Positions 1-33,072 of a DNA stretch of 33,072 bases are shown here, one piece after another. The position numbers and the translations under genes are program-made. Source of the DNA: Pseudomonadota bacterium. Lineage in GTDB: Bacteria; Myxococcota_A; UBA796; CAJQPC01. The notes under the pieces were generated by a model. It saw only the letters and a program-made list of their open reading frames with translations, did no database searches and had not been told where the DNA came from. Location of the stretch: the NCBI GenBank assembly GCA_041160755.1, contig JBEAVX010000691.1, positions 1-33,072 on the forward strand. Reading direction: 5' to 3'. Each line of letters opens with the position of its first letter. Positions within the stretch are counted from its first letter, which is position 1.

Positions 1-20
1 CCGAAGAGGATGATGTTCAT
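1..20 (-). CDS. adk: Adenylate kinase, first 6 codons only (gene runs off the left edge)
   Basis: The minus strand reads GGAGG-N9-ATG AAC ATC ATC CTC TTC GG (MNIILFG), the typical Adk N-terminus leading into the P-loop. The position after secY is a common synteny. Only 20 nt are visible. Confidence 0.3.
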
Positions 21-30
21 GCGCTCGCCT

Positions 31-66
31 CCGAAAACACACGGCTGACGCCCGAAGGGTCAGCCG
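31..66 (-). terminator. Hairpin plus U-tract between secY and adk (intrinsic terminator or attenuator)
   Basis: Minus strand: CGGCTGAC-CC-TTCG-GG-C-GTCAGCCG (8-bp outer stem 42-49/59-66, inner CCC/GGG, UUCG tetraloop) followed by TGTGTTTTC. The adk Shine-Dalgarno GGAGG follows immediately. Confidence 0.5.
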
Positions 67-94
67 CTCTATGCGAGGACACCAGCGCCGAAGC

Positions 95-1438
95 TCACTC
101 GCTCTTGGACCGCTCCAAGAGGCGACGCTGACGACCTCGAACGTTGCTGGACTGGATCAAGCCATCGTAGTGCTTCGTGAGCATGTGCCCCTCAATCTGC
201 GCCACGGTGTCCAACGACACGCTGACGACGATGAGCAGGCCGGTGCCACCGAAGTAGAAGGGGATCCCATACTGCGTGATCAACAGGGTCGGGATCACAC
301 AGACAGCCGCGAGGTACAGGGCGCCGCCCAACGTGAGCCGACTGAGGATCCGGTCGATGTACTCAGCGGTCTGGCGACCGGGGCGAACACCGGGGATGAA
401 CCCACCCTGCTTCTTGAGGTTGTCCGCCACGTCTACGGGGTTGAACGTCACCGCCGTGTAGAAGTAGGCGAAGAAGACGATCAGCCCAACATAGACCGTG
501 TTGTACAGCCAAGCGCCAGGCGTGAACGCCCCGACGACGCGCCCCAGGATGGCGTTGTCGCTGTTGAGCAGGGTCGAGAGGGTCGCGGGGAACATCAACA
601 CCGCGCTGGCGAAGATGGGCGGGATCACCCCGGCCACGTTCACCTTGAGCGGCAGATGGGTCTCTTGACCGCCATACACGCGCCGCCCAACCACCCGTTT
701 GGCGTACTGGATGGGCACACGACGCTGGCCGCGCTCAATGAACACGATCCCGACCAGCACGGCGAACATGAAGAGCACGAGCAGGGTGACGCCGAGGAGG
801 TTCATGTCCCCGTTGCCGACCTTCTGCGCGAGCTGGTACGCCCCAGTCGGTAGCCCCGCGACGATGCCCGCGGTGATGATGAGCGACGAGCCGCTGCCGA
901 TGCCGCGCTCGGTGATCTGCTCACCAAGCCACATCACGAAGCAGCTCCCGGCCGTCATGGTGATCATCGTCATGAGGCGAAAGCCCCACCCGACGGCGAT
1001 CACGACCGACTCCCCGTTACCGACCTTCATCTGCTCCAGGCCCACGGCGATGCTGCCAGACTGGACGAGCGCGATGACGATCGTGAGGTAACGGGTGTAC
1101 TGGTTGAGCTTGTTGCGCCCGGTCTGCCCCTCTTTGGACAGACGCTCGAGCTGCGGCACCGTGGAGCTCAACACCTGGATGATGATCGAGGCGCTGATGT
1201 ACGGCATGATGCCGAGCACGAAGACGCTGAACTGCTCAAGGGCGCCACCCGAGAACATGTCGTAGAGTCCAAACAGCGTGTTGGACCCCGACTGAAAGAA
1301 CTCGGAGAGCGCCGCCCGATCCACCCCGGGAGCCGGGATGAAGATCCCGAGCCGATAAACCGCCAGCAACGCCAGCGTGAAGAAGATGCGACTCCGGAGG
1401 TCCGGCATCTTCCAGACATCGGCCAGGGATGAGAACAC
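95..1438 (-). CDS. secY: Preprotein translocase subunit SecY
   Basis: Multi-TM protein with SecY signatures (RIFFTLALLAVYRLG, FSVFVLGIMPYISASII, YGGQ.THLPLK). The preferred start is GTG at 1438, since GAGGAG lies 7 nt upstream and it sits 1 nt after the rplO stop. The ATG at 1462 would overlap rplO by 23 nt. Confidence 0.95.
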   Translation of the reverse strand: MFSSLADVWKMPDLRSRIFFTLALLAVYRLGIFIPAPGVDRAALSEFFQSGSNTLFGLYDMFSGGALEQFSVFVLGIMPYISASIIIQVLSSTVPQLERLSKEGQTGRNKLNQYTRYLTIVIALVQSGSIAVGLEQMKVGNGESVVIAVGWGFRLMTMITMTAGSCFVMWLGEQITERGIGSGSSLIITAGIVAGLPTGAYQLAQKVGNGDMNLLGVTLLVLFMFAVLVGIVFIERGQRRVPIQYAKRVVGRRVYGGQETHLPLKVNVAGVIPPIFASAVLMFPATLSTLLNSDNAILGRVVGAFTPGAWLYNTVYVGLIVFFAYFYTAVTFNPVDVADNLKKQGGFIPGVRPGRQTAEYIDRILSRLTLGGALYLAAVCVIPTLLITQYGIPFYFGGTGLLIVVSVSLDTVAQIEGHMLTKHYDGLIQSSNVRGRQRRLLERSKSE

Positions 1439-1439
1439 G

Positions 1440-1892
1440 TCAGATCTCCTCAGCCACACCACCAGCCGCTACGATCTTCGCGCGAGCCGTCTCGCTGAAC
1501 TTCGCAGCCTTGATGGTGAGAGCGACTTCGAGCTCACCAGCCCCGAGGATCTTGAGACCATCGCGACCAACATACGAAACGTGGCCACGCGACTTGAGAC
1601 CGTCAAGATCGACCACATCACCCGCAACATAGCGGCCGTTGAGGTCGCCGATGTTCATGATGGTGTAGTCCTTCGCGAAGATGTTCGTGAAGCCACGCTT
1701 GGGGAGGCGCCGCTGCAAGGGCATCTGACCGCCCTCGAAGCCCGGACGCACACCCTCACCGGCGCGGGAGCCCTGGCCCTTCTGGCCACGACCCGAGGTC
1801 TTGCCCTTACCAGAGCCCTCTCCACGACCGACGCGCATGCGCTTCTTGGTGGAGCCGGGGACCGGCTTGAGGTTGGAGAGTTCGTTCGCCAT
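1440..1892 (-). CDS. rplO: 50S ribosomal protein L15
   Basis: MANELSNLKPVPGSTKKRMRVGRGEGSGKGKTSGRGQKGQ is the canonical L15 N-terminus. I chose the internal ATG at 1892 rather than the ORF-track start at 1964. Confidence 0.95.
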   Translation of the reverse strand: MANELSNLKPVPGSTKKRMRVGRGEGSGKGKTSGRGQKGQGSRAGEGVRPGFEGGQMPLQRRLPKRGFTNIFAKDYTIMNIGDLNGRYVAGDVVDLDGLKSRGHVSYVGRDGLKILGAGELEVALTIKAAKFSETARAKIVAAGGVAEEI

Positions 1893-1976
1893 CTGAAACT
1901 CCAGAGTCGAAGAGAAGACAGGCGCGGCGCAGGACCAGCGAATGCAAGCGCCGCCCATCCTCACCTGCGGGCCTGA

Positions 1977-2162
1977 TCAGGCCTCGACTTCCTCGACATG
2001 AACGAGATGAATGACCTTCTTGACCATGCCACGAACCGAGGGGGTGTTCTCGAGCACCCGGGAAGAATGAATCTTCCGGAGCCCGAGCCCGATCACGGTC
2101 GCGGTCTGGCTATCCGTGGTGCCAATCGTTGAACGGGTCAACGTGACCTTGAGCATTTTCAC
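1977..2162 (-). CDS. rpmD: 50S ribosomal protein L30
   Basis: 61 aa, [11 protein letters not shown]...Q..T...LGLRK motif, positioned between S5 and L15. GTG start with AAGAGG 7 nt upstream. Confidence 0.9.
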
Positions 2163-2206
2163 GGCGAAACCTCTTGCGTTCTCACGCGCTCAGCCCGACG
2201 CCCGCA

Positions 2207-2758
2207 TCACGCGGAGCGCCAAACCCGCGCGCCGACGTTGTAGTTGGAGAGCACCTTGTCGAGGTCCTGGTTGGTCCGAACCGCGAACTGCTCCGGCGAC
2301 TCAAGCTGCTCCAGGGCAGCGAAGGTCGCGCGCACCACGTTGTAGGGGTTGCTGGAGCCCAGGCTCTTGGAGAGGACGTTGCGGTAACCGACGGCGTCCA
2401 TGATGGCGCGCACAGCCGGACCCGCGATAACGCCCGTACCCGGAGCCGCAGGACGAAGCACAACGGTACCCGAACCATACTCGCCACGGCTGATGTGCGG
2501 CACGGTGCCGTCCACCATCGCGACCTTGAGCAGGCTCGCCTTGGCCTTGTTCGTGGCCTTGCGGATCGCCTCGGGCACCTCATTGGCCTTGCCCATGCCT
2601 ACGCCGACCTGCCCCTCGCCGTCGCCGACCACGACGATCGCCGAGAAGCTGAAGCGACGGCCGCCTTTGACGACCTTCGCGACGCGGTTGACATGGATCA
2701 CTTTCTCAATCAGACCGTCATCAGCATCCTGACGACGACTGCGGGATACCTTGTTCAC
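2207..2758 (-). CDS. rpsE: 30S ribosomal protein S5
   Basis: [39 protein letters not shown] motif. GTG start preceded by GGAGGA. Confidence 0.95.
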
Positions 2759-2791
2759 TTGAATCCTCCGCTGCGGGCCATCGCCAGTCGC

Positions 2792-3160
2792 TTAGAAGTC
2801 GAGACCACCCTCACGAGCAGCGTCGGCGAGCGCCTTGACGCGACCGTGATAGAGATAGCCGTTGCGGTCGAAAACGACCTTGGTGACGTTCGCGGCGGCC
2901 GCCTTCTCCGCGAGGAGCTTGCCGACCGCTGCAGCCGCGTTGATGTTTCCACGATGCCCCTCAAGCTCCTTGAGCTCGGGGGACCGGGTGGAAGCCGCGA
3001 CGAGGGTGTGACCACTCTCGTCGTTGACCACCTGGGCGTAGATGTGGGACGCGCTGCGGAAGACGGTGAGGCGCGGACGCTCCACCGTGCCGCTCACGCG
3101 CTTACGAATCGAGACCTTGCGGCGCTCACGCGCGACCTGAGAGGGATTGGTCTTACCCAT
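2792..3160 (-). CDS. rplR: 50S ribosomal protein L18
   Basis: RPRL.VFRS..HIYAQV......TL.AAST and [24 protein letters not shown] motifs. AGGAG upstream of the ATG. Confidence 0.95.
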
Positions 3161-3169
3161 GGCGCACTC

Positions 3170-3709
3170 CTACTTCTTCGCGGACTTGCCGGCCTTGAGC
3201 CGGACACGCTCACCCTCATACCGCACACCCTTCCCCTTGTAGGAGTCAGGAGAGCGGTAGCCACGGATGTCCGAGGCGACCTGGCCGACGGCCTCCTTGT
3301 CAGCTCCCGACACGACGATCTTGTTCGCCTTGGTGTCGACAGAGATGGAGATCCCGGCAGGGGGCGAGAACTCGATTGGATGGGAATAACCGAGGCTAAG
3401 GACCAGCTTGGGGCCCTTCATCTCGGCCTTGTAGCCGACGCCGATGATCTCGAGCCGACGCTCGAAACCCTTCGTGACGCCAACCACCATGTTGCTGAGG
3501 AGCGCGCGCATCAGGCCATGGTTGGCCCGAATGTTGCGCTCCTCGGAGCTGCGGTGAAGGTGAGCGGCGCCACCGGACTGCTCAATCGTGATCCCCTCGA
3601 CGAGGACACGCTCAAGCCGGCCCTTGGGCCCGCTGACCACCACGTTGTCCCCAACCGTGAGCTTTACCCCGGCGGGAATCTGAACAGGCATCTTACCTAC
3701 GCGCGACAT
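3170..3709 (-). CDS. rplF: 50S ribosomal protein L6
   Basis: MSRVGK.P..IP.GV, GY.HP and Y.GKG.RY.GE.V..K.GK motifs, in spc-operon order. Confidence 0.95.
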   Translation of the reverse strand: MSRVGKMPVQIPAGVKLTVGDNVVVSGPKGRLERVLVEGITIEQSGGAAHLHRSSEERNIRANHGLMRALLSNMVVGVTKGFERRLEIIGVGYKAEMKGPKLVLSLGYSHPIEFSPPAGISISVDTKANKIVVSGADKEAVGQVASDIRGYRSPDSYKGKGVRYEGERVRLKAGKSAKK

Positions 3710-3727
3710 GACAGACTCCTATCCCTG

Positions 3728-4126
3728 CTACCAGACGTAGCAGAGCAGCTCACCGCCAACGCCCGCGTGGAGCGCTTGCTGGCCGGTAAGCACGCCCTTC
3801 GGCGTAGTGAGGATGGCGAGGCCAAGGCCGTTACGGACACGCGGGATCTCATCGCGACCCACGTATTTCCGGCAACCAGGCTTGGAGACACGGTCAAGCC
3901 CGCGGATCACTCCACGGTTGGCCGCGTCGTAACGCAGGAAGATCTTGATCTGCCCTTGGGGACCCTCGGGAACATCAATGAAGCCCTCGATGAAGCCCTC
4001 CTGCTTGAGGATCTTCACCAGCTCCAGCTTGATCTTTGACCGGGGCACCACGACCGTGGGATGACGCGCCTGGCTGGCGTTCCGAATCCTGGTCAGCAGG
4101 TCTGCGATCGGATCGGTCATCGACAT
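3728..4126 (-). CDS. rpsH: 30S ribosomal protein S8
   Basis: [21 protein letters not shown] and GG.LCYVW C-terminus. AGGAGAG Shine-Dalgarno. Confidence 0.95.
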
Positions 4127-4220
4127 CAGAACTCTCCTATACGGTGCTGGTTTCTCATGCGTTTTGCACGAGACCTACCACCGACCGGGCCAATGAAGCT
4201 CGGCTAACGATCTCAGCGAA

Positions 4221-4406
4221 CTACCAGCTTGCCTTGGTGACGCCAGGGAGCTCGCCCCGAAGCGCCATGTTCCGCAAGCAGATGCGACACAGGTCAAAGT
4301 CACGGTAGTAGGCCCGGGGCCGACCGCACACCTTGCACCGGTTGTGCTGGCGGGTCGAGAACTTGGCCTTCCGCTGAGACTTCGCGATCATGGACTTTTT
4401 GGCCAT
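4221..4406 (-). CDS. rpsN: 30S ribosomal protein S14, short zinc-binding (type Z) form
   Basis: 61 aa with CxxC-N12-CxxC ([20 protein letters not shown]) and a GVTKASW C-terminus. Confidence 0.95.
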
Positions 4407-4415
4407 GAGCTACTC

Positions 4416-4958
4416 CTAGGAGCGGAACGGGAAGCCGAGGCTGACCAGGAGAGCCCGGGCCTCAGCGTCCGTCTTCGCGGTGGTGACGAAGGTGATGTTC
4501 ATCCCGTGGATCTTCACGACCTTGTCGTAGTTGATCTCAGGGAAGAGGATCTGCTCAGTGAGCCCGAGCGAGTAGTTGCCCCGACCATCGAACCCCTTGG
4601 GGCTAAGCCCACGGAAGTCACGAATACGGGGAATGGCCACCGAGAGCAGCCGGTCAAAGAAGTGCCACATACGGTCGCCGCGAAGCGTGACCTTGGCGCC
4701 GATGGCCATGCCCTCACGAAGCTTGAAGTTCGCGATGGACTTGCGCGCACGGCGGATGAGGGCCTTCTGACCCGTGATCACCGCCAGCTCCTCAGCCGCC
4801 GTATCGAGCAGCTTCTGGTTCTGGATGGCCTCCTTGATGGAGGTGTTGACCACGATCTTCTCAAGGCGAGGAACACACATGATGTTGGTGCTGCCAAGCT
4901 CTTGCTTGAGCTTAGGCACCAGCTCGGTCATGTACCGTTCTTTGAGGCGGGGAACCAT
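4416..4958 (-). CDS. rplE: 50S ribosomal protein L5
   Basis: [13 protein letters not shown]....[17 protein letters not shown] motifs. Confidence 0.95.
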
Positions 4959-4984
4959 GAGGGGAATCTCCTATCGACCGATGC

Positions 4985-5308
4985 TCAATCGAGCAGCGCG
5001 CCAGTCTTACGATCGACCCGGACCTTGCGACCATCCTCGGCGACCTTGAGGCCAACCTTGACGCGGCTCTGCAAGGACTCGCTCCAGAGCGCGACGTTCG
5101 AGATGTGAATCGCGGCCTCTTTCTGAATGATCTGGCCAGGCTGTTCGCCCGCGCCCTTCTGGTGGCGCTTGACGAGGGCAACGCCCTCGACAACAACCCG
5201 AGAGTCCTCAGGGATGACCGTGAGGACCTTGCCCCGGCTCCCCTTGTGACGGCCCGCGACAACCACTACGGTGTCGCCACGCTTGATCTTAAATTTGGGC
5301 GCCGACAT
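4985..5308 (-). CDS. rplX: 50S ribosomal protein L24
   Basis: KIKRGD.V.V..G..KG..GKV KOW motif, positioned between L14 and L5. Confidence 0.95.
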   Translation of the reverse strand: MSAPKFKIKRGDTVVVVAGRHKGSRGKVLTVIPEDSRVVVEGVALVKRHQKGAGEQPGQIIQKEAAIHISNVALWSESLQSRVKVGLKVAEDGRKVRVDRKTGALLD

Positions 5309-5325
5309 GGCACGCTCCTGAGCTG

Positions 5326-5694
5326 CTAGAGGACTTCGGGAGCCAAAGACACGATCTTCATGTACTTCTTGGCGCGAAGCTCACGCGCCACAGGTCCGAA
5401 GATACGAGTGCCGATGGGCTCTCCATCCTTGTTGATGAGGACGGCAGAGTTGTTGTCGAAACGGATGTAGGTGCCATCGGGGCGGCGAACCTCTTTGCTG
5501 GTCCGCACGATGACGGCTCGCGCCACATCGCCCTTCTTCACCTTGCCGTTGGGGAGCGCCTCACGAATCGAGACGACCACAACGTCACCAATCGACGCAT
5601 ACCGACGACGAGAGCCGCCGATCACCTTGATGGTACGGAGCTTCTTGGCGCCGCTGTTGTCTGCGACCTCCAAGACCGTGAGATTCTGGATCAT
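5326..5694 (-). CDS. rplN: 50S ribosomal protein L14
   Basis: MIQ....[10 protein letters not shown]...IKV.GGS.RRYA.IGD and [25 protein letters not shown] motifs. Confidence 0.97.
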
Positions 5695-5739
5695 AAGTCC
5701 TCCGACTTCACCCGGCTTGCCAGGCGAGCGACTCGAACA

Positions 5740-6009
5740 TCAACCGTGGTGGGGACGCCGCTCGACGACAAGCCAGCGCTTGGTGCGAGAGAGAGGACGA
5801 GACTCCTGGATGACGACGATGTCGTCAAGCTGGCACTCGTTGGCCTCATCGTGCGCCTTGAACACGTTACGGCGGTTGACGTACTTCTCGTACTTGGGAT
5901 GCTTGACACGCCGGACGACCTCAACCGCGACGGTCTTGTCCATCTTGTTGGAGACGACACGACCGGTCAGCAGGCGACGGCCCGAACTATCGCTGTTCTC
6001 TGCGGACAT
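5740..6009 (-). CDS. rpsQ: 30S ribosomal protein S17
   Basis: L.GRVVS.KMDKT..V.V.R.VKHP.Y.KY..R....KAHDE.NEC..GD.V.I.E.RPLS.TKRW motif. Confidence 0.95.
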
Positions 6010-6209
6010 TAGATCTGCTCACATGTGCAGAATACGCCGACGATGAACGCCAACGCGGGTTACTGGTGCCCTGGCGGGTCTCCCACCGAAGTAGGACTCA
6101 GACCAGGAGAGTATCGTACTACGTACCGGAGGAACCACCCGACCCGGTACCATGAACATCGAAGGACGAGAGAGCGGAGCCCGACACGCTCGGCATCGGG
6201 CACTGCTAC
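6010..6209 (-). other. 200-nt structured non-coding spacer inside the S10 operon, between rpmC and rpsQ
   Basis: No credible ORF. Helices read from the sequence: GTACCGG/CCGGTAC (6123-6129/6144-6150), CCUAC-UUCG-GUGGG on the transcript (6082-6095), and GCCCGA/TCGGGC (6179-6184/6196-6201). Third-position GC bias is lost here. Confidence 0.45.
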
Positions 6210-6527
6210 TTACTCGTTACCGCCGGCCTTGTCAACCACACCCTTGAGGAAGGACGATCCCTCCTGCCGACCACCGAGGGCCTGGGCCTGGAACGTAGAC
6301 TTAAACCGGTCCCGCAGGCCGTTCGGGGCGAGCCCCTGGGCCAGCTCGCGGGCGCGAGCTGCGGTCTGAACGCGGGCGATGTCCTTCCGGATCTTCTTCA
6401 GCTTGGAGTTGTCGTCCAGCTGGTTGGTGAAGAGCCGAAAACGAAAGGCGGTGAGCTCGCGCTCAAGCGCCAGCTCCTTGTGAACAAGCTGCTCGTCAGA
6501 GAGGCTTGTGAGCTCAGTGTACTTCAT
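6210..6527 (-). CDS. rpmC: 50S ribosomal protein L29 with an atypical C-terminal extension (105 aa)
   Basis: [37 protein letters not shown]...KKIRKDIARV is a normal L29 core. The ATG at 6527 shares 1 nt with the rplP TGA (TGATG overlap). The reading frame continues about 43 aa past the usual end. Confidence 0.9.
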   Translation of the reverse strand: MKYTELTSLSDEQLVHKELALERELTAFRFRLFTNQLDDNSKLKKIRKDIARVQTAARARELAQGLAPNGLRDRFKSTFQAQALGGRQEGSSFLKGVVDKAGGNE

Positions 6528-6943
6528 CAGATGACCCCTTCCCGCTTGACGACACGCCACTCAAGCGGAAGCTTGTGGCCAGCGCGACGAAGAGCCTCCA
6601 TCGCTACGTCCTCGGCGACACCCTCGATCTCGTACAAGACGCGACCAGGCTGAATCACCGCGACCCACAGCTCAGGAGCGCCCTTACCTTTACCCATTCG
6701 GGTCTCGGCCGGCTTCTTGGAGATGGGCTTGTCCGGGAAGATCCGGATCCAGACTTTGCCACCGCGCTTCACGTGACGGGTCAGCGCGATACGCGCCGCC
6801 TCAAGCTGACGTGCGGTGATGCGGCCACAACCTGTGGCCTGAAGAGCAAACTCGCCGAAGGAGACGTCGCTGCCGCGGTACGACAGCCCATTCATCCTGC
6901 CCTTCTGCTGCTTGCGGTACTTGACACGCTTGGGAGACAGCAT
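6527..6943 (-). CDS. rplP: 50S ribosomal protein L16
   Basis: [19 protein letters not shown] and RMGKGKG.PE.WVAV..PGR.L.E motifs. I prefer the ATG at 6943, because the GTG at 6955 abuts the Shine-Dalgarno. Confidence 0.95.
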
Positions 6944-6973
6944 GGTACTGAACACTCCTGGGCCAGGACGGCC

Positions 6974-7615
6974 TCAACGCTCATCGTCACCGGGCAGAAT
7001 TTCACCCTTGAACACCCAAACCTTGACGCCAATGACACCGTAGGTGGTCTTCGCCTCGGCGAAGCCGTAGTCGATGTCGGCACGGAGGGTGTGTAGGGGA
7101 ACTCGTCCCTCGTGGTACCATTCACGACGAGACATCTCAGCCCCGCCGAGACGCCCGCTGCACATAACCTTGACACCCTTGGCGCCGGAGCGCGTCGCCT
7201 GGGTCATCGCCTTCTTGAGGGCGCGACGGAAGGACACACGCTTGACGAGCTGGGCCGCGATGTTCTCGGCCACGAGCTGCGCGTCGGTCTCAACCTTCCG
7301 AACCTCAACGACGTTCGGATAGATCTCGGTGGACGTGAGCTTCTGCAGATCGCTGCGCAGGCTCTCAAGCCCGGTCGCGCGCTTGCCGAGGATGATGCCA
7401 GGCTTCGCCGCGTGGATGAACACCTTCGCCTTGTTGGCGGCGCGCTCAATGGTCACGCGAGAGATGCTCGCCTGAGCATACTTCTCTTTGACGTACTTCC
7501 GGATCGCGATGTCCTCATGGAGGAACCGCTGGTAGTTCTTGTCGGCATACCACTGGGCATCCCAACCACGAACGATGCCGACTCGGAAGCCGACAGGGTG
7601 AACTTTTTGACCCAT
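6974..7615 (-). CDS. rpsC: 30S ribosomal protein S3
   Basis: MGQKVHP.GFR.GI...W...W.A and [29 protein letters not shown] motifs. Confidence 0.97.
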
Positions 7616-7621
7616 GACGAC

Positions 7622-7975
7622 TTACTCCTCCCGCGTCCCAAGGACCACGGTGATGTGGGCGGTCTGCTTGCGGATCGGGGTGGCCCGTCCCTGCGCGCGA
7701 GGCCGGAAACGACGAAGTGTGGTGCCCTGGTCCACCATGATCGACTTGACGTACAGAGCGTCGATGTCGACCTCGCTGGACTTCACCTTGGAGGTGTGCT
7801 CGGCGTTGGCGACGGCCGACTCGATGAGCTTCTTGATGAGCGGGGCGGACTTCTTGTTGGTGAACGTCAGCACCTCAAGCGCCTGCCCAACATCCCGACC
7901 GCGAATCAGATCGGCCACGAGGCGGGCCTTCTGGGCCGACACCCGCGCGAATCGGAGAATGGCTGTAGACTCCAT
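7622..7975 (-). CDS. rplV: 50S ribosomal protein L22
   Basis: [20 protein letters not shown] and RAQGRA..I.K...HITVVL motifs. Confidence 0.95.
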
Positions 7976-8059
7976 TTGATGACCCTTTCGCTTCGTGAGC
8001 GAAGTGATGGGTGGCTGTGGAGCGCTGGGGCCGCGACTGTAGCGCGACCCCTCGCGCGC

Positions 8060-8341
8060 TCAGCGCACCTTTGTTTTCCGATCCGCGGCGTGGCCGAAGA
8101 AGGTACGGGTAGGGGAGAACTCGCCGAGCTTGTGCCCGACCATGTTCTCCGTCACATACACAGTCACGAACTTTTTACCGTTGTGAACTGCGAACGTCAA
8201 CCCGATGAAGTCGGGGAGGATGGTTGAGCGCCGGCTCCAGGTCTTGACGACAGGGGCGCCTTGGCCGGAGCTCCGGGCGAGGACCGCCTTCTTCTCCAGG
8301 TGGGCATCCACAAAGGGGCCCTTCTTGATTGAGCGTGCCAC
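8060..8341 (-). CDS. rpsS: 30S ribosomal protein S19
   Basis: [52 protein letters not shown] motifs. GTG start with AGGAG. Confidence 0.95.
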
Positions 8342-8355
8342 GAGAACTCCTGAAC

Positions 8356-9180
8356 CTACTTACGGCGCTTGACGATGAAGGCGGTGCTCGGCTTCTTGCG
8401 CGAGCGAGTCTTGTAACCACGAGTGGGCTGACCCCAGGGCGTCACGGGGTGACGACCGCCGGAGGTCTTGCCCTCACCACCACCGTGCGGGTGGTCGATG
8501 GGGTTCATGGTGACGCCACGGTTGTGAGGACGACGCCCCAGCCACCGAGCGCGACCCGCCTTACCCAGAGAGATGTTCTCGTGCTCAAGGTTACCGACCT
8601 GGCCGATGGTGGCGAGGCAGTTCTCGTGAACACGACGGAGCTCACCGGAGGGCAGACGGAGGAGGACATAGCTGTTCTCCTTCGCCATGACCTGGGCGTA
8701 GCTCCCGGCCGAGCGGCAGAGCTGACCGCCGCGAGACGGGTAGAGCTCCACGTTGTGCACCCAGGTGCCCAGGGGAACGGACGCGAGACGCATCGCGTTG
8801 CCGGGCTTGATGTCGGCCTGGTCTGAGGTGACGATGGTGTCGCCGACCTTCAGGTTGTTGGGGTGCAGAATGTACCGCTTCTCGCCGTCCTTGTAGTGGA
8901 TGAGGGCGATGTTCGCGGTGCGGTTGGGATCGTACTCCACGGACGCGACGCAGCCGGGCACGCCCTGCTTGTCACGACGGAAGTCGATCAAACGGTAGCG
9001 GCGCTTGTGGCCACCGCCGCGGAAGCGGCTGGTGACGCGACCGAAGTTGTTGCGACCGCCAGTGCCGCGCATCGGGAGGACCAACGAACGCTCAGGAGAG
9101 CCCGTGGTGATCTCAGCGAAGTCCGACACCGTCTTGAAGCGGAGGCCGTTGCTCGTAGGCTTGAAGCTCTTGGTTCCCAT
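8356..9180 (-). CDS. rplB: 50S ribosomal protein L2
   Basis: GRNN.GR.T.R.RGGGHKR.YR.IDF.R and [11 protein letters not shown]....GRHPVTPWG motifs. Confidence 0.97.
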
Positions 9181-9196
9181 GTCTACCTCAATGACC

Positions 9197-9496
9197 TCAG
9201 GCCTGGGCTTCGTCGCTGAAGAAGTTCAGCACGTCACCGCCCGCGAGCTTGACGTATGCCTTCTTCCAGTCAGACCGACGCCCGGAGTGGCGACCGAAAC
9301 GCTTGTTTTTGCCACGGACCACCGAAGTCCGCACCGCCTCGACGCTCACCCCGAAGAAGGCCTCAACAGCGGCCTTGATCTGGATCTTGTTGGCCTTGAG
9401 GCCAACCGCGAAGACGTAGGTGTTCTGAGTGGACTCCAGAACGGCGCCCTTCTCGGTGGTCAGCGGACGGAGGAGCACATCATGAATCTGCGCCAT
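9197..9496 (-). CDS. rplW: 50S ribosomal protein L23
   Basis: 99 aa, L.RP..TEK and KKAYV.L motifs, positioned between L4 and L2. Confidence 0.93.
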
Positions 9497-9499
9497 CTC

Positions 9500-10123
9500 T
9501 CACCTCCCCAGCCGCGACACGATGGAGTCGACCGCAGCGCTGGTGACCGCGATGTTCTTGTGCTTGAGCACGTCGTAGACGTTGAGCCCGGCGACCGGCA
9601 GCACCTGCACATCGGGAAGGTTGCGAGCCGACAAGTAGACGGCGCTGTCCTTCTCGGGCAGGATGAGCAGCAGGTCATCGAAGCCGAAGCTGTCCATCAC
9701 CTTACGAAACTCCTTGGTCTTCACCGCGGAGAGCTCGAAGGCGTTGAAGACCGTCAGCTTGGACTCTTGCACGCGCCGAGAGAGGGCGCAGCAGAGGGCC
9801 GCACGACGGACCTTCTTGGAGACCTTGAAGCCGTGGTCCCGGGGGGTCGGCCCGTGGACGACACCACCGCCCCGCATCTGGGGGGCGCGGATCGTGCCTT
9901 GACGAGCGCGGCCGGTCCCCTTCTGCTTGAAGGGCTTGCGGCCACCGCCGGACACCTCGCACCGGGACTTCACCTTGTGGGTGCCGGCGCGACGGTTGGC
10001 GAGCTGGTACCGCACCACCGTGTAGAAGAGGTGCTCTTTCACTTCAACGCCAAAGATGTCGTCGGGCAGCTCGACTGAGCCGACGGTCTCCTTGGCTGTG
10101 TTGACTACGTCAATCGTAGGCAT
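9500..10123 (-). CDS. rplD: 50S ribosomal protein L4
   Basis: [31 protein letters not shown] motif. Its start lies only 84 nt downstream of the rpsJ stop. Confidence 0.95.
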
Positions 10124-10207
10124 CTTTGAGCTCCATCGTGACGCCAGTTCTCCACCCTTGAGATCAAGGATGTGGCGCCCGACTGAATCAGTGGGAAGGG
10201 TGTCCGC

Positions 10208-10522
10208 TCAGGACAGCTTGATCTCGACGTGAACACCAGCCGAGAGGTCGAGCTTCATGAGCGCGTCCACGGTCTGCTGGGTGGGCTCAAGAATGTCGAG
10301 GAGGCGGTGATGCGTGCGGCGCTCGAACTGCTCACGGGACTTCTTGTCGACGTGAGGGCCACGAAGAACCGTCCAGCGGGAGACCGTCGTGGGCAGGGGA
10401 AAGGGACCGCGGATGCGCACGCCAGTGCGTCGAGCGGTCTCCACGATCTCCCCAGCGCTCCGATCCAGCAGCTTGTGGTCGTAGGCCTTGAGACGAATAC
10501 GAATCTTGTTGGTGCTGGCCAT
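10208..10522 (-). CDS. rpsJ: 30S ribosomal protein S10
   Basis: [14 protein letters not shown]...IVETA.RTG....GP.PLPT and R.H.RLLDI..PT..TVDALM.LDL.AGV.V.I motifs. Confidence 0.97.
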
Positions 10523-10648
10523 GAGATGACGGTCCTGTTCGTTTCTGACGTACCAGCCTGCTCGGGGGTTGTCCGGCGCGGCGGGCTCGATGGATTCGGG
10601 CTGATCGGGGTGGATGTCCAGGAGGGGCGGACAGCGACTCCGAGAAGA

Positions 10649-10678
10649 CGCAACAACCGCGCTTAGCCGGTCGTTGCG
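10649..10678 (-). promoter_or_regulatory. Hairpin in the 247-nt EF-G-like/rpsJ spacer (terminator of the upstream gene or an S10-leader-type attenuator)
   Basis: Transcript: CGCAACGACCG-GCUAAGCG-CGGUUGUUGCG (11 bp including one G-U) followed by UCUUCUC. It lies about 125 nt upstream of the rpsJ ATG. Confidence 0.4.
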
Positions 10679-10769
10679 GAGTTGGCCACCCTGAAGATCA
10701 CCTTTCCCCTCTCTGCCGCATCGGCGGCGCGGTTGGGGGCAGGTTCAGGAGGGCTCATGCGCATGGTGG

Positions 10770-12863
10770 TCACGGTTCGCTCTTTACACGATCACCCACG
10801 AGGGGCTCGAAGATGAGGCGAGAGAGCTTGGGGGGCGCGGGGGAATGACGGGAGAACTGGATGCTGGCCGACGAACGGCCTTGTGTGGCCGATCGCAGCG
10901 CGGTTGTGTAACCAACCAGCTCGGCGAGGGGCACGTCGGCCTCGATGACCTGTAGCGGCGGTCTCGGCGTCGTCGAGGTGACGATCCCGCGTCGCGCCTG
11001 GAGGTCACCCAGGACCCCGCCCATATAGTCGCCCGGCGTGCGAACCTCAAGGCGCATGATCGGCTCCATCACCATGATCGACGATCTTTTCAGCGCGTCG
11101 TCCAAGGCGAGGCCCGCCGCGACCCGGGCCGCGATCAGCGCTCCAGGCCCTGGCTCACACGATCCACCGCTCACGGAGACCCGCGCGAAGGCCAGCGGGG
11201 CCCCTCCGCCGAGGGCGTTCTCCACCCCGGCACGAAGCGCGCTGACGATCGCCTCGGCGTAGTCTTCAGGCAGGGCGATCGCCGCCCAGCCGGGCTCGAT
11301 GCTCACCAGAGGCACGTCGGGCTGCAGCGTGAGCCGAACCTCAAGCGTCGCGCGTTGTTCACCCGCGCTGGTCACCAGGCGGTGGCTCCCCTCCCCCACC
11401 GCGCTGACGCTCGGCGCCAGCAGGTAGGTGACCCGAGGCTGGCCCACACGAAGGGCGAGGCCGTGCTCCCGTCGCAGGCGCTCGACGGCGATCTCCAGGT
11501 GCAGCTCGCCCATGCCCTCCAGCACACGCTGGCCCGTCTGAGGATCGACGGTGAGGCGCAGGGTGGGGTCTTCTAGCAAAGGGCGCTGGAGCGCGGCGTT
11601 GAGGCGCTCTTCGCTCTCGACGGTCTCGGCCTCGATCACGACGCCGAGCACCGGCGACGGGGGCGTGAGCGGCTCCAGGAGCAGCGGAGCGCCGGGGTCG
11701 CAGAGGGTGTCGCCCGTGATCGGGTGGGTGAGCCCAGCGACGACGGTGATCGCGCCCGCCTCGGCGACGCTCACCGGCTCCAGCTCCTCGGCGTGGGCGG
11801 CGAAGAGCTGGGTGATCGTCTGCTGCGCGCCCGTGCGCGGGTTGAGCACGACGTCCCCCACTCGCAAGGCGCCCGAGTACACCCGGGTGAACGCGAGCAG
11901 GCCCTCGTCCCGATCGTGAACGAGCTTAAACACGAGCGCGCAGGCACGCTCCGAGAGCTCGGGGCGGCGACGCTCAGACGTACCCCGTCCCATGGCGCTC
12001 ACGCCGTGGCAAGGCCCCACGTCCGCCGGGGAGGGCAGAAGCTCGATCACCGCGTCCAAGAGGGGCTGCACGCCCTGGTGGTGCTTCGCCGCGCCGCAGA
12101 AGACCGGGACCAGCGCCCCCTCCAGCACACGTTGGCGCGCGTCGGCGTAGAGGTCGGCGGGGCTCACCTCTCCGGTGGCGAGGTATCGCTCCATGACCGC
12201 GTCGCTGTGCAGCGCGGCGTTGAGGAGCGCCTCGCGGCCAAAGGCGAGCTCGACCTCCAGAGACTCAGGCACTGGCGCGGCCTGCACGATCACGCCGCGG
12301 TCTTGGCGGGTGAACGTCAGGAGCTTGGCGTGGACGAGGTCGAGCACGCCGAGCAGGCGCCCATCCTCGACGACGGGGAGCTGAAACGGCACGGCGGGGG
12401 CGTTGAGGCGGCTCTGCAGGTCGGCGAGGCAGCGGTCAAAGTCGGCGCCGACCCGATCGAGCTTGTTGATGAACACCAGGCGCGGCACCCCGCGCGCGTC
12501 CGCCTGGGCCCAGACGTGCTCGGTCTGCGGCTGCACACCTTCGCTCGCCGAGAGCACGACGATCGCCCCGTCGAGCACTCGGAGCGAGCGCTCAACCTCG
12601 ATGGTGAAGTCGACGTGCCCGGGGGTGTCGATGAGGTGGATGACATGATCACGCCAGCCCACGCGCGTCGCGGCGGCGCCGATGGTGATGCCCCGCTCGC
12701 GCTCCTGGACCATAAAGTCCATGGTCGCCGTGCCGTCGTCCACCTCCCCGGGGATGCGGATGCGGCCCGTCGCCATGAGGATCCGCTCGGTGAGCGTGGT
12801 CTTCCCGGCGTCGATGTGGGCGAGGATGCCGATGTTTCGAATGCGGCGGATCATCGGGTCCAT
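10770..12863 (-). CDS. Divergent elongation factor G paralogue (translational GTPase, EF-G family)
   Basis: G1 AHIDAGKT, G2 RGITI, G3 DTPGHVDF, G4 NKLD, domain II TGDTLCD, and domain V PLAELVGYTTALRS.TQGR are present. The EF-G domain-IV motifs KQSGGRGQYG and SYHDVDSS are replaced by RLVTSAGEQRATL and GSCEPGPGA. The gene occupies the fusA slot after rpsG. Confidence 0.85.
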   Translation of the reverse strand: MDPMIRRIRNIGILAHIDAGKTTLTERILMATGRIRIPGEVDDGTATMDFMVQERERGITIGAAATRVGWRDHVIHLIDTPGHVDFTIEVERSLRVLDGAIVVLSASEGVQPQTEHVWAQADARGVPRLVFINKLDRVGADFDRCLADLQSRLNAPAVPFQLPVVEDGRLLGVLDLVHAKLLTFTRQDRGVIVQAAPVPESLEVELAFGREALLNAALHSDAVMERYLATGEVSPADLYADARQRVLEGALVPVFCGAAKHHQGVQPLLDAVIELLPSPADVGPCHGVSAMGRGTSERRRPELSERACALVFKLVHDRDEGLLAFTRVYSGALRVGDVVLNPRTGAQQTITQLFAAHAEELEPVSVAEAGAITVVAGLTHPITGDTLCDPGAPLLLEPLTPPSPVLGVVIEAETVESEERLNAALQRPLLEDPTLRLTVDPQTGQRVLEGMGELHLEIAVERLRREHGLALRVGQPRVTYLLAPSVSAVGEGSHRLVTSAGEQRATLEVRLTLQPDVPLVSIEPGWAAIALPEDYAEAIVSALRAGVENALGGGAPLAFARVSVSGGSCEPGPGALIAARVAAGLALDDALKRSSIMVMEPIMRLEVRTPGDYMGGVLGDLQARRGIVTSTTPRPPLQVIEADVPLAELVGYTTALRSATQGRSSASIQFSRHSPAPPKLSRLIFEPLVGDRVKSEP

Positions 12864-12909
12864 CAGAAAAAAGAGACGGCCCGCTGAGCACCAAGGCGCT
12901 CAGCGGGCC
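12864..12909 (-). terminator. Rho-independent terminator between rpsG and the EF-G paralogue
   Basis: Transcript: GGCCCGCUGAGC-GCCUUGGU-GCUCAGCGGGCC (perfect 12-bp stem, 12878-12889/12898-12909) followed by GUCUCUUUUUUCUG. The U-tract ends 3 nt before the ATG at 12863. Confidence 0.75.
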
Positions 12910-12929
12910 GCGAAGAGGTGACGGCGCGA

Positions 12930-13400
12930 TTACCAGCGGTAGTGCGCGAACGCCTTGTTGGCCTCGGCCATACGGTGGGTCTCGTCCTTCCGCTTCACCG
13001 CGTTGCCGCGGTTGTGGGAGGCCTCGATCAGCTCGTTGGCGAGCTTCTCTTGCATGGACCGGCCGCTGCGCTTGCGGGCGAAGATGATGATCCACCGCAT
13101 CGCGAGCGCCATACGACGATCGTTGCGGACCTCGATCGGCACCTGGTAGGTAGAGCCACCCACGCGGCGAGACTTGACCTCCACCAAAGGAGAGACGTTC
13201 TCAAGCGCCCGCCGGAAGACCTTGATGGGCTCCTCGCGGGTGCGATCCTCGATGACATCGAACGCACCATAGACGATGGACTCGGCGACAGCCTTTTTTC
13301 CATCTTCCATCACGGCGTTCATGAACTTGGTCACCGCCTTGTCCCCAAACTTGGGGTCAGGCAGCACAATACGCTTGGGGACTTCGTGACGACGAGGCAT
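12930..13400 (-). CDS. rpsG: 30S ribosomal protein S7
   Basis: MPRR......I.PDPKFGD..V.KF.N..M..GKK..AE.I.Y.A and AFAHYRW C-terminus. Confidence 0.97.
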
Positions 13401-13411
13401 GGATCAGAACC

Positions 13412-13786
13412 TTACTTCTTGGGCCGCTTGGCGCCGTACTTGGAGCGGCCCTGGCGCCGGGCGTTGACGCCCTGGGAGTCGAGGGTGCCGCGGATGATGT
13501 GGTACCGAACGCCAGGCAGGTCCTTGACGCGACCACCACGAATGAGCACCGAGGAGTGCTCTTGGAGGTTGTGGCCCTCACCACCGATGTAGGCGGTGAC
13601 CTCCATGTCGTTGGTGAGACGAACACGGGCGACCTTACGGAGCGCCGAGTTGGGCTTCTTGGGGGTGGTCGTGTACACACGAGTGCAGACGCCGCGCTTC
13701 TGCGGGCAGCCCATGAGGGCGGGCGACTTGGACTTGGTCGCAACCTTCTGCCGTCCCTTACGGACGAGCTGGTTGATGGTGGGCAT
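13412..13786 (-). CDS. rpsL: 30S ribosomal protein S12
   Basis: [40 protein letters not shown] and [28 protein letters not shown] motifs. Confidence 0.98.
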
Positions 13787-13876
13787 CCGGGAACCTCTTG
13801 AGGAAATGACGACAGGAGAAGGGGGCAGCTCTGTTTGGAGCGGGGCGCGCCGCCTGATCGTCCCATGAACCGTGGC

Positions 13877-13905
13877 GATCTATTCGGACGACGCTCCCCA
13901 GTCAA
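13877..13905 (-). promoter_or_regulatory. Weak candidate sigma70 promoter upstream of rpsL
   Basis: Minus strand TTGACT (13900-13905), 17 nt, TAGATC (13877-13882). The -35 is good but the -10 matches only 3 of 6. Confidence 0.25.
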
Positions 13906-13930
13906 GAACAGGAGCGAAATGAGGCGATCG

Positions 13931-18742
<4,812 letters not shown>

Positions 18743-18852
18743 GGCTGACTCCTGGAAGGGTCATTGGAGGGCGACGTGCGAGAGCCACTCGGGCCGCGAC
18801 GTCGCCCCTGCGCGAGATCTATTGAAAACAGGGAGGGGAAGACCCCGCGCGG

Positions 18853-21800
18853 CTAGCCGCGCAGAGCCTCCTTGTCCTCGATGAGGTCCACATCAAGGGC
18901 GAGGGCCTGGAGCTCCTTCACGAGCACGTTGAAGGCCTCGGGGAGCCCGGCCTCCAGCACGTTCTCGCCCTTGACGATGGACTCGTACATGCGGGTGCGG
19001 CCCGTGACGTCGTCGGACTTCACCGTCAGGAACTCCTGAAGGTTGTAGGCCGCGCCGTAGGCCTCAAGGGCCCAGACCTCCATCTCACCGAGGCGCTGAC
19101 CACCGAACTGGGCCTTACCGCCGAGGGGCTGCTGGGTGACCAGCGAGTAGGGCCCGATGGAGCGCGCGTGGATCTTGTCATCGACGAGGTGATGGAGCTT
19201 GAGCATGTACATCACGCCGACGGTGACCCGGCGGTCGAAGGGCTCGCCGGTGCGGCCATCGAAGAGCAAGCTCTGGCCGTCACGGTCGAGACCGGCGACG
19301 TCCAAGGCGTTCTTGATCTGCTCTTCGCTCGCCCCGGCGAACACAGGGCTCGCCGTGGTGACGCCGCGGCTGTACTTGGCGCCGAACTTCCGCAACGAGT
19401 CGTCATCCGCGGTGCGCACGAAGTCCTGCACCTGGGGAGAGTCCTCGTAGACCTGGAGCAGGTACTCACGCAGCGACGCCGTCGAGTACTTCTCCTCCAG
19501 GAGCTCGCCGATGCGCAAGCCCATGCCACGCGCGGCCCAGCCGAGGTGGACCTCCAAGATCTGCCCGACGTTCATGCGGGAGGGCACGCCGAGGGGGTTG
19601 AGCACGATGTCAACCGGGGTGCCGTCCTGCAGGTAAGGCATGTCCTCCTCGGGGAGGATCTTGGAGACGACGCCCTTGTTGCCGTGCCGTCCGGCCATCT
19701 TGTCACCGACGGAGATCTTGCGCTTGATGGCGACATAGACCTTCACCAGCTTGATGACGCCCGGCGGGAGCTCGTCGCCCTTCTTGAGGCGATCGATCTT
19801 GGCGGCGAACCGCTCACGGACCTGCTCCTCCTTCTCACGGACGCGGTCCATGAGACCCCAGACCTGCTCCTCGACCTCGGCGCCGTCCTCGACGGTGAGC
19901 TTGACGTACTGCTCGAAGCCGACGCGGGAGAGCGCGGACTCGGAGAAGGTCTCGCCACGGCCGATGAGCTCCTCGCCGGTGTTCTCGTCGAGGATGCGGC
20001 TGCCGGAGACCCGACCATTGAGCAGCATCACGAGCTGACGATGGGCGGAGTCACGCAGAGTCGCGATCTTGGCGTCGCGGTCACGCTCGATGCGGACCAC
20101 CGCCTGACGCTCGATGTCAAGCGCGCGGTCGTCCTTCTCGACGCCTTCGCGGGCGAAGACCTGGGCGCTGATGACCGTGCCCTCCACACCGGGGGGCACC
20201 CGGAGCGAGGTGTCGCGGACATCGCCCGCCTTCTCACCGAAGATCGCCCGGAGGAGCTTCTCTTCGGGGGAGAGCTGGGTCTCGCCCTTCGGCGTGATCT
20301 TGCCGACGAGGATGTCGCCTTGGCGAACCTCGGCGCCGATGCGCACGATGCCGGAGTCGTCGAGGTTCTTGAGGGCGTCCTCACCGACGTTCGGGATGTC
20401 GCGGGTGATCTCCTCTTTGCCGAGCTTGGTGTCGCGGGCCGCGACCTCAAACTCTTCGATGTGGATGGTGGTGAAGTAGTCCTCACGCACCAGCCGCTCG
20501 GAGACGAGGATGGAGTCCTCGAAGTTGTAGCCCTGCCAAGGCATAAACGCGACGACGACGTTCTGACCAAGCGCCAGCTCACCACGATCCGTCGCCGGAC
20601 CGTCGGCGATCACCTCACCCTTCGTCACGCGCTCGCCGAGGCGAACGACGGGGCGCTGGTTGATGCAGGTGTTCTGGTTGGAGCGGATGAACTTGGTGAG
20701 GTTGTAGATGTCGACGTCGGCGCCGACCTCGCCGTTCTCGTCCACCTCGTCACACTTGATGACGATGCGGGAGGCGTCGAGCGCCGTGACCACACCCGAG
20801 CGACGCGCGGTGGTGGTGACGCCGGAGTCACGGGCCACGACGGACTCCATGCCGGTGCCCACGAACGGGGCCTCGGTGCGGATGACCGGCACGGCCTGGC
20901 GCTGCATGTTGGAGCCCATGAGCGCGCGGTTCGCGTCGTCGTTCTCCAAGAACGGGATGAGCGACGCGGCGACGGACACGAGCTGGTTCGCGGAGACGTC
21001 ACGCAGGGTGACGGAGTCCTTGGAGACCATCGCGAACTCGCCCTCGACGCGGGCGGCGACGACGTTGTCGACGAAGCTGCCGTCGGGGTTGAAGGCCACG
21101 GAGGCCTGGGCGATGACGTTGCCCTTGCCCTCGGCGCCCTCTTCTTCGTCGGCGGTGAAGTACTTCACCTCGTTGACGACGCGGCCCTCACGCACGAGCT
21201 GGTACGGCGTCTCGATGAAGCCGAAGCCGTTGACCCGGGCGTAGGTGGACAACGACGCGATGAGGCCGATGTTCGGACCTTCAGGCGTCTCGATGGGGCA
21301 GATGCGGCCGTAGTGGGTCGGGTGAACGTCGCGGACGTCGAAGCCGGCGCGCTCGCGGGTGAGACCACCCGGCCCGAGGGCAGACAGGCGGCGCTTGTGG
21401 GTGACCTCAGAGAGCGGGTTCGTCTGGTCCATGAACTGCGAGAGCTGGGACGAGCCGAAGAACTCCTTCACCACCGCGGAGACGGGCTTCGCGTTGATGA
21501 GGTCGTGGGGCATCAGCGCCTCGATCTCCGAGAGGCTCATGCGCTCCTTGATCGCCTTCTCCATACGAACCAGGCCGATGCGGTACTGGTTCTCCAGGAG
21601 CTCGCCGACCGCGCGGATACGACGGTTGCCGAGGTGGTCGATGTCGTCGATCTGGCCCTTGTTGTTCTTGAGATCGATGAGGTACTTCACCACGCGCAGG
21701 ATGTCGTCGCGGGTGAGGGTCGTCTGCTCAAGAGACAGGTCCAAGCCGAGCTTCTGGTTCAGCTTGTGGCGGCCGACCTGGGAGAGGTCGTAACGCTCAG

Positions 21801-23043
21801 CGTTGAAGAACAGGTTCTCGAAGTGCTGGACGGCGGTGTCATACGTCGGGGGATCGCCCGGGCGAAGGCGGCGGTAGATCTCGATGATCGCCTCCTCCGT
21901 CGTGCTGATCTTGTCGACCAGGAGCGTGTCGCGGAGGAAGGAGCCGACCATCACGTTGTCGATGAACAGCACCTCAAACTCGGTGATGCCGGCCTCGATG
22001 ACGCGCTGGATGTTCTCCTCAGAGAGCGCCTCGTTGCACGGCACGAGCACGAGGCCCGTGCGCATGTCCACGATGTCGTAGGCGCAGACCGTGCCGAGGA
22101 TGGCGCCATCGGCGACGGGGATCGTCGCGATGTCGACCTCTTGCTCCTGGCCGTCGATGAGCTGCGTCTCGGTGCGGATCATGCCCGCCTTACGCATCTT
22201 GCGGATCGCGGGCTTGAGGAACTTCTTGCCCTGCTTACACAGCACCTCACCCGTCGAGTCAAACACCTCGACGGTGGCGTTCTGGATCGCGAGCAGGCTG
22301 ACCGGCGTCTCTTTGGACCAGCCTTCGCCGTTCCAGACGTACTTCTCACGCTCGTAGAAGTAGTTGAGCAGCTCCTCCGTGGAGTAGCCCAAGGCGCGCA
22401 GGAGCACCGTCGCGGGGAGCTTGCGGCGGCGGTCGATGCGGACGTAGAGGATGTCCTTCGTGTCGAACTCGAAGTCGATCCAAGAGCCGCGGTTGGGGAT
22501 GATGCGCGCGGAGAAGATCGCCTTGCCACCGCCGGTCTTGGACTGGCCCTGGTCGAAGAAGATGCCCGGGCTGCGGTGGAGCTGGGAGACGACGACACGC
22601 TCGGTGCCGTTGACGATGAAGGTCCCGTTCTCGGTCATGAGCGGGATCTCACCGAAGTAGACCTCCTGCTCCTTGATGTTCGAGACGGTGCGGGTCTCGG
22701 TCTCGGGATCGACCTCCCAGACGACGAGGCGCACGGTGACCTTGAGCGGCGCCGAGAACGTCATGCCGCGCTCGCGGCACTCGTCTACGTCGTACTTCGG
22801 CTGCTCCAGATCGAAAGACACGAACTGAAGGGACGCCTTCTGAGCGAAGTCTTGAATCGGGAAAACGCTCTTGAACACGCCCTGAAGGCCGATGTTCTTG
22901 CGCTCTTCCAGAGGCACCTGGCTCTGGAGGAAGGCCTCGTAAGATTCCTTTTGAATCTCGATGAGGTTTTGGATCTCAACCGCCGGCTTCACCTTCGCGA
23001 AGTTACGCCGATGCTTGAAGTTGTTTGCGAGAAGGTCTGCCAT
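18853..23043 (-). CDS. rpoB: DNA-directed RNA polymerase subunit beta
   Basis: [34 protein letters not shown] (rifampicin region), [10 protein letters not shown] and [15 protein letters not shown] motifs. I prefer the start at ATG 23043 (MADLLANNF), with GAGG 5 nt upstream, over the ATG at 23061. Confidence 0.98.
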
Positions 23044-23390
23044 CAGGACCTCAGCGATCATGCAGCGCGCGGAGCCGAGGGCGTAGGCTCATCGCGGCCG
23101 CGGGAGTGAAAACCATCAGGAACCCGGGACGTCTCGACCACGGCGCCTTGCGCAACACCAGCTGGCCAGCCCAGGCACAGCTCACCGCGCTGCATGTCAA
23201 CGAGACAGCAGCATTCTCTGCTGCGCAGGACGCGTCAGAAGCCGGGTAGACCATCAAAGGGGTGCGGTCTCGCGGGATGTGTCGTAGGGTAGCTGGCGAG
23301 CGCCAGCGGGGTCTCGAGAACGCCGACGGCGCCTTGAGACAGAGACAACAGAATGACAACACCGCCCAGAACATGCCTGGGCGTGTTTGT

Positions 23391-23438
23391 CAAGAAAAGG
23401 ATCGCGCTGGGGCGAGCTCACGCGCACCGCCAGCGCGA
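23391..23438 (-). terminator. Intrinsic terminator/attenuator immediately downstream of rplL
   Basis: Transcript: UCGCGCUGG-19 nt-CCAGCGCGA (perfect 9-bp stem, 23402-23410/23430-23438) followed by UCCUUUUCUUG. Its position matches the known rplL-rpoB attenuator of E. coli. Confidence 0.6.
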
Positions 23439-23451
23439 CACCTTTGATCAA

Positions 23452-23835
23452 CTACTTGATCTCGACCTCGGCGCCGGCCTCGACGAGCTTCTTCTTGGCG
23501 GCCTCGGAGGCATCCTTGTCGATGTTCTCCTTGACGACCTGGGGAGCGCCCTCGACCAGATCCTTGGCCTCTTTGAGACCAAGGCCCGTGAGCTCACGGA
23601 TGGCCTTGATGACGTTGATCTTGTTGGCACCGGCGGCCTTGAGGACGACGGTGAACTCGGTCTTCTCCTCAACGGGCTCCGCCGCGGCGGGGGCCGCACC
23701 ACCGCCGCCAGCGACGGCGACGACGGGAGCGGAGGCCTTCACGCCCAGCTCGTCCTCGAGGATCGAGATGAGGGCCTTGACCTCGGAGAGCTTGAGGTTC
23801 TTGATGTAGTCGACAACTTCAGCCTGAGTCGCCAT
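23452..23835 (-). CDS. rplL: 50S ribosomal protein L7/L12
   Basis: Ala/Gly/Pro hinge [15 protein letters not shown], then [30 protein letters not shown]...K..AE..KKKL.EAGA.VE.K. Confidence 0.97.
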
Positions 23836-23880
23836 GGCTTGATCTCCTGCGAACTTGATGGGGAATGGGAATCGTGTAGG

Positions 23881-24414
23881 TTATTCGCCAGCCTGCTGCT
23901 CAGCAAGCTTGGTCTCGTAGTTCTTGAGCAGGTACAGCAGGTCGCGCGGGGGCCCTTGGATGACTCCCAGGATCTGACGCGGACCCTCCTGCAGCGTAGA
24001 GAGCAGGGTGGCCAGCAGATCCTCGCGGCTGGGCAGGTCAGCGACCGCCAAAACCTCGGGGGCCTGCAGAACGACGCCGTCGAAGTACCCAAACTTGATC
24101 TGAATGGGCCCCTTCGGGTCGATGATCTCCCGGATGGCCTTCGCCGAGGCGATAGGATCCTCACCGGAGATAATCACGCCGTTCATCCCAGTGAGCTGAT
24201 CGACGATCACCTCCTTGGGAGTCCCAGCAACACACCGGCGAACCAGGGTGTTCTTCACCACCTCCAGCTTCAGGCCCTTGGCCTCAAGACGGCGGCGGAG
24301 GCTGTTCGAGTCAGCCACCTTGACGGCGCGGTACTCGGTCACAACGATCAGGGGGGCGCTCCCGATTTCACCCGTGAAGCGCTCCACGAACTCGATCTTC
24401 TCAGCCTTGTTCAT
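23881..24414 (-). CDS. rplJ: 50S ribosomal protein L10
   Basis: 177 aa between L1 and L7/L12, with an L10-like V.EYRG.-type motif (VVTEYRAVKV) and LR..LR..G.....VKNTL. The ATG is 3 nt after the rplA stop. Confidence 0.9.
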   Translation of the reverse strand: MNKAEKIEFVERFTGEIGSAPLIVVTEYRAVKVADSNSLRRRLEAKGLKLEVVKNTLVRRCVAGTPKEVIVDQLTGMNGVIISGEDPIASAKAIREIIDPKGPIQIKFGYFDGVVLQAPEVLAVADLPSREDLLATLLSTLQEGPRQILGVIQGPPRDLLYLLKNYETKLAEQQAGE

Positions 24415-24417
24415 GGA

Positions 24418-25140
24418 TCAACCCGCCTTGCCCGTCTCACGAGCCACATCGTTCACGTCAAGGCGAACACCAACACCCATGGTGCTGCTGAGCGCAGCGC
24501 CGCGAAGGTAGGTGCCCTTGGCCGTAGACGGCTTGAGACGGAAGAGTTCGTTGATGAGCGCGAGCAGGTTCTCCTTGAGCGCGGATGCGCTCATCGAGGC
24601 CTTCCCGACCGGAGCGTGAACGATACCCGCCTTCTCAACGCGGAAGTCAATACGACCCCCCTTGAGCGCGACGACCGTCTCGGCGATGTGCTCGGGGCCA
24701 ACGACGGTGCCAACCTTGGGGTTGGGCATCAAGCCGCGGGGACCGAGGACACGACCCAGACGACCCACCTTACCCATCATGTCGCGGGTAGCGATGGCCT
24801 TGTCGAAGTCTAGCCAGTTCTCGTTCTGAATTTTGTTGATCAGCTCATCGCCGCCAACCACATCCGCGCCGGCCTCCGTCGCGAGTCGAGCGGCTTCGCC
24901 TTGAGCGAAGACGACAACACGAACGGTCTTGCCGGTGCCGTGGGGTAGGCTGCAGGCGCCACGGACCATCTGATCCGCGTGCTTGGGGTTCACCCCAAGC
25001 CTGACCGCGACGTCGACGGTCTCGTCGAACTTCGCGGTCGCGCCCTCACGGACCAACTCCACCGCCTGATCGACGGTGAACTTGGCCAGGGGATCAACCT
25101 TTTGGCGGTTTGATCCCCAGCGCTTGCTACGCTTGGACAC
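24418..25140 (-). CDS. rplA: 50S ribosomal protein L1
   Basis: FDETV.V...LG..P...DQ.VRG...LPHGTGK and [13 protein letters not shown] motifs. GTG start with GAGGAGGA. Confidence 0.95.
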
Positions 25141-25234
25141 TAGTCCTCCTCGCCAAGCCCGTCAGAGACGAACAAGGCTCCTTGGGGGGGTCATAACGGG
25201 CTGCGGCCAACCCTCCCCCACCCAAGGATGAGAG

Positions 25235-25666
25235 TCAGTTGTTGATGTTGATTCCCATCGACTTCGCCGTGCCAGCGATCGTCCGTACGGCGGCCGCATG
25301 ATCGCTGGTGTTGAGGTCGGGGAGCTTGATGGTAGCGATGTCGCTGAGCTGGGCCTCGGTGATGGTGCCGATCTTCTTCTTGTTCGGCTCACCGGATCCC
25401 TTCGCAGCGCCAGCGGCCTTACGGAGGAGCGCAGAGGCGGGCGGGGTGCCTACCTTGAACTCGAACGTGCGGTCGCTGTAAACGGTGATGAACACCGGCA
25501 CGGGCATCTTGTCAGCGGCCATGTGCGCGGTGCGAGCGTTGAAGTCTTTGCAGAACAGGGGGATGTTCACGCCCGCCTGACCGAGCGCCGGACCTACGGG
25601 AGGGGCCGGCTTGGCGTCTCCGCCCATGATCTGCAGCTTGATGCGGTTGGTGACTTTTTTCGCCAT
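25235..25666 (-). CDS. rplK: 50S ribosomal protein L11
   Basis: [29 protein letters not shown] and TPPAS.LL.KAAG...GSGEPNK motifs. Confidence 0.97.
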
Positions 25667-25724
25667 GTTGATTCTCCTGCGCCGCCGAGAAGGAGACGCC
25701 AGCTAAGTCATAAGAGGGGGGAGC

Positions 25725-26261
25725 TCAGCCGAGCTTCTCGACCTGCGTGAAGTCGAGCTCGACGCTGGTGGGGCGACCGAAGATCGTGACCATCACCCGG
25801 AGCTTGCCGCGGGCGGTGTTCACCTCTTCAACAGCGCCCTTCATCGTCGCGAAGGGGCCGTCCACGACACGGACCTCCTCGTTGCGCTCGAAGTTGAGCT
25901 TGGGCTTCGGCTTGTCGGCCTCGCCTTGGTCCATCTGGCGCGTGATGCGACGCACCTCGGGCTCGGGCACCGGAGGAGGGTTGCGCGTGCCGCCAACGAA
26001 GCCTGTGATCTTCGGCGTCTCTTTGACGACGTGCCAGGTCAGGTTGTCGAGCTCCATCTGAACCAGGATGTAACCAGGGAAGAATTTACGGGTCACAGAG
26101 CGCTTTTGGCCGCCCTTGACCTCGATGACTTGTTCAGTCGGGATGAGGATATCGCCGAACCGCTGGCTCACACCGAGCTGCTTGATGCGCTCTTCCAAGG
26201 CCGCTTTGGCCTTGTTCTCGAACCCCGAGTAGGTGTGAACCACATACCAGGCCTTGGACAT
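25725..26261 (-). CDS. nusG: Transcription termination/antitermination factor NusG
   Basis: WYVVHTYSGFENK.K..LE.RI, FPGY.LV.M and the KOW motif V.V.DGPF....G.VEEV......L.V.V.IFGR.T.VEL.F.QVEK. Confidence 0.95.
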   Translation of the reverse strand: MSKAWYVVHTYSGFENKAKAALEERIKQLGVSQRFGDILIPTEQVIEVKGGQKRSVTRKFFPGYILVQMELDNLTWHVVKETPKITGFVGGTRNPPPVPEPEVRRITRQMDQGEADKPKPKLNFERNEEVRVVDGPFATMKGAVEEVNTARGKLRVMVTIFGRPTSVELDFTQVEKLG

Positions 26262-26314
26262 GAAGGGTGTCCCTCCGACCGCTCCGGCCGACAGTGACGC
26301 AGGCCGCCGAGCGG

Positions 26315-26698
26315 CTAACCTGCGGTGAAGAGGAAGAAGTTTGTCGCGCGTGCCCAGACAAAGTCAAACAGCGCCAGCGAGCCCGAGAAGATCACGCTCG
26401 TCGCGACGACGACGAGCGATGAGTTGATCGTCTCTTCACGGCTGGGCCAAGTGACCTTGGCGAGCTCACCGATGGCCTCGTCGGAGAAGCGCACGGCGAC
26501 AGTGTTCTTGAGAAGAATGAAGAAGCAGACCACCCCACCCACCAGCGCGATGAGCGCCGAGAGCGGGACCGCTCCACCCAAGAGGGTGTCGGCCCGGCCC
26601 AGACCCAACATCACGGCGACCGCGGCGCTGCGAAGCACCAGACCGACCATGATGGAGCAGATCACGAAGGCGAGGACGATGAAGCGTTGGTTGGGCAC
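26315..26698 (-). CDS. secE: Preprotein translocase subunit SecE (start codon uncertain)
   Basis: Three predicted TM segments plus the conserved E..KV.WPSR.ET motif before the last TM, located directly upstream of nusG. The ORF-track start at 26833 lies inside the tuf terminator hairpin. Candidate starts are GTG 26698 (127 aa), ATG 26776 and ATG 26650. Confidence 0.7.
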   Translation of the reverse strand: MPNQRFIVLAFVICSIMVGLVLRSAAVAVMLGLGRADTLLGGAVPLSALIALVGGVVCFFILLKNTVAVRFSDEAIGELAKVTWPSREETINSSLVVVATSVIFSGSLALFDFVWARATNFFLFTAG

Positions 26699-26804
26699 GT
26701 TTGAACCAGGAAGGGTGCGCTGTTGACGAGGGGACGATCGTCTGGTCAACAGTGAGCAGAGTAACCGTCGGCCCATAGCATAGGTTGGGCGACCACGCAA
26801 GCCC

Positions 26805-26839
26805 CAAAGCGAAAAGCCCCCGGATGCTTCCATCCGGGG
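26805..26839 (-). terminator. Intrinsic terminator/attenuator downstream of tuf
   Basis: Transcript: CCCCGGAUG-GAAG-CAUCCGGGG (perfect 9-bp stem, 26818-26826/26831-26839) followed by GCUUUUCGCUUUGG. It starts about 30 nt after the tuf stop. Confidence 0.65.
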
Positions 26840-26870
26840 ACTCTCCGATCTTGAGCCCTAAAGAGGCGAG

Positions 26871-28100
<1,230 letters not shown>

Positions 28101-28170
28101 TTGAGGAGACCTCCAGACTAGGGCCTGACTGACGCCAAGCCGCGCTGATCTTGTTGGGACGAGATTGAAA

Positions 28171-28245
28171 TGGAGCCGATGATGGGATTTGAACCCATGA
28201 CCTCCTCCTTACCAAGGAGGTGCTCTGCCCCTGAGCTACATCGGC
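28171..28245 (-). tRNA. tRNA-Thr (anticodon GGU), CCA encoded
   Basis: Manual fold: acceptor GCCGATG/CATCGGC, D arm GCTC..GAGC, anticodon arm CCTCC-TTGGTAA-GGAGG, T arm ATGGG-TTCAAAT-CCCAT, then T-CCA. Confidence 0.9.
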
Positions 28246-28254
28246 ATTGAAGAG

Positions 28255-28327
28255 AGCGGGAAACGGGGTTCGAACCCGCGACCCTCAGCTTGGAAGGCTG
28301 ATGCTCTACCAACTGAGCTATTCCCGC
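28255..28327 (-). tRNA. tRNA-Gly (anticodon UCC), CCA not encoded
   Basis: Manual fold: acceptor GCGGGAA/TTCCCGC, anticodon arm TCAGC-CTTCCAA-GCTGA, T arm GCGGG-TTCGAAC-CCCGT. The 3' trailer is CTCTTCAAT, 9 nt before the next tRNA. Confidence 0.9.
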
Positions 28328-28336
28328 GCATCACTT

Positions 28337-28374
28337 CTCTCCTGCCGTGCGCGTTGCGGCGCACGACAGGAGAG
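28337..28374 (-). other. Long hairpin in the tRNA-Tyr/tRNA-Gly spacer (candidate processing site)
   Basis: CTCTCCTGCCGTGCGC (28337-28352) pairs with GCGCACGACAGGAGAG (28359-28374): a 16-position stem with one non-Watson-Crick position (a G-U wobble or an A-C mismatch, depending on the transcribed strand) and a 6-nt loop. Confidence 0.5.
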
Positions 28375-28387
28375 CAGGATGGGTAGA

Positions 28388-28474
28388 TGGTGGGGAGTGC
28401 TGGATTCGAACCAACGTAGGCGTGAAGCCGGCAGGTTTACAGCCTGCTCCCTTTGGCCACTCGGGCAACTCCCC
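28388..28474 (-). tRNA. tRNA-Tyr (anticodon GUA), class II with a long variable arm, CCA encoded
   Basis: Manual fold: acceptor GGGGAGT/ACTCCCC, anticodon arm GCAGG-CTGTAAA-CCTGC, long variable arm, T loop TTCGAAT, then A-CCA. Confidence 0.9.
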
Positions 28475-28506
28475 AGAACTTGACATGCTTGAAAGAACGA
28501 CGTCGG

Positions 28507-28582
28507 TGGAGCTGGTGGTGGGAGTCGAACCCGCGACCTGCGGTTTACAAGACCGCTGCTCTACCAACTGAGCTACACCAGC
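28507..28582 (-). tRNA. tRNA-Thr (anticodon UGU), CCA encoded
   Basis: Manual fold: acceptor GCTGGTG/CACCAGC, D arm GCTC-AGTTGGTA-GAGC, anticodon arm GCGGT-CTTGTAA-ACCGC, T arm GCGGG-TTCGACT-CCCAC (one C-A mismatch), then T-CCA. Confidence 0.88.
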
Positions 28583-28640
28583 GTTGCCACCGCGTCAGCG
28601 GGTGCACCGACGAGCACAACCGTCTGGCGAAGTGGCCGCG

Positions 28641-28669
28641 AACATAGTCTCGCGTGCTCGGAGTGTCAA
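28641..28669 (-). promoter_or_regulatory. Sigma70-type promoter of the tRNA-tuf operon
   Basis: Minus strand: TTGACA (28664-28669), exactly 17 nt, TATGTT (28641-28646), followed by the GC-rich discriminator CGCGGCC. It lies about 60 nt upstream of the first tRNA. A small GGCGG/CCGCC hairpin sits just upstream, after the preceding gene's stop. Confidence 0.65.
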
Positions 28670-28688
28670 GGCGGTCGCGCCGCCGGGA

Positions 28689-29789
28689 TCACTTTGCCGG
28701 GGCGGCGGGCAGGGTGAAGGCGTCGGCCGCGATCGTGGCGGGGAGGGACATGGAGCGCACCTCAAGCCGCTCCACGAGGGTGCCTTCGCGGGTGACCTGG
28801 ACCCGCATCGGCACGACGACGCCCGCGCTGACCTCGGACCAATCGGAGTACTCGTAGAGGAGCACCCCGGCGCTGGTCGTGAAGATCACCTGCCTCGGAC
28901 GCCAGTCTTTGCTGGAGACGGCGAGCCGCAGGCCGGGCACCGCGCTCCCCTCCCCCTCGGGCTTGGACTCAAGGATCACACAGGGCTCACCGTTCACCCG
29001 CTCCTCGCCGACGAGCTGGAGCGCGACGTGGGAAGGATCGGTGTCTACGAGGCTCACGAAGCGCAGCGGGTAGCTCAAGAGGCCCTCGGGGGCGTACTCG
29101 GCCATGACCTCGCGGGTGCGCTCCACGTCTCGGGGGCTGACCTTGCCGTCGATGAGCACCGACGCCGCGGCCCCGTCGATCACCGTGGTGGACGAGGACG
29201 CGGGGCCACCCTTGACCACGACGTCGAGCCTCACCCGCGCGCCATCGCGGAGGAAGACGTGCTCGGCGACGATGGGCTGGCCCTGGTGCGGGACCTCTCG
29301 CACGTACTCAAAACGCACGCTGGGGGACTTGTGGAGCGCGGCCACCCCGCCATCCACGCCGCCGAGGGCCTCGCTGACATCGTCGAGGATCTTCTTCACC
29401 GGATCGTCACCGACCTGCGCGGGGGCGCCGGGCGTGGGCTCAAGGATCCTTGGGCTGCCCGGCGCCGTGCGCACGCTCACCGCGGCCTTGCCTTGTTGGC
29501 GATAGAGCGTGACGTCGAGGTGGGAGAGGTTCGCCAGCTTCGCGGCGTCCACCCCGGCGGTGACCTCGGACTCGTACCCCTCGGCGATGAGCAGGTAACA
29601 CCAGCCCTGACCGCCGACGTAGCGGCGCACGACGCGGGTGTTGAGCTCGGAGGACCGCGCCAAGGCGTCGGCCTCGGCCAGCTCGGACTTCTGCTTGGAG
29701 GGGGCGGTCTCCAGGTAGAACGAGACGTCCTCCTCGGCGGCGAAGGCGCTGAGGCTTACGCGAAGCAGCAGCAGCAGAGGGCTGATCAT
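28689..29789 (-). CDS. Secreted hypothetical protein, C-terminal half LolA/RseB-like (inferred)
   Basis: Signal peptide MISPLLLLLRVSLSAFA|AEED. The beta-rich C-terminal half ends in a YEYSDW..V.AGVVVP pattern reminiscent of LolA-like lipoprotein-sorting/RseB-type folds. Its ATG overlaps the M50 gene stop (ATGA, 29786-29789). Confidence 0.6.
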   Translation of the reverse strand: MISPLLLLLRVSLSAFAAEEDVSFYLETAPSKQKSELAEADALARSSELNTRVVRRYVGGQGWCYLLIAEGYESEVTAGVDAAKLANLSHLDVTLYRQQGKAAVSVRTAPGSPRILEPTPGAPAQVGDDPVKKILDDVSEALGGVDGGVAALHKSPSVRFEYVREVPHQGQPIVAEHVFLRDGARVRLDVVVKGGPASSSTTVIDGAAASVLIDGKVSPRDVERTREVMAEYAPEGLLSYPLRFVSLVDTDPSHVALQLVGEERVNGEPCVILESKPEGEGSAVPGLRLAVSSKDWRPRQVIFTTSAGVLLYEYSDWSEVSAGVVVPMRVQVTREGTLVERLEVRSMSLPATIAADAFTLPAAPAK

Positions 29790-30796
29790 CGGGTCTCCGC
29801 AGGTGGGGGTGCCGGAAGGCTATCCATCTCAACCGGGCGCGGCATGAAGGTCAAGAAGAAGACGAGGGCCGCCAAGATCCCGATGACCTTGGCCCGGAGA
29901 GAGAGCGGCGGGGTCTGCGGCGGGGAGATGCCGCGCCAGGCGCCGGTCAGGGCGAGGAGCAAGCCCCAGAACAGCCATCCCGACCACAAGATTCCGCCGA
30001 GCACGGCGAGGCCCAAGAGCAGGCTGGAGCGGCGGCGCTCGCCCTGGGGCCAGAGGGCGGTGAGGATGTGCCCGCCGTCGAGCTGGCCGATGGGCACGAG
30101 GTTGATGCCGGTGAGCAGGCAGCCGACCCAGCCGGCCATGGCGACGGGGCTCAAGACGGCGAGGCGATCCGGGGGCGCGCCGAGGAGCAGGCCGCCGAGG
30201 AGGTCCATGATGAGGGGGTTCGCGAAGATGAGCACCGGGGCCTCGCCGTCGGGGACAGGCGGGCTCAGCCAGTCGCTTATGGCCTGGAGCCGAGGGGAGG
30301 CCGCCAAGAGCGGCGTGAGCCAGGGCTCCCAGAACGACGGCTCCGGCGGGCTGAGCTGCAGGGCCTCGGGCGGGCGTGTGGACGGCAGGCCCACGGCGAG
30401 GGCCAAAAACGAGAGCGCCGCCCCGGCGAGGGGCCCCGCCGCGCCCATCTCCAGGAGGCCGTCGCGGTCGCGGGGCTCCGAGCGCAGCTCGATGATCGCG
30501 CCGAAGGTGCCAAACGCCGCCGGGAACGGGATGAACTGGGGCAGGCTCAGGGCGAAGCCGTGGCGGCGGGCGACGACGTAGTGGCCGAGCTCATGGGCGA
30601 GGAGGATCGCCATGAGCGTGACGGCGAAGGACGCGGCGCCGAGGACGGCCTCGCGGTCGCCGAGGCCCTCGCCACCCCAGAAGCCGCCGTAGGTCAAGAA
30701 GACCGAGAGGCTGGTGGCGACGAAGAGGCCGACGCTCCACCCAATCTCCGACGGACTGGGGCCGCTGGGCGCCGCCGCTTCACCGACCTCAGCCAA
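29786..30796 (-). CDS. Site-2 protease family (peptidase M50) intramembrane metalloprotease
   Basis: HELGHY (HExxH) within a TM segment, plus the second motif NLVPIGQLDGGHIL (NxxPxxxLDG), in a polytopic membrane protein. TTG start with GGAGGAGG 4 nt upstream. Confidence 0.85.
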   Translation of the reverse strand: MAEVGEAAAPSGPSPSEIGWSVGLFVATSLSVFLTYGGFWGGEGLGDREAVLGAASFAVTLMAILLAHELGHYVVARRHGFALSLPQFIPFPAAFGTFGAIIELRSEPRDRDGLLEMGAAGPLAGAALSFLALAVGLPSTRPPEALQLSPPEPSFWEPWLTPLLAASPRLQAISDWLSPPVPDGEAPVLIFANPLIMDLLGGLLLGAPPDRLAVLSPVAMAGWVGCLLTGINLVPIGQLDGGHILTALWPQGERRRSSLLLGLAVLGGILWSGWLFWGLLLALTGAWRGISPPQTPPLSLRAKVIGILAALVFFLTFMPRPVEMDSLPAPPPAETR

Positions 30797-30839
30797 GGAT
30801 CCTCCTCCGTCTCAGGCGGTCGGAGGCTCCGCGCGCCGC

Positions 30840-33072
30840 TCAGTTGAGCTGCTTGAAGGTCAGCTCGTACTCGCCTGTGTCGCCGCCGCCAGAGACGACG
30901 ATGGTGTACTTGCTACCGCCAACCACCGTCGCCGTCAACACGGCCTCTTCGCCGGTCTTGCCGCTGCGGCCGCCGAAGTTGTAGATGACCGACGCGGTCG
31001 GGTCCTCGTCCTCGTCGATCTCGTCGAGGTCGAAGCCGTCCGAGGTCAAGAAGCCGCTCCCCAAGGTGCCGCCGTTGTTGGTGCACTGCTGCACCCAGAC
31101 CTGCTCTTGAAACGACGTGGGCTTGGGCTCGCTGTTGTCTACGACGCCGTCCTGGTCCCAGTCGTCGGTGCAGGCGCCCGCCGTGGCGTAGCCGCCGCAG
31201 GGGTCGAAGTCCGACGAGGTGGCCAGGGCCGTCGAGCTCAAGAAGAGCTGGTAGTAGAGGTAGTCCAGCACCAGGTTGGGGTACTCCCACTCCTCTTCGC
31301 CGCCGTCGCAGGCCGTCGAGACGGTGTCGGTGACCGTGGGCTGGGGCAGATCGTCGCTCTCGACGATGGCCATCCAGGGGTCTTCAGGGGTGGAGTCGCC
31401 GGAGGTGGACGAGAAGCGGCGGTCGAGCCACACCGCGATCTGGATGACCTCCCCCTTGGTGCGATCGGTGAGGTCGAGCTGGAAGCGGTCGAGGTCCTCC
31501 ACCGTCTCGGCGGACTCTTCGCCCGCGTCGGTGAGCACGCGGGTCGTCGCCGGGGTGGAGATGTCGCCGATGGCGTAGATCGGGCTGCCGTCTGCGGGGA
31601 GGGACGGCAGGTAGACCAGGTTGGAGTCGAGCGGCGAGTAGATGCGGTCTACGGCGGTGTCGTCGAAGGAGGGATCACGCCAGCGGATCACGGTGCCGTA
31701 GAAGCTCGCGCTGGTGTCTTCGAGCTCGACGATGGTGGCGCTGTACTGGATCTTGGTCAGGCGGCTGATGTGGGCGCCGTAGCCCCCGGCGGCGTAGCCG
31801 TAGTACTCGGAGCCCGTGACGTAGGTGTGGTGATCGAGGCCGTCGGCGACGATGCGCTGGTCGGTGTTCTCCTCGGGGACGTCCGTGGTGCCGCCCTCCA
31901 TCCAGCGGTTCGTGCCGCGCACGTTGAAGCCGGTCTGGTAGCCGTTGGCGCCGTAGTAGATGCCGATGGTGGGCTCGTCGGGGGCGACGGTGGGCGCGGA
32001 GATCGCCGTGGCCTCGGCGAACGGAGGCCACTCCTCGGGATCGACCAGGGGCTCTCCGGCGCTGTTCGTGACCCCGGTGGTGAGGAGCGCGACCTGCCAC
32101 TGGAGCACGAGGGTGTCGAAGCTCTCGCCGGTGGCGGCCTCGATGTTCGCCGTGCCGATCTCCGTGGTGTTCGTCAGCGACGTGAGGAGGTCGGTGCCGT
32201 AGGTGTCGATGAGCCAGCGCGCGAAGAGGTACTGCGCGCCGCGGGAGCCCGTCGCGAAGAGAGACGAGCTGTCGTAGTCGGTGAGGCCCTCTAGGTAGGG
32301 GGCGTCCATGTAGTTCCAGGCGTCCTCGTAGTACACCGCGCCGAAGCCGCAGATGTCCGTGGCCAAGGCGCCGAGCGCCTCGGTGAGCCAGGACTCCTCT
32401 TCTTCCCCTTCGCTGGCGATGACGTGGGTGTTGTAGAGCACGAGGCGGAGGTAAGACCGCGCGATCTCGGCGGTCAGCTCCATCGTCGTGTACTCGTCCA
32501 CCGTCGTCGTCTTGTAGGGGTTGTAGAAGCCGTAGGGGTCGGGGGCGAAGACGTAGATGATCTCTTGCTCGTCCGAGGACGGGTTCGTCTTGTCGTCGAA
32601 GGTCGAGAGATCGGACTCGGGGTCGGCGTAAGAGAAGACCTTGGACCAGTCGTCCTCGTCATCAGAGGTGAGCGGCAAGGTGTTGAGCACGGGGCTCACG
32701 AGCACGGTGATCTTGCCGTCCTCGTTGATGTCCGAGGGCTCGCCGAAGAGGTGATCGACGTTGACGATGATGTTGTTGTCGACGATGTCGGCGACGGTCT
32801 GGAGGTCGCAGTTGGTGAAGCCGTAGCTGTCGTAGACCGCGTAGCTGTCGACCACACCGTCACACTCGTAGTCCCAGTCGATCGGCACCTCGTCATCGAC
32901 GTAGATGGCGATCTTGCTGCCGAGCGCCCACAGGGTGGCGGTGATCGACGACACGCTCTTCGCCGAGCTGTAGTCGTCGCGCACGCGGAACTCGGTGGTC
33001 TTCGTGCCGATGTCGTCTTCGCTCACCGCCGGGGCGGGCAAGGGCTGGGCCAAGGGGCGGCGGAGCTTGGGC
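30840..33072 (-). CDS. Large acidic secreted protein, 5' end outside the window; M30 (hyicolysin)-like region lacking HExxH, C-terminal PPC-like domain
   Basis: The frame is open to the window edge, and the TTG at 33053 is only the ORF-caller start. No signal peptide is visible, which is consistent with truncation. Features: Ca-binding-type loops DINEDGKIT and DDWDQDGVVDNSE, an ESWLTEALG motif, and a C-terminal beta-rich GSKYTIVVSGGGDTGEYELTFK segment typical of pre-peptidase C-terminal domains. Confidence 0.7.
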   Translation of the reverse strand, partial: PKLRRPLAQPLPAPAVSEDDIGTKTTEFRVRDDYSSAKSVSSITATLWALGSKIAIYVDDEVPIDWDYECDGVVDSYAVYDSYGFTNCDLQTVADIVDNNIIVNVDHLFGEPSDINEDGKITVLVSPVLNTLPLTSDDEDDWSKVFSYADPESDLSTFDDKTNPSSDEQEIIYVFAPDPYGFYNPYKTTTVDEYTTMELTAEIARSYLRLVLYNTHVIASEGEEEESWLTEALGALATDICGFGAVYYEDAWNYMDAPYLEGLTDYDSSSLFATGSRGAQYLFARWLIDTYGTDLLTSLTNTTEIGTANIEAATGESFDTLVLQWQVALLTTGVTNSAGEPLVDPEEWPPFAEATAISAPTVAPDEPTIGIYYGANGYQTGFNVRGTNRWMEGGTTDVPEENTDQRIVADGLDHHTYVTGSEYYGYAAGGYGAHISRLTKIQYSATIVELEDTSASFYGTVIRWRDPSFDDTAVDRIYSPLDSNLVYLPSLPADGSPIYAIGDISTPATTRVLTDAGEESAETVEDLDRFQLDLTDRTKGEVIQIAVWLDRRFSSTSGDSTPEDPWMAIVESDDLPQPTVTDTVSTACDGGEEEWEYPNLVLDYLYYQLFLSSTALATSSDFDPCGGYATAGACTDDWDQDGVVDNSEPKPTSFQEQVWVQQCTNNGGTLGSGFLTSDGFDLDEIDEDEDPTASVIYNFGGRSGKTGEEAVLTATVVGGSKYTIVVSGGGDTGEYELTFKQLN

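Follow-up and report, generated by a model that had tools for sequence, protein, structure and literature searches.

We hold with high confidence that the direct junction of the S10 gene (rpsJ) to the L4 gene (rplD) in this genome, without the L3 gene (rplC) between them, is an ancient, inherited trait found lineage-wide in Myxococcota, and that the relocation of rplC that goes with it is real and single-copy. New in this work are a candidate r-protein leader on the relocated rplC, a quantification of the trait together with its exceptions, and parallel cases in other phyla.

The rplC slot of the S10 operon is empty

The window, by which we mean the whole stretch of 33,072 nt that was analysed, carries the S10 and spc clusters on the minus strand. 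On the S10 side, rpsL (13412–13786, minus strand) and rpsG (12930–13400, minus strand) lie upstream and are followed by an EF-G-like gene (10770–12863, minus strand; Pfam GTP_EFTU, EFG_III, and EFG_C) directly upstream of rpsJ; the 247-nt gap between the latter two genes (10523–10769) contains no tuf. The rpsJ ORF (10208–10522, minus strand, 104 aa) matched Pfam PF00338 at 6e-37 and NCBIfam rpsJ_bact with 145 bits against a cut-off of 73, and the rplD ORF (9500–10123, minus strand, 207 aa) matched PF00573 at 3.5e-69 and rplD_bact with 248 bits; both are bacterial equivalogs that score over their NCBIfam cut-offs. Between them, at the site of rplC in most bacteria, we found a spacer of 84 nt alone (10124–10207, minus strand), which includes the Shine–Dalgarno sequence of rplD (GGAG, 10131–10134). 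The genes downstream of rplD are rplW (L23; 9197–9496, minus strand; PF00276, 8.7e-31), rplB (L2; 8356–9180, minus strand; Pfam L2_N and L2_C), and those for S19, L22, S3, L16, L29, and S17, followed by the spc genes for L14, L24, L5, S14, S8, L6, L18, S5, L30, L15, and SecY (95–8341, minus strand). Every ORF from 10123 to 95 thus has a Pfam assignment, and the succession is the canonical one.

The earlier note had reported that rplC is missing from the slot between rpsJ and rplD, that no ORF anywhere in the window resembles L3, and that the remainder of the S10/spc cluster is intact and in canonical order. The first statement was borne out by the ORF table, the sequence itself, Pfam, and NCBIfam, and the third by Pfam as far as SecY. 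For the second, a six-frame tblastn search of the window with the genome's own L3 protein returned two spurious matches of 17–18 aa (E = 2–3), both outside the slot, in agreement with the claim.

A single intact L3 gene lies elsewhere in the genome

The whole-genome search for L3 that the earlier note had proposed was run and found a single intact gene elsewhere, showing that rplC was relocated rather than lost. This gene encodes a bacterial L3 protein of 214 aa on another contig (G000:C748:6193–6837, minus strand), and its match to TIGR03625 (262 bits against a cut-off of 142.9) covers profile positions 1–202 of 202, i.e., the full length. Searches with the Pfam HMM and with protein sequence gave an L3 copy number of one in the 914-contig assembly, which at 90.6% completeness leaves room for a second copy. 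The L3-bearing contig is 7.6 kb long, and its GC content and third-position GC agree with those of the rest of the genome. Two CoA-transferase subunit genes begin 65 nt downstream of rplC, and a divergent membrane-protein gene lies upstream. The same four-gene neighbourhood was present in three other genomes of the genus, with L3 proteins that were 97–98% identical, which speaks against mis-binning of the L3 contig. Mis-binning is conceivable in principle in a metagenome-assembled genome (MAG) of 914 contigs, but is opposed both by this same-genus synteny and by the linkage of L3 and L4 on single contigs in relatives, described below. In this genome, to judge from those relatives, L3 is probably some tens of kb away from the S10 operon.

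Several observations concern the neighbourhood of the stand-alone gene. A scoA/scoB-like CoA-transferase pair (L002, 4778–6127; also L008, L012, L014–L017, L032, and L114) is the neighbour of stand-alone rplC not only in several genera of family f1 but also in f4 and f8; in some genomes it is inversely oriented. Behind the rplC stop codon and ahead of the Shine–Dalgarno sequence of the first CoA-transferase gene are two stable hairpins (L002, 6128–6200, minus strand), of which one, GUGAUCC-GCUGA-GGAUCAC, overlaps the stop codon and the other is capped by UUCG; no U-run comes after either of them.

The S10–L4 junction is shared across the order and most of the phylum

The comparison of synteny with relatives that had also been proposed gave a uniform result at the level of the order. 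Of 40 relatives at the genus, family, and order levels, 39 had a single L3 gene, which in one of them was returned as two adjacent fragments, and one genome had no match. S10, L4, and L23 were absent beside L3 in all 30 order-level L3 loci examined with 1.5-kb flanks, and S10 lay directly upstream of L4 in all 30 order-level L4 loci. The same-order genomes include NCBI record OZ245034.1, entitled 'Myxococcota bacterium'. In nine genomes L3 and L4 shared a contig, on which they were 27–47 kb apart and on opposite strands. The exception was genome G025, in which L3 shares the strand of L4, 12.6 kb downstream of it, and comes right behind rplQ and a Fur-family gene. Two further features of G025 were observed: rplC stands at the end of the alpha operon (L381, G025:C161 11615–14671) with the leader described below still present (29.8 bits), and rpoA comes immediately after rpsK, rpsD being absent between them.

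Beyond the order, L3 loci with 3-kb flanks were stand-alone in 57 of 60 genomes of the phylum, representing about 40 families, and the order S10-L3-L4-L23 was kept by only three families (f16, f25, and f29) among the Myxococcota sampled. As a side observation, both the L3 gene and its leader are of the type seen in family f1 in a public MAG entitled 'uncultured Enterobacterales bacterium' (L033, CAZSZE010000069.1), the label of which is probably wrong.

These comparisons bear on the possibility that the gap is an assembly artefact, with rplC dropped at a mis-join of a fragmented MAG. The 914 contigs and 90.6% completeness of the assembly and the location of L3 on a separate 7.6-kb contig are what such an error might leave behind, but the same 84-nt junction, nearly identical in sequence, recurs in three independently assembled genomes of the genus, all 30 order-level relatives have L4 immediately after S10, and several relatives carry L3 and L4 on one contig at a distance of 27–47 kb. 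We regard an artefact as having virtually no chance of being correct.

The earlier note had described the gap as a clean excision or relocation of a single gene. Relocation stands, with an intact L3 gene found elsewhere; an excision that is recent or specific to this genome does not, given that 30 of 30 relatives from the order have the junction and that L3 stands by itself in 57 of the 60 phylum genomes sampled. Because the junction and the stand-alone L3 are common across both order and phylum, the arrangement is an old, inherited state. In an early ancestor of most Myxococcota, rplC would have left the S10 operon and rpsJ would have been joined directly to rplD. We infer a single origin of the relocation from parsimony over families.

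The 84-nt spacer is a genus-specific intergenic region

Only the four genomes of this genus have a spacer of 84 nt between S10 and L4; the other genera have 7–62 nt. A recent event confined to this genome or genus, be it excision or transposition of the gene, with the spacer as its scar, could account for a spacer that is longer than in any other genus examined and that contains a stem-loop. Against it, the junction and the stand-alone L3 are common to the order and most of the phylum, tblastn with the genome's own L3 detected no L3 remnant in the spacer, and the spacers of sister genera are 7–13 nt long, so that a clean junction predates the longer spacer of this genus. We consider such an event extremely improbable, and the description of the spacer as scar-like in the earlier note fails on the lack of an L3 remnant and on the restriction of the 84-nt length to one genus. 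The spacer is an ordinary genus-specific intergenic region.

The bulged hairpin that had been noted at 10152–10175 exists, but on the mRNA strand it is better read as an 8-bp stem, CAUCCUUG-AUCU-CAAGGGUG (10153–10172, minus strand), with AUCU as the loop, stacked on a second stem of 7 bp, GGCGCCA/UGGCGUC, the whole spanning 10140–10179 (minus strand). The minimum-free-energy fold of the spacer, a long imperfect stem-loop, has −35.4 kcal/mol (z = −1.77) and does not differ significantly from chance, as 14 of 200 shuffled sequences folded at least as well. Part of the rplD GGAG is taken up in the base of the stem. Two apical pairs of the hairpin are compensatory among the four genomes of the genus (AU to CG; UG to UA or CG), which lends weak support to a real hairpin. 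No U-tract terminator was found within 9900–10800, the stem being followed by GAGAAC/ACGAUGG, and the spacer contained no sigma-70-like promoter. At most, the stem-loop may affect mRNA stability, processing, or access to the rplD ribosome-binding site.

Two other structures were seen in this context. In the minimum-free-energy fold of the spacer, the UGA stop codon of rpsJ lies in the loop of a 5-bp hairpin, UGUCC-UGAGC-GGACA (10201–10215, minus strand). The longer spacers of other genera (58–62 nt; L184, L199, and L200) also contain GC-rich hairpins, which are unrelated in sequence to that of the window.

Stand-alone L3 in other phyla and its origin

An S10–L4 junction with L3 elsewhere was also present in four more MAGs, a Bacteriovorax, an Oligoflexia, and two labelled Gemmatimonadota and Latescibacterota. 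In a sample of 30 Bdellovibrionota genomes (L218–L247), 14 had a stand-alone L3 and 16 the canonical arrangement. The Gemmatimonadota- and Latescibacterota-labelled MAGs belong to one phylum in the genome collection, and the other sampled members of that phylum were canonical in 22 of 22 cases. Among the loci of other phyla with a stand-alone L3 are L050, L067, and L098. To call the rplC slot near-universal, as the earlier note had done, is therefore an overstatement, since the S10–L4 junction also occurs in a small lineage of another phylum and in about half of the Bdellovibrionota sampled.

In a phylogenetic tree of L3, all stand-alone proteins formed one cluster (109 of 191 rows; SH-aLRT 83), and a second tree gave a stand-alone cluster of 62 of 107 rows with support of 84/89. 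Three changes of state suffice to explain these trees. The canonical Myxococcota families (f16, f25, and f29) fell outside the cluster, with Desulfobacterota-like sequences. This topology would be consistent with xenologous displacement, in which a stand-alone L3 was gained horizontally, the operon copy was then lost, and the stand-alone gene later spread to part of the Bdellovibrionota and to the small lineage of the other phylum; three stand-alone L3s labelled Gemmatimonadota or Latescibacterota also sit inside the cluster, even though 22 of 22 other members of their phylum are canonical. The tree supports are weak, however, for a protein of 210 aa, an AU test does not reject a tree that unites the L3s of the other phylum, whether stand-alone or canonical (p = 0.31), the named outgroup loci, selected for their similarity to the genome's own L3, give a biased picture, and the position of L3 relative to the operon varies between phyla, consistent with independent relocations. 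Weak supports, similarity-picked outgroups, and the result of the AU test lead us to keep displacement only as a rival account of the origin, unlikely but deserving of consideration. Separately, the tree position of G225 and G226 hints that their phylum received the stand-alone L3 by horizontal transfer, an explanation that we set aside as unsupported by the AU test (p = 0.31).

A conserved candidate leader precedes the stand-alone rplC

The moved rplC appears to be an expression unit of its own. An alignment of the sequences upstream of L3 in the family contains a conserved TTGCC block and, after ~17 nt, a TA block, followed by a variable region; to judge from their sequence and spacing, these blocks are promoter-like. 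A simple sigma-70 scan upstream of L3 in the genome itself and a strict scan for TTGAC-N17-TAnnnT upstream of L3 across the order both returned no promoter.

Abutting the start codon is a conserved motif, 5′-CGUA-(C/A)-GA...(variable hairpin)...UC-C(A/U)A-UGCG-(A)GG-N5-8-AUG, which in this genome lies outside the window at G000:C748:6835–6887 (minus strand; locus L203) and was described by a covariance model, R1. The motif consists of a helix P1 (CGUA/UGCG), an asymmetric internal loop in which CAA faces a single C or A, and a hairpin P2 that is variable and covaries. On the 3′ side of P1, its UGCG strand is continuous with a GAGG or GGAGG Shine–Dalgarno sequence 5–8 nt before the AUG. An independent RNAalifold prediction from 30 sequences gave both P1 and P2, and 6 of the 10 pairs showed compensatory changes. 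In an alignment of 100 sequences, 95.4% of cells were paired, compared to 86.3% in shuffled alignments, and slid controls collapsed; the covariation score was 0.176, compared to 0.060 in shuffles, and none of 500 shuffles scored as high. Changes on both sides were seen in five of the six pairs of P2, whereas P1 and the internal loop are invariant, so that pairing in P1 is inseparable from plain conservation of sequence.

The model is specific for the L3 gene. In the genome itself R1 had one match, at the L3 leader (55 bits, E = 2e-13), with a runner-up at E = 0.16. Across the order it matched 123 of 141 genomes, once in each except in two, and 106 of 109 matches examined were immediately upstream of an L3 ORF; the remaining three were the weakest (E = 8e-5 to 3e-3). 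With filters off, the leader was also detected in two apparent misses, G025 and G036. The element is thus a structure in the 5′ untranslated region that is backed by covariation, specifically associated with L3, and adjacent to the ribosome-binding site, the properties expected of an r-protein leader. Rfam 15, applied to the window and the L3 contig with gathering and E-value thresholds, returned only tRNAs and noise and left the leader unmatched. R1 found no matches in other classes of Myxococcota or in other phyla with a stand-alone L3, indicating that the linear form of the leader is specific to the order.

A related element occurs in family f11, which is outside the order. In eight genomes from five genera (L383–L390), the leader reads GCUUC-CAA-UGC-(variable hairpin)-GUA-(C/A)-GAAGC and is a circular permutation of the same core, with the open and closed ends exchanged. 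Both forms share a helix of U-A/G-U/C-G pairs and a one-by-three internal loop, in which CAA faces C or A and which is closed by G-C/A-U pairs, and one f11 genome has a compensatory outer helix, GCUAC/GUAGC. A promoter of the form TTGAC-N17-TAnnnT lies 102–106 nt upstream of rplC in all eight genomes, and the leader is located ~40–85 nt upstream of rplC, with the core 7–9 nt from the Shine–Dalgarno sequence. In families f8 and f9 the resemblance is limited to the outer CUUCC...GAAG helix, the interior being different.

Possible functions of the leader

The candidate leader could be an operator by which L3, or some other factor, would set L3 synthesis at the level of translation, and such control might replace the L4-mediated control of the operon that covers rplC in E. 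coli. We consider a regulatory role for the leader quite possible, at a little less than an even chance. L3 is the most likely ligand of the candidate leader because rplC is the only r-protein gene downstream, following the logic applied to other r-leaders (PMC7247131). In its most specific form, the proposal is that the leader is an L3-binding operator that would have arisen because L3 left the L4-controlled operon, with its core preserved in two permuted scaffolds of sister lineages; this, too, we put forward tentatively, as a plausible reading that falls somewhat short of even probability. An internal-loop core kept in two connectivities is what the binding site of a trans-acting factor would show.

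The leader may, on the other hand, be unresponsive to L3 and serve only as a strong ribosome-binding region, as an mRNA-stabilising hairpin, or as the site of another regulator, an explanation to which we assign nearly even chances. It is consistent with the finding that the most conserved bases adjoin the Shine–Dalgarno sequence, and with the failure to detect rRNA mimicry: comparison of the leader, by R1 and by word searches, with the 23S rRNA of two same-order genomes (the MAG itself has no 23S rRNA) gave no match, these tools being suited to a contiguous mimic and not to a discontinuous, three-dimensional one. Mimicry of rRNA by the leader is unsupported. Less easily reconciled with an element that is not L3-responsive are the invariant bases outside the Shine–Dalgarno sequence (CGUA, GA, and UCC.AUGCG), which flank a covarying hairpin, and the f11 leader, which keeps the internal-loop core in a permuted topology 7–9 nt from the Shine–Dalgarno sequence, unlike what Shine–Dalgarno context alone would give.

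Implications and comparison with known systems

For annotation and quality checks, our results mean that a gap at rplC is normal for Myxococcota and is not a signal of deletion, incompleteness, or mis-assembly. They also make the S10-L3-L4 order unsafe as a universal synteny anchor, since it is broken in the same way in most of Myxococcota, in about half of the Bdellovibrionota sample, and in a lineage of a third phylum. As a rare genomic change, the stand-alone as opposed to the in-operon position of L3 is a possible marker for deep branches within Myxococcota, three families of which have the ancestral order. Finally, the location of an early-assembly protein outside the operon regulated by L4 poses a question of stoichiometry, to which the conserved leader is a testable candidate answer.

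The canonical bacterial S10 operon has the order rpsJ-rplC-rplD-rplW-rplB-rpsS-rplV-rpsC-rplP-rpmC-rpsQ. Compared to it, the operon in the window retains all genes but rplC, with order and strand unchanged, and runs into spc; it differs in that rpsJ is joined directly to rplD. In E. coli the S10 operon is autoregulated by L4 via the S10 leader (PMC3616713); with rplC outside the operon, L3 is not co-regulated with the S10 operon through co-transcription. Compared to other Myxococcota, the S10–L4 junction and the stand-alone rplC are alike, whereas the 84-nt spacer with its stem-loop is peculiar to this genus. A literature search, which was incomplete and is therefore no proof of absence, found no description of a phylum-wide S10–L4 order.

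In cyanobacteria, plastids, and archaea the cluster is split at S10/L3, S10 moving off while L3-L4-L23-L2 stay together. The link between rpsJ and rplC is broken there as it is here, but in Myxococcota L3 alone left, and S10 and L4 became joined. Genes for S4 are found outside the alpha operon in whole lineages (Chen et al., 2009, PMC3087516), and Myxococcus, Sorangium, and Bdellovibrio are tabulated with two S4 copies (PMC3087516). In that case there are paralogous zinc and non-zinc forms, and the copies outside the operon have been attributed to horizontal gene transfer (PMC3087516). Both cases place a universal r-protein gene outside a conserved operon, but there is a single L3 copy here, and horizontal transfer is not supported statistically.

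The closest parallel to the rplC leader is provided by r-leaders, autoregulatory structures in the 5′ untranslated regions of r-protein genes (Fu et al., 2013, PMC3616713; Eckert and Weinberg, 2020, PMC7247131). A table of 20 candidate r-leaders lists none with L3 as ligand (PMC7247131), and no literature on an L3 leader was found in a search that was likewise incomplete and no proof of absence. The candidate rplC leader resembles r-leaders in being backed by covariation, in lying in the 5′ untranslated region beside the Shine–Dalgarno sequence, and in having the sole r-protein encoded downstream as its presumed ligand.

Follow-up and report, generated by a model that had tools for sequence, protein, structure and literature searches.

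The question raised by this locus is which task on the ribosome remains for the product of a gene that occupies the fusA position of the str operon and whose two tip loops in domain IV, destined in EF-G for the decoding centre, have both been replaced. The accepted picture is that the str-operon copy stays the conserved housekeeping EF-G while an extra copy diverges (PMC3150367). The locus lies in a window of 33,072 nucleotides, by which we mean the whole stretch of DNA analysed (assembly GCA_041160755.1, contig JBEAVX010000691.1, positions 1 to 33,072). The host is a Myxococcota MAG lineage, formerly placed in the deltaproteobacteria, one of the affiliations that an earlier note on this DNA had suggested from the sequence. 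The gene and its relevant neighbours are as follows.

10770-12863, minus strand: EF-G-like coding sequence, 697 aa, ATG start and TGA stop (ORF list, Pfam and NCBIfam scans)
12930-13400, minus strand: rpsG (S7), directly upstream of the EF-G-like gene (ORF list, Pfam Ribosomal_S7)
13412-13786, minus strand: rpsL (S12), first gene of the str cluster (ORF list; Pfam Ribosom_S12_S23 in related loci)
10208-10522, minus strand: rpsJ (S10), directly downstream after a 247-nt spacer (Pfam Ribosomal_S10, E 6e-37)
26871-28100, minus strand: tuf (EF-Tu), the only tuf of the window (Pfam GTP_EFTU, D2 and D3)

The gene thus sits, as the earlier note had it, in the housekeeping slot, between rpsG and rpsJ and after rpsL-rpsG, as canonical fusA does. 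For the 694-aa forms in related MAGs, NCBI places the start at a second in-frame ATG, codon 4 of our reading, and an exact-sequence look-up of the window's own protein returned no record. It is also correct that no tuf follows the gene; rpsJ is there instead, and tuf is found upstream of secE-nusG, adjoining tRNA-Thr/Tyr/Gly/Thr. However, this arrangement is no anomaly, because in another organism (locus L099) a canonical fusA is likewise followed directly by rpsJ. An Rfam scan of the window gave four tRNAs only, and no known leader in the spacers flanking the EF-G-like gene.

Judged from domain matches and the predicted structure, the protein has the five-domain architecture of EF-G, laid out on the DNA in the following way.

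11994-12863, minus strand: G domain with G' insert, residues 1-290 (Pfam GTP_EFTU 7-278, E 1e-62)
11664-11993, minus strand: domain II, residues 291-400 (Pfam EF-G_D2 and GTP_EFTU_D2)
11427-11663, minus strand: domain III, residues 401-479 (Pfam EFG_III 402-474, E 6e-24)
11064-11426, minus strand: remodelled domain IV, residues 480-600 (no PF03764 match)
10770-11063, minus strand: domain V and C-terminal helix, residues 601-697, with the stop codon (Pfam EFG_C 598-680, E 1e-24)

The EF-G-like character that the earlier note had ascribed to the GTPase motifs and to domains II, III and V is borne out by these Pfam matches and by the location of all four motifs, G1 as AHIDAGKT, G2 as RGITI, G3 as DTPGH with its catalytic His kept, and G4 as NKLD. 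The parts needed for binding to the ribosomal factor site and for GTP hydrolysis, namely G1-G4 and domains II, III and V, are all kept. The AF2 model has a mean pLDDT of 83.4, and its best Foldseek matches are full-length EF-G structures, with TM up to 0.82. When near-invariant positions are defined by a conservation of 94% or more across 35 canonical EF-Gs, the G core retains 89% of them and domain II 79%, the range over all domains other than IV being 76-89%; within domain II the conserved RERxxRLxxMHAN stretch has become QQTITQLFAAHAE.

Domain IV is where the protein departs from its family. It gives no match to Pfam EFG_IV (PF03764), while the G domain and domains II, III and V match their models, and it keeps only 9 of the 30 near-invariant positions that fall within it (30%; 70% lost), so that on these alignment counts the sequence loss is specific to this domain. 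Identity to the closest canonical EF-G is 23% over domain IV, compared with 54% between that EF-G and the EF-G of Moorella. The length of the domain is normal, and its fold is predicted to be kept (block-mean pLDDT 69-92, AF2). An exhaustive HMMER search with domain IV among 1.84 billion representatives yielded 20 matches at E<=1e-3; the best had E 1.4e-7 and 32% identity, and the three longest were classified as EFG I-like. We considered that the domain might have been swapped in from another family, and rejected this, as the same search produced no better donor.

Both translocation-critical loops at the tip of the domain are replaced.

11343-11381, minus strand: replaced tip loop 1, RLVTSAGEQRATL (alignment)
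11139-11165, minus strand: replaced tip loop 2, GSCEPGPGA (alignment)

This was the central claim of the earlier note, and it would have been undermined by a shifted motif alignment; the alignment is not shifted, because the HMMER alignment to Thermus thermophilus EF-G runs without gaps across domain IV. The boundaries needed only tightening, from about 11343-11384 for the first loop and about 11133-11171 for the second. Loop 1 reads RLVTSAGEQRATL, as against RQTGGRGQYGHV in T. thermophilus EF-G, and in place of its two universal glycines it has SA; the remaining members of the clade have GA, and the alignment of the clade is HRLVT[SG]AGEQ[RS]ATL. Loop 2 reads GSCEPGPGA, as against GSYHEVDSS in T. 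thermophilus EF-G, with the translocation-critical His lost; in E. coli numbering, S588 has become A and E589 has become L.

Let us consider what such a loss of conserved residues would mean if the gene were decaying, redundant with another EF-G and on its way to a pseudogene. Thirteen related loci, on contigs of Myxococcota MAGs and of metagenomes, serve for the comparison. An identical S7 protein was found by exact look-up on 22 contigs, and the look-up gave ten usable loci; a scan of genome contigs with domain IV only placed related genes in three MAGs. One related protein (P0001) is 97% identical. An accelerated rate would fit decay, as would an amino-acid composition shifted along with GC (36% GARP residues, where the closest canonical EF-G has 32%, and 1.1% Lys) and frameshifts at 4 of the 13 loci, among them a deletion of 17 nt within domain IV in MAG.430 (L083) and one of 1 nt in L090. 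However, two of the frameshifted contigs (L092 and L093) also carry a broken rpoC or rplD, which points to assembly error there, and an intact ORF of the identical length of 2094 nt is present at 9 of the 13 loci (the window and eight further), across lineages with dS up to 0.4. More directly, dN/dS over the whole gene is 0.07-0.13, with 0.015-0.04 for residues 1-150, 0.025-0.045 for domain III, 0.09-0.20 for domain IV and 0.04-0.08 for domain V, and residues 537-600, which hold loop 2 and both domain-IV helices, have a pN/pS of about 0.06. The gene is functional and is maintained under purifying selection; decay is largely refuted, and we would be very surprised if it turned out to be the explanation. 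The new loops themselves share in this constraint. Loop 1 shows pN of 0-0.066 where pS reaches 0.68, and loop 2 is invariant in all eight intact clade sequences; of six pairs compared, five gave pN of 0 with pS of 0.18-0.27, and one showed no change at all. To call these loops degenerated, as the earlier note did, is therefore misleading; they are new sequences conserved by selection within the clade.

Where, then, does the gene come from? The earlier note was right to see a divergent EF-G with replaced loops, and its suggestion of a place in a named paralogue family, such as EF-G2, is not supported by HMM scores and motifs. The best NCBIfam model is the canonical one, TIGR00484, at 613.1 bits and so below its cut-off of 659.4, and NCBI calls some orthologues only 'GTP-binding protein'. 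Its identity to canonical EF-Gs reaches 47% at most, whereas these share about 64% among themselves even between phyla. The EFG II proteins (EF-G2 of Thermus thermophilus, Mycobacterium and Bacteroides) are likewise divergent members of the EF-G family; they have, however, lost RGITI and carry many indels (PMC3150367), whereas the present protein has kept RGITI and aligns to EF-G with essentially no gaps, and NF009377 and NF058620 score 361.6 and 279.9 against cut-offs of 890 and 1000. The spdEFG1/mtEFG1 type is recognised by a three-residue (KDG) insertion in switch I (PMC3150367), a region through which our alignment has no gap and no such insertion. As to spdEFG2/mtEFG2, the universal loop-1 glycines are substituted as they are in that group; human mtEFG2, which represents the group in this comparison, nevertheless matches less well (412 bits) than Thermus EF-G does (535 bits), and we do not place the protein there. 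A ribosome protection protein of the Tet(M)/Tet(O) type is likewise rejected, NF012153 (tet_protect) scoring 316 against a cut-off of 775.

The gene looks instead like a resident fusA that diverged in place, rather than an imported EF-G2, because its best match is the canonical model and because a related lineage (L085), whose RpoC and S12 are 74% and 90% identical to those of the clade, carries a canonical EF-G (P0004) in the same slot. That EF-G is 64% identical to the EF-G of Moorella and 46% identical to the EF-G-like protein. What supports this reading of the origin is synteny, together with an identity that is highest to a Myxococcota group of 692-aa EF-Gs. Two further lines were set aside: a neighbour-joining tree without domain IV put the clade on a very long branch, grouped with the long branches of P0092 and P0002 as expected of long-branch attraction, and the motif GKTTLTE, common to the clade and the 692-aa group, occurs in 96 of 217 sequences and is uninformative as a derived marker.

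Could this protein nevertheless be the sole EF-G of these bacteria and still translocate, its remodelled tip contacting the decoding centre in a different way? Its occupancy of the housekeeping slot, the purifying selection and the intact GTPase motifs would all be expected of it, and four other lineages show milder tip changes in their str-slot EF-G. A second EF-G of the same MAGs was also not among the proteins checked: none of the 20 closest canonical EF-Gs has an accession within the ranges of the clade MAGs, no protein named for these MAGs is among the best 120 relatives of the L085 EF-G, and the contexts of P0002, P0004 and P0019 are str operons of other organisms. Several observations, however, speak against this reading. 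Within the clade the EF-G-like protein is 92-96% identical, compared with 100% for S7, S12 and S10, 99.2-99.8% for RpoB and 98-99.9% for RpoC; its dN is about four times that of RpoC, and its dS is 0.32-0.40 against 0.10-0.19. With weights derived from the ribosomal-protein genes of the window, the codon adaptation index of the EF-G-like gene (0.67) falls short of those of tuf (0.86) and of rpoB and rpoC (0.81-0.83), although several of the genes that supplied the weights do not exceed it either. The gene is not under housekeeping constraint, and an evolutionary rate several-fold above that of RpoB and RpoC, together with codon adaptation below that of tuf, rpoB and rpoC, is not what one expects for an essential and abundant translocase. 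A co-adapted partner is not apparent in S12, whose decoding-centre loop is still the canonical PNSA. A survey covering 305 genomes found the conserved EFG I type wherever EF-G was present as a single copy (PMC3150367).

The published tip mutants weigh on the same side. In E. coli EF-G, each of the single substitutions H583K, S588P and E589A dramatically impairs translocation (PMC4666400), and deletion of loop I abolishes translocation and leaves recycling (PMC4666400). By analogy, these mutants argue against translocation by a protein in which both loops are replaced. Taken together, we consider it improbable that this is a sole EF-G that still translocates; that the clade's only EF-G moves the ribosome without the canonical GGxGQYG and H-DVDSS tip is, in our estimate, slightly more doubtful again.

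The spacer upstream of the gene has a further feature that might bear on its expression.

12866-12911, minus strand: intrinsic-terminator-like hairpin in the 66-nt spacer between rpsG and the EF-G-like gene (terminator scan)

It has a 16-bp stem with 12 G-C pairs and a 4-nt loop, followed by CTCTTTTTTC; it ends 2 nt before the ATG, leaving no Shine-Dalgarno sequence, and its MFE is -41.3 kcal/mol (z -6.05). It is kept in the 13 clade loci, with one compensated pair, C-G to U-A, and U-G intermediates, and it is absent from the S7-fusA spacers of six other loci (L085, L097, L098, L099, L103 and L105). We note, however, that in another organism (L084) a terminator-like hairpin stands upstream of a canonical fusA too, and the upstream terminator is for this reason weak evidence for low expression.

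The explanation we favour, and to which we would give about an even chance, is that the resident str-operon fusA of this uncultured Myxococcota clade was released from translocase duty and kept as a specialised ribosome-dependent GTPase, with recycling its most likely function. The tip meant for the decoding centre would have been replaced by the new sequences TxAGEQRA and SCEPGPGA, conserved within the clade, and with its tip rewritten the protein probably no longer moves the ribosome. Translocation would then be the task of another EF-G, presumably encoded elsewhere in the genome. The likeliest job retained would be the splitting of post-termination ribosomes together with RRF, as done by mtEFG2 and by Borrelia EF-G2. 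Like the recycling-only paralogues, namely spdEFG2, Borrelia burgdorferi EF-G2 and mitochondrial EF-G2mt/RRF2mt, the protein has an intact GTPase and has lost the loop-1 glycines (PMC8203779, PMC4342817), and those paralogues also evolve faster than the translocase copy (PMC8203779, PMC4342817). Substitution of these glycines marks the recycling-only EF-G2mt and Borrelia EF-G2, and in mtEFG2 the two domain-IV helices form the surface that presses on domain II of RRF (PMC8203779). The former deltaproteobacteria are, moreover, one of the 'spd' groups (PMC3150367). Unlike the recycling-only paralogues, however, the EF-G-like protein is encoded in the str slot, has loop 2 replaced as well, and is divergent over the whole of domain IV.

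The replacement of loop 2 touches the recycling function itself. Deletions within loop II of E. coli EF-G abolish recycling too, and S588P impairs it (PMC4666400). Because the whole of loop II is replaced here, competence in recycling is not assured. One may therefore consider a neofunctionalised factor, engaged in neither translocation nor standard recycling, whose EF-G scaffold would deliver the new tip to the region of the decoding centre and bridge B2a; it might rescue ribosomes that have stalled or are hibernating, or might remove a ligand or antibiotic as Tet(M)/Tet(O) do. Besides the question of whether full replacement of loop II fits recycling of the E. coli type, the new tip sequences are conserved rather than simply lost, which suggests a new contact, loop 2 has turned Pro/Gly-rich, and the divergence extends beyond the tip to all of domain IV. 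On the other hand, likeness to the ribosome-protection proteins, at the tet_protect score given above, is limited to the common EF-G fold, the neighbourhood is purely ribosomal and holds no genes hinting at resistance or rescue, and we found no experimental precedent for such a factor arising from a str-operon copy. We regard this possibility as unlikely, and as one that deserves to be kept in mind.

To return to the recycling explanation, it has a precedent in EF-G1A of Pseudomonas aeruginosa, a str-operon copy that is a poor translocase and appears to act with RRF (PMC3832671), elongation being carried out by EF-G1B, encoded elsewhere (PMC3832671). EF-G1A and EF-G1B are 84% identical, however, whereas the present protein reaches at most 47% with canonical EF-G and has its domain IV rewritten. 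Compared with canonical EF-G itself (EFG I, TIGR00484), it is alike in its five domains, in G1-G4 with the catalytic His, in its place after rpsL-rpsG and in its best HMM and structure matches; the canonical proteins differ in having EFG_IV, loop I (GGxGQ[YF]G) and loop II ([YF]H[DE]VDSS). Five EFG I-type proteins of uncultured lineages (P0094, P0116, P0158, P0175 and P0092) also have a non-canonical loop 1 and/or loop 2, and four of the five are encoded directly after rpsG. Unlike the clade, these score 899-987 bits on TIGR00484, keep the Pfam EFG_IV match and are altered at the tip only; the upstream terminator is lacking in all of them.

That EF-G paralogues can give up translocation was already known, as was the poorly translocating str copy of P. 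aeruginosa. In the present clade it is the copy in the housekeeping slot itself that has been remodelled, beyond the reach of the curated EF-G and EFG_IV models, and that is nonetheless under selection with a conserved new tip. Together with the four lineages showing milder tip changes, this means that the translocase cannot safely be told from other EF-Gs by genomic position, and that str-slot genes of this kind will be mislabelled by automated annotation. If the protein is a recycling factor, it would offer a natural experiment showing what recycling requires of domain IV. If instead it were the sole EF-G, it would overturn the view of the tip as indispensable for translocation: the universally conserved contacts of EF-G/EF-2 with the decoding centre would be dispensable or replaceable, and the milder str-slot changes in the four lineages would be steps along the same path.

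The gene in the fusA slot encodes a 697-aa product (ORF list) with intact G1 (AHIDAGKT), G2 (RGITI), G3 (DTPGH) and G4 (NKLD) motifs, in which the Pfam scan matched the EF-Tu-type GTP-binding domain, EF-G domain II, EFG_III and EFG_C, with no match to EFG_IV. The top NCBIfam model is canonical EF-G, TIGR00484, at 613 bits, under the model cut-off of 659.4; scores for the EF-G2, Tet, RF3, BipA and LepA models are much lower. The two domain-IV tip loops were located by HMMER alignment with Thermus EF-G.

10770-12863, minus strand: EF-G-like gene
11343-11381, within this gene: loop 1, RQTGGRGQYGHV aligned with RLVTSAGEQRATL
11139-11165, within this gene: loop 2, GSCEPGPGA vs GSYHEVDSS of Thermus EF-G

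This alignment is gapless through domain IV and pairs both loops as the earlier note had claimed, confirming the loop replacement and its coordinates. The EF-G domain-IV fold is predicted to be kept in the AF2 model (mean pLDDT 83.4; domain IV blocks 69-92), and Foldseek matches to this model were full-length EF-G structures.

Among positions near-invariant in 35 canonical EF-Gs, the protein retains 89% in the G core, 81% in G', 79% in domain II, 76% in III and 81% in V, and just 30% in domain IV; compared with the nearest canonical EF-G, it is 23% identical in that domain and 51% identical elsewhere. A search of 5.8 billion protein clusters gave a single close relative, a 90% cluster with 26 members (P0001), after which the best matches are canonical EF-Gs at 46-47% identity. 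The nearest canonical group comprises 692-aa EF-Gs, some bearing Myxococcota MAG names, that share about 64-65% identity with their counterparts in Firmicutes and other phyla. Could domain IV have been swapped in from a donor family? With domain IV alone as query, HMMER run exhaustively against 1.84 billion representatives gave only 20 matches at E<=1e-3 (best 1.4e-7); many of these also align with non-canonical tips and the longest three were classified as EFG I-like, so no donor is seen among them. The related lineage L085 (GCA_964457335.1; RpoC 1580 aa and 74% identical, S12 90%, S7 71%) carries in the same slot a canonical EF-G, P0004, only 46% identical to the EF-G-like protein. Synteny and the highest identity being to P0004's group suggest that the resident fusA diverged in place; in a neighbour-joining tree with the clade, long-branch effects dominate. 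Judged by its sequence, the protein is a remodelled EFG I.

A domain-IV genome scan, an exact S7 protein look-up and the list of cluster members led to related loci in six GenBank MAGs with Myxococcota or Deltaproteobacteria labels (JADKFE01, JADJYZ01, JADJIW01, JAKLKD01, JAKLKE01 and the window's own) and in several metagenome contigs from ENA and JGI. Gene order is the same in all of them, RpoC is 1603 aa long, and rplC is missing between rpsJ and rplD. The EF-G-like ORF is intact, at exactly 2094 nt, in nine of 13 loci and frameshifted in four. In two of the latter (L092, L093) rpoC or rplD is broken too, which suggests assembly error. Adjoining genes are intact in the other two, L090 (JGI Ga0558119_03121), with a 1-nt deletion, and MAG.430 (L083, JAKLKE010000007.1, near 10150-10160; low contig coverage, about 4x), with a frame-breaking 17-nt deletion in domain IV; these may be genuine inactivation within certain populations or errors of assembly. 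In pairwise comparisons dN/dS rises from 0.015-0.04 in the G core to 0.03-0.08 in domains III and V and 0.09-0.20 in domain IV, with values of 0.07-0.13 for the gene as a whole. Within domain IV, residues 537-600, spanning loop 2 and both helices, are near-invariant in the clade (pN/pS about 0.06), the two helices being its most conserved part. Loop 2 has pN 0 with pS 0.18-0.27 in five of six pairs compared, and loop 1, HRLVT[SG]AGEQ[RS]ATL throughout the clade, has pN of at most 0.066 with pS up to 0.68. The loops, described earlier as degenerated, have thus not drifted; they were replaced, and the replacements are conserved.

Across the clade the loop-1 glycines have become SA or GA and the loop-2 His is lost. 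In E. coli EF-G, deletion of loop I abolishes translocation and leaves recycling intact, and H583K, S588P and E589A each impair translocation dramatically (PMC4666400). Of the two universal loop-1 glycines, one is missing from each of the recycling-only factors EF-G2mt and Borrelia EF-G2, and EF-G2mt presses on RRF via both domain-IV helices (PMC8203779); the changed glycines here resemble that loss. From the lost glycines and His, the conserved helices and these mutants and paralogues, we infer a translocation-incompetent, GTPase-competent factor, whose likeliest role would be splitting ribosomes with RRF, the translocase role perhaps being taken by another EF-G. The earlier note's suggestion of a specialised factor is in this functional respect reasonable and has precedent; its suggestion of an EF-G2 is not supported, the protein being by sequence a member of neither EFG II, spdEFG1, spdEFG2/mtEFG2 nor the Tet family. 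That the new tip serves a different function is a real rival, because loop II is wholly replaced here and deletions within it abolish recycling in E. coli (PMC4666400). As to the other EF-G expected for a ribosome-splitting factor, no second EF-G of the clade's MAGs was found among the 20 closest canonical EF-Gs or the 120 best P0004 relatives. We consider it quite improbable that the EF-G-like protein is the sole EF-G of the clade, a reading of high interest if true.

The gene is not under housekeeping constraint. In the same set of genomes, identity is 100% for S7, S12 and S10, 99.2-99.8% for RpoB, 98-99.9% for RpoC and 92-96% for the EF-G-like protein; the latter's dN is roughly four times as high as RpoC's, and its dS is 0.32-0.40 vs 0.10-0.19 for RpoC. 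Codon adaptation is 0.67 (tuf 0.86; rpoB and rpoC 0.81-0.83), CGA, AGA, GGG and GGA codons are commoner, and composition has drifted with GC (0.70 vs 0.61-0.65 in neighbours; GARP residues 36%, Lys 1.1%). Between rpsG and the EF-G-like gene, the 66-nt spacer contains a G+C-rich 16-bp hairpin followed by CTCTTTTTTC (MFE -41.3 kcal/mol, z -6.05); this element (12866-12911) ends 2 nt before the ATG, with no Shine-Dalgarno sequence left between. The hairpin is kept in 13/13 clade loci, where one C-G pair shows a compensated change to U-A, with U-G intermediates; it was not found in equivalent spacers of six other lineages. Since a similar element precedes canonical fusA in another locus, L084, we regard it as weak evidence of reduced expression. 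The S10 operon lies downstream of this terminator-like element.

The minus-strand order is four tRNAs, tuf, secE, nusG, rplK, rplA, rplJ, rplL, rpoB, rpoC, rpsL, rpsG, the EF-G-like gene, rpsJ, rplD and onwards. As noted earlier, no tuf follows the EF-G-like gene; it sits upstream, and its absence means little, because a canonical fusA in L099 also directly precedes rpsJ. Other features of the neighbourhood are as follows.

10124-10207: 84-nt rpsJ-rplD spacer lacking the usual rplC (ribosomal protein L3), as in L081, L082 and L086-L095
10523-10769, minus strand: 247-nt spacer from the EF-G-like stop to rpsJ; no Rfam match, terminator-like site or sigma-70-like promoter in simple scans
13931-18742, minus strand: RpoC gene, 1603 aa
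16370-17083, minus strand: 238-aa RpoC insertion (residues 554-791), defined against the 1377-aa RpoC of L098
30840-33053, minus strand: 737-aa ORF reaching to 19 nt from the window end, upstream of M50 peptidase and LolA-like genes; GC3 very high (0.95), CAI high (0.80), no Pfam match

The order rpsJ-rplC-rplD is present in other lineages (L098, L099). No tblastn match to L3 was obtained in the whole 33-kb window or in L081, L082, L086, L089 and L091; the essential rplC must have been relocated elsewhere in the clade. Long RpoC (1580-1591 aa) also occurs in related lineages L085, L097 and L103, and the insertion may mark this Myxococcota branch.

Of the EF-G matches retrieved, five more proteins of EFG I type whose tips clearly depart from the canonical form were examined further; four adjoin rpsG on its downstream side.

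EFG I-type proteins with altered tips
P0094: L098 6001-8091, directly after rpsG
P0116: L105 4691-6778, directly after rpsG
P0158: L103 5001-7079, directly after rpsG; RpoC 1581 aa
P0175: L097 6001-8073, directly after rpsG; RpoC 1591 aa
P0092: L096 8001-10085 (BPJZ01000012.1, Candidatus Poribacteria), not in the str operon; overlaps an rsmB-like methyltransferase gene at the latter's end; a tip-degenerate paralogue (RQLEERSLFAEV / GAKLRESGSNE)

Tips in the str-slot proteins of these four uncultured lineages include REVAGEKQYAEV / SYKTRDKEST and RQAAGKMQSAMV / GIYHEGEST. All five score 899-987 bits, past the TIGR00484 cut-off, and the four str-slot proteins would therefore be expected to be annotated as ordinary EF-G. 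Given these milder cases, the window's clade is the extreme of a recurrent phenomenon. Altered tips in the str slot echo the P. aeruginosa str-operon copy, EF-G1A, a poor translocase with 75-fold lower poly(Phe) synthesis activity that appears to act with RRF (PMC3832671), and they contradict the assumption that the str-operon copy of EF-G 'remains stable throughout evolution' (PMC3150367).

Follow-up and report, generated by a model that had tools for sequence, protein, structure and literature searches.

Three neighbouring genes of an uncultured bacterium, here called A, B and C, encode a lipoprotein with a predicted dead peptidase core, an apparently active M50 site-2 protease and a secreted protein in which a SPOR-like domain is joined to a LolA-type domain. 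We tentatively propose, with a confidence that falls somewhat short of even, that they form a lineage-specific envelope module, with A and C at its core, in an uncultured class of Myxococcota, rather than a cascade of the RseP/RseB type. All three folds are known; what is uncatalogued is the pseudo-M30 lipoprotein family of A, its HExxH-bearing relatives of about 550 aa and the SPOR-LolA fusion of C. If A and C work together, the pair would connect the recognition of peptidoglycan with the handling of lipid or lipoproteins, and A would join the few dead proteases known to organise the bacterial envelope, as one more pseudoenzyme.

Gene layout and predicted operon

The window (the whole stretch of DNA analysed, 33,072 nt) is one whole contig, and A, B and C are three minus-strand ORFs within it, at the positions given in the preliminary description (Table 1). 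That the genes are co-directional and tightly packed, as had been described, was borne out by the 43-nt gap between A and B and by the ATGA overlap of B and C, which is consistent with translational coupling. Gene A, the first gene of the unit, runs into the contig end; its missing 5′ end sits at the end of a second contig of the same genome (C267:9438-9788). The full-length protein has 893 aa, and the window covers residues about 151-893. At the other end, the promoter-like site of the downstream tRNA-tuf operon, the sole sigma-70-like site within 28000-31000, marks the 3′ boundary of the unit. The trio had been said to end 20 nt before the −35 element of this promoter: the position stood, and the spacing is 19 nt. 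Four tRNAs (Thr-Tyr-Gly-Thr) and then tuf lie downstream of C. In the window's genus, the cluster would be expressed as a predicted three-gene operon.

Table 1. Positions of the genes, motifs, domains and boundary elements in the window.
Feature	Position	Strand	Basis or remark
Gene A, 3′ part	30840..33071	(-)	ORF, 743 aa; 5′ end truncated by contig end
RSYLR in A, degenerate HExxH remnant of M30 peptidases	32445..32459	(-)	Profile and pairwise alignments
A-B spacer, 43 nt	30797..30839	(-)	Shine-Dalgarno GGAGGAGGA a few bases 5′ of the TTG start of B
Gene B	29786..30796	(-)	ORF, 336 aa, TTG start; PF02163
HELGH, intact zinc-binding motif of B (residues 68-72)	30581..30595	(-)	Motif in translation, in a hydrophobic segment
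NLVPIGQLDG, intact second S2P signature NxxPxxxxDG of B (residues 232-241)	30074..30103	(-)	Aligned to MJ0392 S2P
B stop/C start ATGA overlap	29786..29789	(-)	
Gene C	28689..29789	(-)	ORF, 366 aa; signal peptide MISPLLLLLRVSLSAFA
Divergent SPOR-like domain of C (residues 22-109)	29463..29726	(-)	Predicted beta-alpha-beta-beta-alpha-beta-beta
LolA-superfamily domain of C (residues about 130-350)	28740..29402	(-)	Foldseek
Promoter-like site TTGACA-17-TATGTT of the tRNA-tuf operon	28641..28669	(-)	19 nt past C stop

The predicted pseudopeptidase lipoprotein A and SPOR-LolA protein C

In the AF2 model of a full-length A orthologue (pLDDT 86.5, pTM 0.84), an M30-like pseudopeptidase domain is accompanied by beta-sandwich domains and an acidic region rich in Cys, and the C-terminal domain is PPC/collagen-binding-like. 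Its top Foldseek match is lugdulysin (7bb8_A, E=7.4e-13, probability 1.00, TM 0.64 normalised to target), in agreement with the M30-like character noticed earlier. The earlier reading of A as a very acidic protein was also upheld, by a pI of about 4.1. Its supposed PPC-type end agrees with the fold match of the C-terminal domain to the ColG CBD (5iku, E=4.5e-3; 1nqd, TM 0.72 on target); a Pfam search found no PPC domain in A. More generally, A matched no Pfam or NCBIfam model, and Pfam Peptidase_M30 gave no match at E<=1 either to A or to 46 family members. The family profile matches lugdulysin at E=2.5e-4. A chain of sequences leads to the same peptidase: A aligns with P0219, an HEFQH-bearing protein of the 550-aa lipoprotein class (30% identity, E=6e-30), and proteins of the P0219 type form the second link, to lugdulysin (E=9e-11).

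In the profile alignment H241, E242 and H245 of lugdulysin fall on R, S and R of the RSYLR motif of A, and the pairwise alignment of A with P0219 likewise places RSYLR on HExxH. These columns are variable in the 46-sequence family alignment (R/Q..., S/G/A..., K/R/H/Q...), and inspection of the A translation found no HExxH anywhere. At the third zinc ligand position (Glu of WLNEAL), the window's A has WLTEAL and the family column reads E17/Q9/D7/K3..., which indicates that no ligand constraint acts on the family there. Since HExxH is replaced by RSYLR and the third ligand is not conserved, no zinc site is expected. Judged from its sequence, A is a lipoprotein pseudopeptidase, catalytically dead through loss of the two zinc histidines and the catalytic glutamate; such a protein cannot serve as a site-1-type protease, and a core altered in this way points to a binding subunit rather than an enzyme.

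The lipobox of A, LALGVGC, is encoded on C267, the window genome's own contig. The Cys of this motif is at least 90% conserved, and most orthologues have a lipobox-like sequence, so that A is predicted to be an acylated lipoprotein whose signal peptide ends in a lipobox with its Cys. Invariant Cys, Asp and Asn residues are compatible with an exported, metal- or disulfide-stabilised protein. The family (roughly 900 aa) has members in 96 species-representative genomes, which are without exception uncultured and Myxococcota-like. Its HExxH-bearing relatives of about 550 aa form a far larger set, likewise without a Pfam model, and a lipobox was present in all three of those inspected.

C is a secreted two-domain protein whose N-terminus is its only hydrophobic segment (AF2 model, pLDDT 91.4). 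Among its orthologues, which were gathered from neighbouring loci, L067, L044 and L039 score 30.1, 25.1 and 21.8 bits against Pfam SPOR (PF05036, cut-off 21 bits), and matches at E<=0.01 were obtained for 9 of 39 family members. The window's own copy gave no SPOR match at E<=1; orthologues aligned with it do match. This lack of a direct match counts against the module, as does the fact that a wall-tethering SPOR domain would be unexpected on a shuttling lipoprotein carrier. For the C-terminal part, the preliminary description had suggested a LolA/RseB-like protein, and fold prediction places it in the LolA superfamily, with Foldseek matches to NE2245 (3buu, E=1.5e-9) and to P. gingivalis LolA3 (9tp6), DUF1329 (4z48) and 3bk5 (E=1e-9 to 1e-8). 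RseB/MucB N-domains (6jau, 6in9, 2p4b, 2v43, 3m4w; E=4e-7 to 2e-6) rank under these generic LolA-like proteins. In Pfam, C matches LolA_like PF17131 partially and below cut-off (23.8 bits for a cut-off of 30, E=4e-5), LolA PF03548 not at all and MucB_RseB not at E<=1. The score under the LolA_like threshold is a further point against the module. The model stops at the barrel, without the small C-terminal domain of RseB; its extra domain is the N-terminal SPOR. A word-indexed protein search with C returned three near-identical proteins only, and a full-text search found no paper on a combination of SPOR with the LolA fold.

A separate canonical LolA gene (PF03548) is present in 40 of 41 relatives. 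None was found in the 90%-complete assembly of the window genome, which is most simply explained by assembly incompleteness. Because of the canonical gene in the relatives, we rejected C as the genome's sole LolA, and C is not the housekeeping lipoprotein carrier. C could nevertheless be a specialised LolA paralogue that ferries A, and perhaps a few others, to the outer membrane, in the manner of the extra LolA/LolB paralogues of Bacteroidota. Its LolA fold, the conserved lipoprotein encoded by the adjoining gene and the separate canonical LolA all agree with a dedicated sorting pair, as does the precedent of LolA paralogues documented to have distinct roles that are still unknown (PMC13103446; PMC11885536). 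We nonetheless consider this improbable: C is retained without A in G022, G028, G035, G040 and L123, its SPOR domain would pin it to peptidoglycan and suits a diffusing carrier poorly, and the cluster contains no LolB-like or LolCDE-like partner.

In the module that we prefer, C would be periplasmic, its SPOR domain binding peptidoglycan glycan strands and its LolA-type half-barrel holding acyl chains or other lipid. With C tethered to the cell wall in this way, the lipid moiety in its cavity would most plausibly be the acylated N-terminus of A. A itself would bind a peptide or protein ligand through its dead peptidase cleft and its end domain. We infer from these features an A-C interaction, giving a non-catalytic complex at the wall-membrane interface.

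Gene order in relatives and the place of the M50 protease

About 27 of 41 related genomes have A, B and C in collinear order. We also collected 80 A loci from other species, with the ORF frames for neighbour clustering picked by GC3; C lies downstream of A in 69 of the 72 that have enough downstream sequence. The arrangement is thus not due to chance, and the co-occurrence of the three families, which had been put forward as a check of the preliminary description, proved to be conserved. B has been lost at least three times with A and C retained, the two then being directly adjacent with nothing called between them, and a search of ten sister-order genomes found no B orthologue in any of them. 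In the sister orders, too, A and C are neighbours on the upstream side of tuf. Most likely, A and C are an old, stable pair into which B was inserted later as a dispensable accessory.

Partial sets also occur: B-C without A (G022, G028, G040 and L123), C alone (G035), A-B without C (L098; the C of G031 was detected only by the C profile) and A alone (L045 and L059). As all pairwise combinations are found, none of the three genes strictly depends on another. More distant A-like genes vary further. For the full-length P0132, no C partner was found, the downstream 319-aa gene being unrelated to C (hhalign probability 0.05%); for P0180 a glyoxalase gene comes next instead; and at P0140 the A-like gene is followed by an opposite-strand NFACT gene and then by a C-like gene.

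These data bear on a simpler explanation, namely that A, B and C are unrelated envelope housekeeping genes in a rarely rearranged stretch upstream of tRNA-tuf-secE-nusG, and that the operon form arose passively, through deletion of NFACT. In all three sister-order genomes whose A-C interval was inspected, A and C are split by an NFACT gene on the opposite strand, which leaves A and C, with tuf after it, as separate transcription units; G040 similarly has B, an opposite-strand NFACT gene and then C and tuf. C keeps tuf as its neighbour whatever sits upstream, every kind of partial set exists, and the flank upstream of A is variable, with either a divergent ceramidase-like gene and DnaJ/CbpA or sulfatase, phosphodiesterase and GT4 genes. 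However, the A-C adjacency extends over many genera, B was deleted three times independently without the pair drifting apart, the B and C frames share an ATGA overlap in the window's genus, and each of the three products is exported or sits in the membrane, which is not expected of random neighbours. We regard inherited synteny alone as possible but rather unlikely. The split of A and C by NFACT in the sister orders, where they are not co-transcribed, does count against the module, as their proximity could be inherited synteny beside the very stable tuf region.

B is a single-domain M50 site-2 protease with about 7 hydrophobic segments (hydropathy), as the preliminary description had recognised: it matches PF02163 at E=2.4e-21 with 76.6 bits (gathering cut-off 27.2), and with its HELGH and NxxPxxxxDG motifs both intact it is apparently an active intramembrane protease. 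Pfam found no PDZ domain in it, and scores against the RseP equivalogs stay far below cut-off (TIGR00054, 17.4 bits vs 147.55; NF008046, 16.2 vs 477). The source annotation of such proteins is 'site-2 protease family protein'; the JGI label is 'RseP (regulator of RpoE activity)', a tempting annotation that is corrected here, there being no sigma-E-type circuitry alongside. A larger M50 gene (586-aa open frame) elsewhere in the window genome is the probable RseP-type paralogue.

The preliminary description had likened the cluster to regulated proteolysis in the RseP/RseB style and had placed a possible substrate or regulator upstream of the window. C would then guard a membrane-spanning regulator, B would cleave it and A would act as sensor, the sigma/anti-sigma partner lying elsewhere. 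The apparently active site-2 protease, the likeness of the C barrel to the RseB/MucB N-domain (E about 4e-7) and the putative coupling of B to C speak for such a signalling module. Yet no sigma or anti-sigma gene was found among the annotated neighbours at the 80 related loci, and neither G002 nor the upstream contig C267 showed one; upstream of A, C267 and the 80 loci show only the two flanks described above. B was repeatedly lost with A and C kept, and no orthologue of it was found in the ten sister-order genomes; it lacks the PDZ domains by which RseP is gated, and a larger M50 paralogue is encoded elsewhere in the genome. C bears a SPOR domain in place of the RseB C-domain and MucB_RseB signature and is closer to generic LolA-like proteins, and A, a predicted dead lipoprotein, is no transmembrane substrate. 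The results do not support this reading, and we hold this kind of signalling to be very improbable. In the module built around A and C, B, where present, would trim or clear a membrane-embedded segment, for example signal-peptide remnants of A and C, rather than an anti-sigma factor. A role of B in freeing C from a signal-anchor was rejected, since C orthologues with and without B share short N-termini that end in AxA-type signal-peptidase sites.

Comparison with known systems

The cluster resembles the RseP-RseB-RseA sigma-E pathway of E. coli (and MucP-MucB-MucA) in that an M50 intramembrane protease gene stands beside a gene for a periplasmic LolA-fold protein. It differs in having no sigma/anti-sigma gene, a protease that is PDZ-less and evolutionarily dispensable, and a C protein with SPOR but without the RseB C-domain. 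With lugdulysin and hyicolysin, the staphylococcal zinc metallopeptidases of MEROPS M30 (PDB 7bb8), A has in common a WLxEAL helix and an N-terminal beta domain. Unlike them, A is a lipoprotein of a Gram-negative bacterium; it exceeds them by about 500 residues, has additional beta-sandwich, Cys-rich and PPC-like domains, carries RSYLR for HExxH and does not match Pfam Peptidase_M30.

Like P. gingivalis LolA3 (PMC13103446), C occurs as an additional paralogue alongside a canonical LolA. The closest folds to its C-terminal domain are LolA superfamily proteins of unknown role (NE2245 3buu, PF17131/3bk5, DUF1329 4z48 and LolA3 9tp6), from which C differs by its fusion to an N-terminal SPOR domain. 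This N-domain is predicted to have the beta-alpha-beta-beta-alpha-beta topology of SPOR proteins such as FtsN, DamX, DedD and RlpA, and orthologues pass the Pfam SPOR threshold. To our knowledge, SPOR is combined in known proteins with membrane anchors, lytic transglycosylase or divisome-binding regions, never with a LolA barrel.

A parallel of logic only can be drawn with EnvC and NlpD, degenerate LytM-domain pseudo-metallopeptidases that have lost their metal ligands and activate cell-wall amidases by binding; these amidases make the denuded glycans that are read by SPOR domains. A, too, would be an envelope (lipo)protein with a metallopeptidase fold devoid of metal ligands, although its fold is M30-like rather than M23, no amidase gene lies nearby and its contact with peptidoglycan would be purely by analogy. 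Taken further, in a speculation to which we attach little likelihood, A would be an EnvC/NlpD-like non-catalytic regulator or adaptor and C its SPOR-targeted partner, reading denuded septal peptidoglycan and holding lipid or the acyl anchor of A. Together they might form a new division-site outer-membrane tether or wall-remodelling switch, to which the M50 protease would contribute an optional step of release or clearance.

Gene layout and the 5' end of gene A

The window spans the whole of one contig in a fragmented metagenome-assembled genome (914 contigs), and the three reading frames A, B and C lie at one of its ends (see table). The 43-nt spacer between A and B contains GGAGGAGGA just ahead of the TTG start of B, and the stop codon of B overlaps the start codon of C in an ATGA. 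TTGACA-17-TATGTT, the one sigma-70-like site in this region, is followed by genes for tRNA-Thr, Tyr, Gly and Thr and then by tuf. The reading frames, their packing and the overlap agree with the preliminary description, the distance from the C stop to this promoter being corrected from 20 to 19 nt. The same genome contains a second EF-Tu-like gene, 46% identical to the tuf of the window over 396 residues and far more divergent from it than the usual tufA/tufB duplicates.

The missing 5' end of A was found at the end of another contig of this genome, C267, where it reads MSKATHMKYLAPSVLFLLALGVGC-RGGDD and encodes a signal peptide, the lipobox LALGVGC and an acidic linker of PDDSG repeats. The two contigs are therefore neighbours, joined beyond window position 33072; the gap of about 100 nt between them falls in the repeat-rich linker, the probable cause of the assembly break. 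P0001, a full-length A orthologue of the same genus (98% identical), likewise has a signal peptide and lipobox at its N-terminus and an acidic low-complexity linker after them, and the lipobox cysteine is conserved in at least 90% of the family.

The unit starts with gene A. Upstream of A, on C267 and on the same-genus contig, we found a divergently transcribed ceramidase-like gene, then genes for DnaJ/CbpA and an outer-membrane-like protein and, farther away, HEAT, FHA, HMG-CoA lyase and ornithine carbamoyltransferase genes. Other families have a different set ahead of the cluster, with co-directional Wzi-like, sulfatase, phosphodiesterase and GT4 glycosyltransferase genes that hint at a surface-polysaccharide or lipid-modification context. 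A substrate or regulator had been suspected past position 33072; no sigma or anti-sigma gene was present among the annotated neighbours of the cluster on C267, on the same-genus contig or in the other families.

Coordinates of the features (window positions unless a contig or locus is named)
Feature	Position	Strand	Remarks
A	30840-33071	minus	ORF, 743 aa, open at contig end
B	29786-30796	minus	ORF, 336 aa
C	28689-29789	minus	ORF, 366 aa
TTGACA-17-TATGTT	28669-28641		19 nt past C stop
RSYLR of A	32445-32459		aligned with HExxH
Residues ~140-180 of B	30260-30380		skipped in distant orthologues
5' end of A	C267:9438-9788		contig end
Second EF-Tu-like gene	C801:1227-2405		window's own genome
NFACT/RqcH-like gene, opposite strand, between A (or B) and C	L127:4220-5770	minus	also L126, L128, L117, L026, L030; sister orders and family f3
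HEAT-repeat gene between B and C	L056:12963-13709		seven other loci
Co-directional Wzi-like, membrane sulfatase, type I phosphodiesterase and GT4 genes			L123 and type II loci L057, L058, L074, L076, L077, L080, L115

Predicted folds of the three products

A had no Pfam or NCBIfam match, and none of 46 orthologues had a convincing match to a peptidase family. A database search returned 156 relatives, every one annotated as hypothetical and belonging to an uncultured Myxococcota-like genome, the best 120 of the 156 spanning about 730-1050 aa; a scan of species-representative genomes gave 96 A loci. The confident AlphaFold2 model built from the 46-sequence alignment (pLDDT 86.5, pTM 0.84) had as its best PDB match lugdulysin (E=7.4e-13), an M30 zinc peptidase from Staphylococcus lugdunensis that the family profile also reaches by sequence (E=2.5e-4), and the C-terminal domain of the model resembles the calcium-binding collagen-binding domain of ColG. 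In every alignment the RSYLR segment of A sits on H-E-x-x-H, and the three ligand columns and the catalytic-glutamate column vary across the family; from these sequence features, A is predicted to be a pseudopeptidase on an M30-like fold. An exhaustive profile search gave 2625 relatives at E<=0.001 and 1155 matches at E<=1e-10, many of the listed ones being proteins of about 550 aa aligned to the M30-like domain. The three that we read (P0212, P0219 and P0230) are lipoproteins in which AHEFQH...WLxEALSH is intact; P0219 shares 30% identity with A over 358 residues (E=6e-30) and matches lugdulysin (E=9e-11). Six such proteins that were scanned gave no Pfam match, and the ~550-aa group appears to be an active M30-like branch that is not yet catalogued.

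The confident AlphaFold2 model of C (pLDDT 91.4) has a signal peptide followed by two domains: residues 22-109 fold as beta-alpha-beta-beta-alpha-beta-beta, and residues 130-350 form a large half-barrel. The LolA-like fold proposed for C in the preliminary description was borne out: the half-barrel matches NE2245, P. gingivalis LolA3 and LolB, DUF1329 and 3bk5 (E=1e-9 to 1e-8), with MucB/RseB at about 4e-7. In Pfam, LolA_like scored under its cut-off and MucB_RseB gave no match. The N-terminal domain is predicted to be a divergent SPOR domain: the Pfam cut-off was passed by three of nine orthologues tested, and a match at E<=0.01 was obtained for 9 of 39 members, the window's own copy giving none. 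Canonical LolA (PF03548) is encoded elsewhere in 40 of 41 related genomes, so that C is an additional paralogue. Our full-text literature search returned no paper in which a LolA-like and a SPOR domain are mentioned together.

B consists of one Peptidase_M50 domain, which scores 76.6 bits where the cut-off is 27.2, and has the motifs HELGH and NLVPIGQLDG, about seven hydrophobic segments and no PDZ domain; RseP equivalogs scored far below their cut-offs. Its distant orthologues match in two pieces, suggesting that in the window's B a loop specific to the lineage is inserted between the HELGH half and the LDG half. Two further M50 genes occur in this genome, one of which, a 586-aa open frame on contig C803, is probably an RseP-type paralogue.

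Conservation and history of the cluster

The conserved co-occurrence expected of the trio was found. In about 27 of 41 related genomes, which represent seven families of one order, the three genes lie collinearly side by side. Of 80 loci in other species, A-B-C is present in 52 and C comes directly after A in 17; 8 are cut by contig ends and only 3 truly lack C. B and C occur without A in genomes G022, G028 and G040 and at locus L123, and C alone in genome G035; the gene adjoining the tRNA-tuf block is always C. B was lost in at least three events on the A tree, all within one clade that consists mostly of freshwater lineages. A HEAT-repeat protein of about 250 aa is encoded between B and C in at least eight loci; upstream of A, at a distance of a few kb, a further HEAT-repeat gene is conserved. 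Many metagenome-assembled genomes with this Myxococcota-specific cluster bear implausible organism names in public records (Klebsiella pneumoniae, Enterobacterales, Cognaticolwellia, Alphaproteobacteria), which are taxonomic mislabels.

In a phylum-wide search, full-length C (SPOR and barrel) was found in most genomes of the order; matches in sister orders of the class covered the barrel alone, and those elsewhere were no more than weak fragments. Sister-order A orthologues are 30-38% identical, and ten sister-order genomes yielded no B orthologue. The three sister-order genomes that we inspected have, in this sequence, A, an NFACT (RqcH-like) gene on the opposite strand, C and tuf; G040 has B, opposite-strand NFACT, C and tuf. 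The A...C neighbourhood therefore dates back to the origin of the class, with B a later arrival within the order, and the departure of NFACT from the site gave rise to the A-B-C operon. In the window's own genome, tblastn at E<=1e-10 gave no NFACT copy.

The main alternative to a functional association is that the gene order was simply inherited next to a stable tuf block, a reading kept in play by the sister orders, where A and C have an opposite-strand gene between them. Against it, A and C came to lie directly side by side each time B was lost, and each of the three products is an exported or a membrane protein.

A proposed envelope module

The best-supported reading is an envelope module with a stable core formed by the pseudopeptidase lipoprotein A and the SPOR-LolA-fold protein C, the site-2 protease B being accessory. 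C would be pinned to peptidoglycan via its SPOR-like domain and could hold a lipid, most plausibly the acyl anchor of A; A may bind a peptide or protein ligand via its disabled cleft and end domain, and B would clear membrane-embedded remnants. The analogy with RseP/RseB regulated proteolysis that had been drawn for this region is unsupported, because no sigma or anti-sigma partner was seen among the annotated neighbours of the cluster, B is dispensable and late, and A, presumably a dead enzyme, is a lipoprotein and not a transmembrane substrate. Moreover, RseP has a PDZ gate whereas B has none, and the C-domain of RseB is replaced in C by a SPOR-like domain.
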